A DNA stretch of 60,513 bases, taken from an uncultured Verrucomicrobiae bacterium (GTDB lineage Bacteria > Verrucomicrobiota > Verrucomicrobiia > Limisphaerales > JAFGQR01). The notes under the pieces were generated by a model. It had not been told where the DNA came from. It did no database searches and saw only the letters and a list, made by a program, of their open reading frames with translations. Shown piece after piece: positions 1 through 60,513 of the stretch. Position 1 is the first letter of the stretch. Each line of letters begins with the position of its first letter. The DNA is taken from assembly GCA_963788655.1 (NCBI GenBank), contig CAWBHS010000104.1:1-60513 (forward strand), read 5' to 3'. A program made the translations under genes and the position numbers.

Positions 1-479
1 CACGAGACGTTCGAACACCTCGAACTCGCGGTCGGACAACTTCTCATGCGGGGTTGGGTTGAGGGAAGACGCAATTCGCCGATCACTCGCTCGGTCATCG
101 CCGCGCTGGTGTAAATCCCTCCGGCAACCACCTTGCGGATCGCCTCGACCAGGGCCTCCGCCGCCGCCTGTTTGCTCAAGTAGCCGTCGGCGCCAGCCTT
201 CAGAACGCGGACGGCCAACTGCTGTTCCGGCGCACTGCTCAGCACCAGCACGGGCAGGCGAGGGTGACGCTGCCGTATTTCGGACAACACCTCCATTCCG
301 CCGCGGCCGGGCATGAAGATGTCCAGCACGATAACGTCCCAAGACTTCTCCCCCAAGCGCGCGATGGTTTCCTGCGTGGTACCGGCCTCGCCAAATTCGG
401 CCTTAGGAAACGCGTCGGCGAGGATCTGTATCAAGCCCTGCCGCAGAATGCTGTGATCATCGGCCAGTAGTATCTTCAT
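1..479 (-). CDS. NarL/FixJ-family DNA-binding response regulator (3' end runs off the window; not in ORF track)
   Basis: Manual translation from ATG 479: MKILLADDHSILRQGLIQIL...DVIVLDIFMPGRGG...GADGYLSK, then HEKLSDREFEV (start of a LuxR HTH) after a 1-nt shift near 55. ATGA overlap with the upstream stop. Confidence 0.9.
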   Translation of the reverse strand, partial: MKILLADDHSILRQGLIQILADAFPKAEFGEAGTTQETIARLGEKSWDVIVLDIFMPGRGGMEVLSEIRQRHPRLPVLVLSSAPEQQLAVRVLKAGADGYLSKQAAAEALVEAIRKVVAGGIYTSAAMTERVIGELRLPSTQPRMRSCPTASSRCSNVS

Positions 480-1600
480 GGCTTTTCCTCATCATCGGTC
501 AGGGGAATACGCACGTGAACGGTGGTACCCAAACCCGGTTTGCCGGCAATTTCAAATTCTCCCCCCAGCAGGAGTGCGCGCTCCCGCATGCCCAACAACC
601 CCAACGAGTGCAGATCGTCGAGGCGGCTGGAATCAATTCCCCGCCCATTGTCTTCAATCGTCAAGCCCAGGAAACGGTCCCGGCCGCCCAGGCTGACCAC
701 GACGCGGCTCGCCTGGGCATGGCGGGCGACATTCGTGAGGCTTTCCTGCAGGATGCGAAACAGCGCCGTCGCCCCTTCGCGACTCAGTTTGGGGTTCTCC
801 TGAGGGAGACTGGCTTCGCATTCAATTCCAGTACGGTCGCGGAAATCCTGAAGTTGCCATTCAATCGCCGCAACCAAACCCAGCGCATCGAGTACCACCG
901 GACGCAAAAACGTGGCAATCTCCTGCACAGCAGCGGCGGCCTCGTCGGTCAAGCTCGCCATGCCAGTTAGCTTCGCCTGAATCTCCGCCCGCGCCGGTTC
1001 TTCGATGGGCCCGTCCAGACGCCGGGCAATGCAGGTCACATCCAGTTTCAGGCGGGTCAAGTGCTGGGCCAGCACGTCATGGATGTCCCGGGCAATCTGC
1101 GTGCGTTCTTCTTCGCGCACGACTTGGAGTCGCGCCGCCAGGGCCCGGAGTTGCTGCGTGCGTTGGGTCACCCGCCGCTCCAGATTCTGCCGATGCTCGT
1201 GGTTCTCCTGTTCGAGCCGGCGCCGTTCATCGTCCAGGGCCCGGAGTTGCGCCGCGTTGCCGACCACCCGCTGGATGGCGTCCTTGGTCACGGGCTTGCA
1301 CAAATAGTCAAAGGCGCCGGCGCGCAGGGCGGCGGCGGCCGTTTCCGCCGTGGGTTCGCCGGTCATCATCACCACGACCACCCGCGGGGCCTGCCGGCGG
1401 ATCTTTTCGAGCAACTCGACGCCAGTCATTTGCGGCAGGTAAATGTCCGTCACCACCACGTCGAATCCTTGCTCGCCCAGGAGCCCCAGGGCCGTTTCCG
1501 CATCCGCGGCGGTTTGAACGTCGTGGCCGGCATCGGTGAGAAACGCGCTCAAGGTTCGCCGGAGGCTCGGTTCGTCTTCAACCATCAAGATTCGAGCCAT
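476..1600 (-). CDS. Receiver + HisKA_3 hybrid sensor histidine kinase
   Basis: MARILMVEDE receiver domain (DVVVTDIYLP), EEERTQIARDIHD H-box, ESLTNVARHA N-box, DNGRG and GLLGMRER. Start moved from 1690 to ATG 1600. Confidence 0.93.
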   Translation of the reverse strand: MARILMVEDEPSLRRTLSAFLTDAGHDVQTAADAETALGLLGEQGFDVVVTDIYLPQMTGVELLEKIRRQAPRVVVVMMTGEPTAETAAAALRAGAFDYLCKPVTKDAIQRVVGNAAQLRALDDERRRLEQENHEHRQNLERRVTQRTQQLRALAARLQVVREEERTQIARDIHDVLAQHLTRLKLDVTCIARRLDGPIEEPARAEIQAKLTGMASLTDEAAAAVQEIATFLRPVVLDALGLVAAIEWQLQDFRDRTGIECEASLPQENPKLSREGATALFRILQESLTNVARHAQASRVVVSLGGRDRFLGLTIEDNGRGIDSSRLDDLHSLGLLGMRERALLLGGEFEIAGKPGLGTTVHVRIPLTDDEEKP

Positions 1601-1608
1601 AGCTGACT

Positions 1609-2838
<1,230 letters not shown>

Positions 2839-2842
2839 AATT

Positions 2843-2896
2843 GGATTGCGGATTGCGGACCTTCCATTGCGGAATGCGGATTGCGGATTGCGGATT
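2843..2896. repeat. Heptamer tandem array (ATTGCGG/AATGCGG), downstream arm of four-helix-bundle cassette 1
   Basis: Six units in register from 2845 to 2893, with one in-register 7-nt variant ACCTTCC (2859-2865). It is the reverse complement of the array at 3323-3371. Confidence 0.95.
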
Positions 2897-2898
2897 CG

Positions 2899-3252
2899 TT
2901 ACGGGCGACGGCGGGTTGTGTTGATGGACGCGACGGTGATGGCGACCAATTCGTCCGCTTCCTTCAGCAAGAGATCCAACTTGCGTTGTTTCACCAGCCC
3001 GGCATCCACCAGAAGTTCCATCCAGTAGCTGGTTTCGTCGGCTTCTTCCTCCACCGTGCCCATTTTGGAGATAAAGTCGGCGTTCGATTTAGCCCGGCAG
3101 GCAGCGCGGTAGTTGGCCCCAACCGATGTACCCGCCCGCAGCAGTTGCCGGCCCAGCACCCGGCCCGTTTGGGTCGCGGGTATCGTTTCCACCAGTTTGA
3201 TGATTCGCAAGGCGAAGGCCTTCGTTCGTTGTTTCATTTGGTTCGCATCCAT
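2899..3252 (-). CDS. Four helix bundle protein (23S rRNA IVP / TIGR02436-like), 117 aa
   Basis: MDANQMKQRTKAFALRIIKL...QLLRAGTSVGANYRAACRAKSNADFISKMGTVEEEADETSYWMELL. AGGA lies upstream of ATG 3252. The longer ORF-track start reads through the repeat array. Confidence 0.92.
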   Translation of the reverse strand: MDANQMKQRTKAFALRIIKLVETIPATQTGRVLGRQLLRAGTSVGANYRAACRAKSNADFISKMGTVEEEADETSYWMELLVDAGLVKQRKLDLLLKEADELVAITVASINTTRRRP

Positions 3253-3322
3253 ACGTGTCCTGATTCTCTGAGTTTCAACGTTAGTTTGGCGTCCTGTGGA
3301 TGGACGCGTCCGAATTCTGAAC

Positions 3323-3370
3323 CCGCAATCCGCATTCCGCATTCCGCAATCCGCATTCCGCATTCCGCAA

Positions 3371-3371
<1 letters not shown>
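3323..3371. repeat. Heptamer tandem array (CCGCAAT/CCGCATT x7), upstream arm of cassette 1
   Basis: Seven contiguous units in the order AAT,ATT,ATT,AAT,ATT,ATT,AAT (21-nt super-period). The array abuts the stop codon of the upstream kinase. Confidence 0.95.
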
Positions 3372-6516
<3,145 letters not shown>

Positions 6517-6566
6517 GAAGAGCGACCTTGGTTAAATTTGGCCGTAGCGGCGTCATGACCGGCGGA

Positions 6567-6670
6567 GGGGGGCGAAGCGGAGGTCGGACAGCTTCCAGAG
6601 TTGACGATCTTGCGGTGACCGTCAGGTGCCAACCCGTTGCCTCGCCTCTGGAAACTCCTGCCTCGCCCCC
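6567..6670 (-). promoter_or_regulatory. Candidate structured leader RNA upstream of the sensor kinase
   Basis: Nested stems GGGGGCGA/TCGCCCCC, AGTTTCCAGAG/CTCTGGAAGCT and TGACGGTC/GATCGTCA. The two inner-stem mismatches read as G-U pairs only on the minus strand. Confidence 0.35.
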
Positions 6671-6903
6671 ACACACTTAAGAGGAGATGGTTCGTTCCAA
6701 TCCAACTTAGCCTGTCCATGCTCACTTGCTTGTCTTCATCCGAAGATACGCTCGCTCGAATCCAACTTACCCAGCTGACTTGTCCCTTATCAATCGCTAA
6801 GTTAGGCATGAGGCGGGCTGCTTGCAAGGCATAAGAGACGTTTGGCTTGTAGGAAGATTCTGACAAACGCTGACCACTGGCCTGACGCCGCCAAGCGGCC
6901 CTT

Positions 6904-7559
6904 TCACACCAACCCGTGGCTGGACGGCGTATTGCACCAACTCGGCCACGCTGTCGCAGCGGAGTTTCTTGAGAATCCGGGTGCGATAGGTGCTGACGGT
7001 CTTCTGGCTCAACCCCAGTTCGCCCGCAATGGCCTTGCCCGCCTTGCCGATGGCGGTCAAGCGCAGGATCTGAAACTCACGTTCCGACAAGGTTTCGTGG
7101 GGCAATTCGTTTCGGTCGGAGGCCAGGTTCCGTCGCCAGCCGCGCGGTCGAGGGACGGATTGAGGTATTTCCCTCCGGCCACGATCGTCCGAACGGCGAT
7201 GCCGAGTTCCTCCGGCGCCCGTTCCTTGGTCAGGTAACCCACCGCGCCCGGCGCGCAACGCGTGAACCGCAAATTGGTCTTCCGGGTGGGCGCTGTAGAT
7301 CAGCACCGGCAACGCAGGCAGCCGCTCCTTGACCTCCCGCAGCACGTCCAATCCATGCCGGTCTGGAAGACTCGATATCGAGGATCAGCAGGCTCCAGCT
7401 TCGCTGCTCCAGCAACGCAAATGTTTCGCGCGCATCGCGCGCCTCGCCGAACACGATCCGCGGGAATTCCTCTTGCAGAATCTGTTTGATGCCCAACCGT
7501 GTGGTGGCGTGATCCTCGGTGAGAAGGATGCTAAGCCGGTTGGGTTTAGCCTTGCTCAT
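6904..7559 (-). CDS. NarL-family response regulator (frameshifted)
   Basis: MSKAKPNRLSILLTEDHATTRLGIKQIL...LLILDI, then HETLSEREFQIL...IAGELGLSQKTVSTYRTRILKKL...LVQYAVQHGLV across adjacent frames. Confidence 0.85.
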
Positions 7560-9202
7560 GCCCGCCGAGTGGGGATGGAAACCGTGACGCTGGTTCCCTG
7601 GTCCGGCGTGCCGGCAAGCGTGAACTCGCCACCCAAGGCGGCGGCCCGTTCGCGCATCCCCAGCAGTCCCAAGTGCATGCGGGCTGGACTGTTCCGCCGG
7701 GGTGATGCCGCGCCCGTTGTCGCGCACCTGGAGCACGAGACGCCCCGCTTTCTCCGTCAACCGAACCTCGACGCGGGTGGCCTGGGCATGCCGGGCGACG
7801 TTGATCAGAATCTCCTGAAAGACGCGAAACAAGGCCGTGACTTGCGCCGCATCCAAGGCGGGTGGATTCTCCGGGGTATCCACGCCGCACCGAATGCGCG
7901 TGCGGTCTTGAAATTCCCGGGCTTGCCATTCGATGGCCGCCGCCAGTCCCAGCGCATCCAGGACCGGGGGACGCAAATCCGTGGCGATCCGCCGCACGGC
8001 CTGCGCTTCGCTCTCGACGCGCCGGCTCATCGCGGCGATTCGTTTGCGGATGGCGCTGCGGCCCGTGAACCCGGCGTCCGTCAATCGTCTGGCCAGCCAG
8101 GCAAGGTCGAGTTTCAAATCGGTGAAGGCGTGCCCCAGTTCATCATGGATTTCTCGGGCCATGCGCGTTCTGGCTTCCTCACGCTCTCCGTCCAATCGTG
8201 CCGTCAACGCCCGCAACGCCTGGCGGGAACGCAGTAATTCCTCCTCCACCAGCTTGCGCTCGGTGATGTTCTCATGGGCGACCACGATCCGGGCAGCGGC
8301 TTCGCCGGGGAAACGGGTCACCCGGACATTAAACCATCGCTGCAGGTCGGGCGAATGGCAGGGATATTCCAGTGAAAACTCCTCCCGGTTGCCGCCCATC
8401 ACGGCGCGCAAGCCTCGCAGCGCCTCGCGACGCTTTCGTCCGCTTCACGCCGAAGGCTGCCTTCGCAAACGGTGAGGTAATTTGCCCCAAGGTAGGCCTC
8501 CGAGTGCAAGGCCCCGTTGTCCTGGGCAAAGCGTCTCCACGCTTCATTCACGGCGATGATGACGCCCTGCGTATCGAGCACGGCAATGTGGGCGGTGAGC
8601 GAGTTGAGGACACTCCTCGCAAAACGTTCGCTGTCGCCCAGCGCCTTCTCGCTCCGCTTGATTTCCGTGATGTCCATCAGCACCACTCGGCATTCCTGAC
8701 CCTCCCCGGAGTCGAAGGCCCGGAGTTGGACGCTCAGCGGCGGTTTGCCTTTGAACGAGAGACGCTCTTCACCGGTTTCCGGAGCATGGGTCTCAAAGGC
8801 GCGGGTCAAAAGGGCATCGAACGTGGAACGGTCTTCATTAGCGACAAACACCGCCAAGCGCCGGTTCAACAAGCGCGAGCGTTCGACTGCCAGCAGGCGG
8901 GCTGCGGCCAGGTTGGCCTGCCGAATGGTACCGTCACGGGCCAGCGTGAGAAGTCCCGCCGGAGGGAAATCATAGAGTTCAGTGTAGCGCTCCAGCGCCG
9001 CCGCGAGCTCGTCCTTGGTCCGGCGCAACTCCTCGTTCTGCATTTCCAGTTCGACCTGATGAACCTGTAGTTCGTGCAGAAGCCGCGCCGTGTCTCCTTC
9101 CGTCTTTGGCCCTCCGCTTTTGGGCTTCTGGCGCTTAAGGTGCGCTTCCGCGCGGCGGCGCATTCCGGCGGCGTCCCCAGGAGGTTGGTGGTCTTGCTTC
9201 AT
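7556..9202 (-). CDS. PAS-PAS HisKA_3 sensor histidine kinase (frameshifted near 8420 and 7670)
   Basis: LLHELQVHQVELEMQNEEL, PAS domains, RMAREIHDELGH, EILINVARHA, DNGRG. The stop overlaps the ATG of the regulator. Confidence 0.85.
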
Positions 9203-9335
9203 GGTGGTGGCCCCGCATTCTCGTAGCCTGACGGTGCGCGGCTAAATCGCCCCGCCCACCGGCCCACCCTTTCGTGGGTGAATCATTACCTCGCGCGGCG
9301 GCGGGCCAACGCGGCGGCGGACTTTCGTTTCAGCA

Positions 9336-10382
9336 TCATTCCCCATATCCGCTTCCCCGCGTCTTGGTTTTCACCCGGCACAAAAACATGTCCGCCGTGA
9401 TGTAAAGGACCGAACCATCGTCCCCCCAGGCACAGTTGGCCGTGGCTTGGCCGGTGAGCAGCGTGCCCAGGTGTTTGCCCGCCGGAGAAATGATCAGCAC
9501 TCCACCGGGGCCGGTGGCGAACAGGTTGCCGCGCTGGTCCACTTTCAATCCATCCGGCAAACCCTGACGGTCCTGCGCTTGCAGCGGCTTGGCGTCAAAG
9601 AACACCCGTCCGTTCGCGATCGTACCGTCGGCCTGAATGTCGTACGCCATGATGGCCGGGTGTTGTGAATCCGACACCGCCACGTAAAGGATCTTTTCGT
9701 CCGGCGAAAACGCGAGGCCATTCGGAAACGCCAGGTTGTCGGTCAACAGCGTTAATCCGCCGTTGGGTTTCACACGATAGACACCTTGGAATGGCAGTTC
9801 TTTCGCGGGGTCTTTCAGGTTGCCCGGAAGCCCGTAGGGCGGATCGGTGAAATAGAGGTCGCCATTGGATTTAAAGACGAGATCATTCGGGCTGTTGAAC
9901 CGTTTGCCCTGGTAACGGTCGGCCAGCGTGGCGAACGTGCCATCCTGGTCCAATCGGGCCACGCGCCGATCACCGTGCTGACACAGCACCAACCGTCCCT
10001 GGCGGTCCACGGTCAGGCCATTGGAGCCGGATTCGCCGCCGCGCGGATTCGTGCCGGTGTAACCGCTCGGTTTGAGATACTGGCTGATCCCGGCGCCTTG
10101 CTTCCACTGATAGACCACATTCTGCGGCACATCGGAGAAAACGAGGTAACCGGCTTGCGGGATCCAGACGGGGCCCTCGGACCAATCGAAGCCTTCGGCC
10201 AGCACCTCAATCTCGGCGCCGGGCGGGATCAAGGCGTCCAGTTGCGGATCAAGATGCTCAACCCGGCCCAAGGTTTTGCGGGTCGGCTCGAAAGCGCCGG
10301 CGGCCAGGAGCCAATCCGGCGAAGCAACCAGGGCGACAGTGATGACCAGCAGGAAGGCATTGGTGGACGACTTGATTGTCAT
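9336..10382 (-). CDS. SMP-30/gluconolactonase/LRE family protein, secreted
   Basis: FDWSEGPVW, SNGLTVD, FNSPNDL, PNGLAFSPDE and PDGLKVD motifs. Signal-like N-terminus from ATG 10382. Confidence 0.93.
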   Translation of the reverse strand: MTIKSSTNAFLLVITVALVASPDWLLAAGAFEPTRKTLGRVEHLDPQLDALIPPGAEIEVLAEGFDWSEGPVWIPQAGYLVFSDVPQNVVYQWKQGAGISQYLKPSGYTGTNPRGGESGSNGLTVDRQGRLVLCQHGDRRVARLDQDGTFATLADRYQGKRFNSPNDLVFKSNGDLYFTDPPYGLPGNLKDPAKELPFQGVYRVKPNGGLTLLTDNLAFPNGLAFSPDEKILYVAVSDSQHPAIMAYDIQADGTIANGRVFFDAKPLQAQDRQGLPDGLKVDQRGNLFATGPGGVLIISPAGKHLGTLLTGQATANCAWGDDGSVLYITADMFLCRVKTKTRGSGYGE

Positions 10383-10417
10383 AAGGCATTTCCGCGTTGT
10401 GCCGGTAACCCTCAAAC

Positions 10418-10477
10418 GCTCCGGTCGGCGGGTCAAGGCGAAAGCTCCGGTCGGCGGGTCAAGGCGAAAGCTCCGGT
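10418..10477. repeat. 26-bp tandem duplication
   Basis: GCTCCGGTCGGCGGGTCAAGGCGAAA twice, plus a partial third copy GCTCCGGT. Confidence 0.85.
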
Positions 10478-10693
10478 GGCTGGAACGGCAGTTCTGTTGA
10501 TCACGTCCAGACCGGGAAATCTCCATCGGCATTAAAGCGACGACGAACTGGAACGGGGGGCCGGCGGGAGTGCTAATTATAAGTTGTGCAAAAACTGCTT
10601 GGCAAGTGGTTGGCATTTAGTAGATTCTGAATTTGTCCGCAATGCCCGCATGGAGCGGGCGCGCGACAAAACAACGGCAAACCAGAAAAAACT

Positions 10694-10816
10694 ATGAAAC
10701 TATTCACAACTCTGTTGGCACTGATTGCTTGCTTGGTGCTTGTTGGTTGCTCGGGCGGAGGATCGGAAAGTGATTCGGGAACCAATGCCCCGCCTACGAA
10801 TGCCCCGGCCAAGTAG
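10694..10816 (+). CDS. Small 40-aa lipoprotein (below ORF-track cut-off)
   Basis: MKLFTTLLALIACLVLVGCSGGGSESDSGTNAPPTNAPAK*: basic N-terminus, hydrophobic core, lipobox LVGC. Confidence 0.7.
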   Translation: MKLFTTLLALIACLVLVGCSGGGSESDSGTNAPPTNAPAK

Positions 10817-10901
10817 AGTGGATAAATAATCCAGTGGCATCCGGCTGCGGTTTGGTTTGACGCCGGATGCGACTGGTGATACCTAAGCCGGTCAGCGTGT
10901 T

Positions 10902-11249
10902 ATGAAAGCATCTATCTTTCTAGTCCTGTTGGCCGGCTTGGCCATTTTAGGTTGTAACAAGCAAACGACTGAAACCGGGAAACCGCCTGCCGACAGTGGC
11001 AATCCCCTGGATGCGCCCGCCCAGTATGGCGGCGCCTTGATTCAGGGTCAGCGTAAGGCGGTCATCACCGCGGACGTGGCGTCCATCAGTCAGGCGATCA
11101 AGATGTTCTACACCACGGAAGGACGTTACCCGAAAGACTTGAAGGAGATCGTCTCACCGGATTACCTCCCCAAGTTGCCGGAACCGCCGCGGGGCATGAA
11201 GTTCGATTACAACCCCAAGACCGGCGAGGTGAAAGTGGTGAAGCAATAA
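10902..11249 (+). CDS. Hypothetical lipoprotein with pseudopilin-like C-terminal region
   Basis: Lipobox AILGC. ISQAIKMFYTTEGRYPKDLKEIV resembles the helix-loop of GspG-like proteins. Confidence 0.75.
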   Translation: MKASIFLVLLAGLAILGCNKQTTETGKPPADSGNPLDAPAQYGGALIQGQRKAVITADVASISQAIKMFYTTEGRYPKDLKEIVSPDYLPKLPEPPRGMKFDYNPKTGEVKVVKQ

Positions 11250-11278
11250 TCGGCGACACCCTGGCTTTGGCGGCAACA

Positions 11279-11310
11279 AGCGTCGGGCGCGGCCTGGCGC
11301 TTTTTTTATT
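11279..11310 (+). terminator. Probable intrinsic terminator
   Basis: AGCGTCGGG/CCTGGCGCT stem (with G-U pairs) followed by a T-run after the lipoprotein gene. Confidence 0.55.
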
Positions 11311-11363
11311 CTTTTTGGCTCGCCATACCCCGCCGGCCCGGTAAAAACCTTCTCCCTCATTTC

Positions 11364-12918
11364 ATGATTGAGCAAATCGTCATTCTCGATTTTGGGTCGC
11401 AATACACGCAGGTCATTGCCCGGCGCATCCGCGAGTGCAACGTCTATTCGCACCATCCTGCGCTTACGACACCCCGGCGCACGAAGATCGCCGCGACTGA
11501 AGCCCAGCGGGCTGATCTCTGTCCGGCGGGCCGTCCAGCGTGTACGCCGAAGGCGCCGCTGCCGGACAAGGGCATTTTCAAGCTGGGCGTGCCGATGCTC
11601 GGCATCTGTTACGGCCTGCAACTGCTGGCGCAATATCTCGGCGGCAAAGTCGGAACGGGTCAGAAACGTGAATACGGCAAAGGCACACTGAGCGTCATGG
11701 ACCGCAGCCTGCGCAGTTGTTCGCCAACCTGCCGCGCAGCTTGCAGGTCTGGAATTCGCACGGCGACAAGCTCACCCGACTGCCCGAGGGCTTCAAGCCC
11801 GTGGCGGCGACCGCGACAATTCGCGATTACGCCGCCATCGAGCATCGGCGCAAAAAGATTCTTTGGCCTGCAGTTTCATCCCGAAGTCGTCCACACGCCG
11901 CGCGGCAGGGAAATCATCACCAATTTCGTCCACCGCGTCTGCGGCTGCGGCAAGGACTGGACGATGCGCAATTACGTCGAGCAGGCCGTGGAGGAAATCC
12001 GCGCGCAGGTCGGCGACGGAACGCGTCATTCTCGGCCTGAGCGGCGGCGTGGATTCCAGCGTGGCGGCGGCGCTGATTCACAGGGCCATCGGCGATCAAC
12101 TCACCTGCATTTTCGTCAACAACGGCGTGCTTCGCGCGGACGCGAAGCCGGACGTGGTGCGGGAAGTATTCGGCCGCACTTCAAAATGAAGCTGCAATAC
12201 GAGGACGCTTCGAAGCTGTTCCTCCGGCGGCTCAAGGGCGTCACCGAGCCGGAACGCAAACGCAAAATCATCGGCCGGACGTTCATCGAAGTGTTCCAAG
12301 CCGCCACGCGCAACGGGCGGGCAAGGCGAAGTTTCTCGCGCAGGGCACGCTTTACCCGGACGTCATCGAGTCGGTGCCCATCGGCGGCAATCCCGCCGCG
12401 CTCATCAAGAGCCATCACAACGTCGGCGGCCTGCCCAAGAAGATGAAGTTCGAGCTCGTCGAACCGTTGAAATGCCTGTTCAAGGACGAAGTGCGCCTGC
12501 TCGGCCTCGAACTCGGTTTGCCCAAGGAGATCGTCTGTCGGCAGCCGTTCCCCGGCCCCGGCCTGGCCGTGCGCATCCTCGGCGAAGTCACGCCGCGCGC
12601 GTTGCAACATTCTGCGCGAAGCCGACGCCATCGTGGTCGAGGAAATGAAAGCCAGCGGCTGGTACTACAAGATCTGGCAGAGCTTCGCGGTGCTGCTGCC
12701 GGTGCGCAGCGTGGGCGTGATGGGCGACGAGCGCACCTACGATTACACCATCGCCATGCGCGCCGTGGAATCGCAGGACGGCATGACCGCCGATTGGGTG
12801 AAGCTGCCTTACGACTTGCTGGAGAAGCTCTCCAGCCGCATCATCAACGAGGTGAAAGGCGTCAACCGGCTGCTTCGACATCACCAGCAAACCGCCCGGG
12901 ACGATCGAGTGGGAGTGA
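11364..12918 (+). CDS. guaA: GMP synthase (glutamine-hydrolysing), many frameshifts
   Basis: [70 protein letters not shown] and terminal KPPGTIEWE, spread over three frames. Confidence 0.93.
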
Positions 12919-12942
12919 GGCGAGGTTTCATCAGGTCCGATA

Positions 12943-13293
12943 TTATCCGCAAACAGAGTTCTGAGCCCATTGGGCTGAATCTGCGTAGTTGAAAGATTGA
13001 TCTGGATGGAAGGAAGCTGTACAGTCAAAAACCCCTTGATTCCCACCGTCAAACTTGAAGTAAATGCCCTCGAGATATACGCCGTTACGAAAGGAAAACA
13101 GATCGAACGATGAACCAGCAATCACTTCCTGAAACCGAGCTGATCCTCTGAAACCAGTGGCGGTACCACCGTTATATTCGGAGAACTCGCGAAAAGGAGA
13201 GAAACGAAATGTGCCCTCCTCTTGGGCCAAACCGGTTGAGATAGTTGCGGTTAAGAGCAGCAAACTGGGTAGAACCAGACGTACAGTTTTCAT
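12943..13293 (-). CDS. Hypothetical secreted protein (lower-GC patch)
   Basis: Signal peptide-like [24 protein letters not shown]. No recognisable domain. Confidence 0.5.
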
Positions 13294-13297
13294 AGTC

Positions 13298-13621
13298 TTA
13301 CATAATCCAAGAATCTTCCAGCACTTCGCGAATCGAGTTAAAACGTTCGCTGTCATCCTCGAAGGCGCCGGTAATCGGTGTTCCATCAGGCTCAAAGTCA
13401 TCCTGACTGAAGACTTGTGCGGTGCTCGCACCAATAACCACCGGCGATCCTGAATGCTGGAGAATCACATTATTGGCTAACAAAGCCGCACGGGTTGAAC
13501 CGAGGGTTATGGCTTGGGGTTCTCCACTCTCGTCCGGTTCACTATCGGGCGGCACAATGAGGTTGCCATGCAAAACCAGCGTTTCGGCGACAAACCTGAA
13601 CGATACAAGATCTAAGTTCAT
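13298..13621 (-). CDS. Hypothetical acidic protein (lower-GC patch)
   Basis: Open frame ending 4 nt before the next ATG, suggesting a gene pair. No recognisable motif and the start is uncertain. Confidence 0.4.
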   Translation of the reverse strand: MNLDLVSFRFVAETLVLHGNLIVPPDSEPDESGEPQAITLGSTRAALLANNVILQHSGSPVVIGASTAQVFSQDDFEPDGTPITGAFEDDSERFNSIREVLEDSWIM

Positions 13622-13903
13622 GGCGACCCAATAAGAACTCGAGTAATACTGACCGATCCTTAACACGCCCCTCCAGCATGTCAACAGCAAGTTAGAAGAT
13701 GCTTATGCGCGGTTTTTTTGTCTGATTACTGATCACGGATTACTGGTCACGCTTATTTCAGGTCCAGTGCGAACATGCCCCTTGTTTCTGCAGCGCAGTT
13801 TTTCAATCGGCTGGCCGACGCGGTCTGGGAGCCACCAACCCGCGAACATGCATGAGCGCCAATCCCGCTTGATCTGGTCGTAGGATTCTGCGAGGTTCTG
13901 CCC

Positions 13904-14794
13904 ATGATGAGCACCAGTAACGCCAACCATCCAGTTCTCAGCCGACGCCGCATGCTGACCCGCACCACCCGAGCCGCTGCGGCGCTCGCCCTGACTTCCT
14001 CCTTGGCCCCATTGTTTGCCGCGCCGGAGAAACGCGGCTTTCGGATTGGCGCCTGCGACTGGTCGCTGCGGCACATGGATCCAGGGGCGTTCGAAGTGGC
14101 CAAGCAAATTGGGCTGGACGGAGTCCAAGTCAGCCTGGGCACTGCGGCGAACCAAATGCACTTGCGCCAACCGGAGGTCCAACGGACCTACCTCGAGGCC
14201 TCCCGGAAAAGCGGGGTGGCGATCGCCAGTCTGGCCATTGGCGAAATGAACAACATCCCGCTCAAGAGCGATCCTCGCGCGGCGGTTTGGCTGGAAGATT
14301 CCATCCCCGTCATGGTGGCGCTGGGCGTGAAGGTGGTGTTGATTGCCGAGTTTAACAAAGGCGAACTCAAGGGCGACCGAGCCGGCGTGGATCATACGGT
14401 CGAGGTGCTGCAACGGATCGCGCCGAAGGCGGAAAAGGCCGGAGTCATCCTGGGCATCGAGAATTATCTGAGCGCCGAAGAAAACCTGGACATCCTGGCG
14501 CGGGTCAACTCGCCGGCGGTGCAGGTGTATTACGACGTGGGTAATTCGACCGACAAAGGCTACGACATTTACCAGGAGATTCGGATGCTCAAAGGCAAAG
14601 TGTGCGAATTCCACGCCAAAGACGCCGGCTACATGCTGGGCCAGGGCCGGGTCGATTTCCACAAAGTCCGGCAGGCGATGGATGACATCGATTATCGCGG
14701 TTGGATTCAGATCGAGGCTGCGGCCCCCCATAATCTGGTGGCGGATTATCAGGCGCATCTCAAATTCCTAAAGAGCGTTTTCCCGGCAGCCTGA
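13904..14794 (+). CDS. Tat-exported sugar phosphate isomerase/epimerase (xylose isomerase-like TIM barrel)
   Basis: SRRRML twin-arginine signal, and LGIEN, YYDVGN, FHAKD and IQIE metal-binding motifs. Confidence 0.88.
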   Translation: MMSTSNANHPVLSRRRMLTRTTRAAAALALTSSLAPLFAAPEKRGFRIGACDWSLRHMDPGAFEVAKQIGLDGVQVSLGTAANQMHLRQPEVQRTYLEASRKSGVAIASLAIGEMNNIPLKSDPRAAVWLEDSIPVMVALGVKVVLIAEFNKGELKGDRAGVDHTVEVLQRIAPKAEKAGVILGIENYLSAEENLDILARVNSPAVQVYYDVGNSTDKGYDIYQEIRMLKGKVCEFHAKDAGYMLGQGRVDFHKVRQAMDDIDYRGWIQIEAAAPHNLVADYQAHLKFLKSVFPAA

Positions 14795-14908
14795 CAGGGC
14801 GCGGCATTGGCGCAATCCGTCGAACACCCTGGCGGCAGGGACAAGATCGCCGCGAGCCTCTAACGCGCTGCTAAAGAATCGCCATTGCTCGAACGAACGT
14901 AACCTCCC

Positions 14909-15454
14909 ATGAGTGTCACCACCAAAACCGGAGACGCCGGCACCACCGGACTGATGTACAACCGGCGGGTTTCCAAGTGCCATCCGCGGGTGGAGGCTTG
15001 TGGCGGTATCGATGAGTTAAACAGTGCTCTGGGCCTGGCCCGCGCCCTGACTGATCGCGAGTTCGTGCGCGAACCGCTCCTGGCCATCCAGCAGGACTTG
15101 ATCGTGCTCATGGGCGAGCTGGCCACGTTGCCTGAGGATGCCGGTCGCTACGAACAGGACGGTTATTCGCGGGTGACCTCGGATCTGACCGCGCGACTGG
15201 ATCGTTTGGGGCAGACGCTCGAAGCGGAAAACGTCGCCGGTCCGGGTTGGGCCATGCCGGGAGCCAATCCTGCTTCAGCCGCGTTGGACGTAGCCCGCAC
15301 TGTGTGCCGACGGGCCGAGCGACGGGTTTGCGCGCTGCACGAGACGAAGCAACTCGCGAACGCCAAGATTCTGATCTACCTCAACCGTCTATCCGACGTT
15401 CTGTGGCTTGCGGCCCGATGGCTGGACGCGCAAAGCCATCCCCGAATTGAATAG
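14909..15454 (+). CDS. PduO-type ATP:cob(I)alamin adenosyltransferase
   Basis: TKTGDAGTTGL, DELNSALG, ARTVCRRAERR, YLNRLSD. Confidence 0.93.
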   Translation: MSVTTKTGDAGTTGLMYNRRVSKCHPRVEACGGIDELNSALGLARALTDREFVREPLLAIQQDLIVLMGELATLPEDAGRYEQDGYSRVTSDLTARLDRLGQTLEAENVAGPGWAMPGANPASAALDVARTVCRRAERRVCALHETKQLANAKILIYLNRLSDVLWLAARWLDAQSHPRIE

Positions 15455-15677
15455 CCAGTTGCCTTTGGCCGTCTGCGCTTCATAGCTTGTCCCGATACTA
15501 TGAGCGCGCCAGCCGTCTGTTTCATGTCCACGGTTTTCTGCCACCCACCGGCGGATTGGTTGCAATTGTTTGACAAAACGCTTGTGGTTTGTGGGATTGA
15601 ACCGTATCGAATGGGAGTCCATTTCCAATGACACAGCGCAGAACATAAACATCGCCAACCTTGCCCGAATCAACCGA

Positions 15678-16719
15678 ATGAGCACCTCGCCAATTTCAAC
15701 CCCGCAGGCCCCGCCGTCCGATCAGGATCTCCAGGCTGTGCAAAACCTCAAAGAATCCTGCGCCAAAATCAAAACCGAGTTGGCCAAGGTCATCGTCGGT
15801 CAGGAACAAGTGATCCAAGAGGTGCTGATTGCCATCCTTACCCGTAGTCACGCGCTGCTGGTCGGGGTGCCGGGGTTGGCCAAAACGCTGCTGGTTTCCA
15901 CGCTGGCGCAGACGTTGCACCTTACCTTCAAACGCATCCAGTTCACCCCCGACCTGATGCCCAGCGACATCACCGGCACCGAGGTGATTTACCAGGATCC
16001 CGCCACCGGCCAGCGCGAGTTCCGGTTCCTCAAAGGCCCGATTTTCGCCAACATGATTTTGGCGGACGAAATCAACCGCACGCCGCCCAAGACGCAGGCA
16101 GCCATGCTCGAATCGATGCAGGAACGCAAGGTCAGCGTCGGGCGGCACGGATTTCCCGCTGCCGGACCCATTCTTCGTGCTCGCCACGCAAAATCCCATC
16201 GAGCAAGAGGGCACCTACCCGTTGCCCGAGGCGCAACTCGACCGGTTCATGTTCATGATCAACGTGGAGTATCCCAGCGATCTGGAAGAACGGGAGATCA
16301 TGAAAATGGCCACCGGCGTCAGCATGGGCAAACCGGAACCCGTCCTGACCGCCGAGGAAATCATCAACCTCCAACAAGTCGTGCGCCGCATGCCAGTGGC
16401 CGAGCACGTTTATGCTTACGGAGAAAAACTGGTGCGCGTGACCCGGCCGAAATCCGACGAGGCGCTGGATTTCTGCAAGAAATGGCTGACCTGGGGTGCT
16501 GGTCCGCGGGCAGGGTTGAATCTCATTCTGGCCGCTAAAGCCCGGGCGATGCTGGCCGGCCAGTTTTACGTAAGCTGCGACGATGTGGAAGCCGTCGCGT
16601 TGCCCATCTTCCGGCATCGCATCATCCTGAACTTCGCCGCCCAAAGCGAATCGGTGACCGCCGATGACATCACCCGCAAGATTTTGGAAAGCGTGCCGAA
16701 GGACGAGAAGTTGAAGTGA
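15678..16719 (+). CDS. MoxR-family AAA+ ATPase (one frameshift near 16140)
   Basis: [35 protein letters not shown], then [22 protein letters not shown] in the next frame. Confidence 0.93.
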
Positions 16720-16720
16720 G

Positions 16721-17626
16721 ATGGCCACTCCCGACCCCAACCAACTCCTCGATCCCGTCGCCATCGCCCGCGCCGAATCGCTCGGATTGAACGCGCGTTA
16801 CATTGTTGAGGGTTATATGGCGGGCGAGCACAAATCGCCTTACCGCGGGTTTGCCATCGAGTTCGCCCAGCATCGCGAATACACGCACGGTGACGATACC
16901 CGCCATCTCGACTGGAAAGTCCTTGGCCGCACCGACCGTTATTACATCAAACAATACGAGCAGGAAACCAATTACGTTGCCCACCTCCTGCTCGACGGCA
17001 GCGAGTCGATGAAATACGGCTCCGGCAAGCTGACCAAGCTGCACTACGGCAAAATGATGGCGGCCTGCCTGGCCTACCTCATTCTTCATCAGCGCGATGC
17101 CGTGGCCCTCGGTTTGTTCGACACCGCAGTACGCGATTACACGCCGCGCAGCGACAACATCGCCACCATCCACCACCTGATGTCCAAGCTGGCCGCGTTC
17201 GATCCGCAGGCGCAAACCGACATCAGCACGGTGCTGCACGACATGGCGCATCAAATCCGCCGCAAAGGCATTGTCATCGTAATCAGCGATTTCTTCGACG
17301 ACGAACAAAAGGTGCTCGACGGCATTCAACACCTGCGGTTTGGCGGCAATGAGGTCATCGTGTTCCATGTCATGGATCCCTACGAACTGGAGTTTCCGTT
17401 CCTGGGCTTGGTGGAATTTGACGGGTTGGAAGGCATTCCCAAAATCCTGACCCGCCCCAGTGAAATCCGTAAAAGCTACCTGCGCGAGGTCGAAGCGTTC
17501 CGGTTGCGCTTGCGGGAAGGTTGCGAGAAAAACCACTGCCATTACGTCCTGGTCAACACCGCGCAACCGTTGCCCGAGGTGCTGAGCGGGTATTTGGCGT
17601 TTCGCCGGCGAACCACGACGCGATGA
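16721..17626 (+). CDS. DUF58 domain protein
   Basis: GEHKSPYRGFAIEFAQHREYTHGDDTRHLDWK, LLLDGSESM, ISDFFD. Follows the MoxR gene. Confidence 0.92.
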   Translation: MATPDPNQLLDPVAIARAESLGLNARYIVEGYMAGEHKSPYRGFAIEFAQHREYTHGDDTRHLDWKVLGRTDRYYIKQYEQETNYVAHLLLDGSESMKYGSGKLTKLHYGKMMAACLAYLILHQRDAVALGLFDTAVRDYTPRSDNIATIHHLMSKLAAFDPQAQTDISTVLHDMAHQIRRKGIVIVISDFFDDEQKVLDGIQHLRFGGNEVIVFHVMDPYELEFPFLGLVEFDGLEGIPKILTRPSEIRKSYLREVEAFRLRLREGCEKNHCHYVLVNTAQPLPEVLSGYLAFRRRTTTR

Positions 17627-17633
17627 GGAAAGG

Positions 17634-17701
17634 AATGACCAATGACCAATGACCAATGACGCAATGACCAGAGAATGCCCAGGAGGCAATGACCAATGAC
17701 C
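17634..17701. repeat. Heptamer array (AATGACC)n, upstream arm of four-helix-bundle cassette 2
   Basis: AATGACC x3, AATGACG-C, AATGACC, AGAG, AATGCCC, AGGAGGC, AATGACC x2. Starts 7 nt after the DUF58 stop. Confidence 0.93.
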
Positions 17702-18188
17702 GAACATTCGGCAGCAGTCAGCGGTAGTGAGTCGTGGGAGAATGAGAAGGTGAAGGACGCTTATCCTGAATCTTCGGGGTTCTTTTTCGAGCTTCGGGAA
17801 CAGGGAACGGAGCTTCCAGGGAGGAACTGTTTTAGGACCGGCACCGTTTGATCTTGAGGAACGGACGGCGAAGTTTGGAGAAGCCGTCATCCAGTTCGCC
17901 AAGAAGCTGCGTCCTGTACCAGCTAACAATCGCATTATCGACCAATTAGTCGGCTGCGGGACGAGTATAGGTGCCAATTACTGTGAAGCAGACGAAGCGG
18001 TTTCTAAAAAGGAATTTCTGAACAAGATCGGCACCTGCAAGAAAGAAGCCAAGGAAACCAAATTCTTCCTGCGAATGTCCGCCATTGCGGAACCCGAACT
18101 GAAAGCTGAAGCTCGCCGACTCTGGCGTGAAGCCAAAGAACTGCACCTCATCTTCGCCGCCATCTTCCGTAAAGGACGGGGGAAATGA
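17696..18188 (+). CDS. Four helix bundle protein (23S rRNA IVP family), one apparent frameshift near 17820; missed by ORF track
   Basis: Manual translation: PFDLEERTAKFGEAVIQFAKKL...DQLVGCGTSIGANYCEADEAVSKKEFLNKIGTCKKEAKETKFFLRM...EAKELHLIFAAIFRKGRGK*. AGGAGG lies 9 nt before ATG 17696, whose frame needs a 1-nt correction to join the domain. Confidence 0.85.
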
Positions 18189-18433
18189 CCAATGAACCAA
18201 GGCCCAAGTAATGACCAAGCAATGAGCACCCAGAGTTTAGAGATGCATGTTTTAAAGTCGCGTGCCGCGCGTCAGTCAGCGCCGCTAACTGGAACTTGGC
18301 GCTTTCGACCTTGGTCGTTCTGCGGTTATTGGCCATTGAACACTTATCGTTCGTCACCCCTTGGTTCCCGATCCTTCATTGGTCATTGGCACTTGTTCAT
18401 TCTCCGGTCATTGGTCGTTGGTCATTGGTCATT
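18184..18433. repeat. Downstream repeat region of cassette 2: AATGACC-like units (18184-18227), then inverted GGTCATT-like units (18313-18337, 18374-18433)
   Basis: GGTCATT, GGTCGTT, GGCCATT and GTTCATT units. The block 18374-18433 mirrors the upstream arm, including a 4-nt spacer (CTCC versus AGAG). Confidence 0.9.
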
Positions 18434-18473
18434 TTTCCCCCCTTCTTTCTAAGTCTCCGAAAGCTCCTATCCA

Positions 18474-20681
18474 ATGTCCTTTCTCAACCCCATCATGCTC
18501 TTCGGACTGGCGGCGGTATCGGTACCGATCATCATCCACTTGCTGAACCGGCGGCGCTTTCAGAAAATCCAATGGGCGGCGATGCGGTTTCTAAAAATCA
18601 GCGTCGAGCAAAACCAGAAGCGGATGCGCATCGAAGATCTGATTCTGCTCGCGCTGCGCTGCCTGTTGCTGTTGCTGCTGGCGCTGGCGCTGGCACGACC
18701 GGCCCTGCTCTCCTCGGCCAACGGCGCATTCGGACAATCCAAAGTCACGGCGGTGATTGTCCTCGACAATTCCTACAGCATGGGCACCAGTGACGGTACC
18801 CGGACCCGTTTCGAAAAAGCCCAGGACGCGGCGTTGCAGGCGCTCGACTCGATGCCCGCCGGTTCCGCCACCGCACTGTTGTACGCTTCGGATGTTGTCA
18901 ATGCTGCCATTCCCGAACCGACCTTTGACCTGAACCTGGCCCGCAAACTGATTCGCGAAGCGCCGCTCACCGACCGCGGCACCGACCTGTTTCCCGCCCT
19001 CCAAAAAGCCGTCGATACCCTCAAAGGCCGTCTGGTCATTCGCAAGGAGATTTATCTCATCACCGACGGGCAATCCGCGGGCTGGCGGCAACTGGCGGAA
19101 ATCCAGAACGTCCTCGAACGGGCCAAGACGGAGATCAACAGCCACCTCATTCTGGTGAGTGAACACGAAACCCAAAATCTCGGCCTCAGCAACCTGCGCC
19201 TGGCCAGCGGTCTTTCACCGGCTCGACAGGCGCTGCGGTTTCAGGCGAAAGTGACCAATTACGGCACCGAAGAACGCCGCAATACCCGCGTGGCCCTGAG
19301 CGTGGATGAGGAACCACCGTGCGACGAATTCAACATCGACGCCCTGCCGCCCGGCGCCACGCGCAGCGTGTCGCTCTTCGCCAAATTGCCGACCGCCGGT
19401 TTCCACGCCATCACAGCCCGCATCCCGGAAGACCGTTTGCACGCCGACGACCGACGCCTCATGGCCGTGCGCGCCATCGACGAAGTGCGCGTGCTGCTGG
19501 TTGATGGCGAGCCGGGCAACGAGCCGCGCGACAGTGAAGTCTTCTTTTTGCACAACGCCCTGGTGCCGGTTCCACCGGAGATGGCCCCGAACTATTTTGT
19601 CAAAGTCACCGCGCTCACGTCCTCGGAATTCTCCCAGGCCCGCCTGGATGAGTACGACGCCATCTTCCTGGCCAACGTGCCCGACTTCTCCGAGAAGACC
19701 CTGCAAGCGCTCGAGAGTTATCTGCGACGCGGCGGCGGGCTGATCATCTTTCCCGGCGGCCGAGTGAACGTCACCTTTTACAACGAGCAGTTGTTGAAAC
19801 GGTTCAACTTCCTGCCAGCGGCGCTGGGTTCGGCGCTGGGCCAGGTCGAAGATGAATTCAAGTTTACCCGGTTCCAGGACAAGGATTACACCCATCCCAT
19901 CGTTTCGATATGGAACGATCCTTCGGCCGGCACGCTGGCCTCGGCGCGGATTTTCAAATGGTTCGCCCTCCAACCGGCACCGCCAGTCAAATCTTCCGCG
20001 ACCCAGCCAGCCACCGCGGACAATCAACATCCCCAGGAAGCCGGTGACCCGCGTATCGTGTTGAAGTACGCCGATGGCTCACCGGCGGTGATGGAGCGGA
20101 CGTGGGGACTGGGACGCGTGGTGTTGTTCAGCAGCACGGCGGACACGGCCTGGAACGATCTGCCGGTACGCCTGGCCTGGCTACCGTTGGTGCATCGGAC
20201 GCTGGGGGCAATCATCGAGCGTCAGGACGAAGGCTTGAACATCCGCGTGGGCGAGCAATTCGTCCGGCGCGTGAAAATGGAATACCTGGACAAGGACGCC
20301 ACGTTTTTCAAGCCGCGCCAAACCGATGCCGTTCGCGATTTGCGTCGGGTCGAGTTGGTCAACGGTTGGCCGTTGCTGCAATACCGCCAGACGGATTTGG
20401 CCGGACTGTACGATGTGAATATTCCTGATCCGCCCTTGACGATGAAGTTTGCCACGCAAGCCAACGCCGCGGAATCGAGTCTCGAAGAACTCTCCCCGGC
20501 GCAGCTCAAGACCATCGGTTCGGTGGCGCAAATCATTACTTGGACCCCGAACTTGGTGTTAACGGACGTGGTCGAGCAGGCGCGTAGCGGCCTGGAATTC
20601 TGGCTGCCGATTGCCATCGCCGCGCTGCTCGTGGCCGCCGTCGAAACGTTTCTGGCCCAGTGGTTCAGCCGGGCGAAGTGA
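18474..20681 (+). CDS. BatA N-terminal / VWA domain membrane protein
   Basis: PIIIHLLNRRR...WAAMRFL double-TM BatA motif, DNSYSM MIDAS, ITDGQ, C-terminal TM. Confidence 0.9.
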   Translation: MSFLNPIMLFGLAAVSVPIIIHLLNRRRFQKIQWAAMRFLKISVEQNQKRMRIEDLILLALRCLLLLLLALALARPALLSSANGAFGQSKVTAVIVLDNSYSMGTSDGTRTRFEKAQDAALQALDSMPAGSATALLYASDVVNAAIPEPTFDLNLARKLIREAPLTDRGTDLFPALQKAVDTLKGRLVIRKEIYLITDGQSAGWRQLAEIQNVLERAKTEINSHLILVSEHETQNLGLSNLRLASGLSPARQALRFQAKVTNYGTEERRNTRVALSVDEEPPCDEFNIDALPPGATRSVSLFAKLPTAGFHAITARIPEDRLHADDRRLMAVRAIDEVRVLLVDGEPGNEPRDSEVFFLHNALVPVPPEMAPNYFVKVTALTSSEFSQARLDEYDAIFLANVPDFSEKTLQALESYLRRGGGLIIFPGGRVNVTFYNEQLLKRFNFLPAALGSALGQVEDEFKFTRFQDKDYTHPIVSIWNDPSAGTLASARIFKWFALQPAPPVKSSATQPATADNQHPQEAGDPRIVLKYADGSPAVMERTWGLGRVVLFSSTADTAWNDLPVRLAWLPLVHRTLGAIIERQDEGLNIRVGEQFVRRVKMEYLDKDATFFKPRQTDAVRDLRRVELVNGWPLLQYRQTDLAGLYDVNIPDPPLTMKFATQANAAESSLEELSPAQLKTIGSVAQIITWTPNLVLTDVVEQARSGLEFWLPIAIAALLVAAVETFLAQWFSRAK

Positions 20682-20748
20682 GCGACCCCGGGACGGCATT
20701 TAACGGCAACAATTCGGTAGAAGGTTAGCGACGGAACGCTTTGGTGAG

Positions 20749-20883
20749 GTAGGACAGGCGTCTCGCCTGTCCCGAGCAACCCAGAGCTTACCTCACCTTG
20801 TTCTGCCTCCGAAAAATTCAGGTCGATTCAATGCCATCCCTTGGTTTGCTTCCATGCGAGACCGGGTGGGACGCCTGTCCTGC
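20749..20883. repeat. Inverted pair of GTAG-type REP-like palindromes (family A)
   Basis: GTAGGACAGGCGTCTCGCCTGTCCC (20749-20773) and GAGACCGGGTGGGACGCCTGTCCTGC (20858-20883), between convergent genes. Confidence 0.8.
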
Positions 20884-20898
20884 GGAATCGTCCCGCCT

Positions 20899-21783
20899 TT
20901 ACCGGGGCGGTTTGCGATCCGTGAAGCAGCGCGGGTGACCGTCGCGGCGCAGGAGGAAGTAGCGGGGCGGCTCGAAGTGGTGCTCGGCGGAGAAGGGTTC
21001 GGCAAATTTGTCGCCACACAAATCGCGTCGCACAAAGAACGCATTGATGCCGGATAATTCGCAACCGACCAGTGCATAGCCTAATTCGGCACCCAGCTTC
21101 TCGTACGCCTTCAAGCTCGCGCCCATGTACGAGGTGCAGTTATAGACCAGCTTCGGATCATACTCGACCGTCCAGTCCACGGCGGGCGGGTATAACGAGT
21201 TGTATTCCATGACCACCACCCGCGGCCGGTAGTGCTTGAGCGCCTGCCAGACAAAATACGTGTTGCGGTCGATATCGAGCGAGAAGAGGTCAAACTCGGT
21301 GGGCACCTTCAGGTGCTCCAGGATTTGCGGTGCGCTCTCCGCCGTCACCATGGCTTGCTGAAGGGTCAGGTTGCCCTGCGCCAGCGGTTGCCAGAAGGTC
21401 TTGCGAATCTTGGCCAGGGCACTGTCATCGCCGTCCACCCAACAGCCTTTCCAGCCTTGTTCGAGCAGAAAGACGGTATTGTTTTCCAGGCCGTCGCCAA
21501 CCCCAATTTCAACAAACACCCGATCCGTGGAGCCAATGCGGCGAAAGATTTCCGCGATCACACCGTCCTCGCCGTTCTGGGAATAGACCTGGTGCTCGTG
21601 GTGGTTCAACCGTTTGGGATCCGCGTACCGCGGCTGCGCCAGCAGGCTTTGGAGGAACTGGTGCTGGAGGATTTGGGTTTGTCGGTCGATGTTGCCCGGA
21701 ATGCTGTAAAGCTTCTGCCACGTCTGTTTGAAATAGCCGAACAAAGCAAACTTGTAGGCGATTCGCCGAAAGAGTTCTCTCAT
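20899..21783 (-). CDS. FkbM-like SAM-dependent methyltransferase (putative glycan modification)
   Basis: YSQNGEDGVI, FVEIGVGDG, SLDIDRN, VMEYN, NAFFVR. ATGA overlap with the gmd stop. Confidence 0.7.
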   Translation of the reverse strand: MRELFRRIAYKFALFGYFKQTWQKLYSIPGNIDRQTQILQHQFLQSLLAQPRYADPKRLNHHEHQVYSQNGEDGVIAEIFRRIGSTDRVFVEIGVGDGLENNTVFLLEQGWKGCWVDGDDSALAKIRKTFWQPLAQGNLTLQQAMVTAESAPQILEHLKVPTEFDLFSLDIDRNTYFVWQALKHYRPRVVVMEYNSLYPPAVDWTVEYDPKLVYNCTSYMGASLKAYEKLGAELGYALVGCELSGINAFFVRRDLCGDKFAEPFSAEHHFEPPRYFLLRRDGHPRCFTDRKPPR

Positions 21784-22799
21784 GTCGCACCTCGCTGTTT
21801 CGGAGCCGGATTGGCCCGTTCGAATTCCGACCGCTGTTCCAATTCCGCCTGCACCAGGTCCGCCACGGTTTGTGGAAAATTCCATTCGCGTTGCCACTTC
21901 AGGACCGCGGCGGCTTTGGCGGGATTGCCACACAATCCGGACGTCACTTGGTTGGACTGATCGTCGGGACGGTTCACAGTGACGTGTTTCCGATAGTCCA
22001 ATCCCGCGGCGCGGAACGCCAAGTCCACCATCTCTTCGACGCGCCGCGAGGTGCCCGACGCAAAGACAAAGTCGTCGGGTTGCCCGGCTTGCAAGGTCAG
22101 CCAGAAGCCGCGCACAAAATCCCGCGCGTCACTCCAATCGCGTTCGGCGCCAAGGCCGGCCAGTTCGAGTTGGTCCAGTTCGCCGCGCCGGATCGCCGCG
22201 ACGGCCCGCGCCACTCGGGCGCTGAGATAGTTCGGCGGGCGCAAGGGCGATTCGTGATTGTAAAGAATCCCCACCGACACAAACTGCCCGTACCGGCTGC
22301 GATGCAATCGTCCGAACTGGTCGGCCGCCAATTTGGCGATGCCGTAAGGCGTGACCGGCCGCATAAGGGTTTCTTCGTCTTGCGGCACTTGCACCGGCAC
22401 CCCGAACACCTCGCACGACGAGGCCAGGAAGATACGCGCCTCGCGGCAAATCTCGCGGGCCGCTTCGAGCAGACGAAGCGTTCCCAGCGTGATGGACAAA
22501 ACGCTTTCCTCCGGTACGAGAAAACTCTGGCGCGAATCCGTCAGTCCGGCCAGGTGGTAAACTTCATCCGGTTGAGCAGCCTTGAAGAAGCGCACGAGCG
22601 AAAAGGGATCTTCGAGCGAACCGTTATACCAGCGGACGGTCGCCATGTCCTCCGGACTGAAACGCCGACGCAATCCGGGCTCTTCGCGATCAAACGGAAA
22701 CTGGAGCAGGCCATGCACCTCGTAACCCTGTCGCAATAGCCAGCGGGCGAGATACGTCCCGTCCTGTCCGGCAATGCCCGTAATGGCCGCGCGTTTCAT
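21780..22799 (-). CDS. gmd: GDP-mannose 4,6-dehydratase
   Basis: ITGIAGQDGTYLA, PDEVYHLAG, PYGIAK, ILYNHESPLR, RDWSDARD. Confidence 0.88.
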   Translation of the reverse strand: MKRAAITGIAGQDGTYLARWLLRQGYEVHGLLQFPFDREEPGLRRRFSPEDMATVRWYNGSLEDPFSLVRFFKAAQPDEVYHLAGLTDSRQSFLVPEESVLSITLGTLRLLEAAREICREARIFLASSCEVFGVPVQVPQDEETLMRPVTPYGIAKLAADQFGRLHRSRYGQFVSVGILYNHESPLRPPNYLSARVARAVAAIRRGELDQLELAGLGAERDWSDARDFVRGFWLTLQAGQPDDFVFASGTSRRVEEMVDLAFRAAGLDYRKHVTVNRPDDQSNQVTSGLCGNPAKAAAVLKWQREWNFPQTVADLVQAELEQRSEFERANPAPKQRGAT

Positions 22800-22804
22800 G
22801 CGGG

Positions 22805-24094
22805 CTATTTGCCGACCAACCGCACCGTCGGCATCGGCAACAGGAACTTGCCGCCATGCGCCAGGAACTCTTGTTCGCGCTGCTTGAACTCGTCAATAAA
22901 ATGCCAGGGCAACACCAGGTAATAGTGCGGTTTCTTTTTGCGCGAGTCCTCTTCGGAAATGATCGGGATGTTCGTGCCGATGGTGTGGGAACCCCATTTG
23001 TCCGGGTTACGATCCGCCACCGCGGGCAGGAGTTTGGGCGTGATGCCGCAGTATTGGAGCGTGATGTTGCCTTTCGTCGAAGCGCCGTAGCCGTGAACCA
23101 GTTTCTTCTGCGTCTTGGCCTTTTTCAAGAACGCCAGCAGATCCTTTTTGATCTTCACAATGTTCTTTCGGAACTCGGCGTACGGCGCGTCAGTGTCCAG
23201 GGCCATTTCGAATTCCTTGAGCCGCAATTCCTGGACCCGTTCCCGCGCCGCCTCGGTGGGATTGACCCGGCCCGCATGGCCCACCGCGAGACAGAAACTG
23301 CCACCGTTGATGTCATTCAACGTAACATCGAGCACTTCCAGGTCATGCTCCGCCAGCAACCGTTCCATCGGGGCGAGCGAATAATACTCGAGATGCTCGT
23401 GGCAGATGGTGTCAAAGCTGTTCATCTCGAGCATCGAGGGCAGGTAACTGAGTTCCAGAATCCACACCCCCTGTTCGTGCAGGATGCTCTTGATGTCGCC
23501 GACAAATGAGTGCGGATTCTCCAGGTCGTAGAACATCGCGATGGACGTGATGATCTTGGGCTTTTGGTCCGGAGAGGCTTGCCGAAAGCTGGCGGCCGAA
23601 AAGAAATCGTTCACCACCGGTACGCCATTGGCCTTCGCGTAAGCGACGATGTTGGTCGCCGGGTCAAACCCCAAAATCTTCAAGCCGGGCGTCTGGTAGG
23701 ATTTGAGCAGCGTGCCGTCGTTGCAGCCGATATCCATCACGAGATCGCCCGCGTTGGGCTGGGCAATGCTGGCGGCCATCCGCGTGATCGAGGCCAGGTG
23801 ATCGCGCATGGTTTGGTTGATGCCCGAGCGGTACCAGTAAGAACGATAGAGCACCTTGGGCGGGACGGAGTGCCGCAATTGCACGAGGCCGCAAGCCTGC
23901 TGGTCTTTGGCCGGGTCGCACCGCACCAGTTCGAGCGGCGTGCGGCGTTGTACCGGCGGCCGACCATCCGGTCCGGCGAAGGCCCCGGAAATGTATTGAT
24001 CGCCGAGTGAAACCACCGGCGTCAGGGCCGGGCTACCGCAAATCCGGCACGTCTGGCGCGTCACTAAAACCGACGAAAATGATTTGGATGCCAT
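22805..24094 (-). CDS. NDP-hexose C-methyltransferase-like protein (Zn-binding N-terminus)
   Basis: CRICG, DIGCNDG, FDTICHEHLEYYS, HGYGASTKGN, VLPWHF. Confidence 0.88.
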   Translation of the reverse strand: MASKSFSSVLVTRQTCRICGSPALTPVVSLGDQYISGAFAGPDGRPPVQRRTPLELVRCDPAKDQQACGLVQLRHSVPPKVLYRSYWYRSGINQTMRDHLASITRMAASIAQPNAGDLVMDIGCNDGTLLKSYQTPGLKILGFDPATNIVAYAKANGVPVVNDFFSAASFRQASPDQKPKIITSIAMFYDLENPHSFVGDIKSILHEQGVWILELSYLPSMLEMNSFDTICHEHLEYYSLAPMERLLAEHDLEVLDVTLNDINGGSFCLAVGHAGRVNPTEAARERVQELRLKEFEMALDTDAPYAEFRKNIVKIKKDLLAFLKKAKTQKKLVHGYGASTKGNITLQYCGITPKLLPAVADRNPDKWGSHTIGTNIPIISEEDSRKKKPHYYLVLPWHFIDEFKQREQEFLAHGGKFLLPMPTVRLVGK

Positions 24095-24324
24095 CGCGGG
24101 GCAATGAACCAGAAACGGCTGAGGCCAACAAGAATTAAAACGGCACGAAAGGCGGAGCGAATTGCGCCCAGCAACTGACGCACTCTTTATGCTGGATTTT
24201 ATCCGCCATATCTGTATTCTTAATCCGATCACAGCATCAATCACCCATATTGGCATTGCGCCGGCAGATCGTCGCAGGCCTGGTAAAAGTCTGGAATGCG
24301 CAACATTCAAAAGTCGTATCGCTC

Positions 24325-27300
24325 ATGAAAAAACTGCCGCTCTTCCTGCTGTCTCTCACCTTCGGTCTTGGTGGCCGCCTCGTTGCCGACACCTCCGTGG
24401 TCTTCAACGAAATCATGTATCACCCCGCAACCAACGAACCGGCCATGGAATGGGTCGAACTCCGCAACCAGATGGCGGTGGACGTCGATATGTCGGGCTG
24501 GTCGGTGACCGGCGGCATTGATTACCAATTCCCCTCCGGCACGGTGGTGCCCGGAGGCGGGTTCCTCGTGGTGGCGCTGTCGCCGGAAACACTGAGCATA
24601 ACGGCGGGATTGACGCAGGTGGAAGGCCCCTTTACCGGACGCCTCGCGAACAGCGGCGAGCTATTGCGACTGCGCAACAACAACGGTCGCGTGGTGGATG
24701 AAGTGAACTACGGCGTGGACGGCGAGTGGCCCGTAGCGCCGGATGGCTCGGGAGCTTCCCTCGCCAAATTGGACCGTGATGGGCCCAGCGCACCGGCTGG
24801 AAACTGGCGCGCCAGTGAGCAACTGGGGGGCACGCCCGGAGCTGACAATTTTCCTTTCTACAATAATGCCTCGCTGGAAACGAAGCTGTTCCCCATCGAC
24901 GCGGAATGGCGGTACGATGATTCCGGAACCGACTTGGGTGTTGGTTGGCGCGACGTGGACTACACCGACAGTTCCTGGTCCGCGCGCTCGTCGTTCACCA
25001 ACCGACCGGTCACCACTGTGTTCAACACCGGCGTCGGCGCCAACGGGGTCGCGCTGACCGCCGGCTCGGCCGATCCGCATTACGTCATTACCGCCGCCGC
25101 GCAAGGAGCCATCGGACGCAATGCGGTGGTCATCCTGAACCATTCAGCCTGGCTGGCCAATGATACTGCGTCGAGTTGGATTGGCGTTCAAAATCCCGGC
25201 ACCGACAACGTGAATTTCGGCGCGTACAACTACCAGACCACCTTTTCGCTGGCTGGTTTCATTCCCAGCACGGTGCAGTTGAGTCTGGCCGTCGCGGTGG
25301 ATAACGATTTGACGGATGTCCTGCTCAACGGCGCTTCCCGCGGGTTCACCTATTCGGGCTTTGCCGGCTACAGCGGACAGCTCACCTTGAACAGTGGTTT
25401 TGTGGCCGGGCAAAATACCATCGAATGCCGCACTTTCAACGCCGGCACCACCGCTAATCCGCACGGCTTTCGCGCGCTGCTCAGCGGCTCGGGCCTGGCC
25501 GCCAATCCCAATCAACCACTGGCGACTGGACATCCGACTTATTATTTCCGCAAGCCATTTGTGCTTGGGGGCGACCCGGCCTACACCCAGTTGAAACTCA
25601 GAACGCTGGTTGCCGATGGCGCCGTGTTTTATCTGAACGGCGTGGAAGTCTATCGCCAGAACATGCCGGCGGGTACCATCGGTTACAACACCCCGGCCCT
25701 CTCGGACATCAGTGCGCCGACCTACAGCAGCCTCATCCCAATCCCGACCGACAGCCTCGTCGCCGGCGCCAACGTGCTGGCCGTGGAAGTTCACCAAGCT
25801 GCCGGCAGCAGCGATCAAGCGCTGTTGGGTTTGGAACTGTATTCGACGATGCGCCCGGTTCCGCCGGTAACGCTGGCGTTCAATGAAGTGGTCGCCGCGA
25901 CGAATGCGGACTTTTGGCTCGAATTGGTGAATTACGGAACCGACCCAATTTCCCTCGACGGTTATGTCCTTTCCCTGGACGGCACGACCAACAGCGAATT
26001 TGTCTTTCCCGCGGGCCAGTCGCTCGCAGGAGGTGAATTCCTGGCGACGACCAATCTGCCGTTTAATTTGCATCCGGCCGCGGGCGACAAATTGTATCTC
26101 ATTTCGCCGACCCGCACGAACGTGCTCGATGCCGTGGTCGTAAAAAAACGTGACCGCGGTCGTTCCCCGGACGGCACGGGCCGCTGGCTGTATCCGGATC
26201 AACTCACGCCGGGCGCGGCCAACAGCTTTGCCTTCCGTCAGGAGATCGTGATCAACGAAATCATGTATCATCACCGCATCATCGCGCCGACCACCAACTC
26301 GTTCGCGAAAGATTCTCCGGAAGCCTGGATCGAGCTCTACAACCAAAGCGATCACGCCGTGGACCTGACTGGCTGGGAATTCACTGACGGCGTTAGTTAC
26401 CGGTTCAGCCCTGGCAAGGTGCTCGCGGCCGGCGGTTACCTGGTGGTGGCCGGCGACGCGGCCTATCTGCGCTCGCTCTATCCGGCAGTGGACATTGTGG
26501 GGAACTTCGGCGGTCAATTGGCGCACGGTAGCGATGCACTCGTGTTGAGTGATCCGAACGGCAATCCGGCGGACGAAGTCCATTATTACGATGGCGGCCA
26601 CTGGCCGGAATACGCCGATGGCGGTGGCTCGAGCCTGGAACTGCGCAATCCTGGAGCAGACAACTCGAAAGCCGAAGCTTGGGTCGCCAGCGATGAATCG
26701 GATAAATCGTCCTGGCAAACTTACACTTACCGCGCCGTGGCCAATTTTCCCGCGGGCACGCAGCCCACTCAGTGGAACGATTTTATTTTCGGACTGCTCG
26801 GGCCCGGGGAATGTCTGATCGACGATATTCACGTGACCGAGTCGCCCGCCGGCACACCGGTGGCCGTGGTGGCCAATGGAGATTTTGAGAGTGGCCTGAC
26901 GGGTTGGCGCTTGTTGGGCAATGAGGGGCACAGCCGTTGGGAGATTGATCCTGACAATCCCGGCAATCATGTCCTTCATCTCGTGTCCACGGGACCGCAG
27001 GAGCACATGCACAATCATGTCGAAACCACGCTGATCAACAACCGCGCCATTGCCAACGGCAAGGAATACGAAATCTCCTTCCGCGCCAAAGCGCTGGCGG
27101 GAAACAATCTGCTGAACACGCGGTTGTATTTCAATCGCGTGGCCCGCACCACCGCGTTGCCGGTGCCGGCACTCAACGGCACACCCGGCGCCCGCAATTC
27201 ACGGTACGAATCGAATATCGGCCCGACGTTCAGCCAGTTCCGGCATGAACCGGTCATTCCCCAACCCACCGAACCAGTGACCGTGTCCGTGGCCGCGAAC

Positions 27301-30300
27301 GACCCGCAAGGCGTCAATATCTGCCAGGTGTGGTGGTCAGTGAACGGGGGCGCATGGAACAATGCGCCGATGACGCAGCAAAGCTCCGGCGAATTCATTG
27401 GCTCGATTCCGGGGCAGTCCGAAGGCAACGTCGTGCAGTTTTACGTCCGGGCAACCGATGGCCTCGGGGCAGCCGCCACCTATCCGGCTGCGGGTCCGGA
27501 TTCCGGCGCGCTGTACCAAGTGGCAGATGGGCAGGCTGACTTGAGCCTCGGCCACAATTTCCGCCTCATTCTCAGCCCCGGTAACACGGCGCTGCTCCAT
27601 GCGCTGACCAATGTGATGAGCAACGATGAGCTGCCTTGCACCGTGGTGGTGGACGAGAAACGCGCTTACTACGACGTGGGAATTCGGCTCAAAGGCAGTG
27701 AACGTGGCCGTTACAGTGACATCCGCACCAGCTTCCATCTCGAATTTCCTCCGGACGACCTGTTCCGCGGCGTGCATCCGGTCATGTTGATCGACCGTTC
27801 CGGCGCCGGAGATACCACCAGCAATAAACAACTCGAAATCGTCATTAAACACATGCTCTTGCACGCCGGCAACATTCCGGGCATTCACTCGGATATTTGC
27901 CGGGTAATCGCCCCGCGAAGCATCCACACCGGACCGGCCATTTTGTCGCCACGCCATGAGGATGAATTTGTGGAGACGGCTTATGCCAACGGCGGCGACG
28001 GATCGCTGTATGAACTGGAGTTGATTTATTATCCCACCACAGCGGACGCCGCCGGCTACAAGAATCCCCAGCCGGACAACGTGCTGGGCGTGGACATCTC
28101 GGATCTGGGCGACGACAAGGAATTGTATCGCTACGACTTCATCATCAAAAACCATCGTGACGCCGACGACTACCGCCGGTTCATCACCTTTGCCAAAACC
28201 TTAGACCTCCGCGGCACCGCCCTCGACCAGGGCTCGCGGCAGGTCATGGATGTGAACGAGTGGCTGCGCGTTTGGGCGTTCGTCACGCTGTGCGGCGTCG
28301 GGGACAGCTACACGTTTGGCAACAACCACAATCTGCTCATGTACCTTCGGCCGACGGACCAACAGTTTCTGGCGTTCCCGGTGGACATGGATTTCTCTTT
28401 CAACCGCGCTACGGATTCGGCGTTGATCGGCGACATGAACCTGAGCGAAGTCATCAGGTTGCCGGCCAATCTGCGCGTCTTTTACGCGCACATTCAGGAC
28501 ATCATCGGCACCACCTACAACACGGATTACATGACGGACTGGATCCATCATTACAATGCGTTCTGTCCGGGGCAGGATTTTTCGAGCGCCATCAGTTACA
28601 TCCAAAGCCGGGGAACCTACGCATTGACCACCATCGCGAACGCCGGCGGCAACGCGCCGTTTGAAGTCAACGGCCCGTCCAGTCTGACCACCAGCAATAC
28701 TTTGGTGACCCTTACGGGCACGGCGCCGGTGCAGGTGGAAACGATCCAGGTCAATGGCGGCGCTTACCCGGTCGCCTGGACGAGCCTGTCGGCCTGGTCC
28801 ATGACCCTCCCCGTCAACGCGCCGACCAACGTGCTGGAAATTGCCGGGTATGATGTTCACGGACAGCCGCTGACCAACTTTACGCGAACGGTGACCGTGA
28901 ACTACACCGGCCCCCAACCCGATCCCGCCGGAACGGTGGTGTTCAACGAGATCATGTACAATCCCGCAAAGCCTGACGCGGCCTTTCTCGAACTGCTGAA
29001 CACCTCGCCCGATTTGAGTTTCGATTTGTCCGGCTGGCGGGTGAACGGATTGAGTTACACCTTTCCGCCCGGCAGCGTCATTACGAATGGCCAGTTCCTG
29101 GTTCTGGCCAACAATCTCCCGGCGTTCCGCGCCGCCTACGGTTCGGGAACGCCGGTGCCGTTTGGACAATTCGGGGGCAATCTCGAGAACGATGGAGAAA
29201 CACTGACGTTGCTGCGCCCAGGGGCCAATCCGGGCGAAGAAATTGAAGTGGACAAGGTCCGTTACGAAAGCGTACCGGCGTGGCCGACCATGGCCAATGG
29301 CTTCGGGCCTTCGCTTCAGCTTAAAGACCCGGCGCAGGATAACAGCCGCGTCGGCAACTGGTCGGATGGTGCCGGCTGGCGCTACTATTCCTACAGCGGT
29401 ACCATGGCGCTAACGGCCAGTCGTCTGCTGCTGTATCTGAGTGACGCCGGCGACCTGTACCTCGACAACGTCGCCCTCGTGGCGCAAACCGGTCCGAATG
29501 CCGGCAGCAATTATCTCAGCAACGGCGGTTTCGAATTGCCGTTGGCCGGTACATGGAATCCACTCGGCAATCACGCGGGCAGCGTCGCCAGCAGCGAGGT
29601 CGCTTATGAAGGCAGCTACAGCTTGCACCTCGTCGCCACCGCTGGCGGCGGCGCCTCGGGCAGTGTGCGCCAAGACTTGGTGGACGTGGACAAGACCAAT
29701 GTTTACACCCTGAGTTTCTATTACCTCCCGATGCCCAGTTCCGCGGGGATCTTATATCACGTCACCAGCATCTATCGGCTTTCCACGCCGTTGGATGTTC
29801 AACCGGTAATCGCCACCCCTGGCCAGGCCAACAGCACCGAAGAAACCCTGCCACCGTTCCCCCCGCTCTGGCTGAACGAAGTCGAACCGGAGAATCCCTC
29901 CGGGCTGACGGACAACCAAGGAGAACACGAACCGTGGATCGAACTGTATAACGCCGGTCCCAACCCAATGGACCTCACCGGTTTCTACCTGGCTGACAAC
30001 TACAGCAACATTGGCCAATGGAACTTCCCCGCCGGCAGCGCAGTGGAGCCGGGCGAATTCAAAGTGGTATTCGCGGATGGTCAACCCGGCCAAAGCACCG
30101 CCACCGAGTGGCACACCAATTTCCGTCTCAATGCCACCAACGGCACTGTGGTCCTCGCCTGGTCACCCGGCGGTTCGGCGCAAGTACTCGATTATTTGAA
30201 TTACACCAACATTGCGGCGGGCCGCAGTTATGGCCCCTACCCGGACGGCCAGGCCTTCACGCGCGAAACGTTCTTTCACGTCACTCCGGCGGGAACCAAT

Positions 30301-31284
30301 GACCTATCCGCTCCGCCGCTCCAAGTGCGTCTCAACGAATGGATGGCCCGCAACAACCACACCTTGCTAAACACGAATAACAACAACCAGTATGACGATT
30401 GGTTTGAACTGTACAATCCCGGTGATGCCTCGGTCACGCTCGGAGGCTATTTCCTGACGGACAATCTGCTGGACCCGTTCCAATCGCCAATTCCGCCGGG
30501 CTACACCATCCCCCCGCAGGGCTACTTCTTGGTGTGGGCGGACAACAGCCCGAACCTCAACACCAATACTGATCCCGACTTGCACGTGAATTTCCGGCTC
30601 GACCAGGCCGGCGAGCAAATCGGCTTGTTTGGTCCGGACGGAACGCCGGTTGACACGGTGGTCTTCGAACCGCAATACAGCGACCTCAGCCAGGGCCGAT
30701 CTCCGGATGGGAGCGATGCTTTTTACTATCTGGCGACGCCGACACCGCGCGAACCGAACAGTTCCTGGGCCAATCGTTATCCGGTGATCGAGGCCATCCC
30801 GGAGCAAACCGTTTTCGCCGGCGAACCGTTTAGCTTCAACGTCCCGGCCACCGACCCCGATGCGCCGGCACAAACGCTGGCCTTTGCGCTCGCCGTAGGT
30901 TATCCCGCAGGAGCCGCAGTCGATCCGGTGAGCGGCGTATTCTCCTGGACACCTCCCATCAAACAGCCCTCCGGCACCAACCAGATTACCGTGTGGGTGA
31001 CGGACAATGGCACGCCGCCGCTGAGTGCCATGGGGTCGTTCACGCTGGTGGTCACGACCGGCCTCCGGGTGAGCCATTTCGAACGCGGCACCGGTGGCGA
31101 ATTCTCACTGACCTTCGGCACCGTTCCGGGGAAGACCTACCAGGTGGAATACAAAGATGATTTGTCCGCCCCGGACTGGACGCCGCTGGGCGCGAGCACC
31201 AACGCATTGTCCGGCGAGATCACCATTTCGGACGCGCCCGGCGCCGCGCCTCAGCGCTTCTACCGGGTCGTGCAAATGGAATAA
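24325..31284 (+). CDS. Giant secreted protein: six lamin-tail domains, CotH-like kinase, carbohydrate-binding-like and Ig-like modules
   Basis: Signal peptide MKKLPLFLLSL, six NE-motif LTD starts (e.g. VFNEIMYHP...EWVEL), GIRLKGS...VDMDFSF CotH-type core, ATDPD Ig-like repeat, terminal FYRV. Intact ~2,320-codon frame. Confidence 0.88.
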   Translation: MKKLPLFLLSLTFGLGGRLVADTSVVFNEIMYHPATNEPAMEWVELRNQMAVDVDMSGWSVTGGIDYQFPSGTVVPGGGFLVVALSPETLSITAGLTQVEGPFTGRLANSGELLRLRNNNGRVVDEVNYGVDGEWPVAPDGSGASLAKLDRDGPSAPAGNWRASEQLGGTPGADNFPFYNNASLETKLFPIDAEWRYDDSGTDLGVGWRDVDYTDSSWSARSSFTNRPVTTVFNTGVGANGVALTAGSADPHYVITAAAQGAIGRNAVVILNHSAWLANDTASSWIGVQNPGTDNVNFGAYNYQTTFSLAGFIPSTVQLSLAVAVDNDLTDVLLNGASRGFTYSGFAGYSGQLTLNSGFVAGQNTIECRTFNAGTTANPHGFRALLSGSGLAANPNQPLATGHPTYYFRKPFVLGGDPAYTQLKLRTLVADGAVFYLNGVEVYRQNMPAGTIGYNTPALSDISAPTYSSLIPIPTDSLVAGANVLAVEVHQAAGSSDQALLGLELYSTMRPVPPVTLAFNEVVAATNADFWLELVNYGTDPISLDGYVLSLDGTTNSEFVFPAGQSLAGGEFLATTNLPFNLHPAAGDKLYLISPTRTNVLDAVVVKKRDRGRSPDGTGRWLYPDQLTPGAANSFAFRQEIVINEIMYHHRIIAPTTNSFAKDSPEAWIELYNQSDHAVDLTGWEFTDGVSYRFSPGKVLAAGGYLVVAGDAAYLRSLYPAVDIVGNFGGQLAHGSDALVLSDPNGNPADEVHYYDGGHWPEYADGGGSSLELRNPGADNSKAEAWVASDESDKSSWQTYTYRAVANFPAGTQPTQWNDFIFGLLGPGECLIDDIHVTESPAGTPVAVVANGDFESGLTGWRLLGNEGHSRWEIDPDNPGNHVLHLVSTGPQEHMHNHVETTLINNRAIANGKEYEISFRAKALAGNNLLNTRLYFNRVARTTALPVPALNGTPGARNSRYESNIGPTFSQFRHEPVIPQPTEPVTVSVAANDPQGVNICQVWWSVNGGAWNNAPMTQQSSGEFIGSIPGQSEGNVVQFYVRATDGLGAAATYPAAGPDSGALYQVADGQADLSLGHNFRLILSPGNTALLHALTNVMSNDELPCTVVVDEKRAYYDVGIRLKGSERGRYSDIRTSFHLEFPPDDLFRGVHPVMLIDRSGAGDTTSNKQLEIVIKHMLLHAGNIPGIHSDICRVIAPRSIHTGPAILSPRHEDEFVETAYANGGDGSLYELELIYYPTTADAAGYKNPQPDNVLGVDISDLGDDKELYRYDFIIKNHRDADDYRRFITFAKTLDLRGTALDQGSRQVMDVNEWLRVWAFVTLCGVGDSYTFGNNHNLLMYLRPTDQQFLAFPVDMDFSFNRATDSALIGDMNLSEVIRLPANLRVFYAHIQDIIGTTYNTDYMTDWIHHYNAFCPGQDFSSAISYIQSRGTYALTTIANAGGNAPFEVNGPSSLTTSNTLVTLTGTAPVQVETIQVNGGAYPVAWTSLSAWSMTLPVNAPTNVLEIAGYDVHGQPLTNFTRTVTVNYTGPQPDPAGTVVFNEIMYNPAKPDAAFLELLNTSPDLSFDLSGWRVNGLSYTFPPGSVITNGQFLVLANNLPAFRAAYGSGTPVPFGQFGGNLENDGETLTLLRPGANPGEEIEVDKVRYESVPAWPTMANGFGPSLQLKDPAQDNSRVGNWSDGAGWRYYSYSGTMALTASRLLLYLSDAGDLYLDNVALVAQTGPNAGSNYLSNGGFELPLAGTWNPLGNHAGSVASSEVAYEGSYSLHLVATAGGGASGSVRQDLVDVDKTNVYTLSFYYLPMPSSAGILYHVTSIYRLSTPLDVQPVIATPGQANSTEETLPPFPPLWLNEVEPENPSGLTDNQGEHEPWIELYNAGPNPMDLTGFYLADNYSNIGQWNFPAGSAVEPGEFKVVFADGQPGQSTATEWHTNFRLNATNGTVVLAWSPGGSAQVLDYLNYTNIAAGRSYGPYPDGQAFTRETFFHVTPAGTNDLSAPPLQVRLNEWMARNNHTLLNTNNNNQYDDWFELYNPGDASVTLGGYFLTDNLLDPFQSPIPPGYTIPPQGYFLVWADNSPNLNTNTDPDLHVNFRLDQAGEQIGLFGPDGTPVDTVVFEPQYSDLSQGRSPDGSDAFYYLATPTPREPNSSWANRYPVIEAIPEQTVFAGEPFSFNVPATDPDAPAQTLAFALAVGYPAGAAVDPVSGVFSWTPPIKQPSGTNQITVWVTDNGTPPLSAMGSFTLVVTTGLRVSHFERGTGGEFSLTFGTVPGKTYQVEYKDDLSAPDWTPLGASTNALSGEITISDAPGAAPQRFYRVVQME

Positions 31285-31292
31285 CGTCGCGG

Positions 31293-31664
31293 TCAGTTGA
31301 TGAATCGAATGCTAAGCGGATAGCGATAGTGAATTCCATCACTCGCCTTGATGGCGGCAATGATGGGAAACACTGTCGCCAGGACACCAATGGCGATGAG
31401 CAACACAAAGCCAACGACGACGAACAGCAAGGGTATGCAAACCAACGCCGCCAAGAGCATGGTGATTTGGAAATTAACCGCTTCCTTGCCCTGTTCATTC
31501 ACGAAGGGGTAGTCCTCCTTCTTGATGAGCCAGATGATCAGCGGAGCAATGAGAAATCCGATCCCGTTGCCCAGCAGGCCGACCAGCGCACTCAAATGAC
31601 AGAACATGGCCCATTGTCGGGCTTGACGGTCGTTGTTGATTGGGGGAGGCAGGTTGTCAGTCAT
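31293..31664 (-). CDS. DUF4870 membrane protein
   Basis: WAMFCHLS, PLIIWLIKK, GKEAVNFQIT, YRYPLSIRF. Confidence 0.88.
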   Translation of the reverse strand: MTDNLPPPINNDRQARQWAMFCHLSALVGLLGNGIGFLIAPLIIWLIKKEDYPFVNEQGKEAVNFQITMLLAALVCIPLLFVVVGFVLLIAIGVLATVFPIIAAIKASDGIHYRYPLSIRFIN

Positions 31665-31686
31665 GGCAATTGCTACAGTTGAGAAT

Positions 31687-32811
31687 TCAGTTGTTCTCCC
31701 GGATGGCTTTAAACAAAGTATGAAAGCAATGAGCTGATTCGGAGGCCGAATCCTTGCCCGGCGCGGGTCCGTTATGCTGGGCTTCGCATGCTTTGCGGAA
31801 CGCCGTGAAACCGCACCACGTCGTTTGCACCAAACCCAGCGCCCGAGCTGCGACCGTCTTGTCCGCGTCGGCGCGGATGCTGCGGATCTGTTCCAATTGA
31901 GCCAGGGCGACGTTGGGTTTGCGCCACGGGCAGGAAACCACGGCGAAACCCTTGTTCGCGAAGGTCCGCGCGGTTTTCGGAGCCCCCTCGTAGTGCCAGT
32001 CGCACATTACAATATCCTTCGGCACGCGGTCAATGGCGGACGGCGTGCCATTCTCGCTGGCCTCCCATTTGCCAATGCCGGTGGCCTTCCCATCGATGAA
32101 GCGGTCGCCCCACATCCACATCCGGCAACCGATCTTCTTCAAGTGCGCCTGCAGGGTGGTGACTTCGCCGGCGAACAACTCGGCCGGATCCTTCCCGTGG
32201 CAACGCGGGCAGTCCCGATCGGCCAGGATAAAGACTTCGTCCATGCCGACGTGAAACGCTTTGGCGTCGCAGACCTTGGCCAGCTCGTCGATCAAGTCGA
32301 ACAACACGCCATGGACTTCCGGGTGGAGCGGACAATAACTGCGACAATAGATGCCTTGGTTTTCCGGATATTTGCCCGGCGTTTCGTCAAACTCCGGATG
32401 CTTCTGCAATAAGCGATCAGTGCGCTTCGCCCACGATTGGTGGCCCAGGCAGTTGATTTGCGGAATCAATTGGATGCCTTTCTCCCGGCAAGCCTTGACG
32501 ATTTGCTGCACGTCGGCTTTGCCCAAAGCGGAGGGATTGGCAAACTCGGGCCGCGATTGAAAATCGAAGTTGTAATCAAACTCCAGGATCAAGGTGTTCA
32601 CTCCCTCTTTGGCCAAAGTGTCCCGGATGAACTCGATCGCCGCCGGCAAATCCCTTTTGGAGGGTGCGGCCAAATGAATCCCTCGGACGGGAAGCGAGCG
32701 ACCCAATGACGGCTCTTGTGCTTGACCGCAGAAGGACAGCAGCCCCGACGCAATGCAAACGCAAAGAGAAAATCGAAGGGGAATGCTCCATCCACGAATC
32801 AAAGCCTCCAT
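31687..32811 (-). CDS. Family 20 glycoside hydrolase-like protein
   Basis: LIPQINCLGH, FHVGMDEV, MWGD, DWHY. Start uncertain (32811 or 32859). Confidence 0.82.
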   Translation of the reverse strand: MEALIRGWSIPLRFSLCVCIASGLLSFCGQAQEPSLGRSLPVRGIHLAAPSKRDLPAAIEFIRDTLAKEGVNTLILEFDYNFDFQSRPEFANPSALGKADVQQIVKACREKGIQLIPQINCLGHQSWAKRTDRLLQKHPEFDETPGKYPENQGIYCRSYCPLHPEVHGVLFDLIDELAKVCDAKAFHVGMDEVFILADRDCPRCHGKDPAELFAGEVTTLQAHLKKIGCRMWMWGDRFIDGKATGIGKWEASENGTPSAIDRVPKDIVMCDWHYEGAPKTARTFANKGFAVVSCPWRKPNVALAQLEQIRSIRADADKTVAARALGLVQTTWCGFTAFRKACEAQHNGPAPGKDSASESAHCFHTLFKAIRENN

Positions 32812-32900
32812 TGATCCGCACTGAGCCGAATGCATTAGCTTGGTCATGGTCATGGACAACGCTGATAGGCTGATTCCACGCGGATGTCAACTTCAGGAAC

Positions 32901-32973
32901 GTGGCGGCGCCTCGGCAAAGCGCCGCCGAGTTGAAAGGATTGATTCTGCGGCGTTCGGCCGAGCCGCCGCTAC
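32901..32973. repeat. REP-like inverted pair (family C)
   Basis: GTGGCGGCGCCTCGGCAAAGCGCCGC ... GCGGCGTTCGGCCGAGCCGCCGCTAC. Confidence 0.65.
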
Positions 32974-33071
32974 GGTTGGACGTTCAATGTTCGAAAGTCG
33001 CCGTTGCCCCACTACTGTCGCGACCGAGATGACTTGACTTGATCCGTCGGCTTCAGGCAAGTGATTGCTTT

Positions 33072-33824
33072 ATGAAAAACCAATTTCTCGCAGCCGTCGG
33101 TGTGCTGATCTTGAGCGCCGGCGTGGCCTTTACTCAGGAAACTATGCCCAGACAAACCGCCCACTCCTTCAAGCAACAAATCCAAAAGAGCGTCGCCGCC
33201 AATTACTTGCTGTATTTGCCCGAGGGCTATGATGCGCAAGGCAGCCAGCGCTGGCCATTGATGCTCTTCTTGCACGGCATGGGCGAACGCGGCAGCAACC
33301 TGCAAAAGGTCAAGGTCCATGGACCGCCCAAGCTGATCGCCCACGGCACCAACTTTCCTTTCCTCGTGGTGTCTCCCCAATGTCCGCTGGGCACGTGGTG
33401 GTCCACGGACGTGCTTGAAGCGCTGCTCGACGAGGTGACTGCCAATTACCAAGTGGACACCAACCGGGTGTATCTGACGGGCCTGAGCATGGGCGGATTT
33501 GGCTCGTTTGCCTTGGCGTTGCACGCGCCGGAACGCTTCGCGGCCGTGGCGCCCATTTGCGGTGGCGGCAATCCATTCCCTCCGCACGGTTTCGATACCA
33601 AACGAATGGCCGCGTTGAAGTCACTACCCTTCTGGGTATTTCACGGCGGCAGCGATCCCGTGGTGTCGGTGGCCGAATCGGAACGGATGGTCCAAGCCCT
33701 GAAGCGATTCGGCTGTGAGGTCAAGTTCACCGTCTATCCGGGCGTCGGCCACGACGCGTGGACGCAGACGTATGATAATCCGGAACTCTACACCTGGCTT
33801 CTGGCACACGTGCGGAAGCCTTAG
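33072..33824 (+). CDS. Secreted alpha/beta hydrolase (phospholipase/carboxylesterase-like)
   Basis: FLHGMGERG, GLSMGG nucleophile elbow, FHGGSDPVV, GHDAW. Confidence 0.9.
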   Translation: MKNQFLAAVGVLILSAGVAFTQETMPRQTAHSFKQQIQKSVAANYLLYLPEGYDAQGSQRWPLMLFLHGMGERGSNLQKVKVHGPPKLIAHGTNFPFLVVSPQCPLGTWWSTDVLEALLDEVTANYQVDTNRVYLTGLSMGGFGSFALALHAPERFAAVAPICGGGNPFPPHGFDTKRMAALKSLPFWVFHGGSDPVVSVAESERMVQALKRFGCEVKFTVYPGVGHDAWTQTYDNPELYTWLLAHVRKP

Positions 33825-33837
33825 CCGTGACTATTCA

Positions 33838-33969
33838 GTAGGACAGGCCTCCCGCCGTCTCGAACGAGTGCCAACCATCGATTTGCACCGCGGCGTAGGA
33901 AGTCTCTCCGGGTCACCAACAGGGGAGGATGTGCTTGGCTATTCGAGACAGGCGAGACGCCTGTCCTCC
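33838..33969. repeat. Inverted pair of REP-like palindromes (family A)
   Basis: GTAGGACAGGCCTCCCGCCGTCTC (33838-33861) and GAGACAGGCGAGACGCCTGTCCTCC (33945-33969), between convergent genes. Confidence 0.8.
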
Positions 33970-34114
33970 CACGCCGAACTGCCTCATCGTCGCACCAGCC
34001 ACTGAATTGATGGCTTAGCCGTTTGTGCAATTAAAGATCGGGCGCTGCCAACCACTGCGGCCGGGGCGGGCGCACTGCCAATTTCCAACTGAGTCGCTAC
34101 CGCTTTCCGATTAC

Positions 34115-35080
34115 TTAATCCAAACCGCAAGCTGCTTTGGCGCGTTTCAATACGGCTTGCGCCGTGGCGCGGGCCCGGGCGGCACCATCGTCAAGCACCT
34201 GATTCACATAATCTAGATTGCCCGCCAATTCGGCGCGTTTGGTCCGCGCGGCGGCGAAGAAATTCCAATAGTGCTCGAACAGGGCCTTCTTCAAGTCACC
34301 GTAGCCCAAGCCGCCGGCGCACAGGCGATCCTCGAAATCTTTGGCCACGTTCTCCGGCGCCACCAGCTTCAATAATTGGATGGCGAGGTTTTGGTCCGCA
34401 TCCGGCTTGGTTTCCTCGGGCGTGCGACTGTCCATCACGATGCTCATGATCTTTTTGCGGAGCGGTTTCTCTTCCCCAAAAATGTCGATGGCGTTGCCGT
34501 AGCTCTTGCTCATTTTTTCGCCGTCGGTGCCCGGTACCACCGCGACTTCCTCGCGGATTTGCGGCTCCGGGATGACCAACGTTTCGCCGTACGTTTCGTT
34601 GAACTTGATGGCAATGTCGCGCGTGACTTCGACGTGTTGTTTCTGGTCGCGGCCGACAGGCACAATATTCGAGTCGTAGATCAGAATATCGGCCGCCATC
34701 AGAACCGGGTAAGCGAACAAGCCGTGGTTCACCGGAATGCCCTTCGCCGTCTTGTCCTTGTAACTGTGACAACGTTCGAGCAGTCCCATCGGGGTGACCG
34801 TTGAAAGCAGCCAGGTAAGTTCGGTTACTTCGGGAACATCCGATTGCCGGAAGAAGATCGACTTTTGTGGATCCAGTCCGCAGGCCAGGAAATCCAGCGC
34901 CACGTCCAGGGTGTTCCGGCGGCGTTCCGCTGCGTCGAACAACGAGGTCATCGAATGGTAGTTGGCGATAAACAAATACGCCTCGCCGCGCTCCTGCAAT
35001 TCGAGCGCCGGCTTCATCATCCCAAAATAATTCCCCAGGTGCAGCGCCCCGGAAGGTTGTATGCCGGACAAAATTCGCAT
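34115..35080 (-). CDS. trpS: Tryptophan--tRNA ligase
   Basis: MRILSGIQPSGALHLGNYFG, YPVLMAADIL, VPVGRDQKQH, KMSKS. Confidence 0.97.
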   Translation of the reverse strand: MRILSGIQPSGALHLGNYFGMMKPALELQERGEAYLFIANYHSMTSLFDAAERRRNTLDVALDFLACGLDPQKSIFFRQSDVPEVTELTWLLSTVTPMGLLERCHSYKDKTAKGIPVNHGLFAYPVLMAADILIYDSNIVPVGRDQKQHVEVTRDIAIKFNETYGETLVIPEPQIREEVAVVPGTDGEKMSKSYGNAIDIFGEEKPLRKKIMSIVMDSRTPEETKPDADQNLAIQLLKLVAPENVAKDFEDRLCAGGLGYGDLKKALFEHYWNFFAAARTKRAELAGNLDYVNQVLDDGAARARATAQAVLKRAKAACGLD

Positions 35081-35459
35081 GCGGCGGAAGGTACCAGACC
35101 GGCGGCCAGGTTCAAGGTTTTGGCAGAGCGAGACACAAAACGCACGGAACAACAACCGTGGAGAGATGCAAATTCCATGAATTGGCTCGAATTACCAAGT
35201 CTGGACGACCGCCGTTTCTCGCTCCTGACTGCGCCAGTAATCCGTGCTTCCCGCGCTTTTTTTGAACAAAAAAGCAGTCAGGACCATCAAAAGGCCCATA
35301 GTTGGCAGCTCGACATTTGTTGAGCAACCGATTGCCGGCTACGGGGTTAGACCTTTTGTCACTGCGTTGGTAACGACCAATGCGCCCCGCGCAACCGCAC
35401 GAGCACCGGGTGTTCGAGTCTGTTGGCTCAGCAGAGTATTTACGTTGCTTTATTTGATT

Positions 35460-35795
35460 ATGAAAAAAGATCAATATTTTGTGCATTATCGCGATGATGG
35501 TCCCAAGGACGAGGTTCTTGAAGGAGCCAAGTCAGAAGCTTGGAGTTGTCTCTATGTGTTCGATGACTTTGAAGAAGTAGTGGAATGGCAGGAGCAGGAG
35601 TTTCAAAAGCTGGCGCGCCAGCGGGTTCACGCCCGCGTGGAAAATCGATGGTCCACCAAATACAACTTGGACCAGGCCAATTCCGTGATTTTGGTGGAGT
35701 CCGTGCGCCAGAAGCTGCAAAAACGCTTGCGCCCACCAAGAACCTTCCGCCCCGGTACCCGCCAAAAGAAACGATTCGAGACCTCGCTGAAATAG
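35460..35795 (+). CDS. Hypothetical protein
   Basis: ATG after an AT-rich stretch. MKKDQYFVHYRDD... has protein-like composition but no recognised family. Confidence 0.5.
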   Translation: MKKDQYFVHYRDDGPKDEVLEGAKSEAWSCLYVFDDFEEVVEWQEQEFQKLARQRVHARVENRWSTKYNLDQANSVILVESVRQKLQKRLRPPRTFRPGTRQKKRFETSLK

Positions 35796-35998
35796 GAGTC
35801 TCCTGGGGAATTGTTGGTTTACGTCAAGGCCGCTGTGATTGCAGCGGCCTTTTTGAATTCGGCTGCGTTCCTCTGCGAAGCGTTGGAGCAAGCTCCGCCT
35901 GTTCCGCGGGCTACGTTTGATATTACCTGGTTGAAAAACCTTGTGGGCGAGGGAATTATTTCAGACCTAATGAACCGACCTGCCTTCGCGTATCCTTT

Positions 35999-37328
35999 AT
36001 GCAATGCAATCAATTGATTTCCGTCGTCATGGTTTGCTGGCTGGCGACAAACCTTACAGCTCGCGCCGCGGCGAGCGAACCTGCGTCCACTCCGAGCGCC
36101 GCGCCGCCCACGGAGTACATGATCATCGTCACGGGCGAAGAACTGCTGCGTGGGGTGTATCCCGACGGGCACACTTGTTTCCTCACGCGCACGCTGCGTC
36201 CGTTGGGCTGCCGCTGCGTCGGCTCAATGTGCGTGGATGACAATCGCGACGACCTCAAGCGCGCCTTGGGATTTGCCGTCAAGTATGCCCCTTTGGTCAT
36301 CGTAACCGGCGGCCTCGGCCCGACCGCCAACGACATTACCCGCGAGACACTGGCTGACTTCACCGGCATCCCGCTGCGCGAGCAACCGGAGGTGCTGGCC
36401 GAAATGGAACGTCGCTTCCATCAATCAGCGCGACAAACTTCGGGAGAACTTGCGCCGTCAAACCCGGGTGCCGTCCCGCGGCACTTATCTAAGGAACGCC
36501 AATGGAACAGCGGTCGGTTTGGTGTTTGAAATGGCGGCCACGACCATTGTGGCCCTGCCCGGCCCGCCCCGGGAATTGCAGCCGATGGTCACCCAGGAAT
36601 TGGTTTCCTTCTTGAGCGGTCACTACGGCCTGCACGACGTGGGTTGCTCGCTGACCCTGCGGTTTGTCGGCGTAGGCCAATCGCAAATTGATCAAGTGTT
36701 GCGCGACCACGTGCCAATGGACCAGGACGTGTTTGTTTCATCTTTGTTCGAAGGCAGCCGGGTGGACTTCACGTTCGCCCTTCCGGGCAATGGCCCGACC
36801 AACCTCGCCCGGTTAAAACACATTGAAACTCAGTTGCTCGAACATCTGGGCGACTATATTTATGCGGATGACGAAACCACTCTGGAACAAGCCGTGGTGC
36901 GCAAACTGCAAGCCCGCAGCGGTTCGCTGGTGGTGGTGGAAGTCGGCAGCGGAGGCCATCTCGCCAACAACTTGAGTCGGGTGGAACACGTTGCGTCGCT
37001 CCTGGCCGGCGCTTATGTGGCCGCTTCTGAGGCGCAATTGCCAGGATTGCTCAATATTCCCGAGACGCAGTGGTCGGCCTGGAAACCTGGGCGGGAGCGA
37101 ATTCAGGAACTGGGTCGGTGGGCCAAACAAAAGACGGCCAGCGAATGGGCCATCGTCGTGGGGGAAGCTGAGTCACCGACGGCTTCGGGGGCATCACTGT
37201 GGGTGGCTTTCGGCTTGCCGAAAGATCGTTGGGAATTTCAACCAGTGCCCTTCCGGGGCAACAATGAGAGCGCGCAAGCCAATCTGACCACCCAGATTCT
37301 CGACCGCATGCGTCGTTTGCTTCGCTAA
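35999..37328 (+). CDS. CinA-like protein (MoCF domain + degenerate PncC-like domain), frameshift near 36430
   Basis: IVTGEELLRG, VTGGLGPTANDIT, NANGTAVG, ALPGPPRELQPM, YIYADDETTLEQAV. Confidence 0.85.
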
Positions 37329-37336
37329 TGGCTACT

Positions 37337-37649
37337 TCAATTCTTGTCAGCCGCGTTCGCAACCCGACGCAAATAGTCAAACGAATAGATTCCCGTCGCG
37401 TGTCCGTCCGCCCAAACCGGTTGGAGGGCGTAACCACCCACACTGACAATCCGCTGCAATTGGAACGACCGTGGAGATAGGGTCGTTGCCGGGCCCCGTG
37501 TGCAATTGGCCCATCACATCCATCTCGCCCTTACAACCGGCGCAGGGACAGGCCCGGCGCAAAGTTTCGAGTCGGAGGTAGCTTTCCTGGCCGTCATCCC
37601 ATTTGATGGCCAGTTCGTCGCCGAGGATTTGAATGTCCACAGGATTCAT
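37337..37649 (-). CDS. DUF971 / GBBH-like N-terminal domain protein (frameshifted)
   Basis: LAIKWDDG, LRRACPCAGC, then WADGHATGIYSFDYLRR in another frame. Confidence 0.85.
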
Positions 37650-37736
37650 CTTCTTCCGAGTATGCGTGGCGTTGCGCCTGGATGCCACTCGGAATTACCA
37701 AGTGGGCCGCCAACCTTGCGCCCCCAATCCGCCGGT

Positions 37737-37775
37737 CAAAATAATAAGCCCCTCCCCGTTCGCACGGGGAGGGGC
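37737..37775 (-). terminator. Intrinsic terminator of the cytochrome gene
   Basis: Perfect 12-bp stem GCCCCTCCCCGT/ACGGGGAGGGGC followed by TTATTATTTT on the minus strand. Confidence 0.85.
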
Positions 37776-37822
37776 GTTCATGAAGTCTGAGTTACTCAGA
37801 CCCCCCAACCGCCAAGCTAGCG

Positions 37823-40065
37823 CTACTGCGGTAACTCAACCACTCGGAAGTAATTCTGATTTGCACTCCGCGTGGAGAAGAATCGCTGGATCATGCTGCC
37901 ATCTCCGGTGATTGGATCGCCGACATTTTGCCAGCCGCCGTTCATTTCGGTGACGGCTTGAATCTGGTAGGTCGTGCCGGATTGGGAAGCAAACTCGAAC
38001 TCGGCCGCCGTATAGATATGCGCCTGTAGGCCCGGGCTGTCGTCGCCATTGAGCGGATCATTGCCGGCGAGCATTTCTTCCATGTCATTGTAGCCATCGC
38101 TGTCGGAGTCCTTCACGAGCGGGTTGGTGCCCACCACCCATTCAAGGGCGTTGGACACGCCGTCTCCGTCGGCATCACCCGCGCCATTCTGGGCGGTGAT
38201 CGAACCGAAATAACCGATTTCCCATTGATCGGGCAATCCGTCCTGATCCGTGTCGGGACCGTCGGCGGCTTTAAGGTCAGCAATGGAGCCTTTAAGGATC
38301 CCCACCGTGTAGGCGGTGTTGTGAACCCCCATGCTGCCGTCTTCCTCAACAAACAGGTAGTTGTAGGCCGCCTTAAGTTGGGCCGGGGTGAAGTCCTGAG
38401 TAACTTCTTCCATGGTCGGCTGGCCCAAGGGCGGCAGCAACATCGCCACTTCGCGCATCAATCCCTCCACTTCGGTTTGCACCCCTTCGACCACCCCGTT
38501 GCCATCGTAATCGCAACGGACAATGTCGAACGACTGGACCGGACCATGGCACTGCGTGCAAGCGCCGACCAAGTCCACGTCATCGGCCGGATTGTCCGGC
38601 GTTCCGCCATCCCATGAAGGGGTGAAGGTATGACCACCAACCTCGAGGAATCCGGGATCGTTGGCACCGACAGCCTGCATATGACAAGTGACGCATGTAT
38701 CCTGGATGGCAAACTTATGTCCGGAACTGGGAATCGCCTGCCCGTAATCGACAGCATTGGTGCCCATGAGCATGTCCGTTTGCGGACCGTGGTGCGGACC
38801 AAAGTGGCTGTGATAGGCGGTCACATAAGAGGCCGCGTCGCGTCGCGACCGATGGCAGCTCATGCAGAGCCGTCCCATCCCGCCACCTTCCACCACCGTA
38901 TGCGCATTGTTCTCAAGCGTGATTTCGCCTGTGGATCGAATCTGATGCGGATTCGTAGCATCGTGCGGATCATGGCAGGTCACGCAGGTGATCGCCGAAT
39001 ATTCCGTTCGCAGCGTCGTTTTTCCTTCGGCCCGATCAATGAACCCGATGCCACCATGACATTCAGCGCACGACGCGCTTTCTTCGCGCACAGAAATCGC
39101 GTGCCTGGAGTTGGCCCATTCCATCGGTTTGATGTGATGCGTGCCTTCCGAGTGGCACTGCGCGCAGTCGCCCGCGCTGTAACTGACCGAAATCAAATTC
39201 GGATTGCCCCCCACCGTACCATGCTGGCTACCAGGACCATGGCAGTTTTCGCATTGAATATTGGAAAGGTTCTTCAGCTTGTCCGGCATGGCGTCCCAAT
39301 TGCCCGGTTGCAACACCGCCGGAAACGTCCAATTCAACTCGGCTGCCACGTCGTCGAAGCCACCATTGGTGGCTCCTGGCGTGGTGTCATAGCCCAATAA
39401 GTGGCATCCAATGCAGCTCGAACTATAATGGTCTGCTTTTCAGCCCATCAATGGCTTCGGTAAACATGGTGGCGTGACCGGTCTTGGACCAGGGCGTCAC
39501 GGTATCCGGTTGGATCCAAGGGACCGCTATGACAGATCACGCATTGCGGAAACGTCGGGGTGCCACCCAGCGAACCCACACCCACGTAATTGCCGGCGGT
39601 GACCGTATTGGTCAGAAGGATTTCCGAGCCGTCTGGGGTCACGGTGGCCACTGCGGTCACGACGTAGGTTCCCACCATGTCCGGAAGCAAGAGCTGCCGA
39701 CCCGCAAGATCGTAATCCCGTATGTCCGCCGGTTCGAACATGGGGACTTCCTCGCCCAGAGGGCTGGGCATCAGGGCCGCTGAAGATCCGGAAGGCTTGC
39801 TGGCAAGCGTCCATTCCAGGCTGGAAATAGGCGTGCCTTTGACGACCTGCACCTCCAGGTACGCCGGTTGGCCTACGCCCACGTTAAACAAGCCGCCAGA
39901 AGGTTGGGTATCCTCCGGCAGGTTATACTCGGCGATGTCCTCATGTGACAGAGGCCGCGCCGCGATTCTGGCTTCTTGAGCCATTGCGGTTGTCGTACCG
40001 AAAGCGAGCAGGGCTATCGCAGATAACCCCATCGCCATCCTTTTCATTGATCGGGATTCTTTCAT
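37823..40065 (-). CDS. Secreted multiheme c-type cytochrome (~9 CxxCH), frameshifts near 39400-39500
   Basis: Signal peptide. CVICH, CIGCH (in the gap between ORFs), CENCH, CAQCH, CAECH, CVTCH, CMSCH, CVTCH, CTQCH. DxDxDG repeats and a C-terminal YFRV tail. Confidence 0.88.
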
Positions 40066-40246
40066 TGTTTTCGTTTTGCGGTTATTAAAAGCAACATGAG
40101 CGTCATGGTTGATTGCGCAAAGCAAGCCTGCTGCCAGGCAGGCTGGTTTCTGAGGCATCGTGATGTCATTATCGTTCGCATGCGCCACATCGTTTCGGGG
40201 CTCGGGCCGCAAGTTCACCAATTTATGATAAGGGTGTCAACAAAAA

Positions 40247-40288
40247 AGATGATAACAACATCATCTATTATGATAATGATTACCATAA
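40247..40288. promoter_or_regulatory. Two adjacent AT-rich palindromes, one Fur-box-like, upstream of the cytochrome
   Basis: AGATGAT-N6-ATCATCT and TTATGATAAT-G-ATTACCATAA. GATAATGATTACCATAACT matches 14/19 of the classical Fur box. Confidence 0.4.
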
Positions 40289-40329
40289 CTTGCCACCATT
40301 GCAGTGCAAGCTCCGTTGGCTGAGGCGTT

Positions 40330-40720
40330 ATGATCCCACAAAATTGGCCGACCACGCGAACGCAGGTGGTTGAGAAATGGGCCTTTACCTGGTTCGAAGC
40401 GCTGCTCTTCCTGGCCATCACCGCCGCACGCGCGCACTGGTTTCTATCGCTCCCGAAGCTGGCTTGGCGGCACTAAGTCAGTAATAATACGGACTTGTTG
40501 ATGAAGCGACTTCGCCTCGAAGGGAACCATGACGCGACCTTCAAAACAGCGTTCACGGCACTGGAAATTGGCGCGTCAGTTACGGTAGTATCGACCGTGT
40601 CAACGACCGCCTCTTTGTGCGTCTGTGGGCGAAGCCACCAGGAGATAATGTAATAGTGTTGTTTCAGGAATCTACGCGTTATGTGACGGCCCACATCGAT
40701 TGCCATTAATGGATACTGGC
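40330..40720 (+). pseudogene. Possible decayed prepilin-type (H-X9-DG family) gene
   Basis: Short ORF 40330-40476 with AFTWFEALLFLAI (prepilin-like), and a CDG-H-like remnant near 40680. Several stops lie in between. Confidence 0.25.
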
Positions 40721-40765
40721 CGACACCAGAAAGCCGGAGACAAAGGACTGCGTAAGCAGCACCTT

Positions 40766-40876
40766 CTAACCTGGATATTTCACAGCGAGCTTAAAACATG
40801 GACAGCCTGTAGGCCGACGTGCGGAGGCGGAGCATTCGAAGAAGCATCAGGTTCGCCTCCTTACGTCGGAGGCTAC
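40766..40876. repeat. MITE/REP-like element, family B copy 1
   Basis: CTAACCTGGATATTTCACAGC, then GTAGGCCGACGTGCGGAGGCGGA...TTCGCCTCCTTACGTCGGAGGCTAC. Confidence 0.7.
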
Positions 40877-40962
40877 AACGAGAGTGAAAAAGGTGTCTCT
40901 CAACGCGAACGTCGATTGGCTCGCAAAGCCCCCCCAGGCATCCGAGAGAACCGAGCAGTCCT

Positions 40963-42045
40963 TCAGCGTTGAATCCGCGCGGAACCACCCAGGGCAAAGG
41001 CCTTGACCTGTTCGACGGTAGCCATGGTGGTATCACCAGGGAAAGTGGTGAGCAGCGCCCCGTGGGCCCATCCCAGTTTCACCGCTTCCTCCGGCGGTTC
41101 GCCCGCCAACAGACCATAGAAGAAGCCAGACGCGTAACCGTCCCCGCCGCCGACACGATCCAGCACCGGCAATTCGCAGGTGGGCGCGTTATAAGTCTGG
41201 CCGTCAATCCAGGCCACCGCACTCCAACTGTGCCGGTTGGTGGAATGGACTTCACGCAAGGTCGTGGCGACAATTTTAATCTGTGGATGTTTATTAATGA
41301 CCTTGTCGATCATTCCAATGAAAGCGCTGGGATCCAGTTTGGACTTGGCGGCGACTTCGGGTCCCGGAATCCCCAAGCCCAATTGCAGATCTTCCTCGTT
41401 GCCCACAAGGACATCCACGTTCTTCACGATCCGGTCGAGCACTTCCACGGCGCGGTCGTGGCCGCCGGTGATGTTCCAGAGCTTGGCCCGGTAATTCAGG
41501 TCGAAGGACACAATGGCCCCCGCGGCCTTGGCGGCTTGCATGCCCTCGATGATCACTTCCGCCGTCGTCGGGGAAAGCGCGGCAAAGATGCCACCGCTGT
41601 GGAACCACCGCACGCCGCCGGCAAATATGGCTGACCAGTCAAAATCGCCCGGCTGGAGTTGCGCCGCCGCTTCGTTGCAACGGTTGTAAAAGACCACCGG
41701 CGCGCGTACACCTTGTCCGCGATCGCTGTAAACCGTAGCCATGTTCGGACCATTCACGCCGTCGTGTTTGAAATGCTTGTAAAAGGACTTCACTCCCATC
41801 GCCCGCACCCGTTCGGCAATCAGATCGCCAATGGGATAATCGACCATTGCCGTAGCGATGCCCGTCCGCAGCCGAAAACAATCCGCGAGATTGGCGGCGA
41901 CGTTGAATTCGCCACCGCTCACATGGATTTGACAGGCGCTGGCTTTGCGAAACGGAATGATCCCGGGATCAAGACGATGCACCATGGCGCCGAGGGATAC
42001 CAAATCCAACGCGCCGTCCTGACGGATGTTTAAACCATATTTCAT
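40963..42045 (-). CDS. PfkB-family sugar kinase (2-keto-3-deoxygluconate kinase-like)
   Basis: GGEFNVA, SFDLNYR, GNEED, DRVGGGDGYASG. Confidence 0.9.
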   Translation of the reverse strand: MKYGLNIRQDGALDLVSLGAMVHRLDPGIIPFRKASACQIHVSGGEFNVAANLADCFRLRTGIATAMVDYPIGDLIAERVRAMGVKSFYKHFKHDGVNGPNMATVYSDRGQGVRAPVVFYNRCNEAAAQLQPGDFDWSAIFAGGVRWFHSGGIFAALSPTTAEVIIEGMQAAKAAGAIVSFDLNYRAKLWNITGGHDRAVEVLDRIVKNVDVLVGNEEDLQLGLGIPGPEVAAKSKLDPSAFIGMIDKVINKHPQIKIVATTLREVHSTNRHSWSAVAWIDGQTYNAPTCELPVLDRVGGGDGYASGFFYGLLAGEPPEEAVKLGWAHGALLTTFPGDTTMATVEQVKAFALGGSARIQR

Positions 42046-42264
42046 TTTGTTCTTCTTAGATTACCGCTCAAAGTTTCTTGCACGCACCGATCACTGGTCG
42101 AAACAGTTACGGACGTCATTCCCTTTTGCAGTGCCGCACTTCGTTAAAAACGTAGTCCGGCACGGCGGCAGATTAAAAACCAACGGCTGGCGCACACGCA
42201 AGAAGATTGCAAAGCAAGTTCGCGAACGACGTAGATCTTACGACCGCTCTGTGGTCCAGCGACT

Positions 42265-42403
42265 CTAACCCGGATATTTCCTACCCAGGTTAAGCCGATG
42301 ACAGGCGGTAGCCGCCGACGTGAGGAGGCGGAGCAACGAAAGCACCGTCGGGTCCGCCTCCTTACGTCGGCAGTTACGGCGACTGTGAAATGTTCAGGTT
42401 AAG
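42265..42403. repeat. MITE/REP-like element, family B copy 2
   Basis: Outer imperfect IR CTAACCCGGATATTTC / GAAATGTTCAGGTTAAG, enclosing GTAGCCGCCGACGTGAGGAGGCGGA...TCCGCCTCCTTACGTCGGCAGTTAC. Confidence 0.75.
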
Positions 42404-42498
42404 GACCTCCCCCACCCCATAAATGGGATCGTCGCCAGGCTTCGGCAGCGCACCGTCATCTTGAGCGAAAGAGCTTGCCGCACCCGACCAAAGCGCCC

Positions 42499-44449
42499 CT
42501 ACGGTTGAGAACCGTAGAAGAAATCATCGAACAAGGTCACGCTGTCGGCCTTGGTCCAAACACCCACATGACCAAGTTCGACAAAAGCGCGATCCTCAAC
42601 CTCGAACCGGTGTTGACCATCAAAAATGACCTCGAAATGCGAACCGGCGAACTCCACGCGCAACGTGTGCCATTGGTGCGGAGCGACTTTGACCTTCTGG
42701 CCATAGCCACCGCTGCGGCCCACAATATCCAAGGCGCGGCGCTTGCCTTGGTCCACTTTGTACAGCACGACATTGTCTTCCAGCGCATTGGCCCGGCACA
42801 CGTAATAGTTGCGCGCATCCCTGGCCCGCCAGACCACGCCGCCGGATTGATCATTAGTTCCGGCCAAGGGCTTGAACTTGACTTCAACAAAGCCGTCCGT
42901 CAGCGAAGTATCTTCCTTGAGACAGACCGGAAATCCCGGATTGGGAGCCCAACCGGATTGCTTCAAAACCTGGGTTCCACTGGGGGCTGATTCATCCTGC
43001 TCGACCGTCCACTTCGGTTGACCCTGGCCGGTAACCGTGCCCAACCAATGCGCGGGTAACGCACCGGGTTTAACGTCATCAAAGTGAATCGTTTCCGCTC
43101 CGGCGACGCCACTATTCAATCCGGCCGCAGCAGCTTCGATGCGATAAAGGTGCGTCCGCGTCCGCAAGATCAATGCCTGATCGATCACGGCCGGTGAGGC
43201 CATGAATCCGTCGTCAAGACTGTTCGTCCGCCAGCACTTTGAATTCACGACTGGCCGCAATGACGGTGCCTTTGCCTTCTTCGCTGAAACAATAAATCTT
43301 CCCGTCCGCGCAAATTGGCGAGGCCGAGTAATTGCCGCCCACGCGCTCCCGCCACACTTCCTCACCGGTCTGGGCTTCAACGCAACTGGCCACGCCGCCG
43401 TCATCGATCATGAACAGCAAATCGCCGATGAGCAGCAATCCGGGCTTCTTGGGGACGCTGCGCTGTCGTGACCAAACAACCTGGAGTTGGCGTCCGGGAA
43501 CCGCGGCTTCATCCGCGTTGGCATCGGTGACTTCGCCGCGTCGTCCGGGACGAATGGCCAGCACTTCCCCGCGCGACCAACCGGTCAGCGCGAAGACCAG
43601 TCCGTGCCCGACCACGGGCCGGGAACTGGCCGAGTGACTGGTGCGCTCTTCGACGCGCCACAGATCCTGGCCGGTCAATGGATCGTAGGCATACACTGCC
43701 TTGGCACCCTGACTGATGAGCGTGAGTTGTCCCGCCAATTCGGCGACGGTCGGCGTGGAAAACGCCTTGCGGAGATCACCCTCCATTCGGGGTTGGCCGT
43801 TGGCGTCGAGATCCTGGAAATCAATCGAGCGCTCCCGCCGCCAAACTGTTTTGCCGTTATGTTTGTTCAGCGCCACGATGAATTGATGATCGCTGCCGTC
43901 GAAATTCATCAACAGCAAATCCCCAAACAGAATGGGCGACGAACCGGCGCCACGGTAATGGTTGCACACGAAGTCGCGGCGTTCCCACAGCTTTTCTCCC
44001 GTCCGGGTATCCAGACAAGCGGTGCCGGGAGAGCCAAACGTGACATACACCCGACCGGCTTCGATCACTGGAGTCGGCGAGGCATACGAATTGAATTGGT
44101 GGGCCTCCTGGGGGTTCTCCACGTCGAAGAGCTTCAAGTCGTGAATGATCTTGCCGGAGCCGGCATCGACGCAGACGGCGAACAACTGCCGGCCATCCTC
44201 GGTGGCGGTGCTCATCCAGATTTGGTTATCCCAGATCACCGGCGACGACCAAGCGCGTCCGTGAATGGCGGTTTTCCATTTCACGTTCGTCTGCTCGCTC
44301 CAAGTCAGCGGCAAATTGCGCGCCGAAGAACAACCATCGCCATGCGGACCGCGAAATTGCGGCCAGTTTTCGCCCGCGTGTGCCAGGCTGCCCATCCCAA
44401 TCACCGCCGCAACCATCAGACTGCGGCCCCACCATCGAATAAGTTTCAT
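42499..44449 (-). CDS. PQQ-like beta-propeller protein fused to a ConA-like/DUF1080-type domain (frameshift near 43225)
   Basis: NWPQFRGP, WSSPVI, ASPTP and YSASP propeller motifs continue into MASPAV...LYRI and then a lectin-like domain with no intervening stop. Confidence 0.8.
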
Positions 44450-44464
44450 TCGTCCAACCACCAC

Positions 44465-46849
44465 TCAATAAATGAACGCGGGACCGGTGAAATAAATTGT
44501 GCCCGCCGTTTTCTTCCGGCTGCCGTCCACCAGCAGCAACGTGTCCAGCCGCAGTTGACCGCGCGCCACGCCGTCATCCGCTCCGCCCCAATGACCGGCG
44601 TTCCTCAAATCGGCCAGATCAAATTCCACCCAACGCCAACCAGTCCAGTCCAGGCGAGGACCATTGGGTTGGAAAACTTGACCGGCGGAATCCGCCAGCC
44701 GCATGCGGAGGGAGTTGCCGGAGTTGTCGCCATAAACCCACAGGCCCAGAGCTTGCGGATGACCGGAGATTTCGCGTGACCCCGCGCAAACGCAGCGCAC
44801 AAAGCGCCAACCTTCGTCGAAACTATAGTCCAAACGTTGCGCCGTCGGATAAGGTTGATTTGCATCACCGGGTGCGTTCGTTTCCGCCAGATGAGCGTCA
44901 GCCGGAACTTTGGCGTCGCCATCCAGCACCGCCTTGCAATCGGAACAAGGCAGCGGTCGGAAGGTGCATTCGACCGGGGCGGTCACGACTTGCCCATCTG
45001 AGCCGAGCAACTGGGCGGAGATTCTGTCAGCGGACGCCGTGACTCGCGCTGAGAACTGCGGCGTCGCGGCCTCCAATTTCACGGGAATGGTCTGGCCGTT
45101 GACGATGGCCTGGCCCAAAAAGGAACTGCCGGCCGGATTCTTGATTTGCAAACGAAGCCCACCTTCCATCGGTACCAACGCCAGAACCAATGGATTCGCG
45201 ACCAATAACTGTCGCCGCTCCACCGACCGGGTGATGACCCTCCATTGATTGCCGTTCCAGTTCTGCTGAAACTCAGCGCTGAGGGTGAGCGGAATGCCAT
45301 CTTCACTGCGGCGGGTTGGCTTGAGAACCAGCGTGGCACGCCCGGCTTCGCCCGGCTTCAGAGACACTTCTGTTTGGTCGGAACCGGAGGGCCACCGCAA
45401 ATTCAAACGGACGCGCAGCGGCTGGTTGAAACGATTCTGAAGTTTCACCGGAATGTCCACCTGCCGTCCGGCACCGGCTTCGACCAGCGTGGGAATGGGG
45501 CCGTCGATTTGCCAGCAGGCTTCCGCGGTGAGTTTCGGACTGGGGGTTTTCAACGTGAGATATTGGGGCGCATCTTTTAGATCGAGTGTGAGTTTGCCTT
45601 GCCGAACCTGGGTTTGGATCGAGTGCCCTTGTCCGTCGCAGCCAATGACGTCGTCGGATGATGGTAAAGCAAGCTCGAGCTCGACGGCGTGAGGCTGAAC
45701 GGTGGTCCAGGCGGCCAGTTTTTGGTCCCCATCCGCATCGGCCAGGAACAAAACGTAATCGTCGGCCTGGGCAATGTTCAGACGGCGCACCACCCGGTAG
45801 CCCGCCAATTCGCGGGTCAGCGTTTGCACCGCCACATAACTGGGCTTGGGATTCAGGTCGTGCGTCACGGTACCAAAGTTGTGCTCGTTGTAATCCGGAT
45901 CCGTGCCGTCGTTCATCCAGTCGTACCAGATCGACAGCGGCACACCGCTCAAGAGATTTGCCAGTTGCTGGCGGGCGATGAAGGCGGCTTGGGTCTCCAG
46001 CGAAACGCCTCCTTTGGCTTGCGTCGCATAACCCCATTCGCCACTGACGATGGGCATCGTCTTTTTCGCCGCCGGCGCGTAACGCTCGATCAGCCCCCGC
46101 AACCGGAGGTAATCCTCGGCAGCGGTTTCCGGTCCCCGACTGTAGCTGCGATACGGGTGAACGCTGACAGCATCGAGGTATTGCAGGATGCCGGATTTGA
46201 AAAGTTCCTCGAAGAACGGCCACGGAAACGTCGAACTGGCCGGCGCAATAATGGTTGCGTCCGGCTCGACCGCACGGATGGACCGGCACGTGGCGAGAGC
46301 CAGCGCGGTGTATTGCTTAACGTCAGGCTTGGGTTTCCAGAAACCGATGTTCGGCTCGTTCCAAATCTCCCAGACAATCCCGCGTCCGTGGAAATGCCTG
46401 GCGGCGGCGGCCGCCCAACGCGCGAACGCGGCCACGCTCTCCGGTTTTTGCGGCGAAGCCGTATCGCGATGCACTTCGCCGTTGATTGGGTTTCTCGAAG
46501 TTATGGTGTCTTCGTATTGGCCGTTCGAATAATCCAGAATATAGATCGCCCGCAGGCCGCGCTTTTCAAGGTTGCCGGTCAATTCATCGTAGGCGGACCA
46601 ATTGTATTCACCTTTCCGGCGTTCGGTACCGCCCCACGAAAAGTCCATGCGAATGAACTGGAAGCCGGCGGCGGCAATCATATCGAGATCCTTGTCGTGC
46701 CCACGGGTAAAGTGAATGTTCACGCCCACGCCCTGCGGCAGCACGGGTGGTGGCAGGCCGTTCTCCGGGGCCGCGGCCACTGCGGTCGGCCCGCCCAAAC
46801 AGGCTCCCAGAATAATCAATGACGGGATGAGGTGTCGCATATTGGACAC
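44465..46849 (-). CDS. Clan GH-A glycoside hydrolase (GH5/GH39-like) with C-terminal carbohydrate-binding-like domain
   Basis: Signal peptide, WEIWNEPN acid/base, AVSVHPY, VSGEWG nucleophile, C-terminal LWVYGD...LDWTGWRWV. Confidence 0.85.
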   Translation of the reverse strand: MSNMRHLIPSLIILGACLGGPTAVAAAPENGLPPPVLPQGVGVNIHFTRGHDKDLDMIAAAGFQFIRMDFSWGGTERRKGEYNWSAYDELTGNLEKRGLRAIYILDYSNGQYEDTITSRNPINGEVHRDTASPQKPESVAAFARWAAAAARHFHGRGIVWEIWNEPNIGFWKPKPDVKQYTALALATCRSIRAVEPDATIIAPASSTFPWPFFEELFKSGILQYLDAVSVHPYRSYSRGPETAAEDYLRLRGLIERYAPAAKKTMPIVSGEWGYATQAKGGVSLETQAAFIARQQLANLLSGVPLSIWYDWMNDGTDPDYNEHNFGTVTHDLNPKPSYVAVQTLTRELAGYRVVRRLNIAQADDYVLFLADADGDQKLAAWTTVQPHAVELELALPSSDDVIGCDGQGHSIQTQVRQGKLTLDLKDAPQYLTLKTPSPKLTAEACWQIDGPIPTLVEAGAGRQVDIPVKLQNRFNQPLRVRLNLRWPSGSDQTEVSLKPGEAGRATLVLKPTRRSEDGIPLTLSAEFQQNWNGNQWRVITRSVERRQLLVANPLVLALVPMEGGLRLQIKNPAGSSFLGQAIVNGQTIPVKLEAATPQFSARVTASADRISAQLLGSDGQVVTAPVECTFRPLPCSDCKAVLDGDAKVPADAHLAETNAPGDANQPYPTAQRLDYSFDEGWRFVRCVCAGSREISGHPQALGLWVYGDNSGNSLRMRLADSAGQVFQPNGPRLDWTGWRWVEFDLADLRNAGHWGGADDGVARGQLRLDTLLLVDGSRKKTAGTIYFTGPAFIY

Positions 46850-46953
46850 AGCCTAAGCAGAAGCCGGCGGGCTGTCTGTTAAAAACTGTGAAGCGCGGAA
46901 CTTGCGGGGGTGCGTGCGGTTTGCGTGAACGACCGGTGATGGGCTCCGAAAGT

Positions 46954-47100
46954 CGCGCAGCGTTTGGATTGCGTGGAGCTTGCTCCCGCTTTCCTTTGAA
47001 TTACGGCCAGCATAGAAGAACGCAACACGCGCAAAAATCAGACGGTCGTTCTATCCGCGAAAGCGCCGGCAAGCCGGACGCACTCCAAACGCTGGCGCGC
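46954..47100. repeat. REP-like inverted pair (family D)
   Basis: CAGCGTTTGGATTGCGTGGAGCTTGCTCCCGCTTT ... AAAGCGCCGGCAAGCCGGACGCACTCCAAACGCTG. Confidence 0.7.
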
Positions 47101-47219
47101 GTACGAACGAGTCGTTCCAAGACAGAGCCAATTAGGTCAGTATCCCCCTGTCGCGAATTGCCAATTCCGTTCTGTGGTCAGCGGTCGTTCTGAATGCTGA
47201 TGGGCGTTTCTGGTTCTTC

Positions 47220-47381
47220 GGGACAGCCGGGACGGCTGTCCTACGGGGCGAAGGCCGCCTTGCCAAAACGTAGGACAGGCGTCTCGCCTGTCTCGGAATG
47301 CCATATTGCGTCCGTTGTTTGGAGAAGCTCCACCAACACCGCCCCCCTGCCCATCCGGGACAGCCGGGACGGCTGTCCTAC
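47220..47381. repeat. Cluster of three family-A REP-like palindromes in alternating orientation
   Basis: GGGACAGCCGGGACGGCTGTCCTAC (47220-47244 and 47357-47381) and GTAGGACAGGCGTCTCGCCTGTCTC (47270-47294). Confidence 0.85.
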
Positions 47382-47386
47382 TGAAG

Positions 47387-50300
47387 TTACTGTCCCGCCC
47401 GGTTTGGGTATTTGGGTTTCTTGGGCGCGACGGGTGGGTGTTCTTTGAGCTGTTTGAGTACTTCCTGGATCGCCCGTTCGAGTTGCGGATCCTTGCCCTT
47501 GGCTATTTGCGCCGGATCATCGACCACCTCGATGTCGGGATCAACCCCATGGCCTTCGATGATCCATTCGCCCTTGCGGTTGTATATGCCGAACGTCGGC
47601 ACGGTGATGCTACCGTTGTCGATCAGGTTCGGGCAGCCGGTGATACCGATCAAACCGCCCCAGGTACGCGTGCCGATGAGCGGACCGAGTTTGGCTTGCT
47701 TGAAGTAGTATGGAAATGCATCACCGCCCGAGCCGCTCCAGCCATTGATCAGCATGGCTTCCGGACCCCGGTGCGCGGTCGGGGGCCAGCGCCAGTCCTG
47801 CCCGTCGCGAACGGCCCAGTAGTTGTCCACTTTGCGTCCGAGCAGTTCCACAAACCGGTCGGGAATCTGACCGCCGCTGTTGAAGCGTTCGTCAATGATC
47901 AGCCCTGGCTTGCTGAATTGGCCGCTGTATTGGCGGACCAGTTCGTTTTGCCCGTGGCGACTCGTGTCCGGCACGTAGATGTAACCGATCTGGCCATCGC
48001 TGGCGGCTTCCACGCGACGGCGGTGGTCTTCGATCCACGCCAAGTTGCGCAGCCGCGCTTCGCTCGCGAGCGTGCGGACCAGCACTTCGCGCGCGTCTTT
48101 CATCGTCGGCTGATCATTCACGGTGAGGAACACCGGTTCATTGGCCTTTCCCTGAAAGGCGGCCCAGGGATCACGGGCAATGTCCAAAGGAACTCCGTTC
48201 ACGGCCAACAAGTAATCGCCTTCCTGGACCTTGACGTTCGGCTCCCGGAGCGGCGAGCGCGTCTCGATATCCCACGCGGCGCCTTCGATGATTTTCTTGA
48301 TTCGATACGCACCGTTTTCCACCGTAAAATCGCAGCCCAGGTAACCGACGCCCTGCTTGGCGGACTTCTCAACATCACCGCCTCTGCGGTACGTATGCGA
48401 CGAATTCAACTCGGCAATCAGCTCACCGATAACATAGTTCACGTCCCAGCGGGTCACGGCATCGTGCAGCAACTTGCCGTAACGCTTGCGCATCGCCTTC
48501 CAGTCCACGCCGTGCAGGTGGGGGTCGTAGAAGAAGTCCCGTTCGAGCCGCCAGGCGTCGGTAAAGATCTGCCGCCATTCCGCACGCGGATCAATGAGCG
48601 TTTCCAGGTTGCCGGTATTGAGCTTCTTGTCCAGCTTCTGGTTTTCCTTCACCTCGACGATCGCGTAGCTGCTGCCATTGCGCACCAGTAACTTGGCGCC
48701 CTTGGCCGCCAGGATAATGTCGTCCGCGTCAGACAGGATGGTTTTCTCCTCGCGCTTCTCGAGGTCGCAATAGATCACCGGCGTTTTGTCATCGCCGGAA
48801 CCCGTCCGCGGCGGACGCCGATAGATCAACTTGCCGGCCACGGCCATCAGGTCCGTGTAATTGCCCGCCTTGGGCGGCAGTACCACTGCCCGGCGTTCAA
48901 AGTCAGCGAGGTCGATCTCGACGGGCTTGGGCTTCTCCACCTTCTTCTCGTCTTTCTTGTCGTCGGCATGGTCGTCGGCTTTGGCGACCTTGTCAGTCTG
49001 CTGGTCCAGCTCGGATTTCTTGTCAACCTGCTGGTCTTCGCCTTCCTGCTTGCCGGATTTGCCGTCCTTGTTTGGAATGGGCTGATCTTTCTGGTCGGAC
49101 GAGGCTTTCTTTTCAATTTCCTCGTCGTTGCGCGGTGCCAACGGCGACGCGACATCTTTGCGTAGCGGCACGGCTACAAGGTTCTTGGTGTTGGGATAAA
49201 TCCAGTCATTGTTCAAGTCGCTGTAAACCGGCGCAAACGACCGTCCGCTGCGATAGAACAAATACTTGCCGGCGGGATCAAAGGCCGGTTTGTCGTCATC
49301 GTAGAAACCGCTGGTGACCTGGTGGCGTTGGTTATTCTTGGTGTCGTACAGAACGATGGCCGTGTGTCGCGTATCAAGGTCGCCGGCGTAGGCAAGCCAG
49401 CGGCTGTCCGCCGACCAACTGACGGAGAACCCGCTCAGCTCGCCTTGATACAACCATTTCATCTGATCGATTTGGCGCGTCGATTTTTTATCCACGTCGT
49501 AAAGATGAACCTTCATGGCCTGATCGATGAACGCCAGTTTCCGGCTGTCCGGCGACCATTGCGGGCGATAGCGGAAGCCGGCGCCCAGACTCGTTAGTTT
49601 GGTTTCCTCGCCCGAACCGTCCTGGGCGCGCACGGTCAGTTCATACTCGCCGCTGCGGTCACTGAAATAGGCGATCTGTTTGCCGTCCGGTGACCAGGCC
49701 GGATACCGCTCCGCCACGCCGCTGCTGCGCGTAAGCTGGCGGATCACGCCATGCTCGGCCGGCACTGTGAACAGGTCGCCCCGTGCTTCGAACACCGCGC
49801 GTTTGCCGTTCGGCGAAACGTCGTAGCTGTGAAGGTAACCAGAAACGTTTTCTAGGCGCGGCCGCAGCGTGGCTTCGTCGGTGACCACCTTAAGATCGAC
49901 CTCGTGATATTTCTCGGTGGCCAGATCCAGTAAATACAACACGCCACCACATTCGAAGATGATGTCCTTGGGGCCGATGCTCGGAAAATGAACGTCCAGT
50001 TCCTTGAAGAAAGTGATTTGCCGGAACTGGTCAGTGCGGGTATCGCAAGCCCAGAGGTTGGCGCGTTGATTCTCGCCGCGGTCGGAAAGGAAATACAGCG
50101 TCGAGTCGTGCCACATGGGCAGCGAATCGTTGGCCGGATTGTGGGTGACGTTCCGCGCGGTCAGTTTTTCGAGGTCGAAGAACCAAATGTCAGGGGCCAT
50201 GCCGCCGCGGTAGCGTTTCCAGGTGCGGAAGTCCCGCGAGATGGGAACGTAGGCCAGGATTTTTCCGTCAGCGTGAAATGGCGCCAAACTCGCCGTAAGG

Positions 50301-50804
50301 GACGGGCAATGGTTCCGGCAAACCGCCTTGCGCACTGACTTTGAACAGCTTGTTGAACCGGTTCTTCTCGCTGGTCATCATCGAAGCGAACAGAATGTGT
50401 TGACCGTCCGGATACCATCCCAGCACGCGGTCCGGTTCCCCGTGATGCGTGATGCGCCGGGGCAATCCGCCATCGGCGCCCACGACATAGACATCAAGAT
50501 TGCCGTCGTAATTGCCGCTGAAGGCCAGCCACCGTCCATCGGGCGAAAACTTGGGAAACGTTTCCTCGCCGCGCGGCGAACTGAGCCGGGTGGCCATGCC
50601 GCCGGTTTTCGGGGCCACCCAGATGTCGCCAGCATAAAGACAGGCGATCTGGTTGGAGGACACGTCCGGGAAACGCAACATCCGGGCATTGACGGCGCCG
50701 GGCAACGCCGGGGGAGCCGGAGCCGCGGACAATTGCGGAGTTGGAACGGTGATCAGAAGTGTTGCGGCAAGGGCCGGGAGAGTGATGCGTTGATGCCAAT
50801 TCAT
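47387..50804 (-). CDS. Tricorn protease homolog (S41, beta-propellers + PDZ), frameshift near 50290
   Basis: MLRFPDVS, WKRYRGG, ELNSSHTY, IDERFNSGG, GSGGDAFP catalytic Ser, GTRTWGG, DPQLERA. Confidence 0.93.
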
Positions 50805-50923
50805 GATGAAACCATTTTGGTTGTCCGACGTGTCGTAGCGAAGGACCGCCAGCGACTACCAGGGGTGCCACTGCTCGGAATGCATACCTGGAGGCCGGCG
50901 TGCTGATAAGGCGATCCTGCCGA

Positions 50924-51478
50924 TTAACTCTGCGCCGGGATCATCCCGCTTTTCCGGGCAAAATTGAAGATGCCGCCCGCGTCAACCACCGGACGGACTT
51001 CGCCCAGCGGTTTAAGGGAATACACCTTGCCGGTTTTGAGCACCTTCAGTGTGGCTGCGTCCAAATCCACGGTCACTTCTTCGCCGGTCTTAAGCTCGTC
51101 GCACAAGCGGTCGGCGCATTCGCACGGATACACTTCGCCCGTGGCCACACAATTCCGGAAAAAGATGCGGGCGTAGCTTTCCGCCACGACCAGCCGGCAC
51201 CCGGCGGAACCGAGGGCAATGGGCGCGTGTTCCCGCGAGCTGCCACAGCCGAAATTCCGGCCGCCGATCACGATGGGATACTCCGTATCGAGCTGCTCCG
51301 CTTCCACAAAGCGTGTCGGATACAGCGATTCGGGCAGGCCGCACAAAGCGTAACTGCCGAGCTTCTCGTATTCCTCGGGAATGGTGGGCACGAGATTCAA
51401 ATACTGCGCCGGAATGATCTGATCCGTGTCAATATTGTCACGAACGACGTACACCGGTCCGGTAAAGACAGATTGCAT
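50924..51478 (-). CDS. leuD: 3-isopropylmalate dehydratase small subunit
   Basis: DNIDTDQIIPA, NFGCGSSREHA, SYARIFFRN. Confidence 0.9.
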   Translation of the reverse strand: MQSVFTGPVYVVRDNIDTDQIIPAQYLNLVPTIPEEYEKLGSYALCGLPESLYPTRFVEAEQLDTEYPIVIGGRNFGCGSSREHAPIALGSAGCRLVVAESYARIFFRNCVATGEVYPCECADRLCDELKTGEEVTVDLDAATLKVLKTGKVYSLKPLGEVRPVVDAGGIFNFARKSGMIPAQS

Positions 51479-51549
51479 AGCCGCAATGTGGCGACTGGCC
51501 GGTGAGTTTTCAATCCTGAATTCGCACGTCTGTGGAGAACGCCTCTCTG

Positions 51550-52020
51550 CTATGCCAAATCCACAGCGCACCGGAAACCAACGGTCGAACAACGGTCCAG
51601 TCCCGGCCACATCAACAGAAACTTGGCCGCAAGGCCGCAAGGTTGGGGGCTGTCATCGGGATACCAACCGGAACCTTGCGCTTTGAACCACGAATCACCC
51701 TTCAGGATGCAGAACCGCGTGCGCCCATCGCGGCGTTCGCTCTCCGTCCATTGCCAGCTATTTCCGCACCTAACGTAGCAGCAGAAAGGCGAACGTCCGG
51801 CGGGAAACGCCTTCACAACGGTGATGCCGGTAGTATCTCCGGTGTTGCAGAGGCCGGTCGGCATCTGGTTGCCCCATGGGAAGCGTTTGATCGGGTGTTG
51901 CGTATGCCGCCGCTCGAACCATTTGTTCCGCAATACGCCGGGCGGGGCACTGTCGTTGCACCATTGTGCCCAGGTCAGGTGAGGGTTGTGAATGCTCACT
52001 ATTTGCCGACACAGCCGGAG
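51550..52020 (-). pseudogene. FGE-sulfatase (SUMF1) domain C-terminal remnant
   Basis: RFPWGN, AFPAGRSPF, GNSWQWT and GFRCAVD are present, but the motifs are eroded and there is no credible N-terminal half. Confidence 0.6.
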
Positions 52021-52184
52021 GTTTGGCAAGTTTCGTTGACGGCGCTTGCTTATGGTTTGACCAGTTGCCCCTTCCACGAGGCCATCGGCGATGCAGTTCA
52101 GGCGGTGCGAATGGGGCAAAACTCTTGATAAAATCTCCTTGCTCATGAGCGACTTTCATGGTTTCACTTTGCCAGAACAAGCTT

Positions 52185-52814
52185 ATGGAAGACCTGACGC
52201 AACTGAACGAAGCCATTATCAATGGCGACGCCAAATCATCGAAATCCATCACCAAGAAGGCCCTGGCGGCGGGGCGGACCCGGTCAAAATTGTCCACGAC
52301 TACATGGTGCCGGCCATGAACGAGGTGGGCACACGGTTCGACTGCAACGAATATTTGTGCCCGAACTGCTGATTCCGCCCGAGCCATGAAGACCGCCCTG
52401 GAGATCATCCGGCCATTGATGGCGCGAGCGGCGCCAAACCCGCCGGGCGGGTCGTCATCGGCACGGTCAAGGGCGACCTGCACGACATCGGCAAGAACCT
52501 CGTGGCGTGCCATGCTCGAAGGCGGCGGTTTGAAGTAATCGACTTGGGCGTGAACGTGCCGCCGGAGAAGTTCGTCGCCGCCGTGAAGGAAAAGAACGCG
52601 AATATCGTCGCCATGTCCGCGTTGCTGACCACCACGATGCCCTCGATGAAATCCACCATCGAAGCCCTTAACAAGCCGGCGTCCGACAGCAGGTTAAAGT
52701 GCTCATCGGGGGCGCCCCCATCACCCAGAAATACGCGGATGAAATCGGCGCTGACGGCTATAGCGAAAATGCGCCGGGAGCGGTGCCCTGGCCAACGAGA
52801 AATCGGCGAAGTAG
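52185..52814 (+). CDS. Corrinoid (B12-binding) protein, multiple frameshifts
   Basis: MVPAMNEVG, GTVKGDLHDIGKNLV, DLGVNVPPEKF, SALLTTTM, IGGAPITQKYADEIGADGY. Confidence 0.88.
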
Positions 52815-52836
52815 TGCCCGGCGGATTGCTGGTTCT

Positions 52837-53719
52837 ATGCATCCGTTTATTGAACAATTATCGCCCACGGGCCGCTGGTCACCGACGGCGCCTGGGGCAC
52901 ACAACTGCAGGCCCGCGGCCTGGGACCGGCGAATTTCCCGACGGTCTGGAACCTCACCACCCCGACAGCGTGGCAGAGCGTCGCGCAAGCCTATGTCGAA
53001 GCCGGCAGCCAAATCGTCCTGACCAATACGTTCGGGGCCAACCGCATACGTCTTCGCGAGACAGGAATCGCTGCGGTCCAAAGCGGCGGAGATCAACGGA
53101 AGGGCGTGAGATCTTTCGCGGCAGGCGGCCGGTGATCGCGCTTGGGTCTTTGCGTCGATCGGTCCCAGCGGCAAGGTGCTCATGAACGGCGAAGTCGATC
53201 CGAGCAGAGATCTCAAGCGCCGCTTCGCAGAACAGGCACGAGCGCTGGCCGAAGCGCCGGCCGGATGCCCTCGTCATCGAGACCATGTCCGATCTCGAGG
53301 AAGCGAATTGGCGGTCGCGCCGCCAGGGCCACCGGCCTGCCCGTCGTCGCCTGCATGGTCTTCGACTCCGGCAAAGACAAGGACCGCACCATGATGGGCA
53401 CCACCCCGGAAGCAGGCCGCGCAAGCACTGACCGCCGCCGGCGCGGATGTCATCGGGTCCAACTGCGGCCAGGGCATCGAAGGTTTCGTCCCATCTGTCA
53501 ACGCCTGCGCGCCGCCACCGATCGGCCGATTTGGATCAAGGCCAACGCCGGCTTGCCGACCATCGTGGACGGCCGCGCCCGACTACCAAACCACGCCCGA
53601 GGAGTTCGCCAGCCATGTGCCGGCGCTGCTCGAAGCCGGCGCCAGCTTCATCGGGGGCTGCTGCGGCACCCGCCCGGAATTTCATCACCGCGATAAAGGC
53701 CCGGCTAAACACCGCCTAA
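52837..53719 (+). CDS. Homocysteine S-methyltransferase domain protein (MetH N-terminal module), multiple frameshifts
   Basis: TDGAWG, AGSQIVLTNTFGAN, ASIGPSG, IETMSD, GSNCG, IKANAGLP, IGGCCGT. Confidence 0.85.
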
Positions 53720-53728
53720 CAATTCAGC

Positions 53729-53772
53729 GATATTTCAAAGCTCGTAGCAGCGGACGTGAGTCCGCTCACTTC
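53729..53772. repeat. Partial family-B-like REP element
   Basis: GATATTTCA...GTAGCAGCGGACGTGAGTCCGCTCAC directly after the methyltransferase stop. Confidence 0.5.
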
Positions 53773-54037
53773 TTCCACCTCCGAGAAAGTTGGAGCAGAC
53801 TAGCAGGAATTCCAGCCGACCATCCAGTTTGAGCAGCCCCTCCGGGTCAAGCAGGTGGTCAATCGCATTGGTGGGCGACGAGGCAAGTTCGATCGACCTC
53901 AACAGGCTCGTCGCGACGGTCGTCGACGTTGAAGCCCAGCCGTTGCGAGTTTTCTGAGGACGGAGAATGGGGCTACCGATCAACATCTCATTAAGATGCA
54001 GCCAAATAGCCAATGGTTATTTGCGCGCCGCGTTTCT

Positions 54038-54319
54038 TCATTCTGGTAATTGGTTGTTTAACGAGCCCTTGAGTGAAGGCACCAGACCATGGGCGCACAA
54101 TCCCACGCCAATCGCAAAGCTTAATCCGGCCGCCGCCGCCAATCCCACCACATGCACCAATCCAATCAACACACCGGTTAGTGAAACATCGAAACCAAGC
54201 ATCTGCCATCCAGCCCCTTCGGCAAGATACTGAACCAAAAACCACCCAATGGCCACTGCGAACCCAAGCCAGCAGAGGCCACCCAAAACCATCATCGCGC
54301 ACTTGAGGCATTTCTTCAT
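54038..54319 (-). CDS. Hypothetical small membrane protein
   Basis: Two long hydrophobic segments after MKKCLK. Confidence 0.55.
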   Translation of the reverse strand: MKKCLKCAMMVLGGLCWLGFAVAIGWFLVQYLAEGAGWQMLGFDVSLTGVLIGLVHVVGLAAAAGLSFAIGVGLCAHGLVPSLKGSLNNQLPE

Positions 54320-54538
54320 ACGCGGAACGACTGTCGGCCAACTCCAGCGGGCCGGAACAAATCCCTTTCTCTGAACTTCAGCAAAAGCACCAATACTTGA
54401 GATCCGTAAACAACGTTACATCCATTGCCGACGACGAGACACGGACTGATAATTAAAAAGAAAAAAGAGCAATGTCGCCAGCCGACATTGCTCTGCGAAA
54501 ACCACCGGGAATTCCCGAGGTTGGCCAAGTAACAGCCG

Positions 54539-55858
54539 CTATCCGGCGAGCGGCGGCTCCAGCGCAGCTTCCAATTCGGAAGTCGGTGGTGCTTCTTCCT
54601 CGATTTCGACGAGCGGCTTCAGTTTGATCTTGCGGTGTAGATCGTAACCACTGCCAGCCGGAATGATATGCCCCATGATCACGTTTTCCTTGAAACCGCG
54701 CAGGGTATCCACTTTGCCCATGGTCGCGGCTTCAGTCAGCACCCGCGTGGTGTCCTGGAAGGAAGCCGCGCTGAGGAAACTCTCGGTCTCCAAGGAAGCC
54801 TTGGTAATTCCCAACAGCACCGGTTGGGCTTCGGCCGGTTGGCCGCCCATCTTCTCGACCCGTTGATTCTCGTTTTCGAAGTCAATCTTCTCGATTTGTT
54901 CGCCCCAGAGGAACTTGGTGTCGCCCGGCTCGGTGATCCGCACTTTGCGCAGCATTTGGCGGACGATGATCTCGATGTGTTTGTCGTTAATCGTGACGCC
55001 TTGGAGCCGATAGACTTCCTGCACTTCGTTGACGAGATGTTCCTGGAGGGCCTGCGGGCCGGAAATCTCGAGAATTTCGTGCGGATCAATGGGGCCTTCG
55101 GTCAGTTGTTGGCCCTTGCGCACATAATCGCCCTTGAACACGATCACGTGTTTGCCAATGGGGATCAGATGCTTTCCTCGGTGCCGGTTTGCAGGTCCTT
55201 GATGACGATGCAGCGCTTGCCACGCACACTGGCCCCGAAATCGACCACGCCGTCGATCTTGGAAATTTCGGCGGCATCCTTGGGCCGGCGGGCTTCGAAA
55301 AGTTCCGCCACCCGGGGCAGACCGCCGGTGATGTCTTTGGTCTTGGTGGTGCTGCGCGGCGTCTTGGCCATCAGCGTTCCGGCGTCAATCCGCTCGCCTT
55401 CCTTCACGACAATGTGCGCCGCCGAAGGAATGGGATAATTGGCCACCGGCTCGCCGTGGCTGTCCAGGATGACGATTTGCGGGTGCAAATCTTCTTTGTG
55501 TTCGATGATTACCATGGCTTCCTGCGCCGTGGTTTCATCGGTTTCCTGTTTCATGGTGACCCCTTCGATGATGTCCATGAATTTCACCTTGCCGGCTTTC
55601 TCGGACAGAATCGGGACATTGTAGGGATTCCACTGTACGAAGGCCTCGCCCTTTTTGACCTTGCCGCCGTTCTTGACGGAGATCACGGAACCGATGACCA
55701 GGTTGTGCGTTTCCAACTCGCGGCCATCCTCCGCCAGAATGGACAGGGACCCATTCTTGTTAAGCACGATGTTGTTGCCGTCTTCCAATTCCACCAGGCG
55801 CAGTTCGTTGTATTGGGCGGTGCCGTCATGTTTGGATTTGATCTGCGGCTGCTTGAAC
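54539..55858 (-). CDS. rpoC: RNA polymerase beta' subunit, C-terminal fragment only (frameshift near 55165)
   Basis: [88 protein letters not shown] and the trigger-loop helix are absent. Confidence 0.95.
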
Positions 55859-56046
55859 CCGGCGATCACCGAGTCTCCTTCCGTCGCGGAGACCTCCACG
55901 AGGCGTCCCGCCGTGCCGGCCGGCACACGGGTCTCCCGTGCCTCGATCACGCCGGAAGCCGTGAGATCGGTGTGCCCGGCCCCACAGCCGGACAGTATCG
56001 CAAACAGGGCGGCCATCGAGGCGCCCCGAATAAGCATCCTGTTCAC
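55859..56046 (-). CDS. N-terminal fragment of a HlyD/membrane-fusion lipoprotein, truncated at the junction
   Basis: Lipobox LSGC, then ASGVIEARETRV...[17 protein letters not shown] (biotinyl-lipoyl-like first half). GGAGG RBS, downstream of the TetR gene. Confidence 0.75.
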
Positions 56047-56059
56047 ACCCCCTCCTTGC

Positions 56060-56665
56060 CTACGAAGCCTCTCCGTCGAACCGTGCCCGCCCCTCTTCCG
56101 TCAGCATCCCGCCCATCATCAACCGGACGAACGTTCGGAAGACGTCCAGCGGGTGGCCATCCTGTCTGACCATCTGCTCCGGATTGAGCAACCCGTCCCC
56201 CACTGTCCTGAGAATCGCGGTCACCACCTCCGGGTCCAGGTCCGCTCGCACGACACCGAGATCCCTTCCCTCCGCCACGATCTCCCTGAAGCGATCGAAG
56301 ACAACGATCCGTCTGCGCTCCTCGATCCAGTGCCAGAGCTCGGGGGCATGCCGGTAGAGATCCTCGATGAAGGCGGGGGAGATCCGTGCAAAGAACTCGG
56401 AGACCAGCCCCAAAACCTCTCGGAGCCTCTCCAGCATGTCTCGGCCCCGGACTCGCTCCAGTCGCTGGTCCACACGCCGCAACTGCTCTTCCATGCAGGC
56501 GCGCACGAGCTCGTGCTTGCTACGGAAGTGCCGATAGAGGGTCTTCTTGCTGATGCCGAGCTCCGCCGAAAGCGCGCTCATGGTCACGCGGCTGAAACCA
56601 CGGGTCAGGAAGCGCTCGGTGGAACGGGCGAGTATGATACGGCGAAGATGTGTCCCGCTCGTCAT
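56060..56665 (-). CDS. TetR/AcrR-family transcriptional regulator
   Basis: FLTRGFSRVTMSALSAELGISKKTLYRHFRSKHEL HTH. Confidence 0.95.
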   Translation of the reverse strand: MTSGTHLRRIILARSTERFLTRGFSRVTMSALSAELGISKKTLYRHFRSKHELVRACMEEQLRRVDQRLERVRGRDMLERLREVLGLVSEFFARISPAFIEDLYRHAPELWHWIEERRRIVVFDRFREIVAEGRDLGVVRADLDPEVVTAILRTVGDGLLNPEQMVRQDGHPLDVFRTFVRLMMGGMLTEEGRARFDGEAS

Positions 56666-56680
56666 CAGCAGCTACCACCA

Positions 56681-56712
56681 ATGGAAACCCATTTGGTTTT
56701 TTTGGTTTCCAT
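56681..56712. promoter_or_regulatory. Probable TetR operator palindrome
   Basis: ATGGAAACC-N14-GGTTTCCAT, 15 nt upstream of the TetR start. Confidence 0.65.
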
Positions 56713-56775
56713 AAACTACCGACACGCCCGGGCCATCGTCAAGACCTGCCTCGCGCAAGTGTCGGGCGATCTCGA

Positions 56776-56915
56776 CTTCGCGGCTCTTCGCGGCCTGGTT
56801 GCGGCCTTCGCGGCCTTCGCGGCCTTCGCGGCCTTCGCGGCTTCGCAGCCTTCGCGGCCTTCGCGGCTCTTCGCGGCCTTCGCGGCTCTTCGCGGCCTTC
56901 GCGGCTCTTCGCGGC
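56776..56915. repeat. Tandem 9/10-mer array (CTTCGCGGC / TCTTCGCGGC), about 15 units
   Basis: Contiguous units without spacers, intergenic. Confidence 0.93.
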
Positions 56916-56923
56916 AGTGACCG

Positions 56924-56952
56924 TTGACAAAAGGACGCCGCAGGGCTCTAAT
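56924..56952 (+). promoter_or_regulatory. Sigma70-like promoter
   Basis: TTGACA-N17-TCTAAT pointing to the ORF at 57101. Confidence 0.55.
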
Positions 56953-57100
56953 AGGCCGCTCCCGCGGGGGCCATAACCTCGCGGACACCGGGCGGCTCCG
57001 GACGGCGGTCATTTGCGTCATGGCCGCTGCAATCGGGGGCGAGTGAGCCCCGGGGTGACCGGCCGTCGGGCGTGAGCGCAAAACAGCTCGGGGGGAAGCG

Positions 57101-57373
57101 GTGGACAGACTCCCTTTCAGGGGACCGGCCAGAATCAGCTTCGAGCAGTGGCTGCTGAATGCGGATAGTCTCTGTAAGTACCGCAGCGGGAAGAGCATAC
57201 ACTCGCTCAACTATGCCCTGCTGAAGGCATATCAGAGCGGCTTGTCGGTGCCTGCGGCCGTGCACGAGGCGCTGGCCAAGGCTCGGCTCGAAGAGAACGA
57301 GACGGAATGGGAATTCGACGAACCGGGTTCCGCGGGCAAGCGTGGCGAGGCGGAGGACCAGGAGAGCGACTAG
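57101..57373 (+). CDS. Hypothetical protein, 90 aa
   Basis: GTG start with a purine-rich RBS, upstream promoter and acidic tail. No family recognised. Confidence 0.55.
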   Translation: MDRLPFRGPARISFEQWLLNADSLCKYRSGKSIHSLNYALLKAYQSGLSVPAAVHEALAKARLEENETEWEFDEPGSAGKRGEAEDQESD

Positions 57374-57407
57374 CCCCTCGTGACCGCAGGGCTGCGGTCG
57401 ACACATC

Positions 57408-57929
57408 CTACCGTTGGAAGTCCTTGTATAGCAGGCTCGGCTGAATCCCTTCGTTGTTCTGGTACTTGTTGCTCCTGTACGTTTCGTATTCGCCCTCGAG
57501 GGTATGGTAGTAGATTTGACAGATCTCCACGCCGGCGTAGATCCTGATCGGCTGGACACAGAAGATCTCGAGCGTCCAGTATCCCGAGAACCCGACGTCG
57601 CCGAAGCCGGCCGTTACATGCACGAACAGGCCCAGCCGGCCGATCGACGAGCGACCTTCGAGCATCGGCACGCAACCCTCCGTGCGCGTGTACTCGATCG
57701 TTCGGCCGAGGTACAACCGCCGCGGCTCGAGTTCCAGGCCGTCCTGGGCGACGGTCAATTCCGAGTACCGGTTCGGGGTCTTCATGTCCAGTACCGGGTC
57801 GTCGTAAACCAGGAGTCGTTCGTGAAGACGCAAATTGTAGCTGTTGGGATTGAGCCGATCCTCGCTGAACGGCTCAATGAAGATCTGCTTGCCCAACCGT
57901 CTGCGGATCTCTCGGCCTGAAAGAATCAC
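57408..57929 (-). CDS. dcd: dCTP deaminase
   Basis: LNPNSYNLRL, EGRSSIGRLGL, AGFGDVGFSGYWTLE, ICQI, KYQ. Confidence 0.95.
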   Translation of the reverse strand: MILSGREIRRRLGKQIFIEPFSEDRLNPNSYNLRLHERLLVYDDPVLDMKTPNRYSELTVAQDGLELEPRRLYLGRTIEYTRTEGCVPMLEGRSSIGRLGLFVHVTAGFGDVGFSGYWTLEIFCVQPIRIYAGVEICQIYYHTLEGEYETYRSNKYQNNEGIQPSLLYKDFQR

Positions 57930-58185
57930 CGTCGCCCCCGTGGGGAGAAACTGTAGCAGCAGGGGGCGCGGAGATCAACAAGGGCTCAGACGGAGGCATT
58001 TGCGCTGTGCCCCGTCCGGCGATGCGCGCGCTGCACGGGGGCCTGTTGGCCCGGGTCACCGAGACGCATCGGCGGCAGTGGCGATTCACGGAATCTGCCC
58101 GACGCGGGCCGCGGCAACCCCCGAAATCCGGGCGCTGGCGGACGCCCCGGAGAATCAGTACACTTCTGTGCAGGAGGAAGAGGCT

Positions 58186-60513
58186 GTGTCGGTCAGAAGT
58201 TTCTTTGTCTATCCCCGGTATCCGGGTCGGCTCACCCGGCTTTTCGACCTGGCGTTCAATCTGTGGACCCTTTGGGACCGGGAAGGGGTGCGTCTATTCG
58301 AGCGCGTCGACTCGAGCTGTTCGCGGCAGTGCCAACGCAACCCGGTCGAGATGCTACACAGCCTGTCGTCCAAAAAACTGGAAGAATTGGCCCAGGACGA
58401 TGCGTTCCTGGCGAGAGGCTCGATCGGCTGTGGAAAGGTTCCAGAAGGTCGTGGGGCCCGAGGTCGTGCCCCGTATCGCATACTTCTCCATGGAGTTCGG
58501 GCTGCACCAGATCCCGATCTATGCCGGCGGTCTGGGGATGCTAGCAGGCGATCATCTGAAGGGTGCATCGGACATGGGCCTGCCGATCGTCGGAGTCGGT
58601 CTGTACTACCGCTACGGCTACTTCGTCCAGAAGATCAACGTAGAAGGTTTTCAGGAGGAGATCTTTCGGGAGGCCGACGTCCACAACCTGCCGATGCATG
58701 ACTGGAAAGGCGCCGGTGAGGAATCGATCCACGTGACCATAGAGGTTCTCGGCAACCCCCTTGTCCTGCGGATCTGGCGCGCTCAAGTGGGTAGAGTCCC
58801 GCTTCTTCTTCTGGATGCCAATCTACCGGAAAATCCGCCGGAGCTGCGCTGCATCACCGATCATCTCTACGTATCCGATCGCGAACGGCGGATCATGCAG
58901 GAGATCGTTCTGGGCGTCGGCGGTTTCCGCGCCCTCCAAACCGTAGGTATCGTCCCGGAAGTGTATCATCTGAACGAGGGTCACTCCGCGTTTCTGCTCA
59001 TCGAGAGGCTGAAGAAGCTCGTGTGTGAAGACGGATTCACCTTTGACGAGGCATCCGCGCTGATCAAGTACTCGACGGTGTTCACCACCCATACGCCGGT
59101 GGAGGCCGGAAACGAGAACTTCCCGGTGGATACCATACGCAAGTACCTGGCTGCCGACGTCGAAAAGATCGGCATGCCCTTTGAGAAGTTTGCCGAGCAC
59201 GCCTTTCTCCATGACCAGAAGACCTTCTGGATGCCGGCCCTGGCCATCCGATTTTCGCGGCACATCAACGGTGTTTCCGAGCTTCATGCCGGGGTATCCC
59301 GCCAGATGTGGCGAGACCTGTTCCCCGGGCGGCGGGACCCCGGAAATTCCGATCGTCGCCATCACAAACGGCGTGCACGGCTCATGGATGGCCGGAGAAA
59401 TTCGTGATCTCCTGCAGAGTTACCTGGGGGTCGACCTGATGAGCGTCGACTCCGACGGCGACCTTCGCGACCGCATCGAGCAGATCCCGGATGTCGAGCT
59501 CTCGGGACGCACACATGAAGAGCAAACGGCGGATGATCTCGTTCCTGCGGAAGGTGGTCACCGCCAATTCGACGGCCCGCGGCTCTTCCCCCGCAACGGT
59601 TCAGAAGGCGCGGGAGATGCTCAGTGCCGGTTTCCTCACGGTCGGCTTCGCCCGCCGTTTCGCCGTCTACAAGCGCGCGAATTTGATCCTGCGGGACAAG
59701 GACCGTCTGGCGCGTATCCTGAAGAGCCCGCAGCGTCCGGTCCAGATCCTGTTTGCCGGCAAGGCGCATCCGGCAGACCTGCTGGGAAAGAACATGATCA
59801 AGGAAGTCCTCGATTTCGCACGGGAGTACGACGTCGCGGACCGCATCTTCTTCATCGAGAACTACGACCGGCAGATCGCCGAGCACCTCACCCAGGGATG
59901 CGACGTCTGGCTGAACAACCCGGTCAAACCCAATGAGGCGTCGGGCACCTCCGGCATGAAAGCCGGTATCAATGGCGTCATCAACCTGAGCGTCCTCGAT
60001 GGTTGGTGGCCCGAGTGTTACAACGGGAAGAACGGCTGGGCGATCACTGCCGGTGACTACTATGAGAACCCGGAAATGCGCGACGCCGCGGAGGCCAACC
60101 AGATCTACGACTACCTGGAGGAGGAGGTCGCCGAGCTGTTCTACGCGAGGGACGAATCAGACGTTCCCGCGGGCTGGATCCAGCGGATGAAGGAATCGAT
60201 CTTCACGTGCGCCCGCGGCTTCAGCATCAACAGGATGTTGCGGGAATACAACCGGCGATTCTACGCTCCCTCCCTGGAGCGCGCCGGACGCCTTGCGACC
60301 GAAGGACGGGCGGAGCTCAAGAGCCTCGTGGAACGCTGCAGCCGGTTGAGAAGTCTCTGGGGTCATCTGGCCTTCCGCGAGGTAACGACGGACCTGGAGC
60401 GCAGAAAGACGGTCTTTACCAACGATCAGGTGGCGTTCAGCGTGCTCGCGTATGTCGACGACGTGCCACCGGAGGATCTCGCCGTCGAGGTCTTCTACAC
60501 GCGGGCCCGAAAA
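58186..60513 (+). CDS. glgP: Alpha-glucan (glycogen) phosphorylase, frameshifted, runs off the window
   Basis: AGGAGG + GTG 58186. LAFNLW, AYFSMEFG, YAGGLGMLAGDHLK, HLNEGH, FTTHTP, ARRFAVYKR, AGKAHP, EASGTSGMK, LDGWW. Confidence 0.95.

Follow-up and report, generated by a model that had tools for sequence, protein, structure and literature searches.

Our data describe a compact cassette in which a small four-helix-bundle gene of the family PF05635/TIGR02436 is enclosed by inverted arrays of a seven-base repeat. It was found in a 60,513-nt stretch of DNA from an uncultured Verrucomicrobiae bacterium, and we refer to this whole stretch as the window. The feature is real and widespread among bacterial genomes, and as a system it is undescribed in the literature that we searched (main texts outside subscription journals), in which the only link between such a gene and such arrays is the one described for the Coxiella rRNA insert. 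To explain it, we propose a selfish, horizontally spread cassette with the order arm >, four-helix-bundle gene, < arm, the arms of which would be read by a pentamer similar to Avd and which would be inserted by host enzymes; we give this proposal as a whole an even chance of being right.

The cassette in the window

The first-pass annotation of this DNA had placed a 117-aa gene of the IVP family between two co-oriented kinase genes, an arrangement that is borne out by the open reading frame and by the Pfam and TIGR matches (Table 1). The encoded protein exceeds the curated cut-offs of both family models, scoring 68.1 bits against a cut-off of 33.8 for PF05635 and 96.2 bits against 24 for TIGR02436, and PF05635 is its sole Pfam match.

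Table 1. Features of the two cassettes in the window and of the genes next to the first one (positions in the window).
Feature	Position	Strand	Basis
Four-helix-bundle gene, PF05635/TIGR02436, 117 aa	2899..3252	-	HMM, structure model
Upstream (5') arm, 7 units GA(A/T)TGCG and a partial unit	3319..3372	-	Sequence, TRF, inverted repeats, fold
Leader of the cassette gene, SD-like AGGA at 3261-3258	3253..3318	-	Sequence reading
Downstream (3') arm; on the + strand 2 units, one defective 7-mer and 5 in-phase cores	2843..2897	+	Sequence, TRF, inverted repeats
Upstream histidine kinase, HisKA and HATPase_c, split by frameshifts in the assembly	3371..4407	-	Pfam
Downstream hybrid response regulator-histidine kinase (Response_reg-HisKA-HATPase)	1609..2838	-	Pfam
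Second cassette, unit AATGACC/GGTCATT, between DUF58 and BatA/vWA genes	17630..18433	+	TRF, family matches, relatives
PF05635 gene of the second cassette	about 17856-18173	+	Family match

The position of the arrays had also been described correctly. The upstream array begins at the stop codon of the upstream kinase, the TGA of which (3373-3371) overlaps the first arm unit (T-GA-TTGCG), and the complementary downstream array takes up 54 of the 60 nt from the stop of the ORF to the next ATG at 2838, so that 4-6 nt separate the end of the 3' arm from this start codon. By TRF, the period-7 unit is present in 6.7 copies upstream (3323-3372) and in 7.7 copies downstream (2843-2896), where one unit is defective. 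The three longest inverted repeats of the window all derive from the arms of this gene, one of them spanning 54 nt with 83% complementarity. A promoter scan of the cassette leader returned no sigma-70-type site, and the region 2300-3900 gave no Rfam match at E-values up to 1. Exact runs of two or more (A[A/T]TCCGC) units occur six times in the 8.96-Mb genome, compared with none or one in three shuffled versions.

Folding of the mRNA-sense strand recovers the stem of about 45 bp that had been predicted to loop out the ORF: 46 long-range pairs, interrupted by an internal loop of 6 nt, run from 3372:2844 at the outer end to 3319:2897 at the inner end, the z-score is -5.54, and none of 100 shuffled sequences folds equally well. 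The opposite strand folds too when it is treated as DNA (z = -5.90), and folding therefore picks out neither a strand nor a type of molecule.

Besides, single-base frameshifts split many genes between positions 1 and 20000 of the window, among them the upstream kinase, a GMP synthase-like gene and MoxR. These are most likely assembly errors, and the same may apply to an exact tandem of 26 nt at 10418-10477.

Related junctions and occurrence across genomes

Comparison with related junctions indicates that the window cassette is a discrete, acquired unit. Fourteen related loci that hold the upstream kinase were compared, and seven of them also hold a homologue of the downstream one, although the kinases are rich in paralogues and strict orthology of the junctions is thus unproven. 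The empty site that had been suggested as a check, with the two kinases adjacent, was found at four of these seven loci, where the gaps measure 12, 13, 21 and 27 nt; a fifth has a 153-nt gap without arrays. In the relative G444 the same arms surround REP-like palindromes and the gene is absent, and in the relative G325 they surround a deleted remnant of the gene (51% identity over residues 1-35, E 6e-5). The other seven of the 14 loci have a different downstream gene or none.

The upstream kinase of the window ends with LPL*, six codons shorter than the tail LPVDN(E/G)WNL* of its relatives. A truncation of the kinase by the insertion was considered and rejected: the relative with arms and gene remnant retains LPVDNEWNL*, so that the short tail reflects a later in-frame loss of six codons, which is common to the window kinase and G444 (LPI*). 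Apparent joints across the cassette in soil DNA (three runs, small shares) carry unrelated letters between the arms and were attributed to other organisms.

The link between gene and arrays extends far beyond this genome. The best 80 homologues share 55-71% identity and come from at least eight phyla, and 74 of them have enough flanking sequence to be scored. Arrays lie on at least one side at 54 of these 74 loci against 22 of 514 control windows, a count that omits three rows with runs of N (L042, L067, L086), and inverted array matches are present at 45 of the 74 loci, compared with 4 of 257 control pairs. Of 215 proteins in a wider set, 203 have both flanks, and a period-7 array was found in 145. 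The units of the two arms match in inverted orientation, with a mean distance of 1.14 at 70 two-armed loci compared with 3.02 for shuffled partners. One clade of the family (L143, L156, L172, L192, L212 and others) has arms based on 8-mers or 4-mers in place of heptamers, and hence the unit length varies by clade as well. The phage and viral collections yielded two records and five loci only, and a crude motif check, which is weak evidence, assigned none of 401 loci to an rRNA setting. A near-identical cassette at two unrelated sites was not found, the Nostoc copies with 98% identity sharing a homologous site. Judged from these sequence comparisons, the cassette probably moves between genomes as one unit.

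A probable pentamer and arms of five cores

The predicted structure of the cassette protein is all-helical and consists of four helices (pLDDT 97.4). Its closest solved structure, 2RLD (Z 17.6, rmsd 1.6, 108 aligned residues), comprises five chains, and the next match, 2GSC (Z 15.9, rmsd 2.4, 111 aligned residues), is a pentamer (PMC4990558). The structural kinship to Avd that had been pointed out earlier holds in so far as the fold is shared with 4DWL (Z 13.7, rmsd 1.9, 106 aligned residues), a score that lies just 0.9 above that of a designed bundle (Z 12.8). Avd is a pentamer as well, and in the DGR structure all five of its protomers touch RNA, with bases flipped into the crevices between protomers (10.1101/2023.10.23.563531). 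By analogy with 2RLD, 2GSC and Avd, the cassette protein is presumably a homopentamer. No catalytic motif was recognised in it, and we know of no function that has been assigned to PF05635 since the 1990s.

The length of the arms fits such an assembly. The score threshold was passed by 328 of 378 arms, whose length has its mode at 32 nt (68 arms, with 153 arms of 31-33 nt); 249 of them start at G1/A2 and 224 end at base 4 or 5. The 32-nt mode corresponds to five GAxT cores. Runs of a loosely defined core peak at five on both sides (81 and 74 of 190), whereas shuffled sequences never exceed four. A mode of four to five units persists after dereplication at 80% identity, and in other clades the upstream arm has its mode at five (25 of 70). 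The arms of the window cassette itself have seven to eight units, not five. The agreement between the five-core mode and the pentamer known for this fold suggests a five-subunit ring that reads its own repeats, and in the mechanism that we propose the Avd-like pentamer would read five heptamer cores on one strand, with one core for each subunit.

The repeat unit follows the protein sequence, as indicated by comparisons within the subfamily of the window protein (218 proteins, 201 with arrays), in which the distance between units grows as protein identity drops. Among 449 column-by-base tests, which were run on 97 disjoint nearest-neighbour pairs, the best combines residue 68 with base 7 (p 1.8e-6): base 7 differs in eight of ten pairs with a differing residue 68 and in five of 70 pairs with the same residue. 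Similar associations were seen in 101 loci that were fetched after the idea had been formed, although these residue-base tables are not independent of descent: K65 occurs with A6 in 5/5 cases against 1/78 otherwise, V/M/I60 with T6 in 14/14 against 4/69, and L/I68 with G7 in 0/9 against 64/84. The variants K65 and V/M/I60 may represent few clades. The pattern is visible in each arm separately, and at three cyanobacterial plasmid loci four of four predicted positions fit. All residues that co-vary with the unit in the subfamily (positions 60, 64, 65 and 68) belong to helix 3, and the window protein combines F60, M64, G65 and E68 with the expected unit GA(A/T)TGCG. A tree-aware test with independent pairs, for which just one to three pairs on supported branches were available, was not significant, so that shared descent explains part of the covariation. 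N-terminal columns, which raw mutual information had ranked first, were dropped, their rank probably being due to shared descent and to arrays running into the start of the ORF. For the proposed reader, the helix-3 residues 60, 64, 65 and 68 would set bases 5-7 of the unit.

The second cassette and gene-less doublets

All ten TIGR02436 matches in this genome have a period-7 or period-8 array within 420 nt, and several different units are used. The window holds a second cassette (Table 1), and the 3' part of this element (18184-18433) is a gene-less hairpin by itself. Its DUF58-BatA junction is conserved, since 25 of 29 related loci hold both neighbours; at 14 of these 25 the gap is 15 nt or less, including a genome of the same genus. 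The same gene cassette occupies the junction in one relative, and gene-less hairpins of other repeat families do so in three.

In this genome, we found 33 gene-less inverted doublets of the AATGACC family, 25 of which have a core spacing of 80-89 nt and none of which has the reverse polarity. On each strand their arms consist of three units, AGAG and two further units (e.g. C36:30094-30229 and C7:58102-58258, contig and positions), and the spacers are unrelated to each other except for two local pairs. A REP-like palindrome adjoins 15 of the 33 doublets in comparison to 172/2000. One gene-less hairpin with the unit of the window cassette itself is located at C26:110859. Such forms with a spacer between the arms (arm > spacer < arm) would be derivatives of the cassette.

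Arms as protein-binding sites or as an RNA stem

Read each on its own strand, the upstream and downstream arms yield almost the same base matrix. Mismatches between the arms show no excess of G-U, with 93 G-U against 108 A-C in 131 loci and 47 G-U against 81 A-C in 56 loci. Furthermore, arms do not pair better with their own partner than with arms of the same unit from other loci (25.2 against 22.6, 33 loci, p 0.10), and in gene-less elements the difference points in the opposite direction (18.9 against 20.1, p 0.08). These gene-less elements keep the motif of both arms, and their variable bases do not pair. Arms with the same profile, no tolerance of G-U and no compensatory pairing favour protein-binding sites over an mRNA stem that is cut by RNase III. 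In the proposed mechanism, the protein would bind the element as DNA, at both of its ends and most simply in single-stranded form.

The tie of the cassettes to transcription units fits an RNA-level role as well. In raw counts without a chance control, the cassette has the orientation of the upstream gene at 98 of 111 loci and begins within -12 to +10 nt of the upstream stop codon at 79 of 111 (24 of these in the form T-GA), and for 38 of 84 downstream arms the following start codon is no more than 15 nt away from the end of the arm. These counts are among the points in favour of a TRAP-like RNA switch, in which the pentamer binds the purine-rich upstream arm of the mRNA, controls its pairing with the downstream arm and in this way tunes the translation of its own and the next gene, so that the operon may come to depend on the cassette. 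Two further points agree with it, namely that Avd is an RNA binder and that heptamer repeats of the type TAACTGA are located immediately upstream of start codons (PMC4679880). Nevertheless, we consider such a switch unlikely: a downstream arm that served as a mere pairing partner would not be expected to keep its profile while lacking G-U tolerance and compensation, and gene-less elements retain both motifs with variable bases unpaired. The tie to transcription units can also result from selection for a host promoter and for sites at which insertion does no harm. A cassette that is read by its own pentamer at the DNA level, with neither promoter nor transposase of its own, would persist mostly in co-orientation at the stop-start junctions of operons, where it would be expressed from the host promoter and no gene would be broken.

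The first-pass annotation had interpreted the locus as an IVS-like cassette residing in mRNA. This view stands as far as a discrete acquired unit, the empty sites and the IVS-like architecture are concerned; it is not supported where the maintenance of the arms as an RNase III-cleavable stem in the mRNA is concerned, as there is neither an excess of G-U nor a preference for the own partner. That the arms exist for RNase III cleavage, with the ORF looped out or excised as in 23S IVSs, is improbable in our estimation, even though the 46 pairs (z -5.5) form a stem whose base brings the stop codon and the next start codon to within about 6 nt, and although in vitro RNase III does cleave the Coxiella IVS inside the heptamer repeats (PMC4990558). 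The low rank of this model is mainly due to the mismatch and partner-pairing results, which contain no sequence signature of selection on RNA pairing; in addition, cleavage needs neither a fixed polarity (33 against 0 doublets) nor a unit that is linked to the protein. RNase III cuts without religation, and such a cut would split the polycistronic mRNA. Cleavage at the arms could still take place as a side effect, and for an element whose arms are bound as DNA the mRNA hairpin would be a by-product, one through which RNase III can remove copies from 23S rRNA.

Insertion seen in Nostoc alleles

Filled and empty alleles could be compared at two Nostoc plasmid sites, a small sample, which belong to other subfamilies and have 77-99% flank identity; for the site of the window cassette no filled and empty alleles exist that are close enough. 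The filled alleles mostly have perfect five-core ends, one allele having four cores, their arms are perfect repeats, and they lie in the direction of the host gene. At one site, 176-202 nt of a small ORF have given way to the cassette, and at the other 328 nt of a cytosine methyltransferase gene, in neither case with a target-site duplication. In most alleles, the left junction is located at a one-unit look-alike in the empty allele, which is present on the left only. Both Nostoc cassettes (L416-L418; L405, L409, L414) replaced part of a DNA-acting gene, one being annotated as cytosine methyltransferase and the small ORF having what we take to be an HNH-like pattern. According to our proposal, the protein would hold the two ends of the element while host enzymes carry out the insertion.

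Replacement without target duplication and a look-alike at the left junction alone are also in line with a very improbable alternative, namely that arms are written and not inherited. Here, an Avd-like pentamer on the RNA of the sense-strand arm would recruit a host reverse transcriptase (RT), which extends both 3' ends at a DNA break by about five error-prone units and captures the DNA in between. The 3' end of each strand is indeed the complement of the sense arm, the 33 gene-less spacers are unrelated apart from the two local pairs, and Avd is an RT cofactor. However, neither the cassette nor the scanned neighbours contain an RT gene, the arms of the Nostoc cassettes are perfect repeats, and the base-level view covers two junctions only.

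Comparison with known systems

In a defining feature, the cassette departs from each of IVS, RAYT, DGR and IS/MITE. Like the cassette, the ORF-bearing 23S IVSs of Coxiella burnetii and Leptospira (PMC4990558) and the CPR rRNA inserts (10.1101/2024.02.27.582315) have the same protein family inside inverted arms. The 23S IVS of Coxiella burnetii, situated in helix 45, was acquired horizontally and has GACAGAT heptamer repeats before the S23p ORF (PMC4990558). With these IVSs the window cassette shares complementary ends that form a stem around the ORF (46 pairs). In contrast, it lies outside any rRNA gene, at a junction of protein genes with kinases on both sides, its arms are wholly periodic, linked to the protein and symmetric on both strands, and gene-less forms of heptamer cassettes exist.

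Avd (4DWL, 8UB7) has the same fold as the cassette protein at 13% identity, but unlike in DGRs the cassette gene is flanked by heptamer arrays and has no RT or template/variable repeat alongside: the flanking ORFs that were scanned are kinase and sensor genes, and no TR/VR-like pair is among the repeats listed for the locus. In REP/REPIN-RAYT systems, intergenic DNA is known to contain inverted doublets that lack a gene and have a fixed spacing. Their layout is alike, as one gene is flanked by cognate repeats and accompanied by many dispersed gene-less inverted doublets, represented here by the 33 AATGACC-family doublets without a reversed one. In contrast to RAYTs, the cassette protein is all-helical and lacks the HUH/Y1 transposase fold, and the units are tandem heptamers, not palindromes. 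Terminal inverted repeats with precise ends, as in IS and MITE elements, are present in the filled Nostoc alleles, and no transposase encoded in the cassette was detected by Pfam and TIGR profile scans; one may be borrowed from a RAYT or from the host.

The STRR sequences of cyanobacteria are heptamer repeats comparable to the cassette units. The class I motif of the P6b region in the Nostoc trnL intron is TDNGATT, and the whole region has been replaced repeatedly (PMC4476775). Rotating this motif gives GATTTDN, which is the unit at 44 of the 201 subfamily loci, including cyanobacterial ones. In the parts covered of the papers on P6b and TAACTGA (PMC4476775, PMC4679880), the repeats are linked to no PF05635-family protein. 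Bacterial heptamer repeats are common, polymerase slippage has been named as their origin (Mrazek 2007 as cited in PMC4679880), and gene-less arrays next to REP-like palindromes may hitchhike, but slippage produces no sharp five-core mode, no matched inverted partners of fixed polarity and no precise ends in filled and empty alleles, so that ordinary operators or slippage repeats of a small autoregulated gene, spread passively via recombination, are the least credible explanation of the arrays.

A wider proposal builds on the mobile cassette with pentamer-read arms, and we advance it tentatively, at somewhat less than an even chance. The cassettes would form an undescribed class of transposase-free elements, in which a pentamer reads five 7-base cores per end by a residue-to-base code and inserts by replacement at a one-unit look-alike. 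This class would be the common source of ORF-bearing 23S IVSs and of many heptamer repeats (P6b class I, STRR-type, TAACTGA-type), and its protein would be a small programmable reader of single strands. Our data tie PF05635 to the abundance of heptamer repeats in bacteria, which is otherwise ascribed to slippage, and the proposed mechanism makes sharp predictions, namely that five units are read, on a specified strand, and that single residues should each switch one base. If the binding holds true, the intervening sequences of 23S rRNA would mark one of the places where a general cassette lands, typing markers used in cyanobacteria, trnL P6b for example, would be mobile elements, and the Avd fold would have a second, probably older, role outside DGRs.

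Other repeat arrays

Some further arrays were observed in the window, in the same genome and in a relative. At 56776-56915 of the window, an array of a 9/10-nt unit (CTTCGCGGC, 15 copies) lies upstream of a TetR-like gene, and no inverted partner of it is among the repeats listed. Long GGATGCC/GGATGCT arrays are abundant in this genome (e.g. C7:35432, C76:52668); in the 86%-complete assembly, neither an inverted partner at a distance of up to 250 nt nor a family gene that matches them was found. In the relative G346, GATTGCG arms at two loci (L399 and L393) are nested with a second repeat family of about 9 nt (CCACGGAT/ATCCGTG type) and are placed after the stop codon of a homologous kinase. 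At C18:3533-6729 and C97:1-480, near-identical family genes have arms of 22-36 units in duplicated kinase contexts, and these long-armed loci may be real expansions or assembly duplicates. Finally, a four-helix-bundle gene with 8-mer arms (CAGCGTTT) at C60:4040-4700 is interrupted by a short ORF, which presumably resembles a small GIY-YIG nuclease, and arrays of the same 8-mer recur between several neighbouring genes.

Follow-up and report, generated by a model that had tools for sequence, protein, structure and literature searches.

Among the systems closest to the locus described here, Avd of diversity-generating retroelements (DGRs) binds nucleic acid and works with a reverse transcriptase, and STRR2 of cyanobacteria is one of several heptamer repeats found between genes. 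Avd is homologous to PF05635 (excerpts of PMC10053308); PF05635 and TIGR02436 describe a common protein family of unknown function, and the excess of intergenic heptamers in many bacteria is itself unexplained. In Coxiella burnetii's 23S rRNA intervening sequence (IVS), the gene for S23p, a member of this family, occupies the loop of terminal inverted repeats, with tandem heptamers of variable copy number just before its start codon (excerpts of PMC4990558). In RAYT/REPIN systems, as excerpted sources describe them, a gene that does not itself jump is flanked by its cognate repeats (PMC3116915), the ends of many gene-less inverted doublets are conserved and the spacer, which has a preferred length, is less so, compensatory changes are reported to be common, and repeat abundance follows the gene (bioRxiv 10.1101/2021.07.10.451892). 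Intergenic tandem 7-mers in tens to hundreds of copies, sometimes as facing pairs, are described in excerpts on the TAACTGA repeat of Beggiatoaceae (PMC4679880) and the heptanucleotide elements of Geobacter (PMC2700814).

The window, the whole stretch of 60,513 nt that was analysed, is contig C104 of an 8.96-Mb MAG (Verrucomicrobiota; 86% complete; labelled G000). As the original prediction had it, the DUF58|batA junction holds a four-helix-bundle gene flanked by inverted AATGACC arms, which profile matches and arm complementarity confirm (Table 1). Profile searches identify the neighbours of this cassette as MoxR AAA_3, DUF58 and BatA, and the best homologues of its protein are mostly from Verrucomicrobiota records. 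The features listed above for the Coxiella IVS are shared, but the cassette lies between protein-coding cistrons (DUF58, BatA) and not in rRNA, and its family has arms of about 60 nt, a fixed 4-nt core and dozens of gene-less copies. It also resembles RAYT/REPIN systems in having cognate repeats around the gene and many gene-less doublets; in contrast, its protein is a four-helix bundle with matches to TIGR02436 and PF05635 only and no HUH/Y1 transposase, its ends are heptamer arrays rather than short palindromes, and compensatory changes are absent within genomes. Avd is of the same fold family, with pentameric relatives, but unlike in a DGR no reverse transcriptase occurs among the annotated neighbours, and none of 13 RVT_1 hits falls on this contig. 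A MITE (a TIR element moved by a DDE transposase) would be expected to have a target-site duplication; no consistent flanking direct repeat was found at 23 sites. By analogy, the family seems to work like the rRNA IVS and RAYT/REPIN, yet it stands outside the first by location, outside the second by enzyme and outside DGRs by reverse transcriptase.

Table 1. Features of the host operon and the cassette (positions in the window).
Feature	Position	Strand	Remarks
MoxR AAA_3 ATPase, host operon gene 1	15570..16719	+	frameshift near 16081-16175 in this assembly
DUF58 gene	16721..17626	+	stop TGA 17624-17626; left arm begins 7 nt on
Left arm	17634..17701	+	five outer heptamer units, 4-nt core 17670-17673, two variant and two canonical inner units
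Shine-Dalgarno AGGAGG (17681-17686) and ATG 17696	17681..17698	+	inside inner left arm
N-terminal leader in the ATG frame	17696..17851	+	homologous to L031 and L032 leaders
Open frame with 23S_rRNA_IVP / TIGR02436 core	17754..18188	+	core about 17847-18185; purifying selection
Third arm	18184..18227	+	degenerate direct copy of left arm, just past the stop
Extra right-type units, degenerate	18306..18338	-	pairing with third arm at chance level
Right arm	18374..18433	-	four outer units, 4-nt core 18402-18405, inner units
BatA/vWA gene	18474..20681	+	start 40 nt past right arm

The profile match on which the original prediction hinged is present, as the frame 17754-18185 scores 57.9 bits against TIGR02436 (cut-off 24) and 37.1 bits against PF05635 (cut-off 33.8), and it also matches PDB 2RLD, a five-chain entry, with an E of 6e-9. 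The gene is indeed missing from the list of open reading frames, because this frame contains no ATG, GTG or TTG; its stop, TGA 18186-18188, overlaps a heptamer unit. Conservation places the true start at ATG 17696: the leader in that frame has 13 of 24 residues identical to the N-terminus of the best homologue, L031 (E 3e-5), and its motifs are also common to L032. From this ATG to the core there are 50 codons plus 1 nt, so the two are one base out of step, and a +1 shift into the core frame is required between about 17808 and 17846. The frameshift proposed at 17815-17825 is thus real in the assembly, though its place can be resolved only to about 17808-17846. A non-ATG start in the core frame is disfavoured, the ATG-frame leader being conserved in three homologues, and a programmed frameshift is improbable, given that close homologues keep to a single frame throughout; prfB-type frameshifting calls for re-pairing and a particular SD spacing, and the GTT-TGA site here lacks both.

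The core is under strong purifying selection (dN 0.16 and dS 2.3 against L031; 16 synonymous and 2 non-synonymous changes private to the window), and the frame break is therefore recent or an error. Among 351 ORFs from 20 congener regions, 80 have an orthologue in this genome, and 14 of these 80 orthologues switch frame (one is an antisense shadow of MoxR). This amounts to about one switch per 5 kb, a rate to be weighed whenever a gene of this genome is called a pseudogene. A frameshift likewise splits the MoxR gene of the window. Among the matches listed, four of nine non-truncated PF05635 copies in this genome look frameshifted when read by eye, which exceeds the prediction from the assembly rate and counts against a pure artefact. 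On balance we consider an assembly error the likelier source of the frameshift in the window gene, and the window copy, frameshifted as assembled, may no longer be acting. The core has one His. The published family motif has Arg before a conserved Ser (excerpts of PMC3936711), as does 2RLD; at 17930-17960 the window's subfamily has mostly Gly there.

The arms are 96% complementary between 17634-60 and 18407-33 and 84% between 17662-99 and 18376-413, and the whole cassette folds with a z of -7.6 (20 shuffles). All nine window matches to AATGACCAATGA (at most one mismatch) lie at this locus, where 0.26 would be expected in the window. The AGAG/GGAG spacer with its two variant units occurs in the arms as described, and the claim that the arms match unit for unit holds approximately, the left having five outer units (one of them 8 nt, likewise in L032/L195) and the right four; the variant units mismatch and do not compensate one another. 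An inner hairpin after the stop is seen in the full-length MFE fold, but on its own (18176-18345) it folds at shuffle level (z 0.01). Together with the outer right arm, the third arm folds with a z of -4.5, and its duplexes reach -58 kcal/mol there compared to -27 kcal/mol in the proposed inner hairpin; the post-stop units are best described as a third, direct arm, able to compete for the right one. Of 67 gene-bearing loci, 21 have a comparable third arm scoring at least 24, a threshold without a computed null. The cassette holds no promoter-like site and one terminator-like site at shuffle level, and Rfam gave a single chance-level match in 17500-18600, with none near the gathering score.

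The family to which the cassette belongs has dozens of gene-less copies in the same genome, with the same ends and a short loop that is near-constant in length and unrelated in sequence. G000 contains 243 arrays of period 7, compared to 45 of period 8. An element has two inward-facing ends, in each of which a 4-nt purine core separates 3-4 heptamers (AA-nnn-CC) from another 2-3: there are 41 gene-less inward pairs sharing the core, with 82-86 nt from core to core in 17 of them, against just one unpaired arm with an outward-facing partner within 300 nt. The loops of the 28 standard copies measure 22-35 nt and are about 34% identical to one another. Within the genome they match only sister or tandem copies, and a guide-like role for them was rejected. 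The 15-mer core (at most one mismatch) occurs 91 times in G000 and never in the congener (G001), the general core motif 147 times and once, and the congener has no match to the cassette protein at E 1e-10. G000 has a single close copy of the cassette gene, that of the window; among the matches listed, its remaining PF05635 genes bear other heptamer units and the window cassette is the only four-helix-bundle gene with AATGACC arms. Dispersed sister copies with shared loops and different flanks are found in a second genome, G026.

Our preferred reading, with a probability of roughly 0.55, is that the cassette is a gene-carrying copy of this dispersed, two-ended hairpin family, and that its protein binds the arms and supports the upkeep or spread of the family via a host enzyme, with the gene moving by recombination between arm repeats. 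An Avd-like pentamer would bind the arm motif on single-stranded DNA or RNA and would assist a host enzyme in maintaining or copying the gene-less elements, much as RAYT serves REPINs, though without itself being the catalyst; no catalytic motif or partner enzyme was identified for the cassette protein. The gene would enter and leave hairpins through the arm repeats, the direct third arm of the window cassette would allow it to pop out, and insertions would survive at cistron junctions, which would be why the arms abut stop and start codons.

That the cassette is a discrete element splitting a normally contiguous operon is borne out by relatives. The congener junction is empty, with DUF58 and batA overlapping by 4 nt, and among 103 loci with at least 60% DUF58 identity (some of them duplicates of one genome) 36 have at most 20 nt between the two genes. 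A short plain spacer is found at 18 loci, and at another 18 batA is not next or the locus is cut. Gene-less heptamer hairpins built of several different units occupy 13 (an automatic class with a few doubtful rows), toxin-antitoxin-like inserts 7, other ORFs 3, hexamer hairpins 3 and another hairpin 1. The four-helix-bundle cassette itself accounts for 3 (the window, and L031, which is the same as L201), and at the one remaining locus, L032, it sits one junction upstream, at moxR|DUF58. The compared loci include no near-identical empty version of the window junction. By this comparison the cassette is an insertion, and the junction that holds it takes up many small inserts, with or without structure. 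Looping the flanking genes back together, as had been proposed for the arms, is not required, because the same junction tolerates unstructured inserts, namely toxin-antitoxin-like pairs and other ORFs. Both junctions of moxR-DUF58-batA gather inserts of many kinds, read from sequence as Phd/ParE-like and nucleotidyltransferase/HEPN-like pairs, RAYT-like genes with palindromes, a GxxExxY-like gene with repeats, and hexamer hairpins (L129, L135, L137, L180, L191, L204 and others).

The same arms also occur at this operon without the gene. L032, together with the near-identical L132, carries the cassette at moxR|DUF58, and its relative L195 (88% flank identity) has a 132-nt gene-less hairpin with the same outer arms, identical at 32 of 33 positions on the left and 33 of 34 on the right, the left-side identity ending at the 4-nt core. 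These were compared arm by arm, as global DNA alignment matched the gene-less left arm to the third arm. A still closer relative of L032, L197, has an unrelated insert and, among the matches listed, no arms. The original prediction had named such repeats in relatives lacking the gene as evidence against it, and gene-less arms are found both at the orthologous operon, in L195, L127 and L123, and throughout G000. These comparisons show that gain or loss of the gene can leave the outer arms where they were.

For the wider gene-bearing family we took the best 80 homologues from genome contigs, of which 71 have full flanks, giving 72 with the window. Inverted arms score above the shuffle maximum at 71 of the 72, and at every locus where the two arms could be anchored, 50 out of 70, each arm has the 4-nt purine core (7 poorly anchored rows and low-scoring rows were left out). 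The junctions of 67 homologues cluster, with about 30 at dihydroorotate-dehydrogenase-family|aldehyde dehydrogenase, 11 at PSD1|DUF1501 and 6 at SIS|HAD, and others such as ftsA|ftsZ (the names preA, mmsA, gmhA and gmhB are read from Pfam hits at the junctions). In L047 and L072 the junction is Pyr_redox_2|DHO_dh, compared to DHO_dh|Aldedh at the roughly 30 loci, which is another case in which a single subfamily occupies two neighbouring junctions of the same operon. The closest homologues of the window cassette lie in the same operon, at its two adjacent junctions (moxR|DUF58 and DUF58|batA): a single clade (SH-aLRT 85) unites the window with L031 and L032, and no other tree row lies in this operon. 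Their DUF58 hosts lie far apart in the DUF58 tree, beside relatives that are empty at DUF58|batA; both trees were made by a quick method and their support is modest. This pattern fits either ancient residence with many losses or transfer between homologous operons plus a hop across one gene. The gene tends to keep to a single operon, in contrast to the dispersing gene-less copies.

The arms invite comparison with the rRNA IVS, and a doubtful alternative is that the cassette is such an intervening sequence in an mRNA. RNase III would cut the paired arms, segmenting the message or looping the gene out with DUF58 and batA kept coupled, and the stem would also hide the gene's own ribosome-binding site. 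The Coxiella 23S IVS, whose stem heptamers precede the S23p start and whose first repeat is where RNase III cuts (excerpts of PMC4990558), provides a precedent, and the window cassette has the stable stem (z -7.6) and an SD and ATG inside the arm. The geometry is also suggestive: at 64 of 67 loci, against a mirror background of 30, a co-oriented host gene ends at the left arm, and in the family the arms fill the spacer, with medians of 3.5 nt from upstream stop to left arm and 8 nt from right arm to downstream start. The expectation that the arms span the spacer thus holds family-wide and less well in the window, where the gaps are 7 and 40 nt. At 31 of 63 loci the cassette gene starts within -8 to +10 nt of the upstream stop. 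However, insertion into a near-zero spacer puts any ends beside a stop and a start, the same junction tolerates unstructured inserts, and for 19 of the 41 gene-less pairs neither side has a long ORF that ends within 60 nt.

Whether pairing itself is selected bears most directly on this alternative. The 4-nt spacer had been read as a sign of selected long-range pairing here, a reading that finds no support, since every arm in the family has this spacer as its near-invariant core. Covariation gave a divided answer. Across genomes and within a unit class, own arms match at 36.5 of 48 positions compared to 32.6 for cross arms (n = 40; p ≤ 1e-4), and in a second unit class at 34.8 compared to 30.7 (n = 10); joint compensatory departures number 122 for own against 52 for cross arms (n = 40) and 20 against 8 (n = 10). 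This own-arm excess favours the pairing claim of the original prediction. When compared within genomes, which controls for lineage-specific consensus, the excess is absent: 39 dereplicated gene-less pairs from G000 give 15.18 with their own and 15.12 with other partners out of 21 outer positions (p 0.40) and 29.5 against 30.2 overall, there is none in G026 or G035, and G031 (4 copies) goes slightly the other way. The window's own arms match at 30 of 48 positions, less than with one foreign arm, and the own partner is the best of all 72 arms at just 12 of 72 loci. G·U-type and A·C-type mismatches number 181 and 162 in the gene-bearing set, and there is no G·U excess in 50 anchored gene-bearing loci (123 against 125) or in 32 oriented own-genome hairpins (60 against 78), and no clear one in the gene-less copies of G000 (105 against 96). 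The lack of a G·U excess, and of an own-partner excess within genomes, speaks against an RNA stem cut from the message, and the arms act like one consensus end motif in two inverted copies. The AA/TT and CC/GG registers are invariant and always paired, as would equally be expected of a conserved RNA stem interrupted periodically by internal loops. The inner arms of gene-less hairpins fit their own partner less well than they fit other copies (p 0.002 in G000; also in G026 and G035), which suggests that the two ends differ and the element is polar.

Returning to the gene-carrying hairpin copy as our preferred reading, a link between protein and arms is seen across 100 relatives of the order, many of them incomplete and kin not being independent. 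At least 10 copies of the core motif are found in 14 of 20 genomes with the protein subfamily compared to 7 of 80 without (medians 37.5 and 1; Fisher p 6e-8), as in RAYT/REPIN systems, where abundance follows the gene. Restricting to genomes of at least 4.2 Mb leaves 14 of 20 compared to 6 of 53, and a reversed-pattern control gives 0-2 per genome. Exceptions run both ways, with few copies in 6 of the 20 positive genomes and many in 7 of the 80 negative ones; five of these seven were checked and all five have other TIGR02436 genes. The association could reflect shared history or shared permissiveness.

A little less probable still than an IVS in mRNA is that the protein is an RNA-binding regulator kept by the host, with the hairpins its sites or neutral passengers that spread without it, by RAYT/REPIN hitchhiking, homologous recombination across conserved flanking genes, and slippage. 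Strong purifying selection and long residence at fixed junctions would be expected of such a gene, and both operon junctions gather unrelated small inserts, including RAYT-like, toxin-antitoxin-like and GxxExxY-like genes. In G000, a REP-like palindrome is found no more than 90 nt from 54 of 191 arms, and sister copies are REP-flanked, one pair running from REP to REP, so part of the spread may be RAYT-driven hitchhiking. Against this, inspection of 20 regions from G026, G035 and G031 revealed no REP-like flank common to the gene-less copies, although recent sister copies are present there, those of G026 standing alone; no REP-like palindrome flanks the window cassette; and slippage leaves the fixed core, the fixed loop length and the inward orientation (41 pairs) unaccounted for. 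Some gene-less hairpins of G000 are also seen riding inside REP-like doublets (C68:17177-17408 and C49:179380-179611), and tandem arrays on C23, C49, C65 and C113 form BIME-like mosaics with them.

We found no description of four-helix-bundle genes tied to heptamer arms outside rRNA, in a literature coverage that excluded most subscription journals. In their excerpted main texts, the Beggiatoaceae and Geobacter papers have no mention of S23, the former (PMC4679880) none of four-helix bundles, and neither links its heptamers to these genes; the Geobacter neighbour tables (PMC2700814) could bear on the point. The link is likewise not made in excerpts of PMC3936711 (cas loci), PMC8700078 (Arthrospira) and bioRxiv 10.64898/2026.10.21.760802 (intergenic clustering). 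New from this locus are a test within one genome that speaks against pairing selection, an association seen across genomes, the pair with and without the gene (L032/L195) broken at the core, and the fidelity to the operon. A single protein subfamily is linked here with a single defined end motif, both of which the congener lacks, and if the protein drives the spread, this would be a route to small-element mobility without a transposase. More tentatively, IVP/Avd-like genes in general might be trans-acting factors of widespread non-autonomous elements with heptamer ends, each subfamily reading its own arm motif and recruiting a host enzyme (e.g. a reverse transcriptase), with the rRNA IVS as one landing place; if true, this would be a REPIN-like system without a transposase.

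Several further observations concern the same genome. A second four-helix-bundle cassette lies in the window at 2843-3372 on the minus strand, with GCGGATT-type arms and an intact ORF, between two-component genes. Elsewhere in the window, the GMP synthase at 11364-12446 is just 360 aa long, and an array of about 15 copies of a 9-nt unit lies at 56776-56915. Genes of the four-helix-bundle family have been reported in cas loci (excerpts of PMC3936711), and in G000 one with heptamer flanks, as read from sequence, lies between cas4-like and cas1-like genes (C87:44000-44950, minus strand). A similar reading of C60:3700-4600 (minus strand) finds a four-helix-bundle gene broken by a GIY-YIG-like endonuclease ORF.
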